A DNA stretch of 64,000 nt from the IMG/VR virus record IMGVR_UViG_3300025678_000009, positions 1 to 64,000 of that record; one strand, given 5' to 3'. Positions 1 to 64,000 of this stretch are shown in pieces; position 1 is the first letter of the stretch, and each line of letters begins with the position of its first letter. The notes under the pieces were generated by a model. The model did no database searches. It was given only the letters and a program-made list of their open reading frames with translations, and was not told the DNA's origin. This DNA comes from a virus (Duplodnaviria; Caudoviricetes). A program made the translations under genes and the position numbers.

Positions 1-1
1 C

Positions 2-445
2 AGTTGTTCCTGCTTCTACAAGGATGTATTGAACTAATAATTGATTTTCAGGTATAGGTGGAGTTATTGGTGACGAGGCAGCAGTTCCTGTTATTACACT
101 TATAACCCCTGATTCATCCACAACAATAGCATCTAACCTATTATCATCAGGGTCAGAAGCATCTAATGTAACTTGGGTGGCACTTGTAACCTTATCTCCA
201 TTGAAATAGTATTCTAACGCAGTAACATCATAGACAAGACCTGTCCCTGACCATGATGCACCACCTGTTTTTAAGAATGGTGCAATATATGAAGAACCTC
301 CACCTCCTGTAGAGGATATAATTTTATTTCTACATCCACTTGGTGTTAAATTAATATTGTCTCCTTGTATTAAACCAGATATATAACCTTGTTTATACTT
401 ATTAAGTAGTTCTTTTAAAAGAGTTTCTTCTTGTTTATTAAGCAT
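2..445 (-). CDS. Virion/tail structural protein, partial (runs off window start)
   Basis: Not in ORF track. ATG at 445 overlaps the stop of the upstream gene; open frame MLNKQEETLLKELL...DASDPDDNRLDAIVVDESGVISVITGTAASSPITPPIP... continues to the edge; tail gene context. Confidence 0.7.
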   Translation of the reverse strand, partial: MLNKQEETLLKELLNKYKQGYISGLIQGDNINLTPSGCRNKIISSTGGGGSSYIAPFLKTGGASWSGTGLVYDVTALEYYFNGDKVTSATQVTLDASDPDDNRLDAIVVDESGVISVITGTAASSPITPPIPENQLLVQYILVEAGTT

Positions 446-1985
446 TTTCTAATTGTTTTACTTTTTGTGAAAGTTCTTTTACTGCATTTAGTAATGTGTA
501 CAACAAAACTGATTGGTCATAAAATCTAAAATCTTCTATATCTTCACATTTTCCAATTCTAATAGCTTCAGGTAATATTTGTTCAATTTCTTGAGCAATA
601 ATACCAACATGATTTATATCTGTTGCACCAAATCCTTCTTTTTTTGTAAAAAATGTTGGATTTATTTGTTCTATAATATCTAAACCTTTTGTAAAATTAT
701 CACCTTTGTTTTTAGATCTTAAATCTGATGCATTAGTTAATGCACCATGATATTCTATTTCTCCATAAAATACATTTTTATCTGCTGTTCCTTCTTGATA
801 AATACCATAAGTATTTACTAAATTAGCATTCGTAGCTGAAAATGCACCACTACCATATGCTTTTCTAATTAATAATTGGTAAAAATCAGTAAAGGTATTA
901 ATATTACTTCCACTAGCAACATTATTTATAATTTCATGATTGGCGTATTTATTTATAGTTGTTAAATAATTACTAAAAGATAACTCTGTTACTATCTTAG
1001 TATTAGCTATTACTCTTAATCCAGAAGATTGATCTATTGTTAAATTTCTATCAGATCCTGTCGAATTAAAAGATTGATAACTAAATGAATTTGATACTTG
1101 ACTACCATTTTGTATAGTTACATTACTACCTATTGTAAATTTATTTGAAAATAGTGAATTTATTAATGTCTTACCATTAGTTAAGTTATATGAACTTAAT
1201 GTAAGTTGAGTACCTAAAATATTTGTCTGATGACCAAGGTTAGATGTAGGATTACTTAAAGCATGTTCTGTTTGAAAAGATGTGGCATCTGTATAAGTTG
1301 CAGAACCAGAGAAAATACCAAATTTACTAACATTTTCAAACGTCAAATCATAAGAGTCATTATCTATTATAGTATCTTCTAATAAAGTTCCTCCTAGTTT
1401 TATATTATTGCTGGATTTATTTAACCCATTATTTGCTGTAATTAAGGAAGATAAAGGTTGATTAATCCAATGTGTATTATTTTTAATTAATATATCTCCA
1501 GATACTGAAGATGTTTCTATTACATTTCCTAAATCATCTAATTCACAACCTGATAGTTCTGAACAATTAAATAAATAAGGAATTACTTCTTCTGGAGTAT
1601 AATTAACCCATTTTTCCCCATTGAAAATTAGAGAATCTCCTGAAACAGGACTTACATCTACATCAGATAAACTGTCTATTGAACAAGCTGATAATTCACT
1701 ACAATCAAATACATATTGAGAACCTGAAAGTTCCTCAATTTTATTATCTATTACTTGCACTACTCCGCTTAATTCTTGCAAATCATCTTTCAAGTCATCA
1801 ATTTGTTCTTGAAGATTACAATCATTGTTAGCCAAAGTTTCAATAACTTGACTAATTGTTTGACCTGAAGCAATTTCTGCACAGTCTATATCATTACCAT
1901 CATAAGTAACACAAGAACTATTAATTGGTTGTAAACAACCTTCATTAGGATTAGGATTTAATTCTGGACAATCATTGCAAGCCAT
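438..1985 (-). CDS. Tail fibre/spike with C-terminal intramolecular chaperone (peptidase S74-like)
   Basis: C-terminus SDLRSK...GLDIIEQINP...HVGIIAQEIEQILPEAI...LLNAVKELSQKVKQLE is typical of S74 chaperones; duplicated CSELSxC...LxDV...GDxL...W repeat in the N-terminal half. Confidence 0.8.
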   Translation of the reverse strand: MACNDCPELNPNPNEGCLQPINSSCVTYDGNDIDCAEIASGQTISQVIETLANNDCNLQEQIDDLKDDLQELSGVVQVIDNKIEELSGSQYVFDCSELSACSIDSLSDVDVSPVSGDSLIFNGEKWVNYTPEEVIPYLFNCSELSGCELDDLGNVIETSSVSGDILIKNNTHWINQPLSSLITANNGLNKSSNNIKLGGTLLEDTIIDNDSYDLTFENVSKFGIFSGSATYTDATSFQTEHALSNPTSNLGHQTNILGTQLTLSSYNLTNGKTLINSLFSNKFTIGSNVTIQNGSQVSNSFSYQSFNSTGSDRNLTIDQSSGLRVIANTKIVTELSFSNYLTTINKYANHEIINNVASGSNINTFTDFYQLLIRKAYGSGAFSATNANLVNTYGIYQEGTADKNVFYGEIEYHGALTNASDLRSKNKGDNFTKGLDIIEQINPTFFTKKEGFGATDINHVGIIAQEIEQILPEAIRIGKCEDIEDFRFYDQSVLLYTLLNAVKELSQKVKQLENA

Positions 1986-1997
1986 ATTGTTAATTTT

Positions 1998-2195
1998 TTA
2001 AGAGCCACTTAGCTCGGTTATTATTGCTTCAAGTTTTACTAATATTTGAGAAAGAGTATCTCCATTTTCGATACCTAATGTAGATAGATCTTCCCCTGTA
2101 TATTTAATACATTGAGATTTTGTAATTTCTTTACATGCTTCGCAGGAATCTTCTGGAGGACATGTTGATATTGTTATTGTTTTGCAATTACCCAT
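1998..2195 (-). CDS. Small Cys-rich virion protein, paralogue of the tail-fibre N-terminal module
   Basis: CIKYTGEDLSTLGIENGDTLSQIL resembles CVTYDGNDIDCAEIASGQTISQVI of ORF 438..1985. Confidence 0.6.
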   Translation of the reverse strand: MGNCKTITISTCPPEDSCEACKEITKSQCIKYTGEDLSTLGIENGDTLSQILVKLEAIITELSGS

Positions 2196-3436
2196 TATGC
2201 TATTTTTTGAATCATTATTTCAGTAAAATATTTATTTCTAATATTAACAGCAGTAGGGGAAGATAATAATTTATCTTGGTTATTTATATTAGAAGTCCCA
2301 TCTCCTGTATTTCTATCATACCAAACAGCATCCCTATCTTCACCATTCCCTTCTGATATTTGAATAGTTGAATTATAAATAGTTCCTTGTTCTACTCCTT
2401 CAGAAGTAGAATGAGCATCAACATTTGCAGAAAATATTTCTCCGCCCCCATCTATAGCATTCATGAACGCATCAAAATATTTATGTCTATGAGGAGGTAT
2501 ATTATTTTTAACAAGAGTTACAGAATCACTACCATTACTATTGGTGGAAGAGGCATCATCATAATCTGAATCATTTACATCATATCCCCTAGTAGTTAAT
2601 CCTTTATAATCATCTGTACCATTATTACTATTACAAATTGCCCATTTTGCAAACTTTCCTGAACCTACGCCCCAAGAACCTCCTACAAGGTTAAAGTTTG
2701 AAAGTTGTGCTTCAGTGATTGATAATTTTGTACCTATAGGAAGACCTATGTCCCAGTATTCATCTGATTGTAAAATTGTTGTTATTTGTTCTATGACAAT
2801 ATCCGTTATTGATTGAGTTGAAATAACTTCATTAACTTTTATAGAAATCTTTGCAGTGCATTCATAAGCCCCTTTAGTAACTTTGTAAGTAATTTGGTCA
2901 TTTCCAAAAAAATCTTCATCTGGAGTATAATTTATTTTATTACTTGAAACTGTGGCTGTGCCATTTATAGCATTTGTTTCTATAGTTACTAATGGTGTAC
3001 CAGATACTTCATCTATTATATCATTAAACAATACATCTATTTCTATTGAATCATTTTGGTCTAATTGAACAATATCATTATAACAATTAATACCATAAAG
3101 AGAATCCAAAACATTTTCTATATCTGAAATCTTTTCATATATAGCACAAAAATGATTTTTATAATATGTTGCAAGGGTTTCAATAGTTATATCTTCTGGA
3201 AGTTCTATATCCATATTAGATTCTATTAGACAAGTTAGGTCTATAGAACTTAAATCAGCATCAATAATAGCATTTTGCTCACAATATCTTTGTAACAAAA
3301 TTGAAATCAAATATGTTAAATTTGACTCATCTATAGAACAATCTCCTGTCAATGCGCAATCAGGAACTACTCCACTATATTTTATTTGATTAGTGGTAGT
3401 TATATTGATTTGAGGTTGTGTGTTTTTTAATTTCAT
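2195..3436 (-). CDS. Tail protein with Ig/cadherin-like domain and C-terminal tail-collar-like domain
   Basis: IDVLFND...NGTATVSSNKINYTPDEDFFGNDQITYKV (Ig-like); LPIGTK...WAICN...GSDSVTLVKNNIPPHRH (collar-like). Confidence 0.7.
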   Translation of the reverse strand: MKLKNTQPQINITTTNQIKYSGVVPDCALTGDCSIDESNLTYLISILLQRYCEQNAIIDADLSSIDLTCLIESNMDIELPEDITIETLATYYKNHFCAIYEKISDIENVLDSLYGINCYNDIVQLDQNDSIEIDVLFNDIIDEVSGTPLVTIETNAINGTATVSSNKINYTPDEDFFGNDQITYKVTKGAYECTAKISIKVNEVISTQSITDIVIEQITTILQSDEYWDIGLPIGTKLSITEAQLSNFNLVGGSWGVGSGKFAKWAICNSNNGTDDYKGLTTRGYDVNDSDYDDASSTNSNGSDSVTLVKNNIPPHRHKYFDAFMNAIDGGGEIFSANVDAHSTSEGVEQGTIYNSTIQISEGNGEDRDAVWYDRNTGDGTSNINNQDKLLSSPTAVNIRNKYFTEIMIQKIA

Positions 3437-3741
3437 AATATCTTTTCTAAAAATCTTTTATCGCATTTTGTTAAAGATTTCTCTTTTTCATAAAAATATT
3501 CAATACTGGTTTTTTTAATTCTCATTGGTTCTGCTATGCAATTTAAATCAAAATTATATTTCAGAAGCTTTATTTTTTCTTCCAACACAAGGATATATTC
3601 TCTTAATTCATCAATATCTACTTCAGATTCACAACCCTTAATAGAATATTGAGTCTTTATATAGTCTGAATAAACTTTTTCAGCAAACTTACATTGAAGT
3701 TTTAACAATAATTCTTCGAGCGTATTAATATTAATCCTCAT
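3433..3741 (-). CDS. Hypothetical protein (tail module)
   Basis: Intact ORF overlapping the next gene by 4 bp, in the structural operon. Confidence 0.55.
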   Translation of the reverse strand: MRININTLEELLLKLQCKFAEKVYSDYIKTQYSIKGCESEVDIDELREYILVLEEKIKLLKYNFDLNCIAEPMRIKKTSIEYFYEKEKSLTKCDKRFLEKIL

Positions 3742-3743
3742 TA

Positions 3744-4037
3744 TTAATTTAATGAAATATTATCAATTATTTGTTTAAATTTACAGGGTTTGTTTTCAAA
3801 CATTTTAATCTGCGAATTTATTATAGATATTTGAGTTGCTATAAGTTTTGTTCTTTCTTTACTTTGTAGGTATCTTTTTATACTCTCTAAATTCTCTATT
3901 GTCTGATTACAATAATTATCTCCCTCTGGTTTATTATGTCTATTTATTCTTGGTGAACCATAGTGGCATGTTAAACATAAACCATTTTCAAATTCACAAG
4001 GACATGTAGCACTATATCCACAATTAGAACATTTCAT
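3744..4037 (-). CDS. Hypothetical Cys-rich protein
   Basis: N-terminal CxxC...CxC...CxxCH; tightly packed in the operon. Confidence 0.55.
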   Translation of the reverse strand: MKCSNCGYSATCPCEFENGLCLTCHYGSPRINRHNKPEGDNYCNQTIENLESIKRYLQSKERTKLIATQISIINSQIKMFENKPCKFKQIIDNISLN

Positions 4038-4577
4038 TTAAAAACAATTACAGTTTGAAGAAAATTCATCTAACATTACATTTGCATAATCATATAACTC
4101 TATGGATTTTTTGTATTTTCCACAATCAGCCATATACTTAGCAGCATCAATAATATCTTTAATTTCTCTTAGTTTTTGTAACTCTTCTAAATATTTTCTC
4201 TTAGCACATCTATCTATTTGTAAAGAGCAATATAAATTATGCCATTTTATTAATTGTTTTGTATTTCTTAGGAATGTATACTCTACAAATAATTTATCAT
4301 TAGGACATATTGAATACTTAATAGTCCAAATACCATCTGGCAATTCTGATAAATTATCAGATTGCTTTGTATTTGTAATGTTAAGAGTATTTGAATTTAT
4401 AATAAATGAAAAGTTCTTTCCAACTGGTATAGAAAAATATTGATTAGAACCTGGATATTGTAAATCCAATTTACCATTAGTGGGATTAATATCTGGGTTA
4501 TACCATGATGCATCCTTAACTATAAGAATTTTTGGGTTTAAAATACTTTCTATATAAATGTCTAATTGTGATATCAT
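4038..4577 (-). CDS. Putative virion protein (tail hub/adaptor-like)
   Basis: Beta-rich N-terminus ending in LPDGIWTIKYSICP, then a helical C-terminus; position in the structural operon. Confidence 0.5.
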   Translation of the reverse strand: MISQLDIYIESILNPKILIVKDASWYNPDINPTNGKLDLQYPGSNQYFSIPVGKNFSFIINSNTLNITNTKQSDNLSELPDGIWTIKYSICPNDKLFVEYTFLRNTKQLIKWHNLYCSLQIDRCAKRKYLEELQKLREIKDIIDAAKYMADCGKYKKSIELYDYANVMLDEFSSNCNCF

Positions 4578-5338
4578 TTTATTATGTAATAAATTTCTTT
4601 AGCTATATCTGCTATAATTGGTGCTTTATCTTTACCATTTATAATTTGTCTAGCATTATACCAATCTGATTTTATAGGATCAAAATAGTCATCTAAATCT
4701 TTTCCAGTAAATTTACCATCTCTCATTCCAACTACCATTATCAAAGATGCTACTTTTGGGTCTAATGCTAAATCAGGATTATTTATTAAATCTATTTCAT
4801 AACCTAATCTAAATAGAATTTTAGTAAATCTTTCATAATTGTCATACCATGTTAATTGACAAAACCCTCTACCATAATATATTTTTCCTGTCTTTTTAAA
4901 TGGTATACCATAAGGTTTTCCTTTTCCTTGCCCTTGTTCTGAAACTGGTTCAAATATATATTTTTGTCTATATGCCCCTGTTTCCCAATAAGTGGTTGCA
5001 AGTATATAAGAAACCATTCTTAAATCAGTAACATGTAAATTTAAACAATTATTAAATATTAAAGATATGCTATCTCTTGCTAAAGATGATACTGATCTCT
5101 TTAATTTTTTACCTTCTAAAAAGTTTAAAAAGTCTTGTATTTTAACATTTATGTTATCAGAAGTAAGTTGTGGAAAAGTTATAATTTTATTTTCTGGATC
5201 AGGTATTGTAATTTTTTGACCTACTTTTATTGCATTAGGGTTAGTAATATTGTTAATTTCAATTATTTTTGATAAAGAAGTATTGAAATTCTTTGCTATA
5301 GTTATTAAATTTTCTCCAGTTTTAATTATATAATCCAT
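4574..5338 (-). CDS. LysM + glycoside hydrolase family 19 peptidoglycan hydrolase (endolysin)
   Basis: YIIKTGENLITIAKNFNTSLSKIIEINNITNPNAIKVGQKITIP (LysM); YILATTYWETG...YYGRGFCQLTWYDNY...NPDLAL...ARQIING (GH19). Likely start is ATG 5338, not 5380. Confidence 0.85.
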   Translation of the reverse strand: MDYIIKTGENLITIAKNFNTSLSKIIEINNITNPNAIKVGQKITIPDPENKIITFPQLTSDNINVKIQDFLNFLEGKKLKRSVSSLARDSISLIFNNCLNLHVTDLRMVSYILATTYWETGAYRQKYIFEPVSEQGQGKGKPYGIPFKKTGKIYYGRGFCQLTWYDNYERFTKILFRLGYEIDLINNPDLALDPKVASLIMVVGMRDGKFTGKDLDDYFDPIKSDWYNARQIINGKDKAPIIADIAKEIYYIIK

Positions 5339-5350
5339 ATATTTCTTATT

Positions 5351-5386
5351 AAAATAGAAGGGTTGATATTTTCCAACCAACCCTTC
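5351..5386 (-). terminator. Intrinsic terminator after the 651-aa gene
   Basis: GAAGGGTTG/CAACCCTTC stem followed by TATTTT on the minus strand. Confidence 0.55.
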
Positions 5387-5411
5387 CTACATTTAAAAAT
5401 AGCTTCTTTAA

Positions 5412-7367
5412 TTAACGATATAAATTATCTTGAGTATCTGCATCTATCAAATCAGGTCTTACTGAGTTAATCCAAGATTCAATTGCTGATTCAAAAGCTG
5501 TAGTGTCTACATCTTCTTCAAAAGCAAACACAATTGTTTGTTTAAAGTCATTTCCACCAAAACCTGTAGCTGTAAAGAACTTGTCTATAGCTTCAAATTC
5601 TAAATAGAAGTGCTTGTAGTATTTGTCTTTTTTGATAAACTCATAGTTATATCCATAAATTTCTCTCCAACGTGGATCGTCTGACCATCTTTGTCCTTTA
5701 GTAGATTGAATATCAATATATTCTTTTAATACATTTCTACCAATTCCTGTAGGATATACAGGTTTTTGAAGTTCTGTTACTGCCCATCGAGTAGCACATT
5801 TATCATCTAATTCAACATATTCTCCTTGACGAACAATAATTCTAACCATATCTAGCTCAACGAAGTCATCATATTTGAAAGAACAATTACCAAATTGTGT
5901 ATCAATATAAGCACCTGTCAGAACAATACCTATTTTATCAACTGTACCAGCAGTAGATTCAGCATCACAACAAACTTCCCATTGCTTACCTTTATAGGCA
6001 TCTAAAGGATCATAAGTTGCTACACCAGTATAACATTCAGATTCTGCTAATAAGTTAGAAGATGTTTGTTTAATAGTATAAGTATTAGCACAAGTACCAT
6101 TATCAGATTGAGCAATTGAATCAACAACTACATTATCATTTCCTTCATAAAAAGCTGTAATATCAGCTAATTGAGAAGTTCCAGAAACATCATCACAATC
6201 ATCATCACCAAATACAATACATAATTCTCTTACTTCTTTATAGTAAGCATCTCCTGCTACCCATGCAATTGTTGATGGAGAAGTTAAAGAGCAATAAGCT
6301 TCTGTAAATCCAGACTCAACAATAATGTCCCCAATAGAAGCAGGAGAAGGAGCAGTCTCAGATGTTTTATGAATTAAATAAGTTGATTCACCATTTACAT
6401 ATGATAATCTAACAGCAGAAGAGTCATTATAACCACCAGCACCAGCACCTTGTATTGTAGTTAAATTTGCTCCAGTTCCTGCATCTTGCCTTTGTACTTT
6501 AAATTTATATTTCTTAGATACTAAAGTATAACCAGAAGGACAGTCAGAACAATTTGCTATAGTAGTAATTAATTGATTACTGTAAGCAGCAGGTACGGAA
6601 GCAGTAGCAATTTGTACCAATAAATAAGTACTATAAATACCATCTCTTTTTACTCTTTTAATTGAATTATTTCCATAAGTAGTTTGAACAGCAGCTAAGT
6701 CATTAATTGAACCCTCATCAGCAATAGTTAGGGTATATGATTCATAAGCAACTGTCTCAGTTGTAGGAGCAGATGTGTAAGATACTAATTTATCTGCTTG
6801 TACAAAAGGAGATGTTTTTGGATTAGAATTAATTTGAGTAATAAGGTCATCTACCATTACTTCAACATCAGCAGTACAACCAGATACACAATCTGTACAG
6901 CAAGGAGTATTATAAACAAATGTTTCAGTCAAAGGTTTTGCTCCAAAAAAACGAGTAGTAGGTGACCCTTCTAATTGTAAATGAAGAGTATATGTTTCAT
7001 TACACTCCGCAGTTATTGTTTTACAACTTGTTGTACCATCCCACCCTATTACAACCTTTTGTTGTTTTGGTTTTTTAGGAGTAGATTTTCTCCATGCAAT
7101 CAATTTAGATGCTTGAATAGGAACAGATTTAAAACTCATTCCTGCATTAGTCCAAGAAATTTTTTCATCATTTGGAGACCCCATTGCGATGATGATTTCA
7201 GGAACTGACCTAGCTGATGTAGGAGTAGTTAATGCTTTGTAATTTTTACTGTTGAAAAGCCCTAATTGAAGAGGAGCTAAATCAGCAGTTGTTTTTGTAG
7301 CATCTGTTAAAACTTTACCAGAACCTACAAAATAATTGAAAGTTGTGCTTTGTGCTGAATTTGTCAT
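5412..7367 (-). CDS. Major virion protein, probably auxiliary capsid (decoration) protein
   Basis: Thr/Ser/Cys-rich, highly biased codons, own downstream terminator, lies just downstream of the ring gene as in crAss-like head modules. Function is inference. Confidence 0.55.
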   Translation of the reverse strand: MTNSAQSTTFNYFVGSGKVLTDATKTTADLAPLQLGLFNSKNYKALTTPTSARSVPEIIIAMGSPNDEKISWTNAGMSFKSVPIQASKLIAWRKSTPKKPKQQKVVIGWDGTTSCKTITAECNETYTLHLQLEGSPTTRFFGAKPLTETFVYNTPCCTDCVSGCTADVEVMVDDLITQINSNPKTSPFVQADKLVSYTSAPTTETVAYESYTLTIADEGSINDLAAVQTTYGNNSIKRVKRDGIYSTYLLVQIATASVPAAYSNQLITTIANCSDCPSGYTLVSKKYKFKVQRQDAGTGANLTTIQGAGAGGYNDSSAVRLSYVNGESTYLIHKTSETAPSPASIGDIIVESGFTEAYCSLTSPSTIAWVAGDAYYKEVRELCIVFGDDDCDDVSGTSQLADITAFYEGNDNVVVDSIAQSDNGTCANTYTIKQTSSNLLAESECYTGVATYDPLDAYKGKQWEVCCDAESTAGTVDKIGIVLTGAYIDTQFGNCSFKYDDFVELDMVRIIVRQGEYVELDDKCATRWAVTELQKPVYPTGIGRNVLKEYIDIQSTKGQRWSDDPRWREIYGYNYEFIKKDKYYKHFYLEFEAIDKFFTATGFGGNDFKQTIVFAFEEDVDTTAFESAIESWINSVRPDLIDADTQDNLYR

Positions 7368-7444
7368 TTTTATTTGTTTTTTAAATTTAAAATTTTTCTT
7401 TTCCTTTAATACTATAAATCTTTCTTCATAATTAATATAATAAT

Positions 7445-8149
7445 TTATTCACTCATTTGCAAATTTTGCTGAGAAATTTGATTAGAAAATTGATTTTGCA
7501 TATCTCCGCTTAATATTCTAACTGTCTCATCTATACACATTTCTACAACATTGTCATATAATTCTGGGTCTATTTGAGTAGAAGGACTTCCATCTTTTTT
7601 TATATAACCTGGGATATCTATTTGTTTAGGTACTTTAAGATATGTTAAATAAAGTTTAAGTATATCAAATTTATCCTGAGTATATACTTTAAATTTATTC
7701 CCTACAAGAGTTCCTATTGTTTCTGCCCATTCAAAACTAGGGCAAGTATATTCATTTCTAAGAAGAGTATTCATATTCGATTCTTCTTGTAGATAAATGA
7801 AAATTTCTTTTTTAGAACACTTTTTATTAGTTGCCTTACAAGTTGTTCTAACGTGAAAGTAATAATCTTCTGGTAGATTTTCTGTTAATACATATCCTTC
7901 TTTTTTTATAATATTTAAAGAAATTGGCTCTTCATTTATTAGATTTTTTAAATCATCTACTCTTTTTTTTGTAGATTCTATCCCTGTTTTGTAGTTATTA
8001 TTTTTACCCAATAATCTATTTACAATATTAAGTTGAGCTTTATTATATGCTTCAACAATATTGTAAACAGATATATTTTCATCATCTTGAGTATCTACTT
8101 TATTAAGACGATATTTTACTTTTAAAGCTATGTCTAAGCTTGATATCAT
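7445..8149 (-). CDS. Head-tail ring/adaptor (tail tubular) protein
   Basis: N-terminal helix ...LNKVDTQ...IVEAYNKAQ...; YLTYLKVP and DPEL...VEMCIDETV at the C-terminus resemble crAss-like ring proteins; position after the capsid gene. Confidence 0.55.
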   Translation of the reverse strand: MISSLDIALKVKYRLNKVDTQDDENISVYNIVEAYNKAQLNIVNRLLGKNNNYKTGIESTKKRVDDLKNLINEEPISLNIIKKEGYVLTENLPEDYYFHVRTTCKATNKKCSKKEIFIYLQEESNMNTLLRNEYTCPSFEWAETIGTLVGNKFKVYTQDKFDILKLYLTYLKVPKQIDIPGYIKKDGSPSTQIDPELYDNVVEMCIDETVRILSGDMQNQFSNQISQQNLQMSE

Positions 8150-9126
8150 TAAATTAATCTAATTTCATTTTGAGTTTCTTCTTTTATATCCTTCAATAAT
8201 TCCATATTTTTAGGATTTGTTAAATAACTATATATATCTTCAGGAACTTTACCAAGTTCTTGTTGAGTTTTTGAATATTCAAACTCTTTAGTTTTTGAAT
8301 TAAATCTAATAACATTTGTAAGAATTGCATATTTAATCATTACTTTGTTAAATAATTCTTCTTTTGACATTTCGGCTACTTTCAAGAAGTTTTTATGATT
8401 ATTTTCTCCACCTCTTACTTTTTCACCCTCTATAATACCATTAATATAATCATCTACTCTTTTATATAATCTCATTTCAGATTCTGAATTATACCCTCTA
8501 TTTGCAGGTAATAGGTATTTGATAACTAAGATGAATTTCTCTCTATCTGTTGAAGATAGTATATCTAAAACACTCGTTGCTTTATTTAATTCTTTTTTGA
8601 AGGAAACCTCTTCTTCTACATCCCTATCAGCATTTACAATGTAATACTTATATTCTCTATTTGATTCTTTAGCTGTAACTAAATCTGGAGCAATTTCAAA
8701 AAACGGATTATGTTTTGCATTCGTTTTTATAATTTCTATTTTTACTAATCCTTCTGGATCATTTGTATCAAAAACCGTTATATCTGATTTTAATTCTAAA
8801 ACCATATCCGCATAAAATGGATTTGGTTTTATGTTAGAATCTTCAGGATTCTGAGGGGCTTTTACGTCATCTACTTTAAAGTGCGGAAATTTTTTATTAA
8901 AGTCCTCTATTTTCTTTTTTATAGATTTTATCTCTTTTTCTTTTGCTTTATCATCTAATTTATCTAAATAAAAAGCATTAATATCAAAACCAGTTAAATA
9001 TTTTCCATATATAACAGGTACTTCTAAATAAGTTTTTGAGCCAGGAAATGCCTGAAACCCATAATCAGATAATCCAATTGAATCTTTTTCTTTCGTCAAG
9101 AAAGGTTTTACTGTAAGTGTTGCCAT
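8149..9126 (-). CDS. Conserved head-module protein of unknown function
   Basis: Intact 325-aa ORF between the capsid and ring genes. Confidence 0.55.
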   Translation of the reverse strand: MATLTVKPFLTKEKDSIGLSDYGFQAFPGSKTYLEVPVIYGKYLTGFDINAFYLDKLDDKAKEKEIKSIKKKIEDFNKKFPHFKVDDVKAPQNPEDSNIKPNPFYADMVLELKSDITVFDTNDPEGLVKIEIIKTNAKHNPFFEIAPDLVTAKESNREYKYYIVNADRDVEEEVSFKKELNKATSVLDILSSTDREKFILVIKYLLPANRGYNSESEMRLYKRVDDYINGIIEGEKVRGGENNHKNFLKVAEMSKEELFNKVMIKYAILTNVIRFNSKTKEFEYSKTQQELGKVPEDIYSYLTNPKNMELLKDIKEETQNEIRLI

Positions 9127-9197
9127 TTTTCTTTATTTTATTTTTCTTGCTTTTTTTAAAAAGACTATTTGTATTTTTATTCTGTCTTTTTATTTTT

Positions 9198-9231
9198 AAA
9201 AATAGGAGTGAGACTTCTTTATCTCACTCCT
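9198..9231 (-). terminator. Intrinsic terminator after the major capsid gene
   Basis: AGGAGTGAGA/TCTCACTCCT stem followed by ATTTTT on the minus strand. Confidence 0.65.
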
Positions 9232-9243
9232 TATTTATTTGTC

Positions 9244-10884
9244 TTATTTTGCTCCGTATGGGTTATTCAACTCAAACATTAAGGATTTAGTTGGATCAAC
9301 CAACCACATATTAGCATGTCGCATAGACATAGTACCTTTGATACCTGAGAAGTTACCACTGGAAATAAAGGTTGCATTTTGGTCAGCCCAGTCAATATTA
9401 CCAATCAATTTTTGATAACGTAATTTATCATCATATGCCCATTTAACTAATTTGATATTATCAGCTTCAATATCATTCAAGTCATACAAAATACCTGTGA
9501 AAGAAGACAGACGATAATTTCTATCAATTTTTGGGTTAGAGATATTGTTAGCAAATACAGGGTCTAAAGCTGGTTCATTAACAATTGTGATTTTGATCTT
9601 AGGGAAAGTTTTAAGGAAGAAAGATTTAAACCTCATTGTGAAATCTAATTCTTGTCTGTTACCAGAAAGGAATCTTTCAGACTCACCAACTTGAACCACT
9701 AAACCAGCAGCTATAAATTCTTTTTTGATTTCTTTTTGAAGGAATTCATAAAGACCTGCACCAACTTTAAAGATAAATTCTCCTTCAGCATGGAAATCAA
9801 TACGATGTTTAAAATGTTCTTCGATTCTGGCTCTCAAGAAATCTAATGACATTGTAGAAAAGTTATATTTAACTACAGTACCATAGTTTCTATGTTGCCA
9901 GTAAAGACCTGGAGAAGTCTGCATTGTATCAAATTGAATAGAGGTAGTACCACCTGTTCCCCACATGAGATTCATAGTCCACTCATACATCAATTGATCC
10001 ATTGTGGCTCGCTCAATTTCCATGAACCAGTTTTTACCAACAATGTCTTTCTTAGCAGCATTTTTATCACCTTTGTATACTTCATTAACAATTTTAGTAA
10101 TGTTAGTAGATGGTTCACCAATCATATATTTATAAGCATCAGAACCTGGTGCAAATTTATACAATTCCCATACTCTATAATCAGCACCAACATCCTTAGA
10201 TTTACCAGATTGTAACATGATTAAAGACTTTTTATCAATAGAGAAACCTTTAGCAATTTCAGTATTGGAAAGTCTATAGTGCCATTGTCTTTCACCTACT
10301 TCTGATTGAAATGTAGATGCTACAGTATCATTATTATCTCCTCTTCGAGAAGTAATTTTATAATATTGTGTACCTGGAGATAAAAACTCTTTAGAAAGAT
10401 ATGCGTTTTTAGCACCTACTCCATCAATCTGTAAGTGATGAATCCATCTATCACCATCTTTATATGGTTCTTTGGTAACAATTAATTGGAATTTGTTATG
10501 AATATGGTCATAAGTAATTACATTTGTTACAGAAAAAGGTCTGTTAAATGCAACTTTAAACTCCTGACCATCAATACCTGGTTTATCACTATCTGATAAA
10601 TCTTCTAAAATCATAGGGTTTTCCATAGCTACTGCTGTAGTCCATGTAAAACCTTTATCTGAATCAACAGATACAGTGGTTTTAGCAATTTCATCAAAAT
10701 TATAAAGAGGTTGAACGTTTCTAAAAATTTGAGTCCATGTTTTTACAAGTCCTAAGTCATCCATAGGAACTTCTTTTCTAATACCAGCAGCAAATAAATT
10801 GCTCTCAGTAATGTGTGTGTTAGGGGAGTAATATTGTTTGTCCTGTACTAAGACCCCTTGTTGTAATAAATTTGGTGTTGACAT
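9244..10884 (-). CDS. Major capsid protein (HK97 fold, crAss-like)
   Basis: 546 aa, biased codon usage, downstream of portal and scaffold, followed by a terminator; ERATM...NLMWG segment and C-terminal NMWLVDPTKSLMFE. Confidence 0.75.
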   Translation of the reverse strand: MSTPNLLQQGVLVQDKQYYSPNTHITESNLFAAGIRKEVPMDDLGLVKTWTQIFRNVQPLYNFDEIAKTTVSVDSDKGFTWTTAVAMENPMILEDLSDSDKPGIDGQEFKVAFNRPFSVTNVITYDHIHNKFQLIVTKEPYKDGDRWIHHLQIDGVGAKNAYLSKEFLSPGTQYYKITSRRGDNNDTVASTFQSEVGERQWHYRLSNTEIAKGFSIDKKSLIMLQSGKSKDVGADYRVWELYKFAPGSDAYKYMIGEPSTNITKIVNEVYKGDKNAAKKDIVGKNWFMEIERATMDQLMYEWTMNLMWGTGGTTSIQFDTMQTSPGLYWQHRNYGTVVKYNFSTMSLDFLRARIEEHFKHRIDFHAEGEFIFKVGAGLYEFLQKEIKKEFIAAGLVVQVGESERFLSGNRQELDFTMRFKSFFLKTFPKIKITIVNEPALDPVFANNISNPKIDRNYRLSSFTGILYDLNDIEADNIKLVKWAYDDKLRYQKLIGNIDWADQNATFISSGNFSGIKGTMSMRHANMWLVDPTKSLMFELNNPYGAK

Positions 10885-10910
10885 AATTTAATAATTGTTT
10901 TTTTAATTTT

Positions 10911-11024
10911 TTAACAAGATCCTTTTACTTTTTTACCACTTTGAACAGTGGATTTTTTTGTCATTTTTGGGGAAGGTACTTTAGTAGAAACTTTTTTCCC
11001 TACTGCTTTTGTCATTTTTGTCAT
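10911..11024 (-). CDS. Small highly basic peptide (37 aa)
   Basis: MTKMTKAVGKKVSTKVPSPKMTKKSTVQSGKKVKGSC; 11 Lys, no acidic residues; starts 2 bp after the scaffold stop. Confidence 0.55.
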   Translation of the reverse strand: MTKMTKAVGKKVSTKVPSPKMTKKSTVQSGKKVKGSC

Positions 11025-11025
11025 A

Positions 11026-12165
11026 TTAGAATACATTTCCTGGTTTTTTAATTGATGTTTTTTTCTCTGGTTCTAAAGAAGTTATATCTTTTTTTACGGT
11101 TTTTAGCTTCTTTATAGTTTCATTAGTTACTTTCTTTTCAGCCTGACTTGTAAAATTTTTTACAAATTCATCTGGGGCAATACCTGCTAATGTCATAAGA
11201 ACCAATCTTTTATAAGATTCTTTAGGATTTTCATTATGGATGAAATTATCAATCATCGCTGTTAATCCTAGTTTTTCTTTATTATCTGTAGGTCTAACTA
11301 AAAATGAAGAAAGAACTGTAGCTACATTATCTTTTTGCTCTTTTGTAAGTTTTATATCAAAAATATTTTCTTCTTTAAGAGCTTCATTTACATAATGGGC
11401 ATGATATTTTTTAAACAACTCTTTTTCTTCTTTTTGTTTAACAATCTCTTGCTCTTTTTCTTGTTGTTTTTTATCTAAATCTCGCTGGATTTCGTCTTTA
11501 GCATCATCAAATTCAGAATCTAAATCATCACCATCAATAATTTTTTCAATCTTTTTATTTAACCATTCGCTATCTTTTCCTTTTTCTTTTGCAATGCGAG
11601 AGTAATATTTTCGTACTATTTTTTCTTTTTGCTCTTGAGAAGGATTTTCAGGAAGGGATTCTATCTCTTGATAATCTTCTAAGTCCTTTACAATATCTGC
11701 AATTTTGATTCCTTTCAATTCTCCAGTGACTAACTTTTGCATTGTTGGACTTAATTTGGAGATTGCCTGGTCTAATACAGCTTCTGCAATCTGTTCTCCT
11801 TTTAATTGAGTATTTTGCTTGAATAAATCAAAAAATTGTTCTTTTGAATATTCTAATTTCTCTGGATCATCTCCTTCATATATCTGAAAAGATTCATCCT
11901 CTTTTAAAATAGACTGAACAATTTTCCCGTAACTTATTTGTTCATCTCCTTCATCTTCCTGATTATCATCTGAATTTACATCTTCTGTATTAAAAAGAGA
12001 AGGTGTTTCTAAAATATCAGAACTTGGTTTTTCTTCTTCTTTTTCAAAAAGACTTGGTTGAATTAATTCATCTACTTTTTGAATTTGTTCTTCTTTTACA
12101 GGTTCAAATAATGAACCGATTTCTGGAGCATCGAATATATCTCCCATTAATGTTTCTTTTTCCAT
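11026..12165 (-). CDS. Putative capsid scaffolding protein
   Basis: Very acidic N-terminus, coiled-coil middle, located between portal and capsid genes. Confidence 0.6.
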   Translation of the reverse strand: MEKETLMGDIFDAPEIGSLFEPVKEEQIQKVDELIQPSLFEKEEEKPSSDILETPSLFNTEDVNSDDNQEDEGDEQISYGKIVQSILKEDESFQIYEGDDPEKLEYSKEQFFDLFKQNTQLKGEQIAEAVLDQAISKLSPTMQKLVTGELKGIKIADIVKDLEDYQEIESLPENPSQEQKEKIVRKYYSRIAKEKGKDSEWLNKKIEKIIDGDDLDSEFDDAKDEIQRDLDKKQQEKEQEIVKQKEEKELFKKYHAHYVNEALKEENIFDIKLTKEQKDNVATVLSSFLVRPTDNKEKLGLTAMIDNFIHNENPKESYKRLVLMTLAGIAPDEFVKNFTSQAEKKVTNETIKKLKTVKKDITSLEPEKKTSIKKPGNVF

Positions 12166-12255
12166 TACAAGTATTTTTCTTTCTCAATATTAATTTAATA
12201 AGTTATTTCCTTTTAAACAAATTTTTTATTAGTTTGTTAACAATAATTTAATGTT

Positions 12256-14973
12256 TTATTTTTTATTACCTCTATTTTTAGCATTTATTTGAGCAATTTT
12301 TTCATCATTTCTTTGATTTGCTAAATCTCTGGATATTTCCATTTGTTTCATTCGCTCTTTAGATGATAATTCTTGTTTTTTTACATTTAACTTTTCCTTC
12401 TCTAAACTAACTTTCGATTCGGATTCTTTTAATCTATTTGCTCTTTCTTGTTCCTTATTTAAAATATCGGAATATGATTTATGTTGTTCAAGATTAAACC
12501 TCTCTACCTCTAGAGCATCATTTACTCCAGAAGAATCTATATCATTCTCTCTAGCCATACCTGTAGCTTTTACTTCTGCTTCATACATTTTAGCTAATCT
12601 ATCTCTTTCGTTTTGGTCTGCTTGGAATTGTCTATCTTTTTCTTTTTCGGCAGCTTGTGCTTCTAATTGTTGTTGGAGCATTTGTTGTTCATGTTGTTGT
12701 TTTTGTTGCTCTTGTTTTCTGAAGTTTTCTAGAGAAACTGCTAATGTATCCTTTATTTTCCTGGTATCTGTAGCTTCCAACATTATAATTTTATCTAAAT
12801 CTGTTGCTCCAGTAGTGTTATTTTGAATAGCAAATTGTCTAATTTGTTCTAAAACTCTTTGTGTGTCTGAGTTTGATGTTAAGAAAATATTAAATCTCCT
12901 CAAAAGTAAATCCTCGGTATCAATTTCAAACATTACATTTTCTACATCCGAGTTAAGATAATTCAGTCGTGAAATAGGTTTTTTAGACTCTATATATTTT
13001 TCTGCATCTAATATCATGGATTTTAATTCTCTCATGAGATTAGTATTATTAAAATAATATGATTCTGTCTGTGAGTATGAATTATTTATTGCCTGATTTA
13101 TTCCTGTAGCTGTTTCTTGAGAATTAATAGAACCCATCCTCTGAGGAGTAATTCCTATTATCTTTAAAATTTGTTGCTCACAATAATTTGCTAATTCTAT
13201 ACGGGATTTAAATCTTTCATTGTTTAAAAGATTTACTACCATAGGTTGTTGATTTGGAGCAGCTCCTTCTATATTGGATGCAGAGTTATCTGTAGCCCCT
13301 ATACCTGTATCTTTAGCGGTCATTATGAATTTAAGCCAATTGTACTTTCCCCAAGAGCCATCTAAAGATTGTTGTGGGATAAGACGTTGATCCATTAATA
13401 AGAATAAACCAACCTCAAGTTTTGCAAATTTATCAATTTCATTCATAAAACCATTGTACATTACTTGTAAAGCTTTTGTCTTATCTATTAAAGATAGTTT
13501 ACCGACATTCATATTTATTTCAAATCCATCGCAACCTACTACAGGTATTTTTGGTTTGAATGGTTGAAATTCATCAGTAAATTGATATTCTGTAGGTTCA
13601 ACATCTATATATATCCATCCTCTATTAACATCTGCATTTAAGTCATCTGTTTTTTTACCAAAAATAGATTTATCTAAATATTCATTTTCATTTATTACAG
13701 TAGATGGAACTGAACCATAAGCAAAATTAAGTTTAGTACCTTTCCAAACTTGAGGAGCATAGAAGTATTCTAATTCTTCTCCAGCTATAAGTGTTTTATC
13801 TTTATCATATACAGGTTTAATAGTAACTTTAAAAGTATCATCTACTATTTTTTCTATTTTAATTCCTTCATAAATAGCCGTAAGTTTTGCTAATCTTCTT
13901 CTTGACATCCAATATCCTTCTGTTACTAATACTTTAGATGATGCGTCTAATTCTACCCCTCCCATCATATATTTAAATGCAATTAATTTCTTCTCATTTA
14001 TCATAAGAGATTGATTATCATCTGGTTGTAATCTACGTTCAGAAAAAGTTGGAGTAACTCCTAAAGGAGTGTTATATTTTTCAATTAGAGCTTTATCAAT
14101 TTTATCTCTATATTTAGAAACAACATCGTGGATTGTAGTCCAATATTGTCTTGATACTAAATCAGCATCTGTTGTATATTTTACATGTTTTGGTTTTATA
14201 ACCAAAGTATCAAACGGATTCCAATTGATAACCTGAATATCACTATCATCTATACGAACTTCTGAATATGCTTCATCTCCAATTAATTGATGTTTAAATA
14301 ATTCAAGCTCTATTTCTTTTAATTTATATTTATGCTCCGCTTGTTCCATAATTCTATTAGCCCACTCCTCATAATTATTTTTATAGGTACGATTCATGAA
14401 TTTTTGAATTTCTGGGATTGACATTGCTTGTTGCATAGCTTGCTCCATTTGTTTTTGAAAATCTGGATTATCTTGAGAAATACCTTGATTTTCAAGCTGT
14501 TGTGCAATTTTTGCTTGTGCTTTTTGTTGTAAATATTGTAACATCAACTGCTTTTTATACTCTAACGCTTCATTATTAGAGTATTCATCTATAGCCTTTA
14601 CTTTAATGTGGTCAAACTTTTTAAGAAGTTCTCCTGTTAAAACATTTATAATTGTGGGAACAATAGGATAGAATTTAAGATCGTCTGCAACAATATCACT
14701 TTCAGCTAATAAAGAATCTTCCATTGCAGTTTCTACTCCATCAAATATATTTTTATATACATTTACGTCAGCATCAATGTAGTCTTCAACATCTATAACA
14801 CCTTGAGCAATATTATAGTTTTTTATAAGCCTAGCTCTTTTTTCTGGTAGAAACCCTTTCAAAAGCTGTTCCATCCAATCCATGTTAGCTCTTTTCCATA
14901 ACTCATCTTTTTTATCAGAAGGTAAAGCTTGAGGAGGTTGTCCGAATATATTACTATTGTATATTATTGGCAT
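12256..14973 (-). CDS. Portal protein
   Basis: 905 aa immediately after the terminase; GITPQRMG...TATGINQA motif; Q/E-rich C-terminal coiled coil. Confidence 0.85.
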   Translation of the reverse strand: MPIIYNSNIFGQPPQALPSDKKDELWKRANMDWMEQLLKGFLPEKRARLIKNYNIAQGVIDVEDYIDADVNVYKNIFDGVETAMEDSLLAESDIVADDLKFYPIVPTIINVLTGELLKKFDHIKVKAIDEYSNNEALEYKKQLMLQYLQQKAQAKIAQQLENQGISQDNPDFQKQMEQAMQQAMSIPEIQKFMNRTYKNNYEEWANRIMEQAEHKYKLKEIELELFKHQLIGDEAYSEVRIDDSDIQVINWNPFDTLVIKPKHVKYTTDADLVSRQYWTTIHDVVSKYRDKIDKALIEKYNTPLGVTPTFSERRLQPDDNQSLMINEKKLIAFKYMMGGVELDASSKVLVTEGYWMSRRRLAKLTAIYEGIKIEKIVDDTFKVTIKPVYDKDKTLIAGEELEYFYAPQVWKGTKLNFAYGSVPSTVINENEYLDKSIFGKKTDDLNADVNRGWIYIDVEPTEYQFTDEFQPFKPKIPVVGCDGFEINMNVGKLSLIDKTKALQVMYNGFMNEIDKFAKLEVGLFLLMDQRLIPQQSLDGSWGKYNWLKFIMTAKDTGIGATDNSASNIEGAAPNQQPMVVNLLNNERFKSRIELANYCEQQILKIIGITPQRMGSINSQETATGINQAINNSYSQTESYYFNNTNLMRELKSMILDAEKYIESKKPISRLNYLNSDVENVMFEIDTEDLLLRRFNIFLTSNSDTQRVLEQIRQFAIQNNTTGATDLDKIIMLEATDTRKIKDTLAVSLENFRKQEQQKQQHEQQMLQQQLEAQAAEKEKDRQFQADQNERDRLAKMYEAEVKATGMARENDIDSSGVNDALEVERFNLEQHKSYSDILNKEQERANRLKESESKVSLEKEKLNVKKQELSSKERMKQMEISRDLANQRNDEKIAQINAKNRGNKK

Positions 14974-17080
14974 TTAGGTATTTTTTTAAATTTGCATGAG
15001 AAAATCTATTCCTCAACATTAATTTAGCACTTTTTTGATTAAAATTTGAATTTTCTTTTGTATCTTGAGGAATTACTCCTCTTACTTCATTATATTCTGC
15101 TTGTAGTAGTGCTAAGGCAAAAGAATATAATGAGTCATAGTTTCCTTTCTCATATTCTTTTTTAGGTCTATAATTTACTAATTCTCTAAGCAATTGTAAA
15201 TCATTTATTCTCTCTACTCCATAATGAATTGTTGGTTGACCTGTTTCTTCATTATATTCAGTATAAATTGGCTCTTTTAAATATTTAGATACTACGTCTA
15301 AAATTTTTTCAATTAATTTAGGAGTAGTAACCACCCCATAAGGTTTAGTTTGATAAGATGTACCTTGAGGAGTCATATCTCTAACCCATTGAGGAGTTTT
15401 AGCTATTCTATGTTGTTTTTTTATTTTTATAGCTTCTTCTATAAACCAGTTAACGTTATTTTCTACTAAAGCTTCTGCATTATACCACTCCATTAACATC
15501 ATAGCTTTTTCAAACCATTCCATTTTATCTTTTGGTCTGGACATATACTTAGCAACTATTATTTTTTCTTTGTACTCGCTATCCATATTATGAAAACCTT
15601 TATATATATGAATAACATTCATAGAAGGAGAATTAACTGATTCTGAATCTTTCACAATATCTACCCCTGCCCAATATACCCCATATGATGCTTTATTAGC
15701 TGGGGGCATTTCCCATATTTGTATTACCCCATCTTTATCTTTTCTTTTAGGGTCTATTGGATGTTCAAGTATTGGTTTATTGTTATATTTATCTAATAAT
15801 TTATGTTTTATTTCCCCCTTTTCATTCTGATAAAGGTCTATATAAATACCATGTAATTCTCTTCTTTCTACTTTTTCTATTTGAGGTTGTAGAAGTTCTA
15901 AAGGAAAAACATTATCTCCTCTATATTGAAAACATTCTGCTAATGTTAGCGGTGCTTGAGAAATATCAAACTTATCTGCAACTTTTGGTTTTCCTGGTAT
16001 TAAACCAAGTCTGAGTTTTTTAATATACTCTTCTGCTCTCTCTACAAATGAATTACCGTGTTCATCAATGAATGGTTGTCCATAATACTCTGATTCTGGA
16101 TCATCGTCTATACCAAAATAAGCATATGATTCTGGTACAAAAAAACCACATTTTCTGCCAGCAAATTCATTATCTTTATCAAATATATTGTCTATTGAAT
16201 AAAATCCATGTGCTTCTGGGTCAGTCATGTAGTCTTTAAGTCCAGCTTCTAAATGCTTTAACTCACCAACTGCTCCTGAAAAAATAACTGTTCCTGTTTT
16301 AACATTCCCATAAGTCATCATGGAATTTATATACCCTTTAAATTTAGATAAAACAGGATTTACCCCACTTTCATCTCCAAATATCCATTTAGCCCCACCA
16401 CCAACACCTTTTGAAGCAGATTTAGAAAGTACCAAACCTTTTAAAGTATTTTTTCTACCTCTTATTAGTTTTCTTCCATGCTCATCTATAACTTCTTTGG
16501 CAGCTCTCCAATTCAAAGGCTTGGAAGGATTGAAATCTCTATACCAAGGAGTATGAGCATTTATATGTTCTCTATAAGGTTCTATAATTTCAGTCCAAGC
16601 TTTTAAAACCTGAGCCTCTTCATATGTAGCAATATAGTTTGGAGAACCTCTTGAGAAGAACAACTCTCTAACTAATGGTGCACAGAACTTCAATGAAAAA
16701 CCAGCCTGGCGTTTTTTCATTACTACAAAGTCAAGCTTTAAAAATACAGCATGTTCTAAACACAAAAACGTATGATAATCCATATCATATATATCTGGAA
16801 AATCATAAGTATTGTCCTGCTTTCTATAAATAGGAAGATAATTCAAATAGAAATAATATAAACCAGGAATATAAAATCCATCTATCCAAAGTCCTTCTTG
16901 TATTCTTCTTTCTTCTTCATCCCAAAAATCATCAAAATCTTTAGTGTCTTCTATTAAGTCAGTATAATATCCATTTCCCTGAAAAAAAATAGCTCTTTCT
17001 TTCCATTTATAGGTATCTTTCAAGTTATAATGTCCAACTTGTTTTATTTGATTTTTATATTCTTGATCTGATTTTAACAT
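14954..17080 (-). CDS. terL: Terminase large subunit
   Basis: ATPase motifs KKRQAGFS and WIFGDESG; RNase H-like nuclease with GVD...ENN...NYDSLYS. Confidence 0.9.
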   Translation of the reverse strand: MLKSDQEYKNQIKQVGHYNLKDTYKWKERAIFFQGNGYYTDLIEDTKDFDDFWDEEERRIQEGLWIDGFYIPGLYYFYLNYLPIYRKQDNTYDFPDIYDMDYHTFLCLEHAVFLKLDFVVMKKRQAGFSLKFCAPLVRELFFSRGSPNYIATYEEAQVLKAWTEIIEPYREHINAHTPWYRDFNPSKPLNWRAAKEVIDEHGRKLIRGRKNTLKGLVLSKSASKGVGGGAKWIFGDESGVNPVLSKFKGYINSMMTYGNVKTGTVIFSGAVGELKHLEAGLKDYMTDPEAHGFYSIDNIFDKDNEFAGRKCGFFVPESYAYFGIDDDPESEYYGQPFIDEHGNSFVERAEEYIKKLRLGLIPGKPKVADKFDISQAPLTLAECFQYRGDNVFPLELLQPQIEKVERRELHGIYIDLYQNEKGEIKHKLLDKYNNKPILEHPIDPKRKDKDGVIQIWEMPPANKASYGVYWAGVDIVKDSESVNSPSMNVIHIYKGFHNMDSEYKEKIIVAKYMSRPKDKMEWFEKAMMLMEWYNAEALVENNVNWFIEEAIKIKKQHRIAKTPQWVRDMTPQGTSYQTKPYGVVTTPKLIEKILDVVSKYLKEPIYTEYNEETGQPTIHYGVERINDLQLLRELVNYRPKKEYEKGNYDSLYSFALALLQAEYNEVRGVIPQDTKENSNFNQKSAKLMLRNRFSHANLKKYLNANNIQ

Positions 17081-17595
17081 TATAATTCCCCTCTACCTGT
17101 TTGTCGTTGACCTTTAGTTCTCAATTTACCTCTCTCTGCTTCTACATTTTTCTCCAATTCATCAAACTCTATTTTAATTTTAGAACATTTTTCTGCTATT
17201 TTCAATCTTTCTCCTAAGTTCCCTTCCTTCCCATCTGTAATAATTGAATCTTGTAAATAGTCCATTATATCATGAAGATTTTTTTTATTCATAGTGAAGT
17301 ATCTCATAGAAGTAGTTTCATATAACTTCTTCATAGTATCTATAGCCAATAAAATATCTGGATTATCTGGAAAAACAACAAATGATTTTTTTAAAACTTC
17401 TTCTTTTTCATCATCACTAAAATCTGCATAAGGATTAATAGATTTAAAAGGACAAGCGTAATAGAAAGCATAGGCAATCATATCTATTGCTCTTTTGTCA
17501 TACTTATCTATAATGTTTTTCAACTCTGGGATAGTATAACAATGAATGGTTGGTTTTACCTTTTTGTTTTCTACTGTCAGTAAATCACTAATCAT
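17080..17595 (-). CDS. Putative terminase small subunit
   Basis: Helical 171-aa ORF directly upstream of and overlapping terL; assignment is positional. Confidence 0.45.
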   Translation of the reverse strand: MISDLLTVENKKVKPTIHCYTIPELKNIIDKYDKRAIDMIAYAFYYACPFKSINPYADFSDDEKEEVLKKSFVVFPDNPDILLAIDTMKKLYETTSMRYFTMNKKNLHDIMDYLQDSIITDGKEGNLGERLKIAEKCSKIKIEFDELEKNVEAERGKLRTKGQRQTGRGEL

Positions 17596-17801
17596 TTCAA
17601 TTTCTTTATTAGTTTTTGTACATTTTTGTACATCTTTTCTTTTTGTTTTTTCTTGTAGTCTCCTATCTCATCAAAAATCATTTCATTTATTTCTAACCAT
17701 AAATGAGGATGTTTATATGAGAAAAATACTATTATCTTATCAATTAACTTCTTCATATGTCTTTTCAAAAATATCAGGTTTGCAAGGATAAAACTCCCCA
17801 T
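17592..17801 (-). CDS. Hypothetical protein
   Basis: Short ORF in the operon; true start probably the internal MKKLIDK. Confidence 0.45.
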
Positions 17802-17985
17802 TTACTCCTTTAATTACAAAATCGCCTTTTTTAGCAGTCATTACCCCTTCAAGCGTGTTTATGTTAAACCACTCGCCCATTTCACCCTCGTCTTTCCACC
17901 CAAGAAATTTATAAACTTCACTATAATTATCCCCTGTGTATTGAACTGCTTCAATAATTACTGGTTTTTTTCTGTATTTTTTCAT
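17740..17985 (-). CDS. Widespread small phage protein (KYRKKPV...TLEG...[12 protein letters not shown] family)
   Basis: Full recognisable motif set; function unknown. Confidence 0.75.
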
Positions 17986-17991
17986 CGTTAC

Positions 17992-18174
17992 TTAATTTTT
18001 ACTATACTTTTTATTTAATAGTTTTTTTAGTTCAGTTAAATATTCGATATCTTTATCATGTTCAAAATATTGATTATGAATATTTTACAAATCTTCTAAA
18101 TTTGAGTATAGAAAATCTTTAGTTAAAAATATTTGTTCGTTCAATCTATTAAAAGTTAATTTTATTCCATTCAT
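17992..18174 (-). pseudogene. 60-codon ORF with in-frame TAA at 18085-18087
   Basis: MNGIKLTFNRLNEQIFLTKDFLYSNLEDL*NIHNQYFEHDKDIEYLTELKKLLNKKYSKN fills the gap between two genes. Confidence 0.45.
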
Positions 18175-18212
18175 ATTTATGAAATTAAAATTTGCTACAA
18201 TATTTGGTTTTT

Positions 18213-19013
18213 TCATCTTCTTTGTTTCGATTTGTGATATTGTAAGAGTGATTTAACCTCTTTTTTCATATATGTGACAGGATATAGAATTTCGTCTGCC
18301 ACATAATATTTTGAATTTTCAAATTGAATATGATATTTTGGCTCTGATGTAGGAGGTTCTTCATCCCACTTTTTAATTACTAAATGATTGATTGTTAGAT
18401 TTCTAGGAGTGAATCCATATTTTTCTAAAAAGAATGCATACATGGATAACTGAAGAGAATACTTCATGAAATTGCAATCCATGATGTGATTTAAAGGAGC
18501 ATTCAAAGTTGCATATTTTTGATTGCGAGAATCATAAAAACTTTCTAAATCAATTGTTTTACTAGTTTTATAATCTTCCAAATCAATATATCTTACTCCA
18601 TCAATTGTTTCTATGAAACATCTATCTGTCATTCCACAAGCCTGGAATTCATTATTATAAAGACAAAGTTCTGGATGAATACCATCTTCTAATTCTTCTA
18701 AACTCTTGATGGGTTTTATATCGCCATCAAACTCTGTAAAAAATACAGGTTTATCTTTAGAAGATTTATCTTCTTCTTCTTTTAGAGAATGAAATAAAGT
18801 ACCCTTCTCTCTAGCAACTCTTCCTTCCTCTGCCCATTTCTTTTTTATATCTTCTGCTGTAAGAGGATTTTTTTTAGTAGAATGTTTTTTTGCATATTTC
18901 TCTGCAATTTCATTCCAATCTTTTTCTGGTTCTACAATTTTAATTATAGAACTAAAAGACGTATAAGGCTTTTCATTTATTATATATTGATGTGTAGATT
19001 GCTTAAAATACAT
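18213..19013 (-). CDS. PD-(D/E)XK exonuclease
   Basis: GTLFH...PELCLY...CGMTDRCF...DLEDYKTS...YSLQLSMYAFFL. Confidence 0.85.
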   Translation of the reverse strand: MYFKQSTHQYIINEKPYTSFSSIIKIVEPEKDWNEIAEKYAKKHSTKKNPLTAEDIKKKWAEEGRVAREKGTLFHSLKEEEDKSSKDKPVFFTEFDGDIKPIKSLEELEDGIHPELCLYNNEFQACGMTDRCFIETIDGVRYIDLEDYKTSKTIDLESFYDSRNQKYATLNAPLNHIMDCNFMKYSLQLSMYAFFLEKYGFTPRNLTINHLVIKKWDEEPPTSEPKYHIQFENSKYYVADEILYPVTYMKKEVKSLLQYHKSKQRR

Positions 19014-19015
19014 TT

Positions 19016-19252
19016 TTATATTATTTCCATTTTAAGTTTTTTATCATTTAATTTACCTATGAAGAATTTAGTTCCTTTAGTTAACTTTAAGTTAACATCC
19101 CCTATAAATTCAATAACCTCTTCTAAAGGATTTCTTACAATCTTCGTTATAAAAATATCATGTTCTACTGAACCATATGTTATATAAACAAAAGATTTTT
19201 CAATTAAATGACATTTTTGAAGTTGTGAAATTACTCTAGCTTTCATTTTCAA
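19016..19252 (-). CDS. Hypothetical protein
   Basis: Tightly packed ORF in the operon. Confidence 0.5.
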   Translation of the reverse strand: MKMKARVISQLQKCHLIEKSFVYITYGSVEHDIFITKIVRNPLEEVIEFIGDVNLKLTKGTKFFIGKLNDKKLKMEII

Positions 19253-19625
19253 TTATTTTTTCAATTTCTATTTGCTCATCAGCAGTTGTAAGGGGTTGCC
19301 ATTTTCCTATAGGACAAGCACATGATGTACATCTAAGTTTCATAGAATGTTCTCCTAATCCACATCCACAATGAATACATTTGTCATTATTTGAAGATGT
19401 GATTTCATTAAACCATTGTTTAGTTTTTAATTTTTGAATTATTTCTGGAGCTTCTTCAAAAGATTTATTTTTTTGATTTTGATTAAACCAAATACAATCT
19501 TTACATATAGTTTTCCTATATTTAGCTAAATCTTCAACATGCTCTTTTTTAAAAGCAAGATTTTTAATTCCTTCAGCTATCTGAGCTTTGTTTTTCCAGA
19601 TTTCTGGTAATAATTCTCTTATCAT
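19236..19625 (-). CDS. Zn-binding hypothetical protein
   Basis: RKTICKDC...CIHCGC...KLRC...CPIGKW motif typical of small phage Cys-rich proteins. Confidence 0.6.
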   Translation of the reverse strand: MIRELLPEIWKNKAQIAEGIKNLAFKKEHVEDLAKYRKTICKDCIWFNQNQKNKSFEEAPEIIQKLKTKQWFNEITSSNNDKCIHCGCGLGEHSMKLRCTSCACPIGKWQPLTTADEQIEIEKIIENES

Positions 19626-20079
19626 AATTATCTTTTATTTCATTACATTTTTGATATAAATCTTTCCATTTACCTATTCTAGTGTTTATATTTTTCTTAC
19701 TTGTAGGTGCATTTCTTTCATCATAACCTTCCAGATATTTTAATACGTCTTCAAAATGATTTATTTTTTGTTCAATTAAAAATTGAAGTTGTGTCACTTT
19801 TTGAATAAGTATTTGATAATCAATTCTTTCATCTGGTAAAAAAGTATGGTCTGAAAATTTTAACAGATTATCCACTCTATTTTTTATTTCAAAATAATCA
19901 AATCCAAAATATAACAACCCTAAAAATTTAAAATATGGTTTAGAAGGATTAAATAAAAAATTATTCATTTCTTTTTCGTATGATGCCCATATTCTACCAA
20001 TATCAGATTTTGTATAACCTTTTTCTATTAGTTCTGGAAAATCATCTAATGTATCTTTAGCTATTTGTAGTGCTTGCAC
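19573..20079 (-). CDS. Hypothetical protein
   Basis: Intact ORF in the operon. Confidence 0.5.
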   Translation of the reverse strand: MQALQIAKDTLDDFPELIEKGYTKSDIGRIWASYEKEMNNFLFNPSKPYFKFLGLLYFGFDYFEIKNRVDNLLKFSDHTFLPDERIDYQILIQKVTQLQFLIEQKINHFEDVLKYLEGYDERNAPTSKKNINTRIGKWKDLYQKCNEIKDNYDKRIITRNLEKQSSDS

Positions 20080-20380
20080 GCAATTTTAAATTTAATTTTA
20101 TAGTTGTTTCACTACCTCTATCTAAAGGAGTTTTTAAATTTACAACATTTTCTTTTAAAATCCCTTCTTTTCTAAATTTAGATAAATGATTTTCAACACT
20201 TTGTAATGACTTGAAAATATTCCATTTAACTATTTCTTTCTTTATTTCTGGATTTAAACCTTTTAAATAAACAATACATAAAAGCTTTAGTTCATTATCT
20301 GAAAGGTTATCAAATTGTTGTTTTAACTGATATGTTAAAAACTCAATTGGTGTATCAAAGTATTTATCTATTTCTATCAT
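20057..20380 (-). CDS. Putative winged-helix DNA-binding protein
   Basis: LSDNELKLL...KSLQSVENHLSKFRKEGILKE pattern. Confidence 0.5.
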   Translation of the reverse strand: MIEIDKYFDTPIEFLTYQLKQQFDNLSDNELKLLCIVYLKGLNPEIKKEIVKWNIFKSLQSVENHLSKFRKEGILKENVVNLKTPLDRGSETTIKLNLKLRASTTNS

Positions 20381-20394
20381 CTCATTATAATATA

Positions 20395-20402
20395 CAAAGT
20401 TA
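20395..20402 (-). promoter_or_regulatory. Bacteroidota -7 promoter element (TAACTTTG)
   Basis: Exact TAnnTTTG 15 bp upstream of the 20380 start. Confidence 0.45.
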
Positions 20403-20410
20403 TTACTAAC

Positions 20411-21013
20411 TTACAAAGTTATTTCAAAAATATTTTTACAATCTTGCTGAAATTTTTTATCTTTTTTTAGTTTTAAAAATAATTCATTAATTCTTTTAGC
20501 TCCTAAAACCACATCAAATCCTTTCTCGACTAATTTCACTTCTTCTTTTGTTAGAAATTTTTTATAAACAGTCATTAGATGACTGAGATAATCTACAAAA
20601 TCTGCATAATCATTTAAATTAGGGTCAGTATATTTTGTAAAAGCTAAAGTATTTATAGGATGATTATAATTAGACAAATGGATTATAGCCAAAGATTGTC
20701 GCATTATTACAATGTTTTTAGGGTTAAGACCCAAAAGAAGTAGTATTGCATTAGAGGAAAATGACCCTGTTACTACATATTTATAATTTAAAGGTCTGTT
20801 AGATAAAAAATCATACAATATAGCAGCAACACAATTTTGTCCTCCTGGGCTATCTATATAAATTACTCCTGCGTAGTCTCCTATTATAGGTAAATACGCT
20901 CCTTCATCTGTATCTACAACTAAACTATTCTCATATTCTTCAATTTCTTCTATAAATTGCTGAATTTTACCCGACTCTCTGTTCATTTCAAAATCTAAAT
21001 AAAATGTCTTCAT
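20411..21013 (-). CDS. ClpP/crotonase-fold protease-like protein
   Basis: VIYIDSPGG...YDFL...VTGSFSSNAILLL...IIH matches the ClpP pattern, with a divergent nucleophile region. Confidence 0.6.
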   Translation of the reverse strand: MKTFYLDFEMNRESGKIQQFIEEIEEYENSLVVDTDEGAYLPIIGDYAGVIYIDSPGGQNCVAAILYDFLSNRPLNYKYVVTGSFSSNAILLLLGLNPKNIVIMRQSLAIIHLSNYNHPINTLAFTKYTDPNLNDYADFVDYLSHLMTVYKKFLTKEEVKLVEKGFDVVLGAKRINELFLKLKKDKKFQQDCKNIFEITL

Positions 21014-21264
21014 AAGTTAAAAATTCTTTTTATTTCTTCAATATAAAATAAGTAATCTTTGTTATTTTCTTTGGTCTTTAAATATTCAAAAGCACTGTTT
21101 ACATTTTTAAAATCAGAATGAGTAAAGTTAAGTATTTTATCTTTAGGGATAGCTACCTGTTTTACAACTTCCCCATCGTCTTCTAAAAGTTTAATTATTA
21201 AAGCACCTTGTCCAAAAGAACTTCTATAATGGTCTACATTTGCTAACAATTTTTGTATACGCAT
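21010..21264 (-). CDS. Hypothetical protein
   Basis: First gene of the leftward block. Confidence 0.5.
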   Translation of the reverse strand: MRIQKLLANVDHYRSSFGQGALIIKLLEDDGEVVKQVAIPKDKILNFTHSDFKNVNSAFEYLKTKENNKDYLFYIEEIKRIFNL

Positions 21265-21346
21265 ATTTTATTTTTTTATAAAGGTAATAACTTTTTAAGT
21301 TATTGCAGTATTAATAAAACGTTAACAGTAAAATAGTTAAATTATA

Positions 21347-21976
21347 TTGATGAAGATGAATAACGTTTTAAGATTTATAGAAGACCTTGAAAACAAGTGT
21401 AAACAGTATAATATAAAATTATTTTTATATGATTTAAAATATATAGAAAGCGAAGGTGATAAATTTGGAGGTTGGTTTGACCCCGATAATAAAGAATTAC
21501 ATTGTGCATTTCCTGATAAAATACAAACTAAATATGTAGAAGTTTTAATACATGAGAGTTGTCATATGGATCAATGGATAGAAAATACTAAATACTGGTC
21601 TATAGAAAGGGAAAATAATTCTCTTGATGAATTTTGGAAAATATTAAAAGGAATAAAAGTAAAAAATCTAAAATTTCATTTAAGAAATGTTCAAATGATG
21701 GAAGCAGAATGTGAAAAAATGGCTATTGAAAAAATAAAATTTTATGACTTAGGTATAGATATTAATAAATATACTCAAAAAGCAAATTCTTACTTATTAT
21801 TTTATACCCTCCTAATAGAAACTAAAAAGTGGACAGATTATCCTCCTTATAAATATGGAGTAATTTGGAGAAAAATGCCAATTAAAATATTATCTAAATT
21901 TCACCTAAATGATGATTTAAAATCACTTTATTTAAATAAATGCTATAAAAAGAAAAGTTTAAAAAACCTCCCCTAA
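21347..21976 (+). CDS. Putative zinc metallopeptidase-like protein (HExxH)
   Basis: VLIHESCHMDQW followed by MEAECE. Confidence 0.6.
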   Translation: MMKMNNVLRFIEDLENKCKQYNIKLFLYDLKYIESEGDKFGGWFDPDNKELHCAFPDKIQTKYVEVLIHESCHMDQWIENTKYWSIERENNSLDEFWKILKGIKVKNLKFHLRNVQMMEAECEKMAIEKIKFYDLGIDINKYTQKANSYLLFYTLLIETKKWTDYPPYKYGVIWRKMPIKILSKFHLNDDLKSLYLNKCYKKKSLKNLP

Positions 21977-21999
21977 AACTAGCATTAATAGGGGAGGTT
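21961..21999 (-). terminator. Intrinsic terminator oriented for leftward transcription
   Basis: AACCTCCCCT/AGGGGAGGTT 10-bp stem; T-run only on the minus strand. Confidence 0.7.
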
Positions 22000-22314
22000 A
22001 GTGTAACTTCTAAAGTGCCTAGAAGTTTTTTTGACCTGTAGGTCATTAATATGATGCAAAAATACAATATCTTCCTATATAGCTCGTTAAGCTATTGTTA
22101 ATTCTAAGTTAAACTTCCGATTATCAGGGTATCCAATATCCCACTAGCATTAGAAACATAGGCAAGCAAATAACCTTTATAAAAACCCAAAGTGCATTTT
22201 CAAGATGACAGGAATAATCCTCACTCTACTAATCCACTTTTAGAATCTCCTGTCGCTACGTCTGTATTATACATTAGGCTAGTACTAACTTCAGTGGTGC
22301 TACCAGGGTGCTTC
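21961..22314 (-). ncRNA. Candidate ~350-nt non-coding RNA
   Basis: Bounded by a perfect promoter (22321-22351) and a minus-strand terminator; no ORF in the track; internal stems such as GACAGGA/TCCTGTC. Confidence 0.4.
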
Positions 22315-22320
22315 ATTTCA

Positions 22321-22351
22321 CAAAGATATGAATTAGAATTAGGATTCCAAA
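22321..22351 (-). promoter_or_regulatory. Bacteroidota sigma-A promoter (TTTG-N19-TATCTTTG)
   Basis: Exact -33/-7 consensus with 19-nt spacing; a second -7 box (TATTTTTG) at 22057-22064. Confidence 0.65.
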
Positions 22352-22680
22352 TTAAGTTTATGTAAATTAAATTGATGAGAAAGATAAAAATAATATTAGA
22401 GGTAATAACATATATAGCAATATTGTTCCTGATATGGCTATTATTAATCTTTGACCCTCATACTGTTCAACACTAAACTTTCTCTTATTGCGAAATATAA
22501 AAATTTTTTATTTTCAAAATTTTTATTGTGAATTTCTATGTTAAAAAATTTTTATTTTTTTTTCAAATTTTGATGTTGTAGCTCATATTTACTGACCCAA
22601 CGCCAAGAAAGATACCCCTCCTTCATTTTAGCGGGGGATAACCTCCATTGATTTATTATTCATCTTAAAAATTTACAGAC

Positions 22681-23022
22681 ATGCAAAAATTAACATTTGA
22701 CAAATCGGCTAAAACCATCGAAAGAACGCATTCCATTACAGGTAAAGTTCTCTATGCTGAAGATTACACTGCAAGCAACAACGTTCCTGGTGTATCTATC
22801 CAGTTGGAAGGTTGTCCTTATAACCTTAGAGTTCTGAAGGGTTCTATTAAGGGTGCAGGCAATGCTTCCACAGTTTTGGGTTGTACAGTTACCTTGACAG
22901 GTATCATGCGTGAATATAACGGTAAGCAGTATTTCAATCCAAAAGACCTTACTGTTGACAAGAAATCAGGTATTGCGACCATTGCAGGTGCAGGTGTTGC
23001 TTATGCAGGTAGTTTAGATTAA
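22681..23022 (+). CDS. Putative OB-fold nucleic-acid-binding early protein
   Basis: Beta-rich with VTLTGIMREYNGKQYFNP; biased codons; followed by a terminator. Confidence 0.5.
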   Translation: MQKLTFDKSAKTIERTHSITGKVLYAEDYTASNNVPGVSIQLEGCPYNLRVLKGSIKGAGNASTVLGCTVTLTGIMREYNGKQYFNPKDLTVDKKSGIATIAGAGVAYAGSLD

Positions 23023-23060
23023 TTGCTTGCTTGTTTGGCTTGTCGCATGGTTTTCATATC

Positions 23061-23106
23061 AGACACTGCACATCCTTAATTGGGTGTGTGGTGTTTTTCT
23101 TTTTTT
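23061..23106 (+). terminator. Intrinsic terminator
   Basis: AGACACTGCACATCC...GGGTGTGTGGTGTTT stem followed by a T-run. Confidence 0.6.
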
Positions 23107-23129
23107 CTAAATCTCTCTAAATCAATATT

Positions 23130-23420
23130 ATGAAAAAAGTACTCTTTAAAACCATTGACGAAGTAAGAACTGTAGTAGAACTCTTCAAAGAATATGTTGT
23201 AGACAATTTTTATTCTATAAAGGATAAAATGTTTGTAGTCATCTTTAAGAATACTATTGTAGACTGTTTGATTGAAACAGGATTTGAACCAGAAGATTTC
23301 AAACCTGTATTTGTTTCTTCTATCAGAGAAGTAGAACGTATTAGAGACCTTTTAGGAAATCCTGAGAGTTTCTATTATAGATACTTTCAAATGAAGAAAC
23401 AATACCTTGTTAACTGTTAA
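23130..23420 (+). CDS. Hypothetical early protein
   Basis: ORF track; A-rich start context. Confidence 0.55.
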   Translation: MKKVLFKTIDEVRTVVELFKEYVVDNFYSIKDKMFVVIFKNTIVDCLIETGFEPEDFKPVFVSSIREVERIRDLLGNPESFYYRYFQMKKQYLVNC

Positions 23421-23629
23421 AGCTAAAGCCATAGTCATAACGAATTGACAACCATTTGGTTATTCTCATCGTAGGGAATTATGGCTCTAAATGTGAAATT
23501 CATTACTTGGGCTCATCCAAACCGTTATAGTCGGATTTATTTTTTTAACTTTCTAAATAGAGTAAACTACAAATCAGGAGTTCAACACTACCTATAATAA
23601 AGTGTGTTGTAAAATTAAATGCTAAAACT

Positions 23630-23932
23630 ATGACACAAATAACACCTTTTCTTAAACATGGTATATTAGGTAGAGAATGTGGTTTTATCATACCTGTAAC
23701 AAGTGAAGACCCTTCACTTATGGTATTAGAAACTAAACCTGGATCTAAAAAGTGGGGAATAGCTATCTTTATTGGTACTGAAATAGTTCAAGAAAATTGT
23801 ATTGGTATAATCAACGATGATAACTATTTAGAAGTTCATAAAGATGTTTTGAATATGCCTGTTACTAATCGCGAAGGCAAACTGTTAGGTTCGGTTTGGA
23901 ATAGATTAGAAAATAGAATAAAAACTAAATAA
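23630..23932 (+). CDS. Hypothetical early protein
   Basis: ORF track; A-rich start context. Confidence 0.55.
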   Translation: MTQITPFLKHGILGRECGFIIPVTSEDPSLMVLETKPGSKKWGIAIFIGTEIVQENCIGIINDDNYLEVHKDVLNMPVTNREGKLLGSVWNRLENRIKTK

Positions 23933-24025
23933 AATACTTCAGTTGTAGGTAATCTATAAACCTTCATTTTTTTTATTCATCTACTTAAAATCCAACTGAC
24001 AAATTATAATAATATACAAATAATT

Positions 24026-24268
24026 ATGGCAACAGAATTAAAAACATTAAAAGGTAAAATAGAAATACCTTTAAAAAATGGTACAATGACATCTGATTAT
24101 AAAAATGTTGATGTATCACTTACAAGGTTTTGGGGAGGTAAAGAAAGAGGAGTAAGTTTACAAATTACATTTTTAAATGAAAATGGAAATTATTCTCATG
24201 TCCAATTAAATAATGAAAATGTAAAACAACTAATTGAAGAACTTAATCTTTACTTCAATGAAGGATAA
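24026..24268 (+). CDS. Hypothetical early protein
   Basis: VSLTRFWGGKERGVSLQIT motif; A-rich start. Confidence 0.55.
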   Translation: MATELKTLKGKIEIPLKNGTMTSDYKNVDVSLTRFWGGKERGVSLQITFLNENGNYSHVQLNNENVKQLIEELNLYFNEG

Positions 24269-24287
24269 CTCACCTGTTTATTGAAAA

Positions 24288-24527
24288 ATGCGTAATGGTA
24301 AATTAATATCTGTGGACGACATGGACGTAAATCACCTACGCAATGTGCTTAAAATGATTTTAAGGAATCGTGAAAAAGCAATACAAGCTAAACCTAAAGT
24401 TAAATTTAAACTTAATGGTGATATAGCTGAATTTTTTAATGAAGAACAAAATAATTCATTCCAAAATGATTATTATGAATCTGCATTAGAAGTTGGTATA
24501 ACTGATATTGAAACAGGAATACTATAA
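24288..24527 (+). CDS. Hypothetical early protein
   Basis: ISVDDMDVNHLRNVLKMI motif, common in small phage proteins. Confidence 0.55.
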   Translation: MRNGKLISVDDMDVNHLRNVLKMILRNREKAIQAKPKVKFKLNGDIAEFFNEEQNNSFQNDYYESALEVGITDIETGIL

Positions 24528-24782
24528 ATTATCCCAATGCACTTAACCTGATAAAGGTGAGCAGTTGTAAATAGTAGACACACCACGACACAGAGATAAT
24601 ATCAAAGAAAACAGCACAGCAATGTGTAATCGTTTATGGTTTGAAGTAATGTTTATTTACAACTGAGTGTAGAGGGGAAACAATATTAATTGGAGCACTG
24701 AATAGTAGTATTTGGTGCTTCTTTTAATATTAACAAACTGTTAAATACATATCTTATACTTGTATGGTCATAACAATGGTTG

Positions 24783-24890
24783 TATATTTGTATGAGATAG
24801 TAGCAGTATCTAACAAGTCTCAAGGAACTTATTTATTCTAAATATGTTTATAGCCCAGGATTACTGCTACTAATCTTGGGCTATTTTTTT
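24783..24890 (+). ncRNA. Candidate small RNA (promoter plus terminator, no ORF)
   Basis: TATATTTG -7 box at 24783-24790; 14-bp terminator stem 24850-24884 with T-run. Confidence 0.4.
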
Positions 24891-25182
24891 GTTCAAGTGC
24901 CTATAAAGAACATAAGGCTAACAATCTTCTAATAGATGTATGTGCTGATATACATTATTATGCCTGAATCTTTACCATTTTCCAAGCCACCAATTCAGAC
25001 TTCATAATAATGGGAGTGTTAGAACTCTTAATAACGTAGTTAGTATTAAAGTGGTGGGGTGGCATTCACATTTTCTTAACATTGAAAAAGTTTTACATTA
25101 TACGGAAAACAACTTTTTGACCTTTTTTAGGGTTGAATTTAACATATTTGTAAACTAATTGTAAACTTAAAATAAACTTAGT

Positions 25183-25374
25183 ATGAAAGTAATAGAATTT
25201 TTGGGGAGATTATCCCTGTGCCTATTAATATTAATAGCTTTTGAAGGGTTAATAACTCTTGGATTAGCATTTGAGATAGATAAATACACATGGATTGCTT
25301 GGTTATCACAAGTATTATTAGTGATAGTTTGTGTTTGGTGTGCTTGTAAATGGTTTGAAGATGGTTTTTATTAA
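25183..25374 (+). CDS. Small membrane protein (two TM helices)
   Basis: Two hydrophobic segments. Confidence 0.5.
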   Translation: MKVIEFLGRLSLCLLILIAFEGLITLGLAFEIDKYTWIAWLSQVLLVIVCVWCACKWFEDGFY

Positions 25375-25781
25375 CGAATTTGCAAAAAAAAGTGGCATTT
25401 TATTGCAAAAAATGTAAAAAAAGAGGTGTTTTTATGACAAAATCACATACATAAGACATCAAAACCATTCAAAAACAAGCCATTTTACCTCATTTTTTGA
25501 AAAAACCAACAGATAGTAAAACATAAAAAGAGTTTTATGTTAATATGAAAGTTTGATGTAATGTCAGACTTTTTCTTATTATACAAAGAGAGGAAGAAGC
25601 CATATAACTATACTCGACCGCAAGCAGAACACCGACCAACCTGTGCGAGTGTTATACTTCCTCTTTTCTTTGTATAATCAAACACGAAAATAATCTGATG
25701 ATAACTATCTATACTACAGCAAGTGTCATACTGCAAATGTAAATGATAGTGAATTAAGTGTGTCTAAATAAAAGTTTGAAT

Positions 25782-25988
25782 ATGAAAAAGGGATTAGCTA
25801 AAAATTCTTTAATTGGTAAAAAAGGAGAAAGTGATTATAAAGCTAAATTGAAAAATGAAGATGTTTTAAAAATAAAAAAACTATTATCTCAAAATGTTAA
25901 ACAAACAGATATTGCTAAAATGTTTAATGTTAGTAAAATGACTATTAGTAATATTAAAAATAATAAAAGTTGGAGTGATTATCAGTAA
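25782..25988 (+). CDS. Small HTH protein resembling the DNA-binding end of HNH homing endonucleases
   Basis: KGESDYKAKLKNEDVLKIK...KQTDIAKMFNVSKMTISNIKNNKSW; ATG at 25782. Confidence 0.65.
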   Translation: MKKGLAKNSLIGKKGESDYKAKLKNEDVLKIKKLLSQNVKQTDIAKMFNVSKMTISNIKNNKSWSDYQ

Positions 25989-26006
25989 CAAATTAAAAAC
26001 AAAATC

Positions 26007-26267
26007 ATGAGTAATTTACAAAGATTAACTAATTTAAGTTATGATATAGAATGTTGGTTAAGAAAACAAGATTTAAAATCTAATACAGTATTTGTGTCAA
26101 AGTTAACTGCCGAATTTCTTAAATCTAAAAAATTACCATATAGTAATTATAATCCTAAATATAAAGGATTATTCACAGCTAATATTGCTAATGCAGAATT
26201 AGTTCAAGAACACTTTAAAGAATTTCAAGCATTTGTAATAGAAAAATATAAAAATACAAGTACTTAA
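26007..26267 (+). CDS. Hypothetical early protein
   Basis: ORF track. Confidence 0.5.
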   Translation: MSNLQRLTNLSYDIECWLRKQDLKSNTVFVSKLTAEFLKSKKLPYSNYNPKYKGLFTANIANAELVQEHFKEFQAFVIEKYKNTST

Positions 26268-26425
26268 TAGTTTAAAGAGTGGACTTATGTTGTTGAATGT
26301 AAAACCAACAAGTGTATGTTAACAGTTTATTGGTTAACTTAAGCTAAATAGGAATATCAACAAAGTTATTAAGGTTGAAGCCGCTTGTATTTTTTTATTA
26401 TTAAATAAATTAAACAATAAACAAA

Positions 26426-26656
26426 ATGGAACAGAAAACAAATGAAACTGTATCAACAAGACGACTAGCATTAAAATGGTGGAGTGATGAATCAAATTTA
26501 TTAAATAGAACTGCTTTATTTAATAGATATTTCTCTAATACAGCAACAAAAGATAAAATGTTTACTGTAGCAAATAACTATAAAGAATTAACAGGTAGAG
26601 AAATTGAAGAAATTTACAACAAAGAAGTTCTTGAACCAAAAAGACAAAAACAATGA
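26426..26656 (+). CDS. Hypothetical early protein
   Basis: ORF track; LTGREIEEIY motif. Confidence 0.5.
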   Translation: MEQKTNETVSTRRLALKWWSDESNLLNRTALFNRYFSNTATKDKMFTVANNYKELTGREIEEIYNKEVLEPKRQKQ

Positions 26657-26982
26657 AAAAATTACTAATTTTGTTAGTTACAATTATTTTTGTAGCTTGC
26701 AATAAAGAAAACGTAAATCCTAATAGTGTTTCAGATGAAAAGAACATCTATGGAAAATGGTATGTTAATAACCCTTCAGTATGGGTTATGAATATATCTA
26801 CTACAAGAATTACTTATACTAATGGAGCAGTTAAAGAAATTATTAGTATAGATGATACAGCAGTCTGGATAAAGAATCCAGGAACTTATCCTGGATATGT
26901 ACATTGGGTATATAGATTATCTATAGATGGAGATACACTTGAATTTAAAAATAGAAGCACTCTTATTAAATTTAAGTTATGA
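26653..26982 (+). CDS. Predicted lipoprotein
   Basis: MKKLLILLVTIIFVA-C lipobox; IYGKWY beta-barrel-like start. Confidence 0.65.
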   Translation: MKKLLILLVTIIFVACNKENVNPNSVSDEKNIYGKWYVNNPSVWVMNISTTRITYTNGAVKEIISIDDTAVWIKNPGTYPGYVHWVYRLSIDGDTLEFKNRSTLIKFKL

Positions 26983-27159
26983 GTATAAAAAATATTAAAG
27001 AATTAATTCTGTACACAACAGAATTAATAGGCTTGTTTTTATTAGCTTATTTATCAAATTAACAATTGTAGAAGCCCTGATTGAGCAAAAACTAAATAGA
27101 TTTCTATCTATAGGAGTATACTGGTTCATCAGGGTTTTTTTTTATTTAAAATCTTGAAT

Positions 27160-27345
27160 ATGGAATTACCAATACTTAAACCTATAAAATACATAAATGT
27201 ACCAGGACATAAATCTACTATTGAATATGGTAGATATTTAGTTGTTCGTAAGGATGGTAAAAAACATCTTGAAACTTTCAATGGTACAGGATGAGCATAT
27301 AATAATAATTCTATTGTTGCATATTATTTACCTAAAATTGATTAA
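27160..27345 (+). pseudogene. 61-codon ORF with in-frame TGA at 27292-27294
   Basis: MELPILKPIKYINVPGHKSTIEYGRYLVVRKDGKKHLETFNGTG*AYNNNSIVAYYLPKID; ends 3 bp before the next gene. Confidence 0.55.
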
Positions 27346-27348
27346 ATT

Positions 27349-27684
27349 ATGGAAAAACTATTGTTATTAATCTTATTAATACCTATTTTTGGGTATGGTA
27401 GAAATTTGAAAATATCAAAACAGATAGGTTTTGATGGAAAAAGTATTATCTATAAAGATACTTCATTTATTATTGAATATGATTGCAATAAAATAAAAAT
27501 TGCCGATAAAGAATATTTAATCAAAAGAACTGTATCTGCTGACTTTGATAGTGAAATGGTCATAGATGAGTACTATAATAAAGATATTAAACTTATTTTA
27601 AAAATAGATGTAATGAATTCATCTATCTTACAAGTAGAAATATGGAAAAAACCATTTAATTACGTTCAAATATTTAGATTATGA
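27349..27684 (+). CDS. Predicted secreted protein
   Basis: N-terminal signal-like MEKLLLLILLIPIFGYG. Confidence 0.55.
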   Translation: MEKLLLLILLIPIFGYGRNLKISKQIGFDGKSIIYKDTSFIIEYDCNKIKIADKEYLIKRTVSADFDSEMVIDEYYNKDIKLILKIDVMNSSILQVEIWKKPFNYVQIFRL

Positions 27685-27866
27685 AAGTAACTTTTAAAAA
27701 AAACGGAAAGTATTCAATTATTTTAATTCCCGAAGATGACATTGAATCTGGGATATTAAAAAAGATAGCTGATGCCAATGAAGGTGTACAGTTAGTTACT
27801 GAACCTACAAGAATGATTGAAGAAACAATATCTATAGGTAGCGTAATTATAGCTGAGATGAAATAG
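27681..27866 (+). CDS. Hypothetical protein
   Basis: ATGA overlap with the upstream gene. Confidence 0.5.
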   Translation: MKVTFKKNGKYSIILIPEDDIESGILKKIADANEGVQLVTEPTRMIEETISIGSVIIAEMK

Positions 27867-27996
27867 TCATTTTTTTACTTAATGCTAAATTAAAAGCCCT
27901 TATTAATTTAAGAATACATTTAGCAGAGGTTTCTACCTCTATAAAAACAGAAAGGAAATTTTTATAAAAATAAACAAACTTTTAAAATTAAAAAAA

Positions 27997-28416
27997 ATGG
28001 AACAAATTAGTTTAAAACAATTATTTAAAAAAGGAGTATTTAATGCAGTAAGTGTATTGCGTGAAAATGAAAATGGTTATCCTTATGTAACTCTACTTCG
28101 TACAACTTCTAAAGGTACAGCATCACAAAATGTGTATTTTGGTCAGAAAACTGCCCAGATTGTATCTGATACATTTAATGTAGGAGATAAAATTGATTCA
28201 ATGTTAGCAGATGCGCAAGTAATCAAAACTAAAAATGCAGATAATGAAGTGAGATTTAAATTATCTACTAACCCTACTTCAGATTATGCTTCTGAACAAC
28301 AATTAGCTGATATTTTTGGAGTAGATGCTCCTGAAAATGATTTTGATACAGAAATGTTTCAAAAAGGATTTCAGGTTCGTGAATCAGTTCCTGTTGGAGC
28401 AGGAATGGCTGGATAG
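27997..28416 (+). CDS. Hypothetical protein, possibly an ssDNA-binding OB fold
   Basis: Beta-rich N-terminus (NENGYPYVTLL) with an acidic C-terminus; biased codons. Confidence 0.45.
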   Translation: MEQISLKQLFKKGVFNAVSVLRENENGYPYVTLLRTTSKGTASQNVYFGQKTAQIVSDTFNVGDKIDSMLADAQVIKTKNADNEVRFKLSTNPTSDYASEQQLADIFGVDAPENDFDTEMFQKGFQVRESVPVGAGMAG

Positions 28417-28486
28417 TTATCCACTGTTTATATAAACAAACGCCAGAGGTGAAATGACGTAAAAGCCTCTATTATTTTTTATTTGA

Positions 28487-29233
28487 ATGATTTTATTAAT
28501 GAAAGAGGAAGGAATTTTTATAGAAGGTTTTAATAATAAATATAAAATATTTTCTACAGGAGAAATAATATCGCTTTATAGATTTGCTAATAATGGTAAA
28601 AAAATAAATACTTTTATACCAATAAAGTTTAGTTATGAATCTAAAACTAAACAGTATCAATGCTCTCTTTCTTCTAAAATATATAATGTGAAAACACTTT
28701 TTATAAAGTATTTTAATTTAAATCCTCCTAATAATTTTCAAAGATTTACTTTAGACTTTAAAAATGAAAAAGGAAATTTTAATCTAAATAATTTATACTT
28801 TAAACCTTTACTTTTATCAAAAGCAAATTTTTTACCTGAAGTAATTACAAATAAAAATAATGAACCTATTCAAAAAAAATGTATCGAATGTGGAAAAATT
28901 AAAGATATTAAATTTTTTATAAAACAAGTTAATCAAAATTTAACTACTTTTAGAAATAAATGTAATACTTGTAGAAAAGATAATTTATTGCTTGAAGTTA
29001 AAAATAATCCTGATAAAAGAAAAACTTATTTGGAATATCAAAGAAAAAGAAGAAGTTTAGAACATGTAAAAGAATATCATAAACAATATGATAAAGAATA
29101 CAGAAAAACTCTTCCAAAAACTTATGTAGCACAAATATTAAGAATGTCTGTTAATGATTTGCCTGAATCTTTATATAAATTAAAAAAAGAACAAATTATA
29201 TTATCTAAAAAATTGAAAAATGAAAAATGCTGA
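28487..29233 (+). CDS. Degenerate homing-endonuclease-like protein (NUMOD4-like N-terminus, Zn ribbon)
   Basis: EGFNNKYKIFSTGEIISL; KKCIECGKIKDIKFF...NKCNTC; C-terminus LPESLYKLKKEQI. Confidence 0.5.
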   Translation: MILLMKEEGIFIEGFNNKYKIFSTGEIISLYRFANNGKKINTFIPIKFSYESKTKQYQCSLSSKIYNVKTLFIKYFNLNPPNNFQRFTLDFKNEKGNFNLNNLYFKPLLLSKANFLPEVITNKNNEPIQKKCIECGKIKDIKFFIKQVNQNLTTFRNKCNTCRKDNLLLEVKNNPDKRKTYLEYQRKRRSLEHVKEYHKQYDKEYRKTLPKTYVAQILRMSVNDLPESLYKLKKEQIILSKKLKNEKC

Positions 29234-29408
29234 AAAATTAACTCAAGATTTAATGACTGTTTTTGATAGAGTTCAAAAGGGAGAGGTTGATACAAAACAT
29301 GCTCATGCTATGGCAAAAATTGCAAATAGTGCTGTAAATATTTGTAAAGTTCAATTAAACTACAACAAACAAAAAAATTATACTAAAAAAATAAAGTTTT
29401 TAGAATAA
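29220..29408 (+). CDS. Small helical partner protein
   Basis: Overlaps the preceding gene; AHAMAKIANSAVNICKVQLNY. Confidence 0.55.
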   Translation: MKNAEKLTQDLMTVFDRVQKGEVDTKHAHAMAKIANSAVNICKVQLNYNKQKNYTKKIKFLE

Positions 29409-29480
29409 TTTAAACAAACCCTTGAAGTTGAAATAAGGTAAAAGACTTCAATATTTTTTAATTGACTAAATACCAAAATA

Positions 29481-29876
29481 ATGTCAATTTATTTATCAAA
29501 AGCAACAGAAAAAGATTTAACTAATCTTCAAAAAATAGCTGATAGAGAAGATGAACTTATTGAAATGAGAGACAGATATGGAATCTTATTAGCAGTAGGT
29601 ACATCTATAAAAGCCCTAACAGAAGTAAAAGATAAAAATAATAAACCTCTTTATAGAGTAGATTCTTACAAAAAATTAAATCATGACCATTTAGAAGAAG
29701 TTATTACTTATGATGTTCGATTAGACATTTATTCAGGTAAAAAGAATATTATACACAAATTTCAAGAAAGATTTGATAAACAAGAAGGTTATTGGTTTTT
29801 TATGGCTAAAAAGTGGTTCAATTTTTCTTCTAATGTATTAATAGGTTCAGATTGTATCATTAACAAATTAAAATAA
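29481..29876 (+). CDS. Hypothetical protein
   Basis: ORF track. Confidence 0.5.
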   Translation: MSIYLSKATEKDLTNLQKIADREDELIEMRDRYGILLAVGTSIKALTEVKDKNNKPLYRVDSYKKLNHDHLEEVITYDVRLDIYSGKKNIIHKFQERFDKQEGYWFFMAKKWFNFSSNVLIGSDCIINKLK

Positions 29877-29881
29877 ATAAT

Positions 29882-30151
29882 ATGAATCCAGTAACTCAAG
29901 CAGAAAATGAAGGAAGGCTAATATTTTTTCGAAATGGACAATACAAATATATTCCTTCTAAAAAAGCTCAAGCAAAAATAAACGAATCTAAAAGACCATT
30001 TGATTCAGAAAAAGCCAATAAAATGCATGATTTGAAGATTTCCTTTAGAAAACATATTTGGAATGAAGTTGATAGAAGATTATCCAAAATAGAAAAATAT
30101 GTAGATAAAGGGTTAGTTAAAATTCAAAACAAAGAATTTATTTTAAATTAA
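29882..30151 (+). CDS. Hypothetical protein
   Basis: ORF track. Confidence 0.5.
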   Translation: MNPVTQAENEGRLIFFRNGQYKYIPSKKAQAKINESKRPFDSEKANKMHDLKISFRKHIWNEVDRRLSKIEKYVDKGLVKIQNKEFILN

Positions 30152-30439
30152 ATCTTCATCTTTAAGAATTTGTTTATAGATGTCTTCTTCGAACTCTTCG
30201 AGGGAGGCATCTATTATTTCTTTTTCTTTATCAAAAAACTTCAATTCGTCTTCTATCTCTGCTAAATCAGTATTAGCCCAATTTCTTACACTATCTTTAA
30301 AGAAAATAATTTCTTGATAGACAGCCTTACCTTCAGGTGTAGAAAAATCAACTTTTTCATAGTCATCATAGTCAACTTCTATTGTTTCTCCTGTAGCAAG
30401 TGTTATTTTTAATCCCATTATATTTAATTTACTTTTCAT
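30143..30439 (-). CDS. Acidic hypothetical protein, lone antisense gene
   Basis: Own -7 promoter box TATCTTTG at 30441-30448 on the minus strand. Confidence 0.6.
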   Translation of the reverse strand: MKSKLNIMGLKITLATGETIEVDYDDYEKVDFSTPEGKAVYQEIIFFKDSVRNWANTDLAEIEDELKFFDKEKEIIDASLEEFEEDIYKQILKDEDLI

Positions 30440-30490
30440 TCAAAGATATAACAAAAATTTAATAAAAATATTACTTAATAATTTAATAAT

Positions 30491-32158
30491 ATGAAAACGT
30501 TAAAAGATTTTACTCCTGAAATACAAGCTAAAATACCTGAATACCAAAACAGAGTTTTAGAACCAATTTTTAATGGTTCTAAATACCATAATTTTGATAT
30601 TGAAAAAGCAAAAAAAGCAATAAAATGGAATTATGAAAAATGTGGGTATAAAATGCCAATAGTGTTAGTAGCAGAAAACCCACTAGAGCAACAATATCTA
30701 TTTAATTATTTAAAACTAAATATTAAAAAATACGAGAAAACATTATATGTTTTAAATAATGAATTTGTAGAAATAAAAATAAATGATATAAAATGTAAAA
30801 TAAGCAGCTATTTTATATTGTTTTTTAATTTTACAAATCTAAGCATAGATAATCAGCTTCGTAGTCAGCTTGATAGTCAGCTTAGTAGTCAGCTTGATAG
30901 TCAGCTTAGTAGTCAGCTTGATAGTCAGCTTCGTAGTCAGCTTGATAGTCAGCTTGATAGTCAGCTTAGTAGTCAGCTTTATAGTCAGCTTCGTAGTCAG
31001 CTTAATAGTCAGCTTAGTAGTCAGCTTTATAGTCAGCTTCGTAGTCAGCTTCGTAGTCAGCTTGATAGTCAGCTTAGTAGTCAGCTTGATAGTCAGCTTG
31101 ATAGTCAGCTTAGTAGTCAACTTTATAGTCAGCTTCGTAGTCAGCTTTATAGTCAGCTTGATAGTCAGCTTCGTAGTCAGCTTGATAGTCAGCTTAGTAG
31201 TCAGCTTGATAGTCAGCTTAATAATCAGCTTTATAATCAACTTAATAGTCAGCTTCGTAATGAACTCAAAAAATGTAAACTAAAAGATTTATCAAAATAT
31301 AACCCCAACTATCTGTTTACATTAAACATTTATTCAGAAGTCTATTATACCTGGTTCGAATTTATAAGAAAGGAATTTGACTTACCTTTAACTATTAATG
31401 ATGATTTTCAAGAATGTTTTAAATTACATTCTGAGTCTAATATTTATTCTGCAATTTTTTCAAAAGAAGTTTGTGTTATTTCTAAATATCCTTTAGAAAT
31501 ACATCAGGAAAAAACTCAATTCAGATTAAATAACATAGAAAAATCTGCTGTTATATGGTCTAATTCTTTTGCTCCTTTTGATTGTTACTATGTAAATGGA
31601 TTAAATATTTCTAAAGATTTATTTGAAAAATTATCCAAAAAAGAAGTAACATTTGAGGATTGGATGAAAGAACCAAATGAAGAAATTAAAGCAGCAATAT
31701 TAAGTTTCTATCAACAAAAGTTTGGAGATGAATATTTATTTCAATTTTTATCTAAAAATTTAAAAGAAATTGATACATTTGTAGATAAAAAAGACAGTAA
31801 GTATTTAGAAAGAACTACTAAGGGAATGAACATTGGTGTTTATACTTTATTCAAAGGGAATGTAAATGATGTAGATATAGCTTATATAAGATGTTATTGT
31901 CCATCAACAGATAGAATGTTTTTTCTTGGTGTAAACCCTGAAAATACAAATGCTAAAGATGCAATAGCTTCATTATATCAAGTTCCACGAAAACTTAAAG
32001 ATGAAATAGTTAGTATCCAAAGACAAGGTGAAATTTTTAGTACTAATTTTACAGAAAATGGATTATTTTTACTGAAAGAAATGAAACAAGAAGATATACA
32101 AGACATGACATCTATTTCAGGAAATGATTATTTTAAACTAATAAAATATGAATATTAA
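30491..32158 (+). CDS. DUF6745-like protein with tetrapeptide repeat
   Basis: QLxS repeat region, then YxxWFEF...SKYP...RL...AVIW, and C-terminal YIRCYCPSTDRMFFLGV...RQGE. Confidence 0.65.
   Translation: MKTLKDFTPEIQAKIPEYQNRVLEPIFNGSKYHNFDIEKAKKAIKWNYEKCGYKMPIVLVAENPLEQQYLFNYLKLNIKKYEKTLYVLNNEFVEIKINDIKCKISSYFILFFNFTNLSIDNQLRSQLDSQLSSQLDSQLSSQLDSQLRSQLDSQLDSQLSSQLYSQLRSQLNSQLSSQLYSQLRSQLRSQLDSQLSSQLDSQLDSQLSSQLYSQLRSQLYSQLDSQLRSQLDSQLSSQLDSQLNNQLYNQLNSQLRNELKKCKLKDLSKYNPNYLFTLNIYSEVYYTWFEFIRKEFDLPLTINDDFQECFKLHSESNIYSAIFSKEVCVISKYPLEIHQEKTQFRLNNIEKSAVIWSNSFAPFDCYYVNGLNISKDLFEKLSKKEVTFEDWMKEPNEEIKAAILSFYQQKFGDEYLFQFLSKNLKEIDTFVDKKDSKYLERTTKGMNIGVYTLFKGNVNDVDIAYIRCYCPSTDRMFFLGVNPENTNAKDAIASLYQVPRKLKDEIVSIQRQGEIFSTNFTENGLFLLKEMKQEDIQDMTSISGNDYFKLIKYEY
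30854..31261 (+). repeat. Coding tandem repeat, about 34 x 12 bp (CAGCTT-NNT-AGT)
   Basis: Encodes QL[R/D/S/Y/N]S; variation is almost confined to one codon per unit. Confidence 0.95.
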
Positions 32159-32348
32159 ATTCATGATTATTCTATCAACCATTTTATGTATATTTGCTAA
32201 TTGTATTAGATTTGCAGAATTAGCAGACTATACAATAATTACAAGTTTTAAAGATTATTTAAAAATTAATAATTATATAACTTTAAAATATAATTTTGTA
32301 TGGTTATTAATAACTTGTATATTAATTTTTATTCATTATAAACTTTAA
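32148..32348 (+). CDS. Small membrane protein
   Basis: Two hydrophobic segments. Confidence 0.45.
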   Translation: MNIKFMIILSTILCIFANCIRFAELADYTIITSFKDYLKINNYITLKYNFVWLLITCILIFIHYKL

Positions 32349-32352
32349 AAGT

Positions 32353-32853
32353 ATGACTGATTTTTTTAAATATAAAGGATATACTATTTTTAAAAATGGT
32401 GATATAATAGGTAAATATAATAAAAAATTATCCCCAAAAGATAATAGAAAAGGTTATAAAACAATTGGAATACACTTTGATAATAAAGTAAAATATGAAT
32501 ATATACATAGATTAATCGCTATTCATTTTATACCAAATCCTGAAAATAAGCCTTGTGTTAATCATATTGATGGAAATAAAAGTAATAATTCTGTAGATAA
32601 TTTAGAATGGGTTAGTTATTCAGAAAATGTAAAACATGCATATAACAACAATTTATGGAATAACCAAATAAAAAATAATAGAGTAGGTAAAAACAGTTCT
32701 AAAAAAGTTATAGATATATCTAATAGTAAGATATTTAATTCAGCAAAAGAGTTATCAGAAGAGTTAAATATAAATTATACTCACTTATTACAAAATTTAA
32801 GAGGGGAAAGAAGAAGTAAAAATTTATCAAAATTTAAATATTTAAACAAATAA
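32353..32853 (+). CDS. Free-standing HNH homing endonuclease (with NUMOD1-like C-terminus)
   Basis: YIHRLIAIHFIPNPENKPCVNHIDGNKSNNSVDNLEWVSYSENVKH. Confidence 0.9.
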   Translation: MTDFFKYKGYTIFKNGDIIGKYNKKLSPKDNRKGYKTIGIHFDNKVKYEYIHRLIAIHFIPNPENKPCVNHIDGNKSNNSVDNLEWVSYSENVKHAYNNNLWNNQIKNNRVGKNSSKKVIDISNSKIFNSAKELSEELNINYTHLLQNLRGERRSKNLSKFKYLNK

Positions 32854-32855
32854 AA

Positions 32856-33101
32856 ATGGAAAATTTAAAAGAGAAACAAAGAGTCAATGTTGCAAGTAAA
32901 GAATCTACAAACGGTCATTGGTGTAAAGGTGCAAAAAAAGTAGTAATGTTAGATAAAATTACAGAAACTTCATTTATTGAGGGAGATTGTATTTTATCTA
33001 CAAAAAACCATACAGATTTAGAAATGAAGTCTGATTGTTTAATTACAATTCAAAATGTGTATAATCCTTTAACACAAATGTTAGAAAAATCAAAAGATTA
33101 A
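32856..33101 (+). CDS. Small beta protein, likely partner of the DUF6745-like protein
   Basis: STNGH...TKNH...IQNVYNP...SKD echoes the GHxH...HxxH...QxEYxP...VxD pattern of genes that accompany DUF6745. Confidence 0.5.
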   Translation: MENLKEKQRVNVASKESTNGHWCKGAKKVVMLDKITETSFIEGDCILSTKNHTDLEMKSDCLITIQNVYNPLTQMLEKSKD

Positions 33102-33406
33102 TGATAGGAATAGATATAAAAAACGGACAATTTGTAGTATATCCTTCAGGAGAAGTTTTAACTTCTCTTGAAGGTAAAATTACCAAATCCTATTATAGAA
33201 AAGTAGGAGAAAAGTATCAATTAAAAGTATGTTTTGAAAAAGATGGACAAGAATATACATTGAATTGTATAACAGGTAATGTTACATATCAATCTTTAGT
33301 GACAACTTTGATTGAAAATACAGAAGATATGAATATTTCTATAGAAAGAAAAAATAATGGAATGCAGGATTATTATTTAATAAAAAATAACAAAATATTA
33401 ATATAA
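33101..33406 (+). CDS. Hypothetical protein
   Basis: ORF track. Confidence 0.5.
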   Translation: MIGIDIKNGQFVVYPSGEVLTSLEGKITKSYYRKVGEKYQLKVCFEKDGQEYTLNCITGNVTYQSLVTTLIENTEDMNISIERKNNGMQDYYLIKNNKILI

Positions 33407-33425
33407 ATTTATCTATATTTGTTCC

Positions 33426-34421
33426 ATGAACAAAAAGATAAAAATATTAACATTAGTAAATTTAGGGGGGAGTAAATACCATAGAGTAATTATTCCCCTC
33501 GATTTATTAGACAAAGAAAAGTACGAAGTGGTATATCTCAATGAAAAGTTTGTAATAGAACAATCTGTAAAAGATATAGATTATTTATATATTCATTGGA
33601 GACAACATACAAAATGCATATACCTTTCTTTATGGAAAGAAAAATATGGGTTCAAAATTATCCAAGATATAGATGATTATTGGGTATTGCCTCATAATCA
33701 CTACGCTCAAAAAAGAATTACTGAAATAAAAAATCAATTATTTGATCAACTTACTCTTGCAGATATTGTTTTATGCTCAACACAATTTTTAGTGGACAAA
33801 TGTCAAAAATTTAATGACAATTGTCATCTCAGAGAAAATTATATACCTATAGATTACCAACAATTTCAACCTGAATTCATAAAGGTTGAAAATAGAAAAC
33901 CAACTATAGGTATATGTGGTTCTTTGAGTCATTATGACGATTGGATGTCTATAAGAAATCAATTAAAAAGAATACAAAGTTTAGATAAATACTTTGACTT
34001 TGTAGTTGCAGGTTATGCTGATGAAAATAAAAGTTCTAAAGACAGATGGGATAAAATAGTAAGATTATTTAAAAATCCTAAAGTTTATAGACATCTTCCT
34101 GTAAATCAATACATTAATTTCTATAAACACATTGATATTTTATTAGCTCCTTTAGAAGTAAATGAATTCAATAAATCTAAAAGTGGTTTAAAGATATTAG
34201 AAGCTGGAGTAAAATCTACTATTACGCTTTCTAATAATCTATATAGAGAAAAAGGTATTGATACCTATTTATCTGTAGATGATAAATCTTATTTTGAACA
34301 CTTAAGTGAATTAAAAAATATAGATATATTAAATGATTATAAACAATCATTTTATCAATTAATAATAGAAAAAAACAAACAACTTCAAATAACTAATCAA
34401 TTAGATAAATTTTTGATATGA
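33426..34421 (+). CDS. GT-B (family 4-like) glycosyltransferase
   Basis: GSKYHRVIIP...IIQDIDDYW...ADIVLCST...DILLAPLEVNEFNKSKSGLKILEAG; -7 box TATATTTG at 33414-33421. Confidence 0.8.
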   Translation: MNKKIKILTLVNLGGSKYHRVIIPLDLLDKEKYEVVYLNEKFVIEQSVKDIDYLYIHWRQHTKCIYLSLWKEKYGFKIIQDIDDYWVLPHNHYAQKRITEIKNQLFDQLTLADIVLCSTQFLVDKCQKFNDNCHLRENYIPIDYQQFQPEFIKVENRKPTIGICGSLSHYDDWMSIRNQLKRIQSLDKYFDFVVAGYADENKSSKDRWDKIVRLFKNPKVYRHLPVNQYINFYKHIDILLAPLEVNEFNKSKSGLKILEAGVKSTITLSNNLYREKGIDTYLSVDDKSYFEHLSELKNIDILNDYKQSFYQLIIEKNKQLQITNQLDKFLI

Positions 34422-34567
34422 AAGTAAAGTTTCTAAACATGTGTTCAAGAAAAGATAACGGGACACTATTTTTTGCAATCCTGCCAACAATAACTATAGC
34501 ATCTAATAAAAATCAAAATTATTTGTATTTTGCTTGGTTAAATTATTTAATCGTAATAGAGATATAA
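34418..34567 (+). CDS. Small hypothetical protein (49 aa)
   Basis: ATGA overlap with the glycosyltransferase; ...FAILPTITI...YFAWLNYLIVIEI. Confidence 0.4.
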   Translation: MKVKFLNMCSRKDNGTLFFAILPTITIASNKNQNYLYFAWLNYLIVIEI

Positions 34568-34653
34568 ATTTTAAAGAAACACAAATATGTCAAACGAAGA
34601 ACAAAACGGCTTTTTTTGCCAATACATTGTTAGCAGCAGTAACGGATTTAAAA

Positions 34654-34842
34654 ATGGAACATTCAAAACAAGAAAAAGAAATTTACGAATTAGCAGAACT
34701 TTTGATGCAGTCTGAAAACTTAGAAGCAAGTGCAACTATCCTTCGTGATTTTGCTGAAAAATGTTACCAAGAAGGTGCAATAGATGCTCAAAATGATGCG
34801 GCAAAAGAAATACGTGAACACTATGTAGAAGGTGGTCGGTAG
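34654..34842 (+). CDS. Cassette A ORF (62 aa, hypothetical)
   Basis: MEHSKQEKEIYELAELL...EGGR; the TAG stop overlaps the cassette end GTTATTGCTGCTAAC. Confidence 0.65.
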   Translation: MEHSKQEKEIYELAELLMQSENLEASATILRDFAEKCYQEGAIDAQNDAAKEIREHYVEGGR

Positions 34843-34849
34843 TTATTGC

Positions 34850-34926
34850 TGCTAACGGGATGCAGCTATACGCAGTTGTGTGTAGGATTTGTGCGGTGGG
34901 AAAATTGCGTATAGGTGCTGTTATAT
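34850..34926 (+). other. attC-like site 1 (77 bp)
   Basis: TGCTAAC...GTTATAT; arms GCAGCTATACGCAGTT (34862-34877) / AATTGCGTATAGGTGC (34903-34918). Confidence 0.8.
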
Positions 34927-35021
34927 GAAGTAGGGATTATTTAGCAGAAACTTCATTTGGAACACGAAAATAAATTTAAAATAAAAGCCTTGGGCGGGCT
35001 TCGTAAAACCCAATAAATAAA

Positions 35022-35309
35022 ATGGATAAATTATCTGACGCACCATTAGAGTCAATGGTTGCACCAATACAAAGAGAGCCTAAAATGGGCAAGGTTTACA
35101 TCGGAACAAAAGTAATCCGTGCAGAACCTATGAGTAATGAAGCGTGGCTACGTTCACAAAACAAATGGCAGGAAGGACAAGAAACTGCTGGTGATGGCTA
35201 TAAAGTTCAATACGAAGATGGTTACTTATCTTGGTCGCCTAAGCACGTTTTTGAACGCTGTTATCGTGAGCTTACGCCACAAGAAGTAGGAATGGTAATC
35301 GAGTATTAA
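35022..35309 (+). CDS. Cassette B ORF, widespread phage domain (YIGTKVIRAEP...GYKVQYEDGYLSWSPKHVFE)
   Basis: Recognisable motif of a domain often fused to DUF2829 or other small phage domains. Confidence 0.7.
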   Translation: MDKLSDAPLESMVAPIQREPKMGKVYIGTKVIRAEPMSNEAWLRSQNKWQEGQETAGDGYKVQYEDGYLSWSPKHVFERCYRELTPQEVGMVIEY

Positions 35310-35382
35310 TTATCAGTGCGGTGGGGCTTTTATTTTAAATTTCTAAACGAAATGCTTAATCGAAGCTCTACCGTCCTATTTC

Positions 35383-35515
35383 ATATAACGGTAAACGGCT
35401 ATGCTTAGTGCCGATTTTGAAAGACTAAGCTAATTTTAAACAACAAATTTTTATATGGAAAATACAGGATTATTTAACGCAGAAGGTAAGGCATTGAGCA
35501 TAGCCGATGTTATGG
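35383..35515 (+). other. attC-like site 2 (133 bp)
   Basis: ATATAAC...GTTATGG; arms CGGCTATGCTTAGTGCC (35396-35412) / GGCATTGAGCATAGCCG (35490-35506). Confidence 0.8.
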
Positions 35516-35664
35516 CTATGTTGCCAACCGCAATGATTAACAGAGTTGAAGTGATTGACGAAAATGGCAGGAGCTACGTTAATTGGAAACCAGCAAACAG
35601 AACCGAATTACAGGTGCAAGATAATGGCAGAACGCTAAAAGTATTCGTGTCGCAAGGCAATTAG
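35455..35664 (+). CDS. Cassette C ORF (69 aa), start codon inside attC 2
   Basis: INRVEVIDENGRSYVNW...ELQVQDNGRTLKVFV; stop TAG abuts CCATAAC. Confidence 0.7.
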   Translation: MENTGLFNAEGKALSIADVMAMLPTAMINRVEVIDENGRSYVNWKPANRTELQVQDNGRTLKVFVSQGN

Positions 35665-35767
35665 CCATAACGTTTTGCGGCTTGGTGTCTGTTATTTTGC
35701 CTTGCAGACATTTCAAGTTTTAGATAAATTTAATAGGTAAAATAATAGCACTAAGCCGCTGTTAGTG
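35665..35767 (+). other. attC-like site 3 (103 bp)
   Basis: CCATAAC...GTTAGTG; arms GCGGCTTGGTGTCTGTTATTTTGCC (35677-35701) / GGTAAAATAATAGCACTAAGCCGC (35736-35759), with one bulged T. Confidence 0.85.
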
Positions 35768-35791
35768 GCTGGTGCGGTAAATTAAACTAAA

Positions 35792-36058
35792 ATGAAACAG
35801 ATAGACAAAACTTTCTATTCTCTTTGCGAAGAAATAGACGATTTAAAAGAAGCAGTTGAATATTGGAAAACAATGTATGAAACTGAAAGAGCAACTAACA
35901 ATAAGATGCTTAATGATAATTTAGAAACTGCGAAACAAGGCGTTGCAAATGCTTTAAGGTTTGCTCTTTCGGTTTCAGATGACGAAAATGGAAACTTGGT
36001 TATTAGTAAAGAGAATAGAAAAGATTTAGCAGAAAATTGGATTGGAAGCGGTAAGTAG
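35792..36058 (+). CDS. Cassette D ORF (88 aa, coiled-coil hypothetical)
   Basis: Stop TAG overlaps GCACTTGCCACTAAC. Confidence 0.7.
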   Translation: MKQIDKTFYSLCEEIDDLKEAVEYWKTMYETERATNNKMLNDNLETAKQGVANALRFALSVSDDENGNLVISKENRKDLAENWIGSGK

Positions 36059-36065
36059 CACTTGC

Positions 36066-36198
36066 CACTAACGGTTCACGGCTTGTTGTCAGGCGGGGAT
36101 TTAGAACCACAAATTTTCAATAAACAATAAAACTTAATAAAATGAGCGAAATTTCAAACAACCACGAAACCGCCAATGGCACAAAACCCGTGTTATCG
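36066..36198 (+). other. attC-like site 4 (133 bp)
   Basis: CACTAAC...GTTATCG; arms ACGGCTTGTTGTCAGGCGG (36078-36096) / CCGCCAATGGCACAAAACCCGT (36170-36191). Confidence 0.75.
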
Positions 36199-36540
36199 GC
36201 TGTTTTTCTTCATCAGAAAATCGAAAAGTTAATCCCATTTATAAGTGAGGAATTTATCACTTATCCACTTTTGGAGGAAGGCAAATACATACCTTTCTTA
36301 AAATGCTGGCAAAAAGCAGATACGGAAAACAAATGTACTCGGTTGTCAAATAGATTAAATAAGCACTTTGAAAAAACAGGTTATGAAATTTCATTTATTG
36401 GCAAAGAACATAGAAGCGTTATTCACGAATTTTACCTTTACCCAAAGTGGAAAGAATTAAAAAACGGTTCTTATAAATTTGTCAAAAAAGATTGGTCTAT
36501 TGAGGAAATGTTGGATTTGTTGGGTTATGTCCTAAAATAG
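36142..36540 (+). CDS. Cassette E ORF (132 aa), start codon inside attC 4
   Basis: N-terminal MSEISNNHETANGTKPVLSAV is encoded by the attC right arm; stop TAG abuts CCGATAAC. Confidence 0.7.
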   Translation: MSEISNNHETANGTKPVLSAVFLHQKIEKLIPFISEEFITYPLLEEGKYIPFLKCWQKADTENKCTRLSNRLNKHFEKTGYEISFIGKEHRSVIHEFYLYPKWKELKNGSYKFVKKDWSIEEMLDLLGYVLK

Positions 36541-36606
36541 CCGATAACGGTATCGGGCTTGGCGCATGTATTTTTGGCGATTTTGAAACGATAAATTTTA
36601 AATAAA

Positions 36607-36714
36607 ATGGAAACAGCAAGAGAATTTACATTAAGGAAGTACCCTGAATTATGGGGTAAAAATCACAACGCAGGTGATATTATCAGAGCAATGGAAGAAT
36701 ATGCGAATTGGTAG
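36607..36714 (+). CDS. Short ORF (35 aa) after the truncated fifth attC
   Basis: METAREFTLRKYPELWGKNHNAGDIIRAMEEYANW with A-rich start context. Confidence 0.4.
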   Translation: METAREFTLRKYPELWGKNHNAGDIIRAMEEYANW

Positions 36715-36769
36715 AACGCTTCTATCATTGTCGATAGCACACTGAAAATATTTTTTTAATAAATAACAA

Positions 36770-37420
36770 ATGAATTATAAAATATACTCTATAGTTTATG
36801 ATGAAAATCAATTGCACGAATATGAAAAATATGATAATTCTCACATAAAGAGTTATGAAGATAAAAGCTATTTATTTGAATATAATTGTCTTATAGATAT
36901 TCTTGATAATTTTAATATAAATGAAGATTATTTAGGCATTTTTTCACACAAATTTCCATTCAAAACAGGATTATTCAAAAAAAAGTTATATTGGCTTTTA
37001 GAGAATAATCCTGATTTTGATATTTATGGACTATGTCCTCAACATGTTTTAAAGGGACAATATTTGGATTTTACTGAGAAAATGCATCCAGGATTTAAAA
37101 AAATATTTTATTCTTTATGTAAAGATTTAAACTTAAAAGTAGAAGAACCTAAATATGTTATTTATAGTAATTTTATGATAATGAAAACTTTCATTTATAA
37201 AGAATTTGTAAACGAAATTATTAAGCCTGCTATTTATTTATTAGAAACTAAATATAAAGAAGAAGCTTGGAAAAATAGTAATTATAATGGTTTGGAAAAA
37301 TCTAAACTAAAAATGTATACAGGGCTTGATTATTACCCTATGATAACCTTTATATTAGAACGACTTATCTCAATCTTTGTTTTAAATAATCCTAAATATT
37401 CTTTTAAAAATCTTATTTAA
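36770..37420 (+). CDS. DUF4422-like glycosyltransferase
   Basis: YLGIFSHKF...YSNFMIMKT...ITFILERLISIFV. Confidence 0.65.
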   Translation: MNYKIYSIVYDENQLHEYEKYDNSHIKSYEDKSYLFEYNCLIDILDNFNINEDYLGIFSHKFPFKTGLFKKKLYWLLENNPDFDIYGLCPQHVLKGQYLDFTEKMHPGFKKIFYSLCKDLNLKVEEPKYVIYSNFMIMKTFIYKEFVNEIIKPAIYLLETKYKEEAWKNSNYNGLEKSKLKMYTGLDYYPMITFILERLISIFVLNNPKYSFKNLI

Positions 37421-37426
37421 AAAATA

Positions 37427-37457
37427 TTTGATATTCCGATATAAATGACTATATTTA
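37427..37457 (+). promoter_or_regulatory. Bacteroidota-type promoter for the LAGLIDADG gene
   Basis: TTTG-N19-TATATTTA (one mismatch to TAnnTTTG). Confidence 0.45.
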
Positions 37458-37479
37458 TATCGAGAATAAAATATATACT

Positions 37480-38502
37480 ATGAGTAAGAAAAAATGGACA
37501 AATGAAAAAATAGAATGGTTAAAACAAAATTATGAAAATAAATCTATATCAAATTATGATATTGTGAAATATTTAAATATTGACTGGATAACAATAACTA
37601 AAAAAGCATCTCTTTTAAATCTAAAAAGAAAATTTAGAGAAAATTCTAAGTTATTTAATTTTAATACTACTATATGTGATGATTATAAAACAGGTAAAAG
37701 TATACCTAAATTAGCAATTGAATATAATTGTTCTAAAGATAGCATAAGACAAATTCTTATTAAAAATAACATTAATAGAAGATCTGCCCTAGAAAATAAA
37801 AGACAATTCTCTTACGATAAAAATTATTTTGAAAAAATTGATTCAAAAGATAAAGCCTATTTTTTAGGTTTATTATATGCTGATGGGAACGTGTTTGCTA
37901 AAACAGGATCTGTTCAATTATCTCTTCAAGAAAAAGATGGTTATATTTTAGAAAGATTTAAGGAATATATTAATTATGAAGGAAATCTCAAATATAAAAA
38001 TATAAAAGCAAATAAAAAAAATTCACAGAATATGTGGCTTTTTAGAATAACTAGTATAGAACTATGCAAACAATTAATAAAATTAGGTTGTGTTCCAAGA
38101 AAATCCCTTATTTTAACTTTTCCAACAGAAGAACAAGTTCCAAAAGAATTTCAATCTCATTTTATTAGAGGGTTTTTTGACGGAGATGGGTGTATTTATA
38201 TCAGCAATAAAAGCATAAGTTCATCTTTCACATCAACAAAAGAATTTTTGCAGGAAGTACAAAAAATTTTAATCAAAGAAGTTTCTTTAAATCTAACAAA
38301 ATTAACTCGTAAAAAAGCAAATAAAAATACTTATAGTTTCAATATAAGTGGATTTTACCCCTTAAAACGTTTATATGAATATTTATATAAAGATTGTGAT
38401 GATTTGTATTTAGAAAGAAAAAAAGAAAAAATCCATGAATTTACTCCACAAAGAAAGGAAAGAAAAACTTCTGAAAAATATAAAATGAGTTTAATTGTTT
38501 AG
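37480..38502 (+). CDS. Free-standing two-motif LAGLIDADG homing endonuclease
   Basis: AYFLGLLYADG and HFIRGFFDGDGCI motifs; N-terminal HTH-like repeats. Confidence 0.9.
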   Translation: MSKKKWTNEKIEWLKQNYENKSISNYDIVKYLNIDWITITKKASLLNLKRKFRENSKLFNFNTTICDDYKTGKSIPKLAIEYNCSKDSIRQILIKNNINRRSALENKRQFSYDKNYFEKIDSKDKAYFLGLLYADGNVFAKTGSVQLSLQEKDGYILERFKEYINYEGNLKYKNIKANKKNSQNMWLFRITSIELCKQLIKLGCVPRKSLILTFPTEEQVPKEFQSHFIRGFFDGDGCIYISNKSISSSFTSTKEFLQEVQKILIKEVSLNLTKLTRKKANKNTYSFNISGFYPLKRLYEYLYKDCDDLYLERKKEKIHEFTPQRKERKTSEKYKMSLIV

Positions 38503-38547
38503 AAAGATTATTTTCAATTTGGATAGAAAACAAAAATTATAAGATAT

Positions 38548-39966
38548 ATGAATACTAAAAGAAAAGTAAAGGATTACATGGGGCAAGATGTGGCTATTTA
38601 TTGTTCTTCTAAAGAAGAATGGGATAAAATAGTTGATTTATTTGACAGCCCCACAGTAAAAAAACATTATTGGGAAAATTTTATCAATGGGGGAAAGTCA
38701 GATACTATTAGAATAACAGGGTGTGGGTGGAGTCCTAAAGAACATTTTATTAAAAAAAATTATACCATTTATCCAGCATTTGATTTTTTAGAAGAAGATA
38801 AACCATTTAATGTAGGAGGTTTAGTTTATTTAGAAAAACACTATAAACATGAAACGGAAAGTAGAGACTATTCTATTGATTTACCTTTGAATTCCCCTTT
38901 AGAAATTAAAAGTATAGATTTTACTTCAAATGTTTATAATAATAGACAAAAAGAATGGACATTATGGTTTAAAGGTAAATCACTTGAATATCCTGCTTGT
39001 AAATTTAAATTGTGGCAAAACACTAGCGAATTACAAGAAATTAAACCAAAGGTAGAAATGTTACCTTATCCAACAGATAAGAAATATTTTAAAGCAGTTG
39101 TTACTAAAGATATTCATAAAAAGGATTTAGTTACTAAAGGGAATATACCCGAATTAATACCTAAAGGGTATCAAACTTGGTTTATATTAGATGGTACACT
39201 TTGGGAAGAAAGGATATTATCAAAGGAAGATGATGTGTGTCCAGAAAATAATAGATGGGGTGCAAATATTCCTGCTGAATATTTTGAAATAGTAGAAGAT
39301 AAAAAAGCTTTTAAATTTGAAGAAGGTAAATGGTATTCTTTTAATTGGGATTGGCATAGTTCTAATTCCCCAGTTATAGCTAAAATAAAAAATGTATTTG
39401 AAAATTCCATTAATGTAAGTTGGAGAAGTTATTTGTGGGGAGAAAACGATTATGATACATCAGGTACATATCTCTTTGAAGATATTTCAAATATCAAAGA
39501 GTTATCAATAGAACAAGTACAACAATATCTCCCAGAAGGTCATCCTGATAAATTCAAAGTTGAAACACCTATTAATAATACTCCATTCAAAGTAGGGGAT
39601 TATATAACGATAATTGACGCTAAAACTAATAAAAGTGAATCTATTGGAGATGTATTAAAAATAACTGAAATAATTGATGAAGGGAAAAATTATGGATTAT
39701 GGTTCAAACATATTCCAGAATCATTTTCAGGAGGAGGTTTTAGATATAATACGTATAAAGACAAGATTAGACGAAGTACTCCCGAAGAAGTAAAAAATTC
39801 ACTTATAGTTTCTCAATATCCGTTAACCCCCAAACAATGTTTTGAAGCAAAACCCTTAATTAAAAATAGAAACCCTGTAGTAAAAGAAACTATCAAAAAG
39901 AGAAATAGATTAGAAATTAAACCAATTAAACAAACGATTAAATTAAAACATTATGTCAACATCTAA
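38548..39966 (+). CDS. Mosaic multi-module hypothetical protein
   Basis: Series of short SH3-like/beta modules (FNVGGLVY, FEEGKWY, FKVGDYI). Confidence 0.55.
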   Translation: MNTKRKVKDYMGQDVAIYCSSKEEWDKIVDLFDSPTVKKHYWENFINGGKSDTIRITGCGWSPKEHFIKKNYTIYPAFDFLEEDKPFNVGGLVYLEKHYKHETESRDYSIDLPLNSPLEIKSIDFTSNVYNNRQKEWTLWFKGKSLEYPACKFKLWQNTSELQEIKPKVEMLPYPTDKKYFKAVVTKDIHKKDLVTKGNIPELIPKGYQTWFILDGTLWEERILSKEDDVCPENNRWGANIPAEYFEIVEDKKAFKFEEGKWYSFNWDWHSSNSPVIAKIKNVFENSINVSWRSYLWGENDYDTSGTYLFEDISNIKELSIEQVQQYLPEGHPDKFKVETPINNTPFKVGDYITIIDAKTNKSESIGDVLKITEIIDEGKNYGLWFKHIPESFSGGGFRYNTYKDKIRRSTPEEVKNSLIVSQYPLTPKQCFEAKPLIKNRNPVVKETIKKRNRLEIKPIKQTIKLKHYVNI

Positions 39967-40348
39967 AAAAGTATCAAAATTTGTAGCAGCTAATTTGAAA
40001 AAATTAAACAAAACTGAAAAAGAAGTTCAACAAGAAAAAATTGAAAGATTCGTAGAAGATGCAACAATTGAAGCAGAAACTCAAATTGCAATTATTAAAA
40101 CTTCAACTCTACCTAGATTAGAGAATGAATTGAAGCGATTAGAAATTAATTTGAAAAGAGAAAAAGATAATTTTGAGGAGGCAAGATTTTCAGTAGCTAA
40201 TTCTTTTGCTGAATATGTATCTAAACGAGAAAGAGTTTTAGATGAAATTGATGGAATCAACGCTTTAATCTCTCACAAAAAAGAGGATATTGAAAATGCT
40301 AAAGCAGAATTAGCAACATTGGAATCAATTTTAGAAGATTTAAAATAA
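39953..40348 (+). CDS. Coiled-coil hypothetical protein
   Basis: Heptad-rich; followed by a hairpin at about 40371-40396. Confidence 0.55.
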   Translation: MSTSKKVSKFVAANLKKLNKTEKEVQQEKIERFVEDATIEAETQIAIIKTSTLPRLENELKRLEINLKREKDNFEEARFSVANSFAEYVSKRERVLDEIDGINALISHKKEDIENAKAELATLESILEDLK

Positions 40349-40411
40349 GATTAACAATTTGATAGTTTTAAAAGGTAGGTGAAATATCCCACCTTTTATT
40401 ATTTTTATTGT

Positions 40412-41704
40412 ATGATTACAATATACACCATTTGTTTTAATGAAGAATTAATCTTACCATTTTTTGTTAAATGGTATAGAAAAAAATTCCCAAATTGTAG
40501 AATAATAATTTATGATAATTATTCTACAGACTCTACAGAAAAAATAGCTTTACAAAATAATTGTCAAGTTATAAAGTATGATTCTAATAATCAAATTAGA
40601 GATGATTTATACTTAAACATAAAAAATAATTGTTGGAAAGATGCTGAAACTGATTGGGTTTTAGTTTGCGATGTTGATGAACTTCTCGATATAAATCAAA
40701 CACAATTAATTGGGGAAAATTGTAGTATTATCCTTTCAAAAGGATATAATATGATTAATATAGAAGATAATTTAGATTTAGAATCAATTAACTATGGAAT
40801 AAGGGCAAAGCAATATGATAAATATTACTTATTTAATAGATTAAAAATCAAGGAAATAAATTATGAAGCAGGATGTCACTCTTCAAATCCTGTTGGGGAA
40901 GTTATATTTAGTAAAAATATTTACAATTTGTATCACTACAATATGTTAAGTGAGCAATATCTTATAAATAGATATAAAAGAAATTTTGAAAGACTTTCCA
41001 AAGAAAATAAGAAAAATGGATGGGGAATTCACTATAAAGAGAATGAACAAACTATTAAAGATAAATTTAAAGTAGCTAAACAATGGTTTAGTGAAAATAA
41101 GACATTTAACCCAGAACAAGCAATAAATATTAAAATGATACAACATAATTATACAGAAATAGAAGGTTGGTTTAATATGGAAAATCAATACCTCGAATTA
41201 TTAGAGAATACTCCAGATGGAGGAATATTTGTAGAATTAGGAACATATAAAGGTAAATCTACTTCATTTATCGTTACAGAAATGTTAAATAAGGGTAGAA
41301 ATGTTAAATTTTATACTGTAGATACATTTCAAGGAGATAGTGGTTCTACAGATAAACAAGAAGTAGAAGCATATACAAAAGTAAATGTTTCTAAAATGTA
41401 TGAAGAATTCAAACAAAATACTAAACATTTAGAAGGTAAATTTACTACAATGGTAAATTATTCAGATGAGGCTACTGAATATTTTTTAGACAATTCTGTA
41501 AATTCATTATTCATAGATGCAGGACACTCCTATGAAGCTGTATTAAAAGATATTACAGCTTGGTTGCCTAAAATGAAGAATGGCGGAATTATGTCAGGAC
41601 ATGATTATAATAGTTGGGAGGGAGTTAAAAAAGCAGTGAATGAATTGTTAGGAACTCCTGATAAAGTAGAAAATGATTGTTGGTTTGTAAAAATTAAAAA
41701 ATGA
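40412..41704 (+). CDS. GT-A glycosyltransferase fused to class I SAM methyltransferase
   Basis: IYDNYSTD...WVLVCDVDE (GT-A DxD); FVELGTYKGKST...LFIDAGHSYEAVLKDITAWLPKMKNGGIMSGHDY (Methyltransf_24-like); ATG at 40412. Confidence 0.85.
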   Translation: MITIYTICFNEELILPFFVKWYRKKFPNCRIIIYDNYSTDSTEKIALQNNCQVIKYDSNNQIRDDLYLNIKNNCWKDAETDWVLVCDVDELLDINQTQLIGENCSIILSKGYNMINIEDNLDLESINYGIRAKQYDKYYLFNRLKIKEINYEAGCHSSNPVGEVIFSKNIYNLYHYNMLSEQYLINRYKRNFERLSKENKKNGWGIHYKENEQTIKDKFKVAKQWFSENKTFNPEQAINIKMIQHNYTEIEGWFNMENQYLELLENTPDGGIFVELGTYKGKSTSFIVTEMLNKGRNVKFYTVDTFQGDSGSTDKQEVEAYTKVNVSKMYEEFKQNTKHLEGKFTTMVNYSDEATEYFLDNSVNSLFIDAGHSYEAVLKDITAWLPKMKNGGIMSGHDYNSWEGVKKAVNELLGTPDKVENDCWFVKIKK

Positions 41705-42519
41705 AATATTTTATTGATACAGAATTTGTCGAAGGAACACAGGATAAAACGATATTTGGAATTAAATATAGTAAAACAAAACCAACTATTGATTTAATTA
41801 GTATTGCTTTAGTCTCAGAGGATGGTCGTGAATATTACGCTATTTCAAAAGATTTTAATTTAAAAGAAGCTTGGAATAGATATGATATTAAAGTAGAAAC
41901 TATGTCAGGAGATGCTAGAAATATATATCCTGAAGGAAGAAAGTATAAAGAATGTTGGATTAGAGATAATGTATTAATGCCTATATTTATAGAATTAAAA
42001 GAAAAAGAAACTTATGATGAAAATAATTCAGAGTTTAAACCTTTTTTTGATAAAGATTTAATAAAAGAAATGATTATTAAACTTTGGGAATTAAATACTG
42101 ATAAAGAAAATTATAAAGAAATAAAAAGGCTTATTAATAAGTATGGTAAATCTAATAAACAAATAGCAGAAGAAATATTAGAGTTTGTTTATAACTTTGC
42201 TGTTACTGGTTATCCAAAAGAAAACACAGATAAAATAGTTCCTAAAGATATAGAATTTTATGGTTATTATTCTGATTATGATTGGGTAGTTTTTTGTTGG
42301 TTGTTTGGTTATATGAAAGATTTACCTAAAGGATTTCCTATGTATTGTATTGATTTAAAACAAGAGTTGAATACAATTGAACAATTTCAAAAAGAAAAAC
42401 AAATATTTTTTCTACCTTTAAAAGAATATGAAAAATACCCAAAACAAATTAATGAACATAATGCTTTAGCAGATGCTAAATGGAATTTTGAACTTTATAA
42501 ATTTTTAGAACAATTATAA
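41701..42519 (+). CDS. DEDDh 3'-5' exonuclease (Rv2179c/DUF5051-like)
   Basis: YFIDTEF...LISIALV...YSDYDWV...HNALADAKW. Confidence 0.85.
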   Translation: MKYFIDTEFVEGTQDKTIFGIKYSKTKPTIDLISIALVSEDGREYYAISKDFNLKEAWNRYDIKVETMSGDARNIYPEGRKYKECWIRDNVLMPIFIELKEKETYDENNSEFKPFFDKDLIKEMIIKLWELNTDKENYKEIKRLINKYGKSNKQIAEEILEFVYNFAVTGYPKENTDKIVPKDIEFYGYYSDYDWVVFCWLFGYMKDLPKGFPMYCIDLKQELNTIEQFQKEKQIFFLPLKEYEKYPKQINEHNALADAKWNFELYKFLEQL

Positions 42520-42522
42520 AAA

Positions 42523-43104
42523 ATGAAAGAAATAACAGAAACAGGATATTGGAATGGAGAAACAGCACATTTACATCATGTGCATTGTAAAGAATTAAGT
42601 AAATGGATATGTGAGTTTTTAAACGAAAGGGTATTTAGTTATGAACCTATTAGAGATTTAGGTTGTGGTTTAGGTAATTATCTAAAAGACTTACAGAAAT
42701 TTGGATTTGAAAATTTAGTAGGATTTGAAGCAGATATTCCAAAAAATAAAACATTTGATAGAATTATTGAACATGATTTAACTAAAGAATTAATATTTAG
42801 TCCAAAAGGAGTAATTATCAGTCTTGAAGTAGGGGAACATATACCTGCTGAATACATGAATATTTATTTAGATAACATTTGTAATAACTGTAATAATTAT
42901 TTAATTACTTCTTGGGCTATTAGAGGACAAGCAGGATTTGGTCATGTAAATTGCCTTGATAATCATGAAATTATACCTGAAATAGAAAGAAGAGGATTTA
43001 AACTACTTAAACAAGAAACTGAAGAAGTTAGGAATATAGATCTATCTGAAGCCCCCTGGTTTAAAAATACACTTTTCATCTTTAAAAGACATGATATTAA
43101 ATAA
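42523..43104 (+). CDS. Class I SAM-dependent methyltransferase
   Basis: IRDLGCGLG...SLEVGEHIP...GQAGFGHVNC. Confidence 0.85.
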   Translation: MKEITETGYWNGETAHLHHVHCKELSKWICEFLNERVFSYEPIRDLGCGLGNYLKDLQKFGFENLVGFEADIPKNKTFDRIIEHDLTKELIFSPKGVIISLEVGEHIPAEYMNIYLDNICNNCNNYLITSWAIRGQAGFGHVNCLDNHEIIPEIERRGFKLLKQETEEVRNIDLSEAPWFKNTLFIFKRHDIK

Positions 43105-43109
43105 AATAT

Positions 43110-43469
43110 ATGAACACAACAATCAATGTAATACCTAAAAAAGAAAGAATTAAAGTATATGAACGTGCTTTAGAAATAATAGAAAATGAAGAAGATGTAT
43201 ATGAATTAGGAAAAGCTTATGGATTATGCCTTTTGTTAAGATGCATAGATTCTAATTTGAATTCATACTTAGCAACGTATGATTTTAGAGGAATTTATTG
43301 GCATCATAACGAAACTCCAGATTTATATCCAGAGTTTAAAAGATATTATAACTGTGAACCAAGAAAGTTTATAGAATTATATGAATCTAACAGAGATGTT
43401 TGGAGAAGAGTAGTTCTAAGATTGATTTTAGAAAAAATGGGTGTAGATACAATTAAATTAGATGAATGA
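43110..43469 (+). CDS. Hypothetical protein
   Basis: ORF track. Confidence 0.5.
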   Translation: MNTTINVIPKKERIKVYERALEIIENEEDVYELGKAYGLCLLLRCIDSNLNSYLATYDFRGIYWHHNETPDLYPEFKRYYNCEPRKFIELYESNRDVWRRVVLRLILEKMGVDTIKLDE

Positions 43470-44509
43470 TGAATTTTAGAGAACAAGTGCAAAAAGAAGC
43501 AAGTGAAACTTTATTAAAATTTGATTGTGGTACAGCTAATGTAGCAATGAGGCTTGGTAAAACAGTTTTAGGTCTCAAAATAGCATCAAATTTTAATAAA
43601 GTTCTTGTTTCTTATCCTATAGATGGAATTAAAAAAGGTTGGGTATCTGATGCTGAAGAATTTGGATTCGATATTTCTAACATCACTTTTACAACACATC
43701 TTAGTTTATCCAAACATAATTTATCTCAATTTGATTGTATTATCTTGGATGAATTGCATGATATCTCTATTAATAATTGGAACTATATTGCATTATCCAC
43801 CTATAAACGATTATATGGATTGACAGCAACTCCTCCTAATAGAGGTGAAAAGAAATCATATATGAATATGTATTGTCCTGTCAGATATACAAAAACTATG
43901 GATGAAACTACAGGAATAACTAATAAAGATTATGAAATTATAGTACATCTTGTAAAACCAAGTGAAAAAAGAGATATTCCCTTAAAATCAGGTAAATTTT
44001 GGAGTGAAAAAGCTCAAATTGATTTTTATACAGCTAAATATCAATCTACTAAACAATTCTCAATGATGTTAATGCTCATTAGAGCTATTCAAAATTCTAA
44101 AACTAAGTTTGAATATCTTAAAAAACTTGCAAAAAGTTTAGATAGAGGATTAATATTTGTAGAATCAATTGAACAATGTAATAGTTTACCTTATCCAAGT
44201 GTACATAGTAAAAATTCTGAATCTGAATATAATTTAGAGCAATTCAAACAAGGAAATATACCTATTTTATCATCTATAGGGCAATTAAAAGCAGGTATAA
44301 CATTTAAAAATTTGAATACTTGTATAATTTTACATTGTTATAGTAGTAATAATAAAGCTATCCAAAAGATAGGAAGAGCCTTAAATTATGTAGATGGAGA
44401 AAAAGCTAATATTCATATATTATGTTTAGATAATACAATAGATATTGATTGGTGTAAAAAAGGATTATCAGATTTAGAACAAACAAAAATAAAATGGATT
44501 AAAGTATGA
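43466..44509 (+). CDS. Superfamily 2 (DExH) helicase
   Basis: AMRLGKT (Walker A variant), ILDELH, GLTATP, QKIGRAL. Confidence 0.85.
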   Translation: MMNFREQVQKEASETLLKFDCGTANVAMRLGKTVLGLKIASNFNKVLVSYPIDGIKKGWVSDAEEFGFDISNITFTTHLSLSKHNLSQFDCIILDELHDISINNWNYIALSTYKRLYGLTATPPNRGEKKSYMNMYCPVRYTKTMDETTGITNKDYEIIVHLVKPSEKRDIPLKSGKFWSEKAQIDFYTAKYQSTKQFSMMLMLIRAIQNSKTKFEYLKKLAKSLDRGLIFVESIEQCNSLPYPSVHSKNSESEYNLEQFKQGNIPILSSIGQLKAGITFKNLNTCIILHCYSSNNKAIQKIGRALNYVDGEKANIHILCLDNTIDIDWCKKGLSDLEQTKIKWIKV

Positions 44510-45798
44510 ATTATTTAAAAATATCCAATAAAGGATTATTAGATATAGAAGCTCTTACGTTATTAGGGGCTTCTTCAAAAAGAGGTGATAGTACAAAAAT
44601 AGGAATGTTTGGTAGTGGGAATAAATTTGCTTTAGCTTATTTATTAAGGAATAATTATAATATAAAAATATTTAGTGGAAAGAATGAAATCAAATTGTCA
44701 ACTGTTCAAAAAAGATTCAGAGATAAAGATTTTAATGTTATTTTGGTAAATGGTAAAGAAACATCTATAACTACTGATTTTGGAAAAGACTGGAATTTAG
44801 CACAAGCTATTAGAGAGATATATTGTAATTCTATAGATGAAGGAGAACACACTTTAGAATTTGTAAAAGATGTTATACTGGAAGACAATAAAACATCTTT
44901 TTATATAAAATCACAACCAGAAATTACTAATTATATTTCCAATTTTGATAATTATTTTGCAGAAAATAAAAAAGTATTATTTGAATGTCCCTATGGTAAA
45001 ATTTTAGAAAAAGGAGGAGATAAATTAAATTTATATAGAAAAGGTATTAGATGTATGGAAACGGATAAACAATCTATATATGATTATGATTTAACAGAAG
45101 TTGAAATTGATGAAAATAGATTAGTTAAATATACTTGGCAAATAGCTTCTAAAATATGGAATTTGATATACCAATGTACAAATAAAGAAGTAATTATGAA
45201 CATTTTGACTAATTGTTCAAATAATCAATTTATAGAATGTATACCTTCCGACTTTCAATCTGTTAATAATTCTTTAATGTCCAAAGAATATAAAGAATGT
45301 TTGAAAAATGTTACAATAGCTCCAAGAGCTATGGCAGGTCTATTATCTATAGAAGAACAGGCATCAAGTGTTATTTTACCTGATACAATCTATAATCATG
45401 CCCTTAGTATTTTAGACAATAATAATATTGCTTCTAAATTTAAAATTTATAAAGACGGTTTTTATGTAGAAATACCTATGACTCCTTTATACCAATCTTC
45501 TTTGGAAAAAGCAATTGATTTTTTTGTAGAATGTAACTATAAAGAAGTATTAGATTACGATATAATCATAGCAAGATTTGAAAAAAAAGATATATTAGGA
45601 TTAGCAGATATCCAAAATCAAAAAATTTTATTATCTGAAATTTGTATGGAAAGTGGATTACAAACTATAATAGAAACGCTTATAGAAGAATATATTCATT
45701 TAAAATACGAAGTAAAAGACGAAACAAGAGGGTTTCAAGATGCAACTATAAAAGAATTAGTTAAATTGTTAAAAGTAAAAAATAGTTATTTAATTTAA
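44506..45798 (+). CDS. GHKL-type ATPase domain protein with C-terminal metallopeptidase-like segment
   Basis: IGMFGSGNKFA and IREIYCNSIDE (GHKL motifs in permuted order); LIEEYIH near the C-terminus. Confidence 0.6.
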   Translation: MNYLKISNKGLLDIEALTLLGASSKRGDSTKIGMFGSGNKFALAYLLRNNYNIKIFSGKNEIKLSTVQKRFRDKDFNVILVNGKETSITTDFGKDWNLAQAIREIYCNSIDEGEHTLEFVKDVILEDNKTSFYIKSQPEITNYISNFDNYFAENKKVLFECPYGKILEKGGDKLNLYRKGIRCMETDKQSIYDYDLTEVEIDENRLVKYTWQIASKIWNLIYQCTNKEVIMNILTNCSNNQFIECIPSDFQSVNNSLMSKEYKECLKNVTIAPRAMAGLLSIEEQASSVILPDTIYNHALSILDNNNIASKFKIYKDGFYVEIPMTPLYQSSLEKAIDFFVECNYKEVLDYDIIIARFEKKDILGLADIQNQKILLSEICMESGLQTIIETLIEEYIHLKYEVKDETRGFQDATIKELVKLLKVKNSYLI

Positions 45799-45809
45799 AA
45801 TAAAATAAA

Positions 45810-45966
45810 ATGTCAAAGATTAAAATTACAGAAGAACAAATTGAAATTAATGGTAAAACATATAAAAGTACCCATAAATTTTGAAAATTCTCAAAATTCA
45901 TATAGATATGGAAATGGAGAAGGAAATGGAAATGGATATGGATATGAAAGACAAATAATTTTTTAA
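45810..45966 (+). pseudogene. Frameshifted small GxGxG-repeat gene
   Basis: MSKIKITEEQIEINGKTYK, then +1 shift at AAAA 45864-45867 into VPINF...YGNGEGNGNGYGYE. Confidence 0.45.
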
Positions 45967-46042
45967 AAAAATCAATAATTACAATAAAGGACAAATTTTA
46001 TTAAATTTGTCCTTTATTATATTTTTTATAAAAATTAAACTT

Positions 46043-48055
46043 ATGAATTATATAATAACAAAAACACCTGAATATTTTAAAAAAATAAGTGATTATAATT
46101 TTTGTCTTTTAGAAGATATGATATTACCTAATATTATAGCTATAGACACAGAAACTACTGATTTAAAACCTATATTAGGAGATATATTCGCAATTCAAAT
46201 AGGTACAGGTACTAATAATTATTTAATACATTGTTATAATGATAATTTTAAACCAGAAGAAATATTTCCTTTTATAAAAGATAAAATATTAATAGGTCAC
46301 AATATTACATTCGATTTAGGATTTTTTTATAAATATGGATTTTATCCTAATAAGGTAAAAGATACTTTCATAGCATCTAAAATTCTTTACAATGGATTAA
46401 AAGAATATAGACATGATTTTGGTTCAGTATTTGAGAGAGAATTAAATATAAATTATGATAAATCCGAACAAAAAAATATTAATAAAATTAAATTATCTAC
46501 TACTAAATCTATTCAATATTGTTTTAATGATGTAGATAAATTAATTGAATTACATAATTTTCTAGAAAAAAAGATAATTGATAAAGGTTATTTTGAAACT
46601 TATAATTTACATTGTGAATATATTAAAGCATTAGCTTATATGGAACAATGTGGAGTTCCTTTATCTAAAGATAAATGGCAACAAAAGATTAATTCAGATA
46701 AAATAATTTTAGAAGAAAAAGAAAAAATAGTAAGTAATTATATATTAAATAATCTTCCTCAATTTCAAGAAAAACAATTAAATTTATTTAATTCTGAACC
46801 TAAATTAAATATAGATTTATCTTCTCCTATACAAATGCTTTTTGTTTTCCAATCTCTTAAAATAAATTGTATAGATGATGAAAATAAAAATTCTATTTCA
46901 GAAAATGTAATAAGAAAAACTAAACATGAATTTGTAGATATTTGGTTAGAATATCAATCTGCTAAACATGATGTTACAACTTTTGGTGAAAATATTTTTG
47001 AAAAAGTGATTGATGAAAGAATTTATACAAGTTATAATCCTATATTAGATACTGCAAGAATTTCTTCAAGGAAAGGAGATGTAAATACACTTAATTTACC
47101 TGCAAATCAACGTACAAGAGAATGTATAGAAGCTAAACCTGGATTTAAAATGATTGTAGCTGATTATGAAGGACAGGAAACAAGAGTAGGAGCAGATATT
47201 ACAGGAGATGAAGCTATGATAGATAGTATTATTAATGGATCTGATTTACATTGTGCTTTTGCAAAAGTTTTGTTTCCTGAACTTCAATTTTTAAGTGATG
47301 AAGAAATTATTAAAAATCATAAAGAAAAAAGAACAGCAGCTAAAGCTCCCAGATTTGCTTTTGCCTATGGAGCAAATGCTTATACTATTCATGTAAATGA
47401 AGGGATTCCTCTTAAAGAAGCTCAAAAAATAGAAGATGCCTATAAACAATTACATTCTGGTATTTATAAATATGGAGATAAAAAATTAAAAGAAGCTATT
47501 GAATTAGGTTATATAGAATCTACAATGGGATTTAAATTACATCTTTTTGATTTTCAAAGATTTAAAAATCTTCAAAATAAAATAAGTCAATTTTCTAAAA
47601 AAGAATGGGAATCTTATAAAAAAGGTAAGGAAGAATATCAAAAATTAGAAAAAGCTAAAGAACAAAGAAAACTCTATAATATAAATGATGAAAATTCTTA
47701 TGATTTTTACTTAAAAAATAGAAGTTTAATTTCTAAATTTTTTAAATTAAAATCTCAATATTATAGACTTTGTTTAAATAATCCTACACAAACAACTGCT
47801 GCTCATCAAACTAAATTAGCAGCTTGTATGCTTTTTGATTTTATAAAAGAAAATAATCATTTAAATAAAGCAAAGATTTGTATAATACCTCATGATGAAT
47901 TTGTAATGGAAGTTCAAGAAGATTTATCAGAGTTATATAAAGAAAAATTAGGATATTTTATGAGAGAAGCAGGTAATAAATTAATTAAAAATCCATTAAT
48001 AAAAATGAGTGCAGAAGCTAATATAGGTAATAATTGGTATTCTGCAAAAGGATAA
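46043..48055 (+). CDS. polA: Family A DNA polymerase (3'-5' exonuclease plus polymerase)
   Basis: ExoI DTETT, ExoII GHNITFD, ExoIII YCFNDV; motif A DYEGQETR, motif B RTAAKAPRFAFAYG, motif C HDE; ATG at 46043. Confidence 0.95.
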   Translation: MNYIITKTPEYFKKISDYNFCLLEDMILPNIIAIDTETTDLKPILGDIFAIQIGTGTNNYLIHCYNDNFKPEEIFPFIKDKILIGHNITFDLGFFYKYGFYPNKVKDTFIASKILYNGLKEYRHDFGSVFERELNINYDKSEQKNINKIKLSTTKSIQYCFNDVDKLIELHNFLEKKIIDKGYFETYNLHCEYIKALAYMEQCGVPLSKDKWQQKINSDKIILEEKEKIVSNYILNNLPQFQEKQLNLFNSEPKLNIDLSSPIQMLFVFQSLKINCIDDENKNSISENVIRKTKHEFVDIWLEYQSAKHDVTTFGENIFEKVIDERIYTSYNPILDTARISSRKGDVNTLNLPANQRTRECIEAKPGFKMIVADYEGQETRVGADITGDEAMIDSIINGSDLHCAFAKVLFPELQFLSDEEIIKNHKEKRTAAKAPRFAFAYGANAYTIHVNEGIPLKEAQKIEDAYKQLHSGIYKYGDKKLKEAIELGYIESTMGFKLHLFDFQRFKNLQNKISQFSKKEWESYKKGKEEYQKLEKAKEQRKLYNINDENSYDFYLKNRSLISKFFKLKSQYYRLCLNNPTQTTAAHQTKLAACMLFDFIKENNHLNKAKICIIPHDEFVMEVQEDLSELYKEKLGYFMREAGNKLIKNPLIKMSAEANIGNNWYSAKG

Positions 48056-48106
48056 AATTTTAACTTATATCTTGGTTTTTTGTAAAATAATTTGTACCTT
48101 GTATTG

Positions 48107-49039
48107 ATGAAATATACTACTGAAACTTTTATAACTAAAATTACAGAATTAGATAAAAAATTTAATAAAAATTACGATTATAGTAAATTCCAATATTTAG
48201 GTACACATAAAAAATCTGTTATTATTTGTCCTATTCATGGAGAATTTTTAATGAATCCTAATAATAGATTAAATGGTCAAGATTGTTATCATTGTGGTAA
48301 AATAAAAAACATTAAACCATTAGAGACTAGATTTGCTAATTTTTTAAAAGTTGTTAAAGCCCAAGATCAAAAAAATAATTTAGTTTATGATTATAGCAAA
48401 TTTATCTATAAAAATTCTCATACTAAAGGCATTATAGTTTGTAATTTACATGGGGAGTTTAAAATGGCAGCTAAACATAGAATACAAGGACATAAATGTA
48501 AAAAATGTGCTTTAATTACTAAAAAATCAGTTGCTATATCTTCTGAAGAGTGGATTAAAAGATTTCAAAAAGTTCACAAACAAAAATATACATATCCTCA
48601 AATAATACATAATGGAAGAAAGAAAATTCCAATTTTTTGTAAACTACACGGAATTTTTAATCAATGTCCCGAATCTCATGCAAAAGGTAATGGATGTAAA
48701 AAATGCTCTCAACTTTTATGTACATTTCGGAAAAAAGATTGGATTAAAAAAGCTAATGGAAAACAAGGAACATTTTATATTTTAAAATGTTGGAATGAAA
48801 ATGAAGAATTTTATAAGGTAGGAATTACATTTAATGGAGTTAAAATTAGATATCATATGAAAAATTCTATTACTTATAAGTATAAAGTTATTAAAGAAGA
48901 AATATCTTCAGATCTTTCTTATATTTGGGATAAAGAAAAACAAACAATAAAAAAATTACAAAAATTTCATTACACACCTTTGCTTCCTTTTCAAGGTAGT
49001 TATTCAGAATGTTTTTCTGAAATAAAGCAATTGGTATGA
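48107..49039 (+). CDS. Free-standing endonuclease (DUF723-like Zn-ribbon repeats plus GIY-YIG-like domain)
   Basis: Three YDYSK...IICxxHGEF...H..G..C..C repeats; FYILKC...FYKVGIT...E; ATG at 48107. Confidence 0.8.
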   Translation: MKYTTETFITKITELDKKFNKNYDYSKFQYLGTHKKSVIICPIHGEFLMNPNNRLNGQDCYHCGKIKNIKPLETRFANFLKVVKAQDQKNNLVYDYSKFIYKNSHTKGIIVCNLHGEFKMAAKHRIQGHKCKKCALITKKSVAISSEEWIKRFQKVHKQKYTYPQIIHNGRKKIPIFCKLHGIFNQCPESHAKGNGCKKCSQLLCTFRKKDWIKKANGKQGTFYILKCWNENEEFYKVGITFNGVKIRYHMKNSITYKYKVIKEEISSDLSYIWDKEKQTIKKLQKFHYTPLLPFQGSYSECFSEIKQLV

Positions 49040-49060
49040 AGCTAAATAAAATAATTATAT

Positions 49061-49528
49061 ATGAATAAATTTAAATTTTTAAAAACTTATTTTTCGCCAT
49101 TCAAAAGAATAAGACCTATATTTTATATAGGAAAAATTAGATATGGCACTCCTTATTTTTTCCCTCGCAGATGGGTAAAAAATAAAGAAAAGCCTGGATA
49201 TTTAAAGGCTATCCCTAAAAAAATAGGATTTGATTTTGTGGGATTAGGTTGGAAAACTAAATGGGAATATAATGATTACAGATTTGAATGGAATCCTGTT
49301 TGGTCTTTTGTATTTTTTAAGTGGCAAATAGCTTTAATATTTGCTCCAAAAGAAGATAAAAATCATTATTGGGAATGTTGGTTAGCTTATGAATTATCTA
49401 CAGATAAAACCAAATCTGTACAAGAAAGACTGGAAGAGGCTAAAAAAATATTTCCTTGTGTTTGGACTTCATACTATAAAGATAATTATAAAGAAACAAT
49501 ATGTTATTGGGATAAAATTTTAAAATAA
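49061..49528 (+). CDS. Hypothetical Trp-rich protein
   Basis: ORF track. Confidence 0.55.
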   Translation: MNKFKFLKTYFSPFKRIRPIFYIGKIRYGTPYFFPRRWVKNKEKPGYLKAIPKKIGFDFVGLGWKTKWEYNDYRFEWNPVWSFVFFKWQIALIFAPKEDKNHYWECWLAYELSTDKTKSVQERLEEAKKIFPCVWTSYYKDNYKETICYWDKILK

Positions 49529-50100
49529 TGAAATACGAATTAATAAACAATATTTTAAATAGTCCAATTACTTTATTGGACTATTTAATTTTAGAATGTA
49601 TAAAAGAAGATAATGCTGAAAAATTTTTAAAAAACAAAAAATATGATGAACATTTTAACTTTCTAAGAAAATTAGAATTAATTTCTAATAACAATAAATT
49701 AACTTTAAAAGGTAAACAATTATATAATGATTTAAACATATTTAATGAATCTTCTGATTTTTATTTCAAAATACATAAATCTTTACAGGATGAATTATTA
49801 AATCTAACAGGAAAGAAACAAAAAATGCTCCAAGGGAAATATGGATTTTTACCTACCGAAAATGATTTAAAGTTACGTTTACAGAAAGTTATTAAAAAAT
49901 ATAACTTAACAGATGAAAAAAAGATAAAAGAAGTTTTAATTTCATATGTTAGAAGATGCGTAAAAGAAAAATTTGGATATGTACAGACTATAGGGTATTA
50001 TATTTTAAAAGACGATATGTCTAATTTTGTAACAGATTATGAAAATTATATAGAAATAAAACAAGAAGAACAAGATGAATTTACAGGAATCAACGTTTGA
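49528..50100 (+). CDS. Hypothetical replication-associated protein
   Basis: Winged-helix-like N-terminus; overlaps the helicase gene. Confidence 0.45.
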   Translation: MKYELINNILNSPITLLDYLILECIKEDNAEKFLKNKKYDEHFNFLRKLELISNNNKLTLKGKQLYNDLNIFNESSDFYFKIHKSLQDELLNLTGKKQKMLQGKYGFLPTENDLKLRLQKVIKKYNLTDEKKIKEVLISYVRRCVKEKFGYVQTIGYYILKDDMSNFVTDYENYIEIKQEEQDEFTGINV

Positions 50101-51178
50101 TTTATTACAAAAAGAGATAGATTTAGGTATAAATGGAAAAAATCAAGCCATATCTATAGGATTAAAAAGATTAGGAAAATATGCTAATATAAGACCAAGA
50201 ATTTTAACACTATTATTTTCTACAACAGGTGCAGGAAAATCAAGTCTAATGGATACTATTATACTAAATGCTTGTGATTCTCATATGACTTCCCCTAATT
50301 CTTATAATTTAAAACCTGATTTTCAATTATTTAGTATGGAAAGGTCTAAAATATTACGTATTGCTAAATGGACTTCATATATCATATTCAAAAATGAAGG
50401 TATAGAAATTCCAGTACCTAAATTATTAGGATGGTGGGATGAAAAACTTTCTAAAGCAGAATATTCTCTTGTTTTAAGTCAAAAAGAATATATGGATCAA
50501 ATGTTAAATGATTATATAGATATTTATGAAGGAGCAAAATCCCCCAATGAATTTTATTCTATTATGAAAACTCATCTTGAATCAAAAGGAAAGTATGATA
50601 AAGTTATTAAAAATAAAAAAGAAATTAAAATTTATGAAAAAAATAATCCTAATGAAATAGTAATTCCTGTAATAGATCATGGTAATTTAATTAAAACTAC
50701 TCAAGTATTACCCTCTAAGAAACAAGCAATTGATAAAACAGTAGAAATGGTACAAGGATTTAGAGACCTTGAGGAATGTTCTCCTTTTTGGGTAGCACAA
50801 GTAAATAGAAGTATTTCTTCTGTAAGTAGAACAAAAGATAATGAACATGAATTAATGTTAGAGGATGTGAAAGAATCTGGAGATGTAGGGGATGCATGTG
50901 ATTTAGCTATGAGTTTATTTGACCCTATTAAATATGGACAATCCTCTAAAACAGGTTACAAGCCAATAGATTTTATAGATAAAACAGATGGTTCTAACTA
51001 TTTCAGGTCAATACAAATTTTAAAATCTACTTATGGACAGGATTCTCTTAGAATACCTTTAGCATTTAATGGCTTTTGTGGACAATTCAAAGAATTACCT
51101 AAAAGAAACTCTATTTCCGAAACAGAATATCCCCAATTTATAGAAAACATTTTAAATAAATCATATTTTTTAACATGA
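50075..51178 (+). CDS. DnaB-like (SF4) replicative helicase
   Basis: STTGAGKSS, FSMER, VIDH, WVAQVNRS, ESGDV, ILKS. Confidence 0.85.
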   Translation: MNLQESTFDLLQKEIDLGINGKNQAISIGLKRLGKYANIRPRILTLLFSTTGAGKSSLMDTIILNACDSHMTSPNSYNLKPDFQLFSMERSKILRIAKWTSYIIFKNEGIEIPVPKLLGWWDEKLSKAEYSLVLSQKEYMDQMLNDYIDIYEGAKSPNEFYSIMKTHLESKGKYDKVIKNKKEIKIYEKNNPNEIVIPVIDHGNLIKTTQVLPSKKQAIDKTVEMVQGFRDLEECSPFWVAQVNRSISSVSRTKDNEHELMLEDVKESGDVGDACDLAMSLFDPIKYGQSSKTGYKPIDFIDKTDGSNYFRSIQILKSTYGQDSLRIPLAFNGFCGQFKELPKRNSISETEYPQFIENILNKSYFLT

Positions 51179-51348
51179 TAGAGATAATATTAATACTGAT
51201 ATTTATAGAACTAATTTTTTCACCAAGGGTAGATATAACAAAGAATAAAGATGTTCTATTATGGTACGGAAAAACGAAAAGAAAATACATAAAGTTATTT
51301 TAACACACAAAACAAAAATATTTTGTATTTTTACAAAAAAATTAAATT

Positions 51349-52290
51349 ATGTCAGAAACAAAAAAGTTTAGTAGATTACCACTCAATGAAAAAGGTGAAT
51401 TAATTAAAGGGGAATGTTCTTTAAAATCACCTACAAATCTTGTCTTTATTTCTCAAAAAAAGACAGGAAAGACATTAACTGCTGTAAATCAACCCAAGAT
51501 TTTAATTGCTGATTGCGAAGGAGGAACAAAAGATTTTGGTTTTCCTGTAAACAATCAAGTAAACGTATTAAAATATGAAGGGGAAGAAGCATTTAAAAAA
51601 ACAAATAAATATGGATGGCTTCCAATGGGATTATTTCAACTTGTAGATGAATTGAAACAAGCTAATGACATGACTACTTATTGGATATTATTTAATGAAT
51701 TTGATGACAAAAAAGACAAAGTTACTTATGAAGCTCTTGTTAAACACATTAATAAAATGCCGTTCCCAATACTTATGTTAGATACAATTACTTCTTTTAT
51801 TGAAGTATCTAATTCAGCAGCTTTACATGAATACAATCAAAATGTAAAGCCTGAAAGTAAAAAAACTGATATTAAAAGGGTCGATGAATACGGGGGGGTA
51901 CGCCTCATAAGACGTAAGTTTGAAGAAGTTAAGTTATTTGTAGAACAAAATGCAGCACCTTTTATTATTTTTGCAGGGCATATTGCAGAAAAAAAGAAAG
52001 TATTTAAAAAATCGGAAGAAGATATATCTACAGTGGATATTGATTTGGAAGGAGTTTTAAGTAAAATATTTACGGTGAAAGCATCAGCAATTGGGATATT
52101 CCAAAGAACTAACGAAGGTTGTTTTTTAGACTTTACTAAAAGAGATGAGTCAGATTTAGGGGTACGAAACGCTCACCTATCTAATAAAACAATTAAGATA
52201 GCAGATTTTATTACTTCAGAAGAATTGGTTCAAGGTAAAACCCCCAAAACTTATTGGGGTACAATTTATCCAGAAATAGAATTTAAATAA
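51349..52290 (+). CDS. AAA ATPase (Sak4-like recombination protein)
   Basis: SQKKTGKT, ILIADCEGG, LMLDTIT, IFAGH. Confidence 0.8.
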   Translation: MSETKKFSRLPLNEKGELIKGECSLKSPTNLVFISQKKTGKTLTAVNQPKILIADCEGGTKDFGFPVNNQVNVLKYEGEEAFKKTNKYGWLPMGLFQLVDELKQANDMTTYWILFNEFDDKKDKVTYEALVKHINKMPFPILMLDTITSFIEVSNSAALHEYNQNVKPESKKTDIKRVDEYGGVRLIRRKFEEVKLFVEQNAAPFIIFAGHIAEKKKVFKKSEEDISTVDIDLEGVLSKIFTVKASAIGIFQRTNEGCFLDFTKRDESDLGVRNAHLSNKTIKIADFITSEELVQGKTPKTYWGTIYPEIEFK

Positions 52291-52296
52291 ATAAAA

Positions 52297-53289
52297 ATGA
52301 AAGTTAACAAAGGAAACGACAGCAAAGAAAAAACACTCTACACAGGCGTAGGTTTAGTAACACCTCTGATTTTTAACCCAGATCGCCAGACTTTAGATAA
52401 AATTTTAGGCATAGAAAGAGATGAAGATTATGAACAAAAGCCTGAATTTGAATATGTGAAAGATGATGCAGTAGTAAAAGTTAAGAGAAAGAATGAAGAA
52501 GGGGAGGAATTTGATGAAGAAGTTGAAACTAAGAGATTAAATGTAACAGTTTGGGTTAGAGAAACTAAAACAGATGAGGTATTTCCAATTAATTTTACTT
52601 TGTATGATATTGACGATGTGTCTTCTACAGGAAAAACTAAATATATTACTCAACATGGTAAATCTACTTACATTGATAGTGAATCTAATTTGCCTGATTG
52701 GTTTAAATTTACTCCAGGTAAGAAGAAAATGGCTCTTAATTATAGAATAGCAAAAAGAGGAGAAACAGCATTGTTAGAATTTTTAGCTAAATGGACTAAT
52801 ATTTCTCCATTTGATATTGAGAGTTCATTATTTCCTGAAAATTCTAAAAAGTTTTGGAATGGTGACATGAAAGAATTGAATAGCCTTCTTTTAGATTTTG
52901 GTGATTCTTCTGTAATGGCTCAATTCGGAGTTAGAAGCAAGGAAGTAGAACAAGAGGATGGTTCTACAGAAACTAAAGAATACCAAACAATTAGTACTAA
53001 AGCATTTGCAAGTTCTAAATACATGAAATTCTTTAGAAATTATGCATCTAAAAATTTTGATGGATTATTGAAAGATGGAGATAATAAAAACTTTTTATCT
53101 TTTGATACTAAAGCAAAAATTGGGGATGATTCTATGTATGAATTAGCTAATTTCTTAAATAATATTCACGGAGAATATGGAGATAACAGCTACACAGTTA
53201 ATGAAGAAATTAGAGAATATCAATCAGAAGAAAATCCACTGAATCAAGAGAAATCTATTGTTAGTTCAGAAACAGATGCAGATTATTAA
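52297..53289 (+). CDS. Putative ssDNA-binding/annealing protein
   Basis: Follows the Sak4-like gene; acidic C-terminal tail; terminator at about 53313-53346. Confidence 0.5.
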   Translation: MKVNKGNDSKEKTLYTGVGLVTPLIFNPDRQTLDKILGIERDEDYEQKPEFEYVKDDAVVKVKRKNEEGEEFDEEVETKRLNVTVWVRETKTDEVFPINFTLYDIDDVSSTGKTKYITQHGKSTYIDSESNLPDWFKFTPGKKKMALNYRIAKRGETALLEFLAKWTNISPFDIESSLFPENSKKFWNGDMKELNSLLLDFGDSSVMAQFGVRSKEVEQEDGSTETKEYQTISTKAFASSKYMKFFRNYASKNFDGLLKDGDNKNFLSFDTKAKIGDDSMYELANFLNNIHGEYGDNSYTVNEEIREYQSEENPLNQEKSIVSSETDADY

Positions 53290-53357
53290 CAAGTTGACAT
53301 AATTTAATAATGAAGTCCTAACATTGATTTGTTAGGACTTTTTTTAATTTTGTAAAT

Positions 53358-53564
53358 ATGGAAAAAGAAGAAATTTTAAACGATATTTCAGTAAGTAGCA
53401 GAATGAAAAATATTACTGAAGAAGAAAGAAAAATTATAGAATTTATTATAGATTATGCTTTTAAAGACTCTGAAAAAGTTTATACTAGTGGAACAATATT
53501 AGTTCCTTTATTTAGAGTATTAGATGGAATAACCCAAAAAGGAAAACCTTATTATGAAGGATAA
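53358..53564 (+). CDS. Hypothetical protein
   Basis: ORF track. Confidence 0.5.
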   Translation: MEKEEILNDISVSSRMKNITEEERKIIEFIIDYAFKDSEKVYTSGTILVPLFRVLDGITQKGKPYYEG

Positions 53565-54553
53565 TGAAAGTAAAAAAACAAGTTGATTTAAAGGATTTAA
53601 TATTTGAAAAAGTATCTCAAGAACAAATATTTAGATTTTATTATCCTTATGATTTTAAACTAAATCATTTATGTTTGAGTGCTTTTGTCAAAGAGAGAAA
53701 CCCTTCTATGATTATAGGTACTAAATCACAAGATGGAGATATTATTTTTAAGTGTTTCAATAGTCATCATAAAGGAGATTGTATAGTTTTTGTTAAGGAA
53801 TTGTTTAGTTTAGATTATCGAGAAGCACTTGAAAAGATTGCTAAAGATTTTGGGATTTTGGAAATAGACAATACTAGATATGAATCTATAATTAAACAAT
53901 TACCTATTTCTAAAATCACTAAAAAGAAAACTGCTCCAGATATTGTTGTTGCTACAAGAAGTTTCAATAATGAAGAACTGTCGTATTGGAATGATTATTA
54001 TCAAGATATAGAAGACTTAAAGAGAGAGCATATTTTTGTTCCTAAAAAAATTTGGGTCAATAAAGTACCTCTTATTTTAAAATCTACAGAATTGACATTT
54101 TGTTATTATTACCCAGAAATAGACAAGTGGAAATTATACAAGCCATTTGCTCCAAAAGATAGAAAATGGATGGGTAATGTTCCACTACAAACTTCTTGGG
54201 GATTAGAAAATATAGATAAAGAACAAAATACTATAGTAACAAAAAGTCTAAAAGATTATATGATTGTCAGAAAGATTTATAATTATGTTGTAGGTGTTCA
54301 AAATGAATCCCTAGCTGCATTCTCAGAAGAATTTTCTAAAAATATAACTATAGGTAGTAAAAAAGTATATTATGCTGGAGATAGCGATATTCCTGGAAAA
54401 GCAGCAAGTTATTTAATTACAGAAAATTTTAAATGGAAACATCTTAATCCTCCAGATAAGTATTTGCCTGAAATAAAAGATTGGGCAGATTTAGCTAAAA
54501 ACCAAGGGATAGAATATGTTTATAATCATTTTAAAAATAAAAATATCTTATGA
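53564..54553 (+). CDS. DNA primase (DnaG-like, crAss type)
   Basis: Degenerate CHC2 finger (LCLSAF...ERNPS...FKCF...GDCI); TOPRIM TKSLKD...QNE...AGDSDIPG...KDWAD. Confidence 0.85.
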   Translation: MKVKKQVDLKDLIFEKVSQEQIFRFYYPYDFKLNHLCLSAFVKERNPSMIIGTKSQDGDIIFKCFNSHHKGDCIVFVKELFSLDYREALEKIAKDFGILEIDNTRYESIIKQLPISKITKKKTAPDIVVATRSFNNEELSYWNDYYQDIEDLKREHIFVPKKIWVNKVPLILKSTELTFCYYYPEIDKWKLYKPFAPKDRKWMGNVPLQTSWGLENIDKEQNTIVTKSLKDYMIVRKIYNYVVGVQNESLAAFSEEFSKNITIGSKKVYYAGDSDIPGKAASYLITENFKWKHLNPPDKYLPEIKDWADLAKNQGIEYVYNHFKNKNIL

Positions 54554-54685
54554 CAGAAGAACAATTTATAAAATTTTTAAAAACTTATCCTTATGTATTT
54601 GAAATTTTAAGCGAGAAACATAATGGAGATTTACCTCATTGGTTATTTAGATAATTAAAAGATAAATTAAAATAATGTTTTAAGT

Positions 54686-55102
54686 ATGAAAATAAATTAT
54701 ATAGAATGTAAGGAATGCAGTGATGTATTATTTTCTTTCAATAGGCATGATTATAAACAATGTACTTGTGGAAAATCTTTTATAGATGGTGGTTGGGATT
54801 ATACTAGGTATTCAGGAGAATTAAAATCAGGAGAAATTAAAGATTTGATGCCTGAAATTAGAGAGCAGTTTAAATGGGGGCAAAATTATGATGAAAATAA
54901 TAATAGATTATATAAAACTATTTTCAAAAAACTAGAAGAATTAGATATACGTCACATCAACAACATTATAGAATATCTTTTAGAAAAAGGTAGTTCTAAA
55001 GATGAAGAAAATAATTTTGTTTATCGTAAGCAAATAATGGCATATATATTAATATTTATTTATGAATTGCAAAATAGATTAAAAAATGGAAAAGAAATTT
55101 AA
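54686..55102 (+). CDS. Zn-finger hypothetical protein
   Basis: CKECSDVLFS...HDYKQCTCG...IDGG. Confidence 0.65.
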   Translation: MKINYIECKECSDVLFSFNRHDYKQCTCGKSFIDGGWDYTRYSGELKSGEIKDLMPEIREQFKWGQNYDENNNRLYKTIFKKLEELDIRHINNIIEYLLEKGSSKDEENNFVYRKQIMAYILIFIYELQNRLKNGKEI

Positions 55103-56024
55103 GCACAAAAAAACAGGTGAAATAATAACTTATAAAGATGGAGTTATTAAATCAGGAACATTTGTTTTAGATATGGGGTGTGAACCAAGTAGCGAATATT
55201 GGGAGGAAGTGAAAGAAACTTATCCTATTGGGACTAAAGCTAAAGATGAAGAAGATTCTGTTTGGGAACATTTAGGTAACAATAATTATAAATTATTTAT
55301 TTCTCAAAGAATTATAATGCCTTTTGAAATAGGCGAAGGTAAAAGATTTCAAGTGATTGAAGAACCTAAAAAAGATTATGAAATATTGAGTTTAAGATAT
55401 AATAATCATGATATTAGACCTTTTCAAGATGTAATTGTTGATTATAAAAATGATAAACCTGTTCGTAGAAGTGACAATAAATCTGTACATAATACTGTAG
55501 AAATATCAGAATTTACAAAAACAGATTGGGAAAAATACATTACTATTTTATCTGTAAGTAGATTAAGTGATGATTTTGTAATAACATTAGGGGATTATTG
55601 TAAAACTAAAAAGGGTTCAAGTGGTAAAGTCACAACTATTGAATTTTGTGGTAATGGTGAATTAAGAATAGGTTCTGATAAAAGATATTATGTAGGAATA
55701 AATGATGTTGTAAAGAGTGAAGTTTTATTTAGAACAGAAGACAATGTTGAAATTAGAGAAGGTGATAAATATTGCTGCATTTATAAAAACAATTTTGAAC
55801 CATTTGAAGATTTAAAAATGTTTACTGCTAATAATGGAGTAGTTTTGAAAGATCAGTTTTTATTTTTTTCAACAAAAGAAGCTGCTGAAAATTTTATAAT
55901 TTGTAACAAACCTTGCTTATCCTTTAATGATATTTGGAACATAAGCGACAATAAATCATCAGATAATAATTATGTTGTAGTGTCTAAAAAAGAACTAAAG
56001 CAACTTGTAAAATCTAAATTATGA
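55086..56024 (+). CDS. Mosaic hypothetical protein
   Basis: ORF track; YEILS and F.TEDNV.I.EGD modules. Confidence 0.55.
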   Translation: MEKKFKHKKTGEIITYKDGVIKSGTFVLDMGCEPSSEYWEEVKETYPIGTKAKDEEDSVWEHLGNNNYKLFISQRIIMPFEIGEGKRFQVIEEPKKDYEILSLRYNNHDIRPFQDVIVDYKNDKPVRRSDNKSVHNTVEISEFTKTDWEKYITILSVSRLSDDFVITLGDYCKTKKGSSGKVTTIEFCGNGELRIGSDKRYYVGINDVVKSEVLFRTEDNVEIREGDKYCCIYKNNFEPFEDLKMFTANNGVVLKDQFLFFSTKEAAENFIICNKPCLSFNDIWNISDNKSSDNNYVVVSKKELKQLVKSKL

Positions 56025-56266
56025 AATGGAAAGATAAAATACTTAAACAAAAAGAACAAGGAAGAATCCCTAAACAATATTTTGGACTAGTTGTTGCTAA
56101 TGTTGAACAAGCAATTAATGAATATAAATTGGAATTACTAGATAACATAGAGATATTATACCAAAATAGTAATAAAAATAAAGATTCTATAGAAGAAAGG
56201 AATAAATCCGCTTATTACACAAGATTAGAAACAATTCAAGAAATAATTAAAATAATCAACAAATGA
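56021..56266 (+). CDS. Hypothetical protein
   Basis: ATGA overlaps at both ends. Confidence 0.5.
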   Translation: MKWKDKILKQKEQGRIPKQYFGLVVANVEQAINEYKLELLDNIEILYQNSNKNKDSIEERNKSAYYTRLETIQEIIKIINK

Positions 56267-57024
56267 AAAATTGGAAAAACACAACAGACTTTTTAAGAGA
56301 AATCCCTCTTCCAGAACAAACACGTACATATAAACCTGTCTCTCATGCAATTTTTATTGATGAAATAAAAGAAGAGCTTTACAAAAGAGGACATAGCGTT
56401 AAAACAGAAAGATATCTTACGGCTAACAATGGATTGATAATGACAGGTAATTTTACAGTAGATAATCCAGATAGTCATATAAACCCTGCTATTTTCTTTA
56501 CTAATTCTTATAATAAAATGAGAAAAGCAGAATTGATGACGGGTGCTATTGTATTGGTTTGTAGCAACGGTCTAATCAGACAAGAAGTTGCTCACAGATT
56601 CTCTAAAAAACATAGTGGTACAGTATTAGAAGATTTGAGGAACAATATTGTTTTAGCAGTAGAATCTGTAGAAAAAGAATTTGAAAAATTGAAAAAGAAT
56701 GCGGAAGAAATGAAACAAATTCAACTAACAGATAATCAAATTGCATCCATTATTGGAGATATGTATATTAATGAATCTATGATTAGTGAAACTCAATTAT
56801 CTATCTTAAAAAAAGAAGTAAAAACTTCTGTAAATTTTGCAGATAAAACTGTATGGGATTTATATAATAATACTACTGAAGCTTTTAAGGATTCTCACCC
56901 TATGCATTTTGACAAGCAGCATTTAAAATTGCATGCGTACATGTCAGACTTATTTTCTTTAACTGGTTCAAGAGGACTTTATAAAAATAAAGAGTCTGTA
57001 ATTCAAGAAGCTATCTTAGTTTAG
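56263..57024 (+). CDS. DUF932/DUF945-like protein
   Basis: YKPVSH...FFTNSYNK...GAIVLVCSNGLI...WDLYNNTTE; terminator at about 57041-57077. Confidence 0.8.
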   Translation: MKNWKNTTDFLREIPLPEQTRTYKPVSHAIFIDEIKEELYKRGHSVKTERYLTANNGLIMTGNFTVDNPDSHINPAIFFTNSYNKMRKAELMTGAIVLVCSNGLIRQEVAHRFSKKHSGTVLEDLRNNIVLAVESVEKEFEKLKKNAEEMKQIQLTDNQIASIIGDMYINESMISETQLSILKKEVKTSVNFADKTVWDLYNNTTEAFKDSHPMHFDKQHLKLHAYMSDLFSLTGSRGLYKNKESVIQEAILV

Positions 57025-57087
57025 AATCATTTTTAACTCTAAGCACCTATAGGAATTATCTTATAGGTGCTTTTTTAATTTAAAAAA

Positions 57088-60000
57088 ATGGAAAAAGAAA
57101 AAAGAATTTATTTAGTAGATGACTACAACTATGAAGTTGAAACGTCTCCTTTTAATTGGGATGATGAAAAATTTATATCTGAAGCAGAAATTCAAGGAAA
57201 TGTTTATAGTTTAGAAGGATTTGAAAAAGCTTGGAATGATAGAAGTTTACTCTCCAATTATACAATTAGAATAATATGACAAAAGTAGAATTTTTAAAAG
57301 ATGTATCTTATGCAATAGATAGAATGAGAGGAAAAATGACAATTTTTTATAAAAATAAACCTTTAAAAACTATCCTATTACATAAAAATATGGATTACAA
57401 TGAAAAGAATCAAAAATTAGCTGAAAAAATAGCATTAGAGTCACAAAAAGCAAAAGAATTAATAATATGAAAATAGAATTTGAAAATGAACCATTTGCAA
57501 TAGATAAATGGTTAGCAGGTGAAATAACAGTTGATGTAGGAGATGATTTAGAGTACAAAGAGGAAATATATCCTTTTACATTATTTGCTTCAAGTGATAA
57601 TGGAGTTTTAGAAGTAACTTGGACAGAAAATGAACCTTTTAAAAATTTAATCGAAATAGAAACAAAAATTAAACAAAAATACTTAGAAAATGAGAATAAT
57701 ACAAATAGCTTATGAACCTAATTTAAGTTTTGAATTTAAAAAATTTATAAAAACAAATGTAAACCCTTCAATGTGGTGTGATGACTCACAACAATATTTT
57801 ATAGATTTTATTATTGATTCAGTAGATAATTTAGATTTTGAAATAGAAGAGAATGATAATAAAACATTATTAAAATTTTTAGAACAAGGTATAGATTATA
57901 TAGAAATATGAGAAAATACTTAACTTATGATGATTTTTTAGGAAAATATCATCCTATAAAAAATCATTTAGATAAAAATGCTGGATATGATGGATATATG
58001 TTTGAAACTTTTGGAAAAGAATTAGAATTTGTGTTAAAAACTCAAATGCATTCTCCTCAACAAATATGGACTATAATAGATGGGGAGAATAATGACATGT
58101 GGATAATACCTGGCTATCATTATGAAAACAGATTAGGATTTATAATTACTAAAGAACCTATAAATAGAAATGAATTAGATGTAGAGTATTGTATGGAAAA
58201 TTATTACACTACAGGAGAAGCAAAAAATTACACTATAGAATGTATAGAGTCTATATTTAATAAAGATTTATCTGAAGAAGAAATTGATTTAATTAATAAT
58301 TATTATTCACAATTATGATAGAAGAAGTTGTATTAAAATTATCTGAAAATTTAATTCTAACTATAGAAGGACATTATTATCCAGAAGAACCTATGGTTTG
58401 GACTCTACCTAATGGTGATCCAGGACATCCTGGTTCTCCAAGTGAGTTTGAGATATATAACATAGAAATAACAAAAGGTAGTATCTATGATTTAATTGAC
58501 TATTTAAATGGGACTTCTGATTTATGGGAATTTTTAACAGATTTATGTATTAAAAAAATAGAGGAAAAATGAAACAGTTAACAAATGAAGGTTATAGGTC
58601 TAAAAGAAAACTCAAATTATTAGAAGAAGAAGGTATTGGACAATTATTATTGGACTTTTATCAGTTATCAAGTAGTTATAATACTCCTAATTGTACTGTA
58701 GAACAAAATGTAAATTTGTTAATATCTAAATTAAAACAAAAATATGACCTTATTTTAGAAGAGTTTAAACCTAAAGAACAAATAAAAATGAATTTATGAT
58801 AAATCAAGTAATAAATTATTATTGGGAAGATGAAAAGAAAAATTATGAAGAATTTCTTTTTGAGAATTATGAAAAATTCGTATTAGAAGAATTCAATAAA
58901 TTAAATTTAGAAGATAAAAACAATGTAATTTATTGGTTAAATACAGAATATGGTACAAATCATATATTTATGATATTATTAGAATTAAAAAATCAAATAA
59001 ATGAATAACACTTATTATAAAAAAGAAGGAAGAAAATACATTCCTGTGAATTATTATGAACCAGAGGGTTTATCAGAAGGTTTATGGTTAATAACTAAAA
59101 ATAAATATTCTAAACAATATAATAGCATGCTATTTCCGATTCTGGTACACGAATTACAAAATGTTGGAAAATTTTGTGATTTTTATAAAGCGTACAAAGA
59201 AGAAATACAAAAAGTTGTTATGAAAGAGTATGAAGATTTTTTTAAAAAGAAGCGAGAAGAAGATCAATCATTTTCTATTTCAGAATTAACAGATTGTATA
59301 ATTGCAGGATTAAGTAAAATAAAATAATTATGAAAAAATATTTTAGTTATAAAGATGGTTTTACAGATGCGTTACCAAATATTAATCAAACTGATTATTT
59401 ACAAGTAGTCAAATGCGAACATACAGAAAAAGAAGTATTGCAATTATATTATTTTGGAATGAATGGGGAAAATGCATTATGCTTACATTCAGAGGATGAA
59501 AAAAATACTCAAAAATCTGTAAAATTATTTAAACAAGAAAATCCAGATTTTTGTAAATATTTGGAATTTTTTACAGAAGATAACCCTATTAGATTTAATC
59601 AAATAATGAACAAATATTATGAAAGAAAATAAAGGTACAAGAGCTAAAAAAGTGATGTTTTCTAAATCCTTACATTTCATGGGGAGAAATGGTTATTATA
59701 AAGCAATTGGATTAGAAATGTGGAAATATAATGAATACCCAGAATTAGGAGTTCAAATATACCCAATTACTTCTAAAAATAAATTAGGAAATTGTCAAAT
59801 AGAAATTCCATTAGAAGATATTGATTTATTTATTGATACATTAAAAGATTTAAAATGAAAAAATTTATATTTTCTCATAAAAATAACTCAATTGTAATTC
59901 AACTAATTGCAGATAATTTTGAGGAGGCTGAAATTCTACTCGAAGAAATAGTGAAAGACACTTGGTGCTTTGTAGTAGAAAATGAAGAAGGAGAATAAAT

Positions 60001-60675
60001 GTAAAAATAATATTCAAAAATGAGTAAAATACATCAAAAAGTCATTGATTCTTTTTTAGAAGGTAAACAATGTAGAATAAATAATACAATGACAAATGGT
60101 TCGGAATTGTTTTTATTTAGTAATTGTATAGCAAGAAAAGATGGGAAAAATATGCAAGTAACTACTGCTAAATTCAATACTGTAACTACAAGAGACAGAT
60201 TAAATATGCTACCTGGAGTTTGGGTTAGATGCAGAAAAGGAAATTTACAAATAAATTTTCAATCTAAATGGCAGGATTGGGATGGTGAATGGATAAATAT
60301 AGAAAAATGAAAAAAGTAACTATAGAAGAATTACGAGAAGGAGATGAAATAATTGTTGCAAGTGGTTCAAAACTAAAATATTTAAAAGTTTTAAAAAACC
60401 CTACTTTATCAGACAAGAAGGGTTGGAAAAAGGATGTTGACGCAAATGGATATTTTTACTGGAATACTTCAGCAAATAAGTATAAAAATTTATTGTGTTC
60501 TACAACTGTAAATGAAGTAACGTATAAATTTAAGGGGTATAGAGCAACTCAGGTAGAATACTTTAAAACTTTTAAAGAGCCTGTTTATGAAAAAGATTCA
60601 ACAAAACACAACAAAAGAGTTAGCATAGATTTAAATTACAAAGACATTTTACTAATTAAAAGACGTGAGCAATGA
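57088..60675 (+). other. Run of 13 or more tightly packed small hypothetical CDSs (57088, 57276, 57467, 57690, 57908, 58315, 58569, 58796, 59001, 59330, 59619, 60020, 60289 and an unlisted ORF near 59855)
   Basis: Head-to-tail ORFs with ATGA overlaps and A-rich starts; no recognisable family. Confidence 0.6.
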
Positions 60676-62918
60676 TTTTAGAACAAAAGCAAACAAATTT
60701 ATTAATTGCAGGAGAAGACTCTTCTAAGAAGGCAACTATTAATCAAGGTAAAATTGCTAAATTGCAATACCTTTTAACAAAAGGTTTATATTCCGACCCT
60801 ATTAGCGCAACTATAGTTGAGCTGACCAATAATGGGGTAGATTCTATAGTACAATCAGGAAAAAATCCAATAGAACATCCAGTAATTGTTACAATTACAG
60901 ATTCTTTGTTATCTATAGAAGATAAAGGTATTGGTTTAAATAAAGAAGAGTTTGAAAATGTAGTGATGAATTATTTAACTTCTACTAAAGAAGATGATAA
61001 TCAAGCGATTGGGTATTTCGGAATTGGTTCGAAAAGTTTTTTATCATTAGATAGAAGTGCTACTTTTATTTGTAGAAAAGATGGTTTAGAGTATAAATTT
61101 TTGTGCTATCAAGGAGAAGAATTCTTAGAATACGATTTGATATATGAAAATGAAACCAAAGAAGAAAATGGTGTAAGAGTAGAAATTTCTATTAATGGTT
61201 GGAGAGAGAAATCTGATTTTGAAAATAAAGCAATTAAAAAATTAGCATATTATGATACAGTTTTATTGTATATAGATAACAAATTAATAGATAATAAAAT
61301 AATAAGAAATGAGCACTGGCAATATTCAAATAACTCGTGTAATAATTCATTACATTTTTGTTTAAAGGATGTTTATTACGAAATTGATTGGAATAAGTTG
61401 GGGATAAATAGAATTAATTTACCAATAGCTTTAAGATTTGGATTAGATTCTGGTATAACACCAACACCATCAAGAGAGAACATTTTATATACTGCTGAAA
61501 CAATAGAGCTAATAAAAAGAAAGATAGAAACAGTTGCAAATTGGTTCGTAGAAAAATACAATGAAAATGTTAAAGAATATGATACTATTTTAGATGCTTG
61601 GAAAGAATTTAATAAACATTCTAAATATGTAGAATTAAGAGACAAAACTTTTTGTATTGATTCCATTATTAAATATGCTACAGAAGTTCCTAAAGAATTC
61701 AGTGTAAAAAATCTTCCAGATGCTATATATTTTCACAATAAAGTTTTTTCTATCTTAAATAATTATCACTACGTAGGATATTCTGATTATTATGGAAATT
61801 TATATAAGAAAAATATAGGGGTTTGGAAAGCAGATTTTTTAATAGATAATACAAGCTTTACTGTAATAGTAAACGAAGTTCCGTCTAGGAATGTAAAAAG
61901 TTTTTTATTAGAAAAATATGAAGGTAAAGAAGTTTATTACTTGGTTCCCCATAAAGAACAAAAAAGAAGGTTTAAACCTGAAAAAGGTAAACTTCACGAT
62001 GAATTTTGTTATTGGGACATCTTAAATCTAAATAATGTATCTAAATCCAGTTGGAGTACTTATATTAGACAATTTAATTTAGTAGAGTCTCAATTTAGAG
62101 ATAAATTAATTGATGAAACTAATGTAGAGACATCTGAAGAATTCTTAAAATGGAAAGAAAATAAAAAACAAGAACGTAAATCTAAACCAAGAAATGTAGA
62201 TTCTAATTATGTAGTTTTAGATAAAAAAGAAGATGAATTTACTTTAGCTGTTTGTAGAAATTCAAGTTTTTATGGAAAATGTGCTTTTGATAAACAAACT
62301 GAAAAAGTACATGTAAGTTCTAAGAATAAATTTTTAACAGTTTATTTTGATGAAACAGACAGAGAAAAAGCAGAATTTTACTTTAAAATTGTAAAAAATA
62401 TTAGAATTGCCATCATTGGTAAAAGAGAAAGACTTAAAATTCAAAACAATCACAACTTTATGACACCAGAACAATTTGAAAAATCAAAACCATTTAGAAG
62501 ATTAGTAACAGCTATTAAATTTAGTAACTTGTTAGACAAATATCGAGATATGAAAAATAATTCTAACAGCATTATAAGAAAATGTTTACCTAAATTAAAT
62601 ACCGACTTAGAAATTTTAGAAGAATACGTTAGGAAAAATTTTAAAGATGCACATTCCTCTACTCAAATTATTATGGATTTAGCGGAATCTCAAAATCTTT
62701 GGGATTATGAACATATGGATACATATAATAGAATAGAAAAAGAATTAGAACAATATTCATTCTTACAATATCTTAAAGTACCTAGTTATTGGGACAAGAA
62801 AGCAGAAAAAGAAATTAACTCTATTATTACTAAAATGCTATATGTTCAAAAAACTGTCAGAGGTCTGCATGATAATATTGAAATCACAATTAAAAATGAA
62901 GAAAATGTTGCTGCTTAA
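60672..62918 (+). CDS. rIIA-like protein with N-terminal GHKL ATPase
   Basis: LYSDP...VELTNNGVDS...IEDKGIGL...STK...IGYFGIGSKS...NGVRVEI; G.TPTPSRE motif. Confidence 0.75.
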   Translation: MILEQKQTNLLIAGEDSSKKATINQGKIAKLQYLLTKGLYSDPISATIVELTNNGVDSIVQSGKNPIEHPVIVTITDSLLSIEDKGIGLNKEEFENVVMNYLTSTKEDDNQAIGYFGIGSKSFLSLDRSATFICRKDGLEYKFLCYQGEEFLEYDLIYENETKEENGVRVEISINGWREKSDFENKAIKKLAYYDTVLLYIDNKLIDNKIIRNEHWQYSNNSCNNSLHFCLKDVYYEIDWNKLGINRINLPIALRFGLDSGITPTPSRENILYTAETIELIKRKIETVANWFVEKYNENVKEYDTILDAWKEFNKHSKYVELRDKTFCIDSIIKYATEVPKEFSVKNLPDAIYFHNKVFSILNNYHYVGYSDYYGNLYKKNIGVWKADFLIDNTSFTVIVNEVPSRNVKSFLLEKYEGKEVYYLVPHKEQKRRFKPEKGKLHDEFCYWDILNLNNVSKSSWSTYIRQFNLVESQFRDKLIDETNVETSEEFLKWKENKKQERKSKPRNVDSNYVVLDKKEDEFTLAVCRNSSFYGKCAFDKQTEKVHVSSKNKFLTVYFDETDREKAEFYFKIVKNIRIAIIGKRERLKIQNNHNFMTPEQFEKSKPFRRLVTAIKFSNLLDKYRDMKNNSNSIIRKCLPKLNTDLEILEEYVRKNFKDAHSSTQIIMDLAESQNLWDYEHMDTYNRIEKELEQYSFLQYLKVPSYWDKKAEKEINSIITKMLYVQKTVRGLHDNIEITIKNEENVAA

Positions 62919-63141
62919 AAACTATTTAAAATCTCTACAAGAATTAATAGAAAAATATCCAGAAGCCAGTGAATATCCAATTATTTATTCTCATGATGAC
63001 GAAGGTAATGAATATCAAAGAGTTATAAATGAACCTTGTTTATGCCAAATAAAAGATTTAAACAAAGAATCTTATAGATACTTAGATTTAGTAGCATTTA
63101 TAAATGATGGTAGTGATTGTAACGCAGTAATAATTAATTAA
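62842..63141 (+). CDS. Hypothetical protein
   Basis: IIYSHDDEGNEYQRV motif; true start probably about 62896-62905. Confidence 0.55.
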   Translation: MFKKLSEVCMIILKSQLKMKKMLLLKNYLKSLQELIEKYPEASEYPIIYSHDDEGNEYQRVINEPCLCQIKDLNKESYRYLDLVAFINDGSDCNAVIIN

Positions 63142-63146
63142 AAAAT

Positions 63147-63482
63147 ATGGCAAGTCCTTATAAACATGCTTTAAATTCAGTAGAAAAATGGGGAGGCAAT
63201 TATAAAGATTACCTTCCTATTCATGAATTTTTAGATTCGACAAAATTACATTTAACTACATGGCAACATAGAGCCATTTTACATAATACATTTGGAGTAG
63301 GAATATGTGAACAAGTTTTTGGTACATTTATAACAAATTCTGATAAAAAAGAAATTGAAGTCAGATATATTGCCATAAAACACATAGAAGAAGATTGTGG
63401 AATAGTTCCTACAATAGAACAATGGTTAAATGATTTAAAACCTAAAAAATTTGCAATTAATTTTAAAAAAGAAACAAGATGA
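63147..63482 (+). CDS. DUF6915-like protein
   Basis: PYKHA.NSV.KWGG...YL.IHEFLDSTK...HRAILHN.FG...E.VFG...HI.EDCG.VPT. Confidence 0.75.
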   Translation: MASPYKHALNSVEKWGGNYKDYLPIHEFLDSTKLHLTTWQHRAILHNTFGVGICEQVFGTFITNSDKKEIEVRYIAIKHIEEDCGIVPTIEQWLNDLKPKKFAINFKKETR

Positions 63483-63793
63483 ATGTAAAACAAACAATTA
63501 AAGACTTAAAAGTAAAATTTCCTAATATCAATAAAATAAGTATTGAATATATAGGAAGTGGAGATAGTTTTGAAGATTTTTGGAATTTAGAAACTACTCC
63601 AGAATCAGATATTGAACAATCTGATATTGAAGATTTATTATGGTATGCTATAGATAATTCTGATGCTAATTTTAATAATGAAGGGTCAGAAGGAGAAATC
63701 ATAATTGATTTAGATAATGAAAAAATGTCTATTGATAATTATTGGATAATTTATGATAAGCAGTCTACAGGATTAGTCACGTTTGAAGAATAA
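63479..63793 (+). CDS. DUF6878-like protein
   Basis: ISIEYIGSGDS...NNEGSEGEIIIDL; adjacent to the DUF6915-like gene. Confidence 0.65.
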   Translation: MNVKQTIKDLKVKFPNINKISIEYIGSGDSFEDFWNLETTPESDIEQSDIEDLLWYAIDNSDANFNNEGSEGEIIIDLDNEKMSIDNYWIIYDKQSTGLVTFEE

Positions 63794-63806
63794 CTAATTA
63801 ATAACA

Positions 63807-63843
63807 GGTAAAGATAGGTAGAAATATCTATCTTTACTTTTAA
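63807..63843 (+). terminator. Intrinsic terminator
   Basis: GTAAAGATAGGTA...TATCTATCTTTAC stem followed by a T-run. Confidence 0.6.
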
Positions 63844-63853
63844 ATTTGACAAA

Positions 63854-64000
63854 ATGATTTATTTAAAACAGTTAAAAAGTAGTAATTGGAAAAAGTCTGA
63901 TTTATGGAATTACGATATTGTTTTAGAAGTTGATGAATTAGAAGAATGGTGGAAAAATAAAATAGGTAAAGTAATTAAAGCTACTTATAGTCAATCCAAA
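63854..64000 (+). CDS. Hypothetical protein, partial (runs off window end)
   Basis: Open frame MIYLKQLKSSNWKKSDLWNYDIV... continues to the edge. Confidence 0.45.
   Translation, partial: MIYLKQLKSSNWKKSDLWNYDIVLEVDELEEWWKNKIGKVIKATYSQSK

Follow-up and report, generated by a model that had tools for sequence, protein, structure and literature searches.

Integrons are held to have arisen in bacteria and to require a single, specialised integrase. Clusters of attC sites have also been described in virulent phages, including Polaribacter phage P12002L, and in that study IntI1 failed on P12002L_attC1, a site called by HattCI only, while five other phage sites were recombined (Qi et al. 2023, PMC9892861). 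In T4-type phages, small accessory genes flanked by repeated stem-loops (PeSL) lie in hyperplastic regions that differ between close relatives, and their shuffling is ascribed to homologous recombination without a dedicated recombinase. Here we analyse an island of small genes in a sludge phage, which a preliminary description, made from sequence alone, had taken for an integron-like cassette array. We conclude that the island is very likely (probability about 0.85) an orphan, i.e. recombinase-less, array of an integron-like system circulating in Bacteroidota phages and Bacteroidota genome assemblies. P12002L carries four sites of the same family, which lie between two DNA methyltransferase genes, and one of them is identical letter for letter to P12002L_attC1. 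Beyond PMC9892861, the literature searched, which was incomplete, contained no further description of this family and no published name for it.

The cassette island of the sludge phage

The window, i.e. the whole stretch of 64,000 nucleotides that was analysed, comes from an IMG/VR record (IMGVR_UViG_3300025678_000009) whose 82 kb contig is ~42% complete, has a G+C content of 27%, and encodes a portal, a large terminase, a tail fibre, a DNA polymerase, and RIIA. Five small genes bracketed by complementary GTTA/TAAC ends had been proposed there, and all five end pairs were confirmed (Table 1). Four such pairs, complementary at 13 or more of 15 positions and 100-600 nt apart, occur in a 2.3-kb block, against a mean of 0.0035 and a maximum of 1 in 2000 block shuffles, i.e. 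~1000-fold above chance. A single comparable pair was found in the remaining 79 kb of the contig (63022/63334); it is AT-rich, lies within two ordinary genes, and was taken as chance. No hairpin site of the type recognized by our detector (described below) was found in the window outside the block.

The compositional claims of the preliminary description also held. The block is richer in G+C than its flanks (0.33-0.41 vs 0.21-0.29) and has a CpG observed/expected ratio of 1.11 vs 0.32 outside, and the TAG stop, shared by four of the five ORFs and by a sixth small ORF (ORF F), is uncommon elsewhere (8/106 ORFs contig-wide). Beyond ~36750 the G+C content drops back to the phage level, and in contig mapping the close relatives of this phage align only from 36753 onward. 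In the main reading, the array is very likely recent foreign DNA in this phage of 27% G+C. No attI-like remnant was identified at the right edge, where a TATCAT motif at 36723 is insufficient alone. The proposed comparison with related phages between the two flanking glycosyltransferase genes was uninformative, since relatives of the flanking glycosyltransferase in viral contigs are just 30-33% identical and no “empty site” is readable from them. No near relative of the island was found in the isolate-phage collection, where the sole match was to ORF E (68%, in a 462-kb uncultured phage).

Table 1. Features of the island, from left to right (positions in the window)
Feature	Position	Strand	Description
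Cassette island	34584 to ~36750	+	~2.1 kb; five complete cassettes and one degenerate
First-hairpin remnant	34584-34628	+	Loop and right arm; left arm missing
Module A	34629-34856	+	Arms 34629-34643/34842-34856, 14/15 complementary
ORF A	34654-34842	+	62 aa, TAG stop
Hairpin 1	34857-34919	+	5-nt spacer, stem 34862-34877/34903-34918
Module B	34920-35389	+	Arms 34920-34934/35375-35389, 14/15 complementary
ORF B	35022-35309	+	95 aa, TAA stop
Hairpin 2	35390-35508	+	Stem 35396-35412/35490-35506
Module C	35509-35671	+	Arms 35509-35518/35662-35671, 10/10
ORF C	35455-35664	+	69 aa, TAG stop; begins in hairpin 2
Hairpin 3	35672-35760	+	Top strand -19.0 kcal/mol, z -5.9
Module D	35761-36072	+	Arms 35761-35775/36058-36072, 13/15
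ORF D	35792-36058	+	88 aa, TAG stop
Hairpin 4	36073-36191	+	Stem imperfect
Module E	36192-36548	+	Arms 36192-36206/36534-36548, 14/15
ORF E	36142-36540	+	132 aa, TAG stop; begins in hairpin 4
Degenerate last unit and right edge of island	36549-36750	+	Spacer, left-arm-like CGGGCTTGGCG, loop
ORF F	36607-36714	+	35 aa, TAG stop; ATG 36607 in the loop of the last unit

The hairpins differ in how well they fold relative to shuffles. Sites 1 and 3 are strong (DNA folds of the top strand at -12.0 kcal/mol, z -4.0, and -19.0 kcal/mol, z -5.9; of the bottom strand at -8.1, z -2.8, and -13.9, z -3.1, respectively), site 2 is modest (17-nt arms 88% complementary, detector score 41, but a 17-bp stem below a long loop and a fold z of -1.3), and site 4 is poor (z +0.55). 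The fifth site folds no hairpin, and the last unit lacks a right arm and a clear TAAC end. The preliminary description had proposed to fold the bottom strands; when both strands were folded, the top strand proved better than the bottom strand at sites 1-3. An Rfam search of the hairpins (E up to 10) returned chance miRNA-like matches only.

Other arrays, some of them recombinase-linked, contain counterparts of several parts of the island, with 74-97% identity: hairpin 1, hairpin 4, cassette E, and the two ends of cassette B. The remnant at the left edge matches the loop and right arm of a complete site at locus L034 (97% identity over 39 nt); its ATG at 34587 is put out of frame with ORF A by a run of seven T (34611-34617), and contigs from three runs have six T at 34611, which restores the frame into ORF A. 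Hairpin 1 is 90% identical to hairpins of three loci (L015, L026, and L028). The ends of module B, whose pairing is stretched to ~75 nt by nested inverted repeats, are 95-97% identical to those of a cassette that sits in the recombinase-linked L129 array and has an unrelated ORF. Hairpin 4 is 74-76% identical to hairpins of L053, L048, L169, L029, and others, and has the 19-mer junction AAACCCGTGTTATCGGCTG in common. Relatives of ORF E occur in four viral contigs (85-94% amino acid identity), and the copy of module E in L003 has two compensatory double changes in its arms. Other contigs also vary within the island: some cover just 34616-34857, around module A, at 4-5x the depth of the flanks; contigs from other runs begin matching precisely at 35668-35669, by hairpin 3; and contigs from four runs retain the ends of module D and skip from 35795 to 36049-36055. 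A precise skip from 34852 to 35668 was also seen, but it rests on a 22-nt side and may stem from another array.

As for the cargo, ORF B matches phrog_9467, phrog_872, and phrog_32732, and ORF C matches phrog_10600, whereas a protein atlas search with ORF E found nothing. The structure model of ORF B (pLDDT 84) gave only weak fold matches, to Tad2 (Foldseek E 0.14) and to the Tudor-like domains of Mfd, UvrD, and CarD (VIA Z ~5), which are too weak for any function to be claimed.

A family of sites and its recombinase

The same sites were found in viral contigs (43) and in stretches of bacterial DNA (44), almost all of them from Bacteroidota. The hairpin detector reports 136 sites vs 1 in shuffles, and within a locus all sites lie on one strand; a looser earlier detector was discarded, as it reported 323 real sites (both strands) vs 101 in one-strand shuffles. 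On the ORF strand, the site plan is TAAC, G and a spacer of ~5 nt, stem, loop, stem, ~1 nt, GTTA. The island sites fit this plan, sites 1-3 by the detector, site 4 as an imperfect but homologous form, and site 5 as a degenerate one; the detector fails the imperfect hairpin 4, site 5 with only its left arm, and the right-arm remnant at the left edge. The asymmetry of the spacers noted in the preliminary description held across the family, with 5 nt on the left in 79/127 sites and 1 nt on the right in 82/127.

A prominent feature of the family is the pairing between the two ends of one module, which was counted by script, without a covariance model, over ends separated by hundreds of bases. The own-end stem measures exactly 15 bp in 72 distinct modules, with no pairing further out; pairs 1-9 are 97-100% Watson-Crick, pair 11 is 93% G.T, and pairs 12-15 reach 83-96%. 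All four pair types are found at the variable positions of the stem, i.e. the ends covary, and a mismatch is frequent at pair 10. A module's own ends match at 7.4/12 positions vs 3.9/12 for the ends of other cassettes, whereas the two flanks of one hairpin are complementary at 3.7/12 vs 3.9/12 for random pairs; the claim that the outer cores of one hairpin are unmatched thus held. All five island modules fit the 15-bp stem (GTTA/TAAC, G.T at pair 11), module C by way of a one-base bulge past which GGCAA/TTGCC extends its arms. What had been scored as mismatches are real features of the family rather than noise: the only exception in module A is the G.T at pair 11, and module D follows the family pattern, with T.T at pair 10 besides the G.T at pair 11.

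The ORFs are organized in a consistent manner. In 238/273 units the array strand carries the longest open frame (opposite strand 29, ties 6), and in about a third of units (97/273) an ATG in the hairpin opens the ORF, as for ORFs C and E of the island, whose start codons (35455 and 36142) sit in the loops of hairpins 2 and 4. Thus, with the start codon in the hairpin loop of many cassettes, each of these brings its own translation start. ORFs are exchanged inside conserved cassette frames, and the cargo of relatives includes DNA methyltransferases and an ADP-ribosyltransferase domain.

The enzyme adjoining these arrays in relatives is a Xer-like tyrosine recombinase of 265-298 aa. The 80 loci collected by recombinase protein search alone contain 381 sites upstream on the recombinase strand. 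None occupies the opposite strand, and the 16 that lie downstream come from four loci; L053 too has a secondary array away from the recombinase. The preliminary description had inferred a phage-borne array driven by a Bacteroidota-type tyrosine recombinase and had proposed a search for the same sites beside recombinases in Bacteroidota. This held by way of the relatives: sites are present in 46/47 recombinase loci having at least 3 kb of upstream DNA, and cassette content varies even where the recombinases of two contigs are identical. The last cassette ends in TAAC and is directly followed, beside the recombinase, by a partner site, TAAC|TATNATATATA, found in 43/52 distinct recombinase loci. 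This recombinase-side site has also been written TAAC|TATTATATATA. The Polaribacter phages Freya_1 to Freya_10 have a related integrase (38% identity) behind a variable-length region, but they were dropped as evidence, as the detector sees no such hairpins in them.

The recombinase lacks the insertion that defines IntI: its residues 196-219 align opposite residues 180-254 of VchIntIA (2A3V), i.e. 23 residues vs 74. TIGR02249 scores it at 133-156 bits, in two pieces and below the cut-off of 265, and its best model is archaeal XerA (NF040815), with XerA, XerC, and XerD as closest kin. Since the enzyme is not an integron integrase, the system is an analogue of integrons and not a member of them. 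Its sites follow the general plan of attC with a different geometry, and those of the island are best described as attC-like, short of proven attC. An array abutting a recombinase and a TAAC|TATNATATATA site is absent from the 82 kb of the sludge phage contig, which has no PF00589 match and no above-chance match to TAACTATNATATATA as an attI-like site. Therefore, with the contig 42% complete, the activity of the array as an acquisition platform in this phage is inferred and not shown. It is possible that the array is used in trans, or that it is a passive relic.

Junctions, proposed mechanism, and rival explanations

The preliminary description placed the crossover at G|TT and took the mobile unit to be the GTTA...TAAC box with hairpins as spacers, and both claims failed. 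Contigs with identical recombinases (L153/L158, L157, and L159; likewise L154/L156 and L155/L160) share the same DNA up to TAAC and differ beyond, and L157 equals L159 plus one extra unit at TAAC, with the hairpin first, then the ORF, then a TAAC end. A cassette thus comprises a hairpin and the ORF that follows it, and crossing over takes place at TAAC, very likely within or just 3' of its AAC rather than at the G|TT of the GTTA core. The right junction in L002 likewise reads TAAC|target, at an AAC of the target. In addition, 126 pairs have the same hairpin and the same downstream DNA with a different upstream module, and 0 show the reverse; most of this linkage comes from a single type of hairpin and from loci retrieved by a GTTA-side motif, and only 3 of the 126 pairs come from unselected sites. 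Moreover, both neighbours of the hairpin differ in 20/38 informative pairs, so that exchange also occurs at or inside the hairpin, possibly by homologous recombination. No circular cassettes were seen in assembled contigs, which cannot reveal circles, strand, or frequency.

A cassette consists of a hairpin (5-nt spacer, left arm, loop of 25-80 nt, right arm, 1 nt) and a small ORF boxed between GTTAnnnGCnG and ATTGCnnnTAAC. In the mechanism we propose, it would be excised in circular form. Its two ends would then pair with each other on the ORF-sense strand to form the 15-bp stem with G.T at pair 11, and this stem would stack on that of the hairpin, so that a recombinase dimer meets a pseudo-symmetric, two-fold site. 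Cleavage of one strand, inside the AAC of TAAC or immediately 3' of it, would be followed by joining to the recombinase-side site, by analogy with the bottom strand of attC in integrons. The layout mirrors that of an integron, with ORFs pointing towards the recombinase. Hairpin stems carry 238 G.T vs 56 A.C on the top strand; which strand folds, and single-strandedness itself, are inferred from this wobble bias and by analogy.

Three rival explanations should be considered. The one that survives best, though unlikely, is that the hairpins are regulatory repeats (terminators, promoters, or leaders like PeSL, or RNA processing stems), that genes are shuffled by homologous recombination, and that the recombinase is coincidental or an ordinary integrase. 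In its favor are the start codons and A-rich leaders in hairpin loops, G.T pairs that favor the sense strand, which is also the mRNA, hairpins of 90% identity shared by unrelated cassettes, and ORF swaps within conserved frames that resemble homologous exchange. However, contigs with identical recombinases break at one four-base core and not anywhere in shared repeats, the sites are bound to one recombinase family, strand, and side, with a conserved partner site at the recombinase end, and homologous exchange needs no cassette-specific covarying ends. The hairpins may well serve in regulation as well as in recombination.

One may also argue that the island is a fragment of a true integron (CALIN), with canonical attC sites moved by a host IntI and crossover at the G|TT of the 3' core. 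The AAC and GTT cores with an imperfect hairpin between them, the co-oriented arrays, and the calling of P12002L_attC1 as attC by HattCI and of its phage locus as a CALIN (PMC9892861) fit this explanation. We consider it very unlikely, since the adjoining enzyme is XerA-like and below the TIGR02249 cut-off, junctions fall at TAAC and the hairpin travels with the ORF that follows it, and both the own-end stem of 15 bp and the spacers of 5 vs 1 nt differ from attC; furthermore, P12002L_attC1 alone of six phage sites was not recombined by IntI1, and Infernal made no call there (PMC9892861). Finally, non-autonomous single-strand elements (IS200/IS605-type PATEs, MITE/REP-like) targeted to TAAC by an HUH/Y1 transposase would account for ends built on hairpins, a target-like core of four bases, and the strand bias, but are all but excluded, as the contig has no Y1 transposase (no PF01797 match), arrays pair with a Xer-type tyrosine recombinase, units are added serially at one site by that gene and not scattered, and the sites in the window are confined to one block.

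The preferred reading thus remains an orphan array of an integron-like system, and it can be extended to a bolder one, in which the family is a separate, IntI-independent single-strand cassette system, a “phage integron”. In this extension, a plain Xer-like recombinase would act on the folded sense strand at TAAC; the site would double as promoter-proximal leader and first codons of the cassette gene; the system would either have reinvented the integron by convergence or survive from the transition between Xer and IntI; and unrelated phages, one of them recoded, would trade small early genes and anti-defence genes with one another and with Bacteroidota hosts. Taken jointly, these claims lean only slightly towards being right. 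If they are, hairpin-site cassette capture evolved more than once, or before IntI, and the system offers a way to study by experiment how a recombinase of duplex DNA comes to act on folded single strands. It would also explain part of the mosaic “accessory gene” regions in large Bacteroidota phages. Cultured carriers are Polaribacter phage P12002L, Cecembia rubra DSM 28057, and Sphingobacterium tenebrionis PU5-4. The array of the sludge phage itself shows that cassettes enter phages whose composition is very different (27% G+C, CpG-poor) and can be kept there when the enzyme is absent.

Comparison with known systems

The family shares with integrons, above all with sedentary chromosomal integrons and CALINs, its arrays of co-oriented single-gene cassettes; its imperfect hairpin sites with AAC and GTT cores and two arm pairs, conserved in structure and variable in sequence; the placement of a tyrosine recombinase at one array end, where a separate partner site adjoins it and new units are added; and, as in CALINs, orphan arrays without the enzyme. 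It differs in that its enzyme is short and Xer-like, without the IntI-specific insertion, and in that junctions form on the ORF-sense strand at the 5' core, TAAC, and the site precedes its ORF. In addition, the recombinase gene lies downstream of the ORFs in the same direction, so that they point towards it, the outer stem of 15 bp is specific to each cassette and has a fixed G.T, the spacers are 5 and 1 nt, about a third of cassettes start translation within the site, and the hosts are Bacteroidota phages and genomes. The array in P12002L is the closest described case, being phage-borne and integrase-less with the methyltransferase cargo also seen in relatives, but its sites were treated as integron attC, and no Xer-like recombinase, own-end stem, or TAAC junction was described (PMC9892861).

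Unlike in PeSL, the junctions of the family fall on one four-base core beside a recombinase. With the Xer/dif systems (IMEX and the pdif modules of Acinetobacter plasmids) the family shares an XerA/XerC/XerD-like enzyme and modules bounded by inverted sites. However, dif-type sites are fixed 28-bp duplexes with a 6-bp centre, whereas the ends of the family are cassette-specific and covarying, with a long hairpin between them, and its units stand in serial arrays beside a dedicated recombinase gene.

Cassette anatomy in the window and its family

The window array is an orphan member of a large, apparently unnamed family of hairpin-cassette arrays, whose mobile unit is a hairpin, the ORF behind it and the closing TAAC. 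The mechanism proposed here is inferred from comparison, which supports it well, and no bench data bear on it. The preliminary description had recognized five small ORFs bounded by GTTA and TAAC ends that pair within the same box; this observation is real, all five pairs lie where it placed them, and its reading as an integron-like cassette array holds in kind. Four GTTA.../...TAAC pairs matching at 13/15 or better fall within 2.3 kb, against a mean of 0.0035 in shuffles of the block, and the remaining 79 kb contain only one such pair, which is AT-rich and lies within genes. Folding is far stronger than in shuffles for hairpins 1 and 3 and poor for hairpin 4; hairpin 2 combines a 17-bp stem with a long loop, and the fifth site consists of a left arm only. 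Sites 1-3 fold better on the ORF-sense strand than on its complement. Read hairpin first, the island resolves into six units.

Features of the phage contig and of the island read hairpin first
Feature	Position (nt)	Content or remark
Contig		IMG/VR record, 81.7 kb; estimated 42% complete
Glycosyltransferase gene	33426-34421	left neighbour of island
Island	~34584-36750	block of small-ORF units
Unit 1		hairpin remnant + A
Unit 2	from 34857 (hairpin 34857-34919)	hairpin 1 + B (ORF B, 35022-35309)
Unit 3	from 35390 (hairpin 35390-35508)	hairpin 2 + C
Unit 4	from 35672 (hairpin 35672-35760)	hairpin 3 + D
Unit 5	from 36073 (hairpin 36073-36191)	hairpin 4 + E
Unit 6		degenerate, with ORF F
216-aa gene		unknown; right neighbour of island, followed by LAGLIDADG gene
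LAGLIDADG endonuclease gene	37480-38502	beyond 216-aa gene

The ATG of ORFs C and E lies in the loop of the unit's own hairpin, and the frame continues through the right arm and the GTTA box. A site seemingly providing the start codon of the next cassette was a puzzle, which is now settled: site and gene form one cassette. Across recombinase-linked arrays, an ATG in the unit's own hairpin opens the ORF in 97 of 273 distinct units, and in 238 of the 273 it is the array strand that carries the longest open frame. In the window, a T7 run (34611-34617) shifts ORF A out of the frame set by the hairpin-borne ATG (34587); contigs of three runs have T6 at 34611, which fuses the leader to ORF A with a start at the loop ATG, as in C and E.

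Exact copies of a 19-mer that runs from the right arm of hairpin 4 into the start of module E are present in 43 viral contigs, with at least eight different genes downstream, and in 44 bacterial-assembly stretches, nearly all from Bacteroidota; the isolates Cecembia rubra DSM 28057 and Sphingobacterium tenebrionis PU5-4 are among the latter. With a stricter detector, which requires TAACG, spacer, stem, loop, stem and GTTA in that order, the fetched loci yielded 136 sites versus 1 in shuffles, and no locus had sites on both strands. The left spacer of family sites measures 5 nt and the right one 1 nt, and the hairpin stems contain 238 G.T versus 56 A.C pairs on the sense strand. Among cultured organisms, the C. 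rubra locus (L089) has four family sites in 8 kb, the S. tenebrionis locus (L081) one, and phage P12002L (L104, 30008-38936) four; these three carriers are suitable for bench tests.

In 72 distinct modules, the end stem is exactly 15 bp with no pairing beyond. Watson-Crick pairing holds in 97-100% at pairs 1-9 and in 83-96% at pairs 12-15; between them, pair 10 is a mismatch in 38% and pair 11 a G.T in 93%, the G coming from the 5' arm and the T from the 3' arm. All four pair types are seen at variable positions. Over 12 positions, a module's own ends match at 7.4, compared with 3.9 for ends of other modules and 3.7 for the two flanks of one hairpin. The consensus arms are GTTAnnnGCnG (5') and ATTGCnnnTAAC (3'), and the hairpin right arm carries a similar half-site, ATT..GCC.AAAC, 4 nt from GTTA. 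A circular cassette folded on the sense strand would present two half-sites about a rough two-fold axis, each with a wobble ~11 bp out.

Junction, mobile unit and cargo

The preliminary description had placed the crossover between G and TT and treated the hairpins as spacers between boxes; neither claim held. Identical recombinase genes occur in several contigs of different samples, and the identity of such contigs extends upstream as far as the base after TAAC and then ends (loci L153/L158 vs L157 vs L159; L154 vs L156; L155 vs L160). The recombinase-nearest cassette of L159 lies ~800 nt further out in L157, where a hairpin spacer and left arm come after its TAAC; therefore, one unit (hairpin, ORF, TAAC) was inserted at a TAAC^TAT site (^, junction). 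The lone cassette E of L002, a different phage that is probably recoded, ends in TAAC^AAATC at a target reading CAAC^AAATC. Matches of contigs from other sludge runs to the window begin or end at 34857, 35668 and 36073-36076, just after TAAC. A source-run contig shows an exact 815-bp skip from TAAC to TAAC, to which we give little weight because its shorter side is only 22 nt.

The L002 phage (IMGVR_UViG_3300033069_001069, cassette region 3905-4431) is complete at 37.8 kb and, given its many in-frame TGA codons, probably recoded. Of its hairpin, cassette E there has only the loop and right arm. The target sequence duplicated on either side of the cassette amounts to 62 bp, covering the upstream region and codons 1-5 of the next gene, so that E borrows the start of that gene.

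Counts of hairpin neighbours indicate that the hairpin travels with its following module: 126 pairs (3 if sites used for fishing are excluded) share a hairpin and the module downstream of it but differ in the upstream module, and the converse never occurred in this comparison. Both neighbours differ in 20 of 38 pairs from sites not used for fishing; exchange therefore also occurs inside the hairpin or at its other side, possibly by homologous recombination.

The window ORFs have no known function, B and C being members of phage families of unknown function. The AlphaFold model of ORF B (pLDDT 84) is a small Tudor/SH3-like barrel that best matches the RNA-polymerase-binding domains of Mfd, UvrD and CarD, at a Z of ~5 that is too weak for a function to be named. 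Cargo in relatives includes C5 and N6/N4 DNA methyltransferases and an ADP-ribosyltransferase domain. Relatives of ORF E (85-94% identity) occur in four viral contigs; in one, L003, within an array of similar sites, the cassette ends read GTTATAGGTTG.../...AACCTATAAC versus GTTATCGGCTG.../...AGCCGATAAC in the window, a difference of two compensatory double changes.

The non-coding ends of cassette B (~100 nt 5' and 75 nt 3'; 34912-35027 and 35316-35391) are 95-97% identical to those of a cassette in a recombinase-linked array (L129, 6362-6844), whose ORF is unrelated to ORF B. Here swapping takes place at a second level, within a cassette frame that is itself conserved, and the joints of contigs at ORF D (35795 to 36049-36055) point the same way.

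The recombinase of related arrays and the phage locus

A tyrosine recombinase is present in 7 of the 43 viral records. The five strong cases are encoded on the array strand, immediately behind the array, the 3' arm of the last module ending 10-50 nt upstream of the gene in four. These proteins (265-298 aa) score best against archaeal XerA, yet under its cut-off, and align to the integron-integrase model only as two separate pieces; a stretch of 74 residues in VchIntIA corresponds to 23 residues in them, hence the IntI-specific insertion is absent. As an independent test, loci were fetched by recombinase protein alone, and the best 80 of 217 viral contigs with relatives were kept. Of the sites in them, 381 lie upstream on the recombinase strand and 16 downstream; the opposite strand has none. 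Where at least 3 kb of upstream sequence was available, sites are present in 46 of 47 loci, 41 of which have at least three. The sequence after the last TAAC is TAT(T/C/A)ATATATA in 43 of 52 distinct loci, with a near match in most others.

In two loci (L086, L092), a related recombinase lies behind the family sites, with its gene on the strand opposite to theirs. Polaribacter phages Freya_10 and Freya_1 (L054, L055) belong to ten near-identical isolates in which the stretch of small genes just upstream of an integrase, itself 38% identical to the family recombinase, differs by 0-4 kb; the detector found no hairpin sites in this variable region.

The window's contig encodes a portal, large terminase, tail fibre, DNA polymerase and RIIA; its G+C content is 27%, with CpG at an observed/expected ratio of 0.32. 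The island has a G+C fraction of 0.33-0.41 and a CpG ratio of 1.11, and TAG ends five of its six small ORFs versus 8 of 106 ORFs of the whole contig. The backbone outside 34600-36750 is itself strongly CpG-depleted (0.32 at 27% G+C). By contig matching, close relatives in three other runs share the flanks and lack the island, the match ending at 34423 and restarting at 36753 after different sequence; the locus is therefore variable. Close-relative contigs of two runs also skip 204 bp (68 codons, in frame) of the 216-aa gene (36987-37192). No recombinase, partner site or Y1 transposase is found on the 82-kb contig. The missing 58% of the genome could contain a recombinase, because relatives also have secondary arrays distant from theirs.

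Comparison with integrons and known phage sites

Clusters of attC sites have been described in virulent phages (Qi et al. 2023, PMC9892861), and we found no other description of this family in the literature searched. P12002L_attC1 of that study is exactly one of the four family sites in Polaribacter phage P12002L. It was predicted by HattCI only and was the sole site of six not recombined by IntI1 (PMC9892861), which fits a site made for another enzyme.

As in integrons, a tyrosine recombinase and a partner site stand at one end of the array, where units are added, and the hairpin sites have AAC and GTT cores. The family fails the tests that define integrons, as it has no IntI domain, its junction is at the other core and its cassette order differs. 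Unlike in integrons, its ORFs point towards the enzyme and each site stands in front of its gene, so that the layout is a mirror view of the integron.

Follow-up and report, generated by a model that had tools for sequence, protein, structure and literature searches.

Small ORFs of a genome fragment from a Caudoviricetes phage of Bacteroidota (the window, that is, the whole stretch of 64,000 nucleotides analyzed here) alternate with imperfect hairpins (Table 1), and two of these ORFs, C and E, begin inside a hairpin loop. Does such a hairpin belong to the gene in front of it or to the gene behind it, and is the start codon lent by a neighboring cassette or an integral part of the gene that uses it? 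An earlier interpretation, hereafter the sequence-only reading, had placed ATG 35455 (ORF C) and ATG 36142 (ORF E) inside the loops, and direct inspection of the sequence and of the ORF list agrees. Both frames run through the right arm of the hairpin and the GTT box, reading GAT GTT ATG in ORF C, with G35509 at codon position 1, and GTG|TTA in ORF E, with G36192 at codon position 3. Besides the start, an A/T-rich leader is contained in the loop, and the first 17-19 codons are provided by loop, right arm, and GTT box; the peptides read from the two loop starts are MENTGLFNAEGK.. and MSEISNNHETANGTK.., respectively. Start codons are present in the loops of only two of the four complete sites (2 and 4), the loops of sites 1 and 3 being devoid of them.

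The sequence-only reading had further regarded each hairpin as the 3' end of the preceding cassette. Our analyses favor a different arrangement. With a probability of roughly 0.7, the phage hairpin is a recombination site that serves as the 5' end of its own, inverted cassette gene, whose start lies in the loop where the loop is long. This reading builds on the structure, covariation, and distribution of the hairpins, on their co-inheritance with the downstream gene, and on the selection acting on the coding sequence. In long-loop sites, the A/T-rich leader, the ATG, and the first 14-21 codons would be contained in the hairpin (loop, right arm, and GTT box). Shuffling at the main crossover would move hairpin and gene as one and thus leave the start unchanged, and rarer exchanges at the GTT box or within loops would produce alternative N-termini in frame. 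Recombination would be catalyzed by a tyrosine recombinase acting on single-stranded DNA. Several observations detailed below weigh against this reading: the phage records contain no PF00589 recombinase, the extrahelical bases of canonical attC sites are missing, IntI1 did not recombine the one family member assayed, some exchanges took place outside the AAC box, and possible start codons exist at or just past the GTT box.

Table 1. Hairpin sites and genes of the cassette island in the window. R1 is the covariance model built for the hairpin family.
Feature	Position	Strand	Predicted crossover (AA|C)	Remarks
Orphan right half-site ("site 0")	34587..34631	+		Left edge of island; loop ATG 34587, right arm, GTT 34629-34631; left arm absent
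ORF A, 62 aa	34654..34842	+		ATG 34654, 25 nt past GTT of site 0
Hairpin site 1, short type	34853..34926	+	34855/34856	-25.7 kcal/mol (duplex scan); R1 41.4 bits, E 3.9e-7
ORF B, 95 aa, phrog_9467 family	35022..35309	+		Own start 102 nt beyond GTT of site 1
Hairpin site 2, long type	35386..35515	+	35388/35389	Inverted repeat I8; -34.9 kcal/mol; R1 87.8 bits; TAAC 35386-35389, left arm ~35396-35412, loop with ATG 35455, right arm 35490-35506, GTT 35509-35511
ORF C, 69 aa	35455..35664	+		Start in site 2 loop; right arm encodes codons 12-19
Hairpin site 3, short/medium type	35668..35767	+	35670/35671	-39.0 kcal/mol; R1 45.8 bits; kept with ORF D in L091
ORF D, 88 aa	35792..36058	+		Own start 31 nt beyond GTT of site 3
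Hairpin site 4, long type	36069..36198	+	36071/36072	-20.9 kcal/mol (duplex scan); R1 94.1 bits; TAAC 36069-36072, loop ATG 36142, GTT 36192-36194
ORF E, 132 aa	36142..36540	+		Start in site 4 loop
Orphan left half-site ("site 5")	36545..36714	+		TAAC 36545-36548, left arm, loop with ATG 36607 opening a 35-aa ORF (36607-36714); right arm and GTT box absent; right edge of island, GC ~37%

A covarying hairpin family in Bacteroidota and their phages

The hairpins of the window belong to a Bacteroidota-wide family of attC-like recombination hairpins with covarying stems. In members of this family, a YAAC box and a 5-nt spacer lead into a stem of approximately 17 bp that contains a conserved G.T wobble; beyond the variable loop, the return stem is separated by 1 nt from a GTTR box. 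When the whole 64 kb were scanned for duplexes, the four complete sites reached -21 to -39 kcal/mol and nothing elsewhere was better than -16; cognate arms scored -21 to -33 in duplex comparisons, versus -8 to -17 for non-cognate arms. Searching the 81.7 kb record with R1 retrieved exactly these four sites, all on the plus strand. The model misses the shortest sites, such as P12002L_attC1, so that its site counts are lower bounds, and these counts include related sequences that are not fully independent of each other. In 31 long phage sites, 89.6% of the cells were paired as compared to 64% in shuffled controls (0 of 500 shuffles were as high), with compensatory changes at 15 of the 17 stem pairs. 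Pairing in 41 bacterial sites amounted to 94.8% of the cells, and 40 of these sites have a G.T pair at one and the same stem position.

Several of these features are those of integron attC sites, on whose folded bottom strand the tyrosine recombinase IntI acts (Bouvier 2009, PMC2727003). In integrons, the boxes R'' (RYYYAAC) and R' (GTTRRRY) enclose the L''/L' palindrome, and IntI recombines at G|TT of R' on the bottom strand. Both kinds of site are bounded by core boxes in inverted orientation (..YAAC and GTTR..) and share a variable terminal loop as well as an imperfect palindrome that is maintained in structure but not in sequence. In the family, TAAC and GTT(A/G) were invariant or nearly so, and pairing reached 99% in the R-box and 87-94% in the L-stem. 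A G directly follows AAC in at least 90% of the sites, as also reported for the attC bottom strand (PMC2727003). The two or three extrahelical bases of the R''-L'' arm that determine strand choice in attC (PMC2727003) were not found in the family, where the arms of the L-stem are equal in length; instead, the sites are asymmetric in their spacers (5 nt versus 1 nt) and by the conserved G.T wobble. As in attC, one strand folds better than the other. In the phages this is the sense strand, with -21 to -39 versus -18 to -27 kcal/mol for the other strand. By analogy, the plus strand of the window would represent the "bottom" folding strand, and the crossover would be expected at AA|C (35388/9 in site 2, 36071/2 in site 4) and not at G|TT. 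The opposite assignment, with the plus strand as top strand in canonical polarity, was considered for the longer spacer of the left arm, and is ruled out by the breakpoints described below and by the bacterial arrays.

Complementary cassette ends are a further feature shared with integrons. The window contains five such pairs of 8-15 nt, each specific to its cassette (I9, I21, I14, I12, and GTTATATG/CATATAAC). ORF A is flanked by GTTAGCAGCAGTAAC (34629) and GTTATTGCTGCTAAC (34842), which form inverted repeat I9; cassette B ends in GTTATATG (34921) and CATATAAC (35383), ORF D in GTTAGTGGCTGGTGC (35761) and GCACTTGCCACTAAC (36058), corresponding to I14, and ORF E in GTTATCGGCTGTTTT (36192) and AAAATAGCCGATAAC (36534). 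Cassette-specific end complementarity is found in the bacterial array L201, too. An Rfam search of the hairpins yielded only noise, and promoter and terminator scans gave no signals above those of shuffled sequences.

R1 matched 119 of 151 genomes in the family of genome G008, 44 of 61 in the order of G007, and none of five non-Bacteroidota genomes. In the bacteria, the hairpins separate gene cassettes in chromosomal arrays of small co-oriented ORFs that adjoin a co-oriented Xer/IntI-like tyrosine recombinase, with homologs at the array edge in G101, G147, G194, and G162:C16. An array recombinase at the edge of co-oriented cassettes is reminiscent of integrons. However, this enzyme is Xer-like and has the orientation of the cassettes; it scores 232 bits on NF040815 ("tyrosine recombinase/integron integrase", cut-off 220) and, with 192 bits, falls below the cut-off of 265 of TIGR02249, the model for integron integrases, which possess an extra domain. 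At 39 of 46 sites the bacterial ORFs are antisense to the model strand, so that each lies upstream of its own site as in integrons. In the window and related phages, by contrast, the model strand is the coding strand, and each ORF follows its hairpin. Relative to the bacterial arrays, the phage cassette ORFs are thus inverted, and every hairpin lies 5' of the gene it belongs to. The phages also differ from integrons in lacking an integrase: neither the record of the window nor five related phage records, of which one is 100% complete, yielded a PF00589 recombinase.

Start codons in loops recur among the phage sites of the family. A loop ATG fused to an ORF was observed in 27 of 40 long phage sites, 0 of 21 short ones, and 7 of 45 bacterial sites (Fisher p = 1.7e-6); no read-through ATG exists in 34 of these 45. 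The idea that the loop ATG descends from an ancestral "CAAATG" loop motif shared with the bacteria was rejected on the basis of the latter count and of the motif's occurrence in few of the 45 bacterial sites.

Inheritance of the hairpin with the downstream gene

The boundaries of homology between related phage contigs reveal which parts move together. Breakpoints are located at the TAAC box in about 12 contexts of ORF C, for ORF D (L091), and in at least six contexts of ORF E; within the conserved TAAC and GTTA letters themselves, they are not resolvable. The arms and loop of site 2 are kept with ORF C in the window and in L011, L012, L014, L016, L017, L019, L021-23, and L103, and the sequence to the left of TAAC is different in each of these contexts. 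The TAG stop codon of ORF C directly adjoins CCATAAC, and to the right of this motif the sequence differs in all 12 of 12 contexts. ORF D and site 3 stay together in L091, where homology ends at the TAAC box on either side, and the hairpin with ORF E was found behind at least six different upstream sequences. The 3' tail of cassette B, ending in CATATAAC, continues into a different hairpin in L003. In the bacterial array L201, a duplicated unit begins exactly after CAAC. In none of the contexts compared was a hairpin located 3' of an ORF conserved with that ORF.

Since homology for C, D, and E breaks at the AAC box, each hairpin is inherited together with the ORF that follows it and not with the one before it. 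A hairpin that travels with the gene starting in it is this gene's own 5' end rather than a position-dependent switch. The sequence-only reading, which assigned the hairpin to the preceding cassette with a crossover at G|TT on the plus strand, is not supported by these breakpoints, and its proposal of position-dependent translational control does not hold as a rule, as ordinary shuffling leaves both start and N-terminus unchanged. The AAC crossover is not exclusive, however: in L015, in L134, and among the E variants in L145 and L002, the exchange took place at the GTT box or within a loop. Such events are rarer and create in-frame alternative N-termini; the body of ORF E occurs behind at least eight distinct loop-encoded N-termini, always in frame.

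Coding sequence inside the hairpins

Among 279 homologs of ORF C, most of them 69-71 aa long, the N-terminus is conserved, and the position of the loop ATG and the encoded peptide are kept down to 65% identity. Codons 2-11, which lie in the loop, show a pN/pS of 0.12 at a pS of 0.28. In the right-arm codons, synonymous divergence is suppressed six-fold (pS 0.063 versus 0.377 in the body of the gene). A structured recombination site can thus reside in a coding sequence under double constraint. By these sequence measures, the N-terminus of ORF C is an old, conserved part of the protein under purifying selection and not a tag supplied by a neighbor. When ORF C was compared with isolates by tblastn, the sole match was a distant one, in a Ruegeria phage.

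The situation of ORF E is different. The usual start of its family, an M at the position of F22, has been lost, and the next in-frame ATG occurs only near the C-terminus. Across 12 variants that lack an own ATG the E body nevertheless has a pN/pS of 0.09. All 13 variants, from contexts drawn from a metagenome scan, have an open in-frame loop ATG followed by 15-21 stop-free codons in A/T-rich loops. Most of them share related right arms, and the leaders are highly variable in sequence. In L003, a site homologous to site 4 but without a loop start precedes an E homolog. An Atlas search for ORF E returned nothing. ORF E is a derived form in which the original leader and ATG have disappeared and which now relies on the loop ATG. 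The expectation of the sequence-only reading that N-termini change with the upstream site while the frame is preserved is therefore borne out for ORF E, with its many in-frame N-termini, but not for ORF C, whose N-terminus is conserved. The frame is not kept across every junction either: the 42-aa reading frame beginning at ATG 34587 of site 0 is not in register with ORF A, and L007 is a second such case. Judged from the selection on their codons, the loop starts of C and E appear to be translated, and initiation probably takes place at the loop ATG itself. Such starts would explain the odd N-terminal leaders that are common to many small genes of Bacteroidota phages.

Alternative interpretations

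If the hairpins were nonetheless 3' attC sites of the preceding cassettes, with a G|TT crossover on the plus strand, they would be portable modules that switch on, frame-select, or tag whatever cassette comes next. Such portability is seen in L015, where a site-2-like module feeds an unrelated ORF body. C bodies joined to unrelated N-termini precisely at ..DV|MAMLPT (P0109/L015, P0119, P0134, and P0171), the exchanged in-frame N-termini of ORF E, and an "ACEESQ" family that occurs with its own start (L022) or with a loop start (L003) would fit as well. As a general account this is very unlikely, because the hairpin normally moves with its own gene, homology breaks predominantly at TAAC, and no ORF keeps the hairpin downstream of it. 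Moreover, the conserved N-terminus of ORF C is under purifying selection, the related right arms in most E variants suggest that hairpin and gene evolved together and were not repeatedly combined by capture, the bacterial arrays set the site polarity the opposite way, and the two out-of-frame cases also disagree. Alternatively, the loop extensions could be incidental and translation could begin at or after GTT (at ATG 35512 in ORF C and GTG 36190 in ORF E), leaving the hairpin as a 5' untranslated region. ORF C indeed has two in-frame internal ATGs, 35512 and 35518, immediately past GTT, and one database entry of its family (P0179) is annotated from the former. Wherever a fusion has G at codon position 3, its junction codon is NTG (GTG, TTG, or ATG), which could be the true start in place of the loop ATG, and the strong variation of the E leaders would be expected if these were not translated. 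This explanation is hardly compatible with the low pN/pS of the C loop codons and the persistence of ATG position and peptide in distant homologs of C, nor with the stop-free loop codons in 13 of 13 E variants, as opposed to the 34 of 45 bacterial sites that have no such frame. Furthermore, the junction codon is situated in the base of the stem and lacks an A-rich unpaired context. We thus consider a start behind the hairpin highly improbable.

The hairpin might also act in the mRNA, where a start codon exposed in the open loop would control translation or stability, and the shuffling would reflect homologous recombination at boundary motifs as in the PeSL cassettes of T4-type phages, which are promoter/stem-loop modules (Arbiol 2010, PMC2839356). 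The better folding of the phage sense strand, which is the one with G.U pairs, the start codons in A/U-rich loops, the exchanges within loops, and the phage records without recombinase can be understood in this way. Such a function in mRNA is unlikely, however. The bacterial strand with the conserved G.T pair (40 of 41 sites) is antisense to the cassette genes, so that the corresponding mRNA would contain C.A mismatches; the 8-15 nt end complementarity would have no role, but is predicted by a circular or excised intermediate; the bacterial arrays adjoin a tyrosine recombinase; and there is neither an Rfam match nor an excess of terminator-like sites. Like the phage hairpins, the PeSL modules are short structured elements between genes, located next to small phage ORFs that are not essential and at the points where modules are shuffled, and mini-circles were observed for PeSL. 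PeSL modules combine a promoter with a terminator, are conserved in sequence, and act by homologous recombination. The phage hairpins, on the other hand, covary, have no promoter or terminator signature, show cassette-specific end complementarity, and are shared with a recombinase-linked bacterial system.

Relation to known cassette systems

In class 1 integrons, ORF-11, ORF-17, and ORF-18 of attI1 and the aacA4 fusions (reviewed in PMC8876359) offer a precedent for initiation within a recombination site. Initiation region and start codon belong to the site, the frame crosses the crossover, and cassettes without initiation signals of their own are served, sometimes as N-terminal fusions. attI1 is, however, a single site heading the array, depends on a Shine-Dalgarno sequence, and works mostly by translational coupling, whereas in the phages the start is carried by the loop of a hairpin that belongs to the cassette itself and usually moves with the gene.

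The bacterial arrays detected by R1 match rAID-1, recombinase-associated gene clusters present in over half of the Bacteroidales genomes (Ross et al., 2019, bioRxiv 10.1101/471110), in architecture and spread; judged from architecture only, their hairpins probably are the rAID-1 repeats. A recombinase, as in rAID-1, accompanies the arrays of G101, G147, G194, and G162:C16 and is lacking in the window. The cargo of rAID-1 consists of orphan immunity genes against interbacterial toxins. In the cargo of the window, no immunity domains were recognized; its ORFs A-F show no significant Pfam domain and match only PHROG families of unknown function. The rAID-1 repeats were published as motifs, without a hairpin model, a crossover, or a strand, and phage arrays or inverted ORFs were not reported.

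In phages, clusters of attC sites lacking an integrase (CALINs) have been described from virulent phages (Qi et al., 2023, PMC9892861). The 81.7 kb record, with four complete sites, two half-sites, and no PF00589 match, resembles such a CALIN, for which at least two sites are required. The CALIN study treated its sites as ordinary attC and did not describe loop starts, site polarity, or a bacterial counterpart. One of its sites, P12002L_attC1 of Polaribacter phage P12002L, has the layout of the family (GCTAAC-N6-stem-loop-stem-AT-TGTTAGG) and is located between two genes on their sense strand. It was found by HattCI only. As the only site of the family tested experimentally, it gave no recombinants with IntI1 (PMC9892861), and it was the sole site on which IntI1 failed, an outcome that the present model would explain. 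The model thereby supplies a hairpin, a strand, and a likely crossover for the "integron-like" repeats of Bacteroidota and ties them to the phage CALINs. As a tentative and rather doubtful extension, Bacteroidota and their phages may have in common a phylum-wide integron-like system with an Xer-like recombinase, hairpins with 5/1-nt spacers, and a strand-fixing G.T pair. The phages would then maintain a pool of "inverted" cassettes in which the hairpin has been co-opted as 5' end and its loop serves as an exchangeable initiation or N-terminal module, re-heading genes in frame via the second core box or the loops. If such a platform shared by hosts and phages is active, it would be a route of gene traffic in a phylum from which classical integrons are nearly absent (PMC9024848).

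A megablast comparison of 20 kb of the window with isolated phages gave no match. The left half of site 5 (36545) and the right half of site 0 (34587) were considered as one hairpin split by an insertion; this was rejected, the duplex of the two halves scoring -9.6 kcal/mol at a shuffle mean of -8.6. Gene callers predict ORFs that start in such loops too short or too long, as in the E family, whose listed members range from 98 to 189 aa.

Start codons inside hairpins of the cassette island

Direct reading of the sequence confirms that ORFs C and E of the phage cassette island start inside the loops of long attC-like hairpins and read through GTT, as the sequence-only reading had claimed. The frame of ORF C continues through the right arm into GTT at 35509-35511, and that of ORF E crosses GTG|TTA at 36190-36195. 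Among the four complete sites in the window only the two long ones contain a loop start codon; the ORFs following short sites 1 and 3 begin at ATGs of their own, located 102 and 31 nt further on. The hairpins exceed chance expectation. In a scan of the whole window for YAAC...arms...GTTR, the four sites reached -21 to -39 kcal/mol and the remainder -16 at best, and pairing is far stronger between cognate than between non-cognate arms. The window covers the initial 64 kb of an 81.7-kb IMG/VR virus record with ~25% GC and an estimated completeness of 42%; the GC content of the island (34570-36740) is ~37%. The island contains six small ORFs (A-F), all on the + strand and separated by imperfect hairpins. 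Each ORF is bracketed by its own inverted repeat of 8-15 nt, GTTA.../...TAAC. The neighbours of the island are a glycosyltransferase, HNH and LAGLIDADG endonucleases, and other phage genes. Considering the nested repeat in cassette B and the ORF-less version of this cassette in locus L003 (Table), ORF B may have been inserted secondarily into a cassette that was 'empty' before.

Table. Positions of features in the window, in related loci (L003-L173), and in bacterial sequences (L200, L201, G162).
Sequence	Position	Strand	Feature	Remark
Window	35455	+	ATG in loop of hairpin 35386-35515	Start of ORF C (69 aa)
Window	36142	+	ATG in loop of hairpin 36069-36198	Start of ORF E (132 aa)
Window	34920-35390		Cassette B	ORF B enclosed by a nested, perfect inverted repeat of 18 nt (34972-34989 / 35325-35342)
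Window	30491-32158		555-aa ORF	~34 tandem 12-nt repeats encoding SQLx (~30850-31260)
Window	32353-32853		HNH (HNH_3) endonuclease gene	1.7 kb from island; no link to cassettes found
Window	37480-38502		LAGLIDADG endonuclease gene	0.8 kb from island; no link to cassettes found
L003	3395-3476		Cassette B version without ORF	Homologous 3' tail only, terminating CATATAAC
L003	3545-4234		(L/V)ACEESQ family	Loop-embedded start and leader
L022	~2790		(L/V)ACEESQ family	Own start after hairpin
L011; L170; L103	3824; 354; 3092		(L/V)ACEESQ family	
L011	2714-2764		Short-loop hairpin	
L173 (phage P12002L)	30005-30058	-	Short-loop hairpin	
L173 (phage P12002L)	31114-32925, 38032-40949	-	~9 hairpins of same layout	In sense orientation between early genes
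L201 (G147 chromosome)	6443-6573, 8420-8550		Two near-identical hairpin-plus-segment units	One array
L200 (G101)	13367-15289		Three sites terminating in GTGTGTGCCCAGCATGGGCA	Not the usual GTT box
G162:C27	271325-276459		Chromosomal array, at least 4 sites	No Xer-like recombinase homologue nearby

Initiation at the loop ATGs of ORFs C and E is predicted from the conservation of their reading frames. A caveat for ORF C is that ATG 35512 immediately follows GTT and might be the start instead of the loop ATG. ORF C has 279 homologues, most of them 69-71 aa long, and MENTGLFNAEGKALSIADV-like N-termini persist at identities as low as 65%. In a comparison of five close variants, pS is 0.284 and pN 0.034 (ratio 0.12) for loop codons 2-11, pS is 0.063 for codons 12-22 in the right arm and GTT, and the body has a pS of 0.377 and a pN of 0.023. 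This distribution indicates protein-level selection on the leader and an additional nucleotide-level constraint on the right arm. The usual start of the E family, M(I/L)HQKIEKL, aligns with F22, and comparison with L003 and L153 reveals that this leader and its ATG were lost in the lineage of the window. Across twelve variants without the family's own ATG, the E body retains a pN/pS of 0.09, and an in-frame, stop-free loop ATG occurs in 13/13 E variants examined, with at least eight different leaders. At 27/40 long phage sites, a loop ATG is fused to an ORF with 30 or more further codons, compared with 0/21 short phage sites and 7/45 bacterial sites (Fisher p = 1.7e-6, with related sequences included in the counts). 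The G of the GTT box occupies codon position 1 (n=12) or 3 (n=13) in these fusions and rarely position 2 (n=2); in the position-3 frames, an NTG junction codon could be the start instead of the loop ATG. The (L/V)ACEESQ proteins (229-276 aa, motif (L/V)ACEESQ.VTKELR..GHEA) are a third family with both start arrangements, the loop-embedded one being found in L003 and others.

Hairpin family, inheritance and exchange

Many further phage sites were obtained from loci reached via homologues of ORFs B, C, D, and E, and counts thus include related sequences. In an alignment of 31 long phage sites, AAC and GTT are invariant, G directly follows AAC in at least 90%, and 89.6% of the cells in the 17-bp stem are paired (64% if shuffled, 35-49% if slid). 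Compensatory changes affect 15 of the 17 stem pairs, and 23 of the 31 sites share a G.T wobble at one stem position. The covariance model built from this alignment retrieved exactly the four window sites from the whole record, all on the + strand. It also matched 119/151 sampled genomes of the family to which a Flavobacterium MAG belongs and 44/61 of the order of a Bacteroidales MAG (taxa as given in MAG record titles), with scores of up to 113 bits and rough E-values, and 0/5 non-Bacteroidota genomes. The model mostly misses a short-loop subfamily of ~50-55 nt with the common loop TCGTTTTAATG, seen in L011, L020, L021, and L023 (downstream of C homologues) and in Polaribacter phage P12002L, where it takes in the published P12002L_attC1. 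In the same phage, the small annotated genes gp57 and gp41 lie almost wholly within long loops.

The contexts of ORF C in phages or MAGs, about ten in number, retain the arms and loop of site 2 but have different sequences to the left of TAAC. Homology 3' of ORF C always stops at CCATAAC, followed by a different hairpin in 12/12 contexts. In L091, ORF D is again accompanied by site 3, and homology breaks off at both TAAC boxes. ORF E and its hairpin stand behind at least six different upstream sequences; a site-4 homologue lies in front of even the distant E homologue of L003, a gene with an ATG of its own. Also in L003, another hairpin comes after the tail of cassette B. These breakpoints indicate that the unit of inheritance is a hairpin with its downstream ORF, the opposite of the assumption that a hairpin belongs to the preceding cassette, and they agree with the polarity read from bacterial arrays.

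The proposal that the sites are portable N-terminal modules holds insofar as exchanges at the GTT box or inside loops exist, but these events look secondary and some frames are out of register (ORF A after site 0; L007). In L015, a site-2-like module precedes an unrelated body, and the C body follows a different module that gives it a leader of 51 codons; a break at DV|MAM is found in several C proteins. In L134, the left and right arms come from two different E-type hairpins, and unrelated modules precede E in L145/L146 and L002. When strand-choice features of attC were removed or inverted experimentally, the crossover moved to the other core box (PMC2727003), which makes the use of both boxes plausible in sites without extrahelical bases.

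Bacterial arrays, polarity and crossover

Bacterial sites form arrays, with at least 16 sites in 16 kb of L201, and show cassette-specific end complementarity as in the phage cassettes. Their stems are 94.8% paired, a percentage that leans high because the alignment was fitted to the model; the G.T wobble, whose identity is unaffected by this fitting, occurs in 40/41 sites. In 39/46 cases, the ORFs next to a site are encoded antisense to the model strand. Read on the ORF sense strand, the arrays have the order G|TT...ORF...AAC-hairpin-G|TT like canonical integron cassettes, and by this analogy the model strand, which is the + strand of the window, would be the equivalent of the attC bottom strand. 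Consistent with this polarity, the model strand carries the wobble pairs and also the G after AAC, which has been reported for attC bottom strands (PMC2727003). Alternatively, the hairpins might have a purely RNA function; however, the model strand is not the mRNA-like strand in bacteria, which is likewise consistent with bottom-strand polarity and argues against such a role. By analogy with attC, crossover would occur at AA|C of the window + strand.

An Xer-like tyrosine recombinase, co-oriented with the ORFs, is encoded at the array edge in G101, G147, G194, and G162:C16. Its score on NF040815 (232 bits) exceeds the cut-off, and that on TIGR02249, the integron-integrase model (192 bits), falls short of the required 265. 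No recombinase was found in the record of the window and five related phage records. Integrase-less arrays of attC-like sites have already been described in phages (PMC9892861), and the phage CALIN site P12002L_attC1, located on the sense strand between two genes, shares the layout of this family. That site was predicted by HattCI only and was the one site that IntI1 did not recombine (PMC9892861). Recombination of the phage hairpins is a prediction. Start codons within a recombination site are known from attI1 (ORF-11, ORF-17, ORF-18; PMC8876359), and Bacteroidetes genomes contain almost no classical integrons (PMC9024848). A literature search of incomplete coverage retrieved no description of these hairpins, their polarity, inverted-ORF phage cassettes, or loop-embedded starts. 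In the duplicated units of L201, the upstream cassette ends differ and the duplication begins directly after CAAC. The shared GTGTGTGCCCAGCATGGGCA endings in G101 suggest a common secondary insertion or target sequence at the core box.
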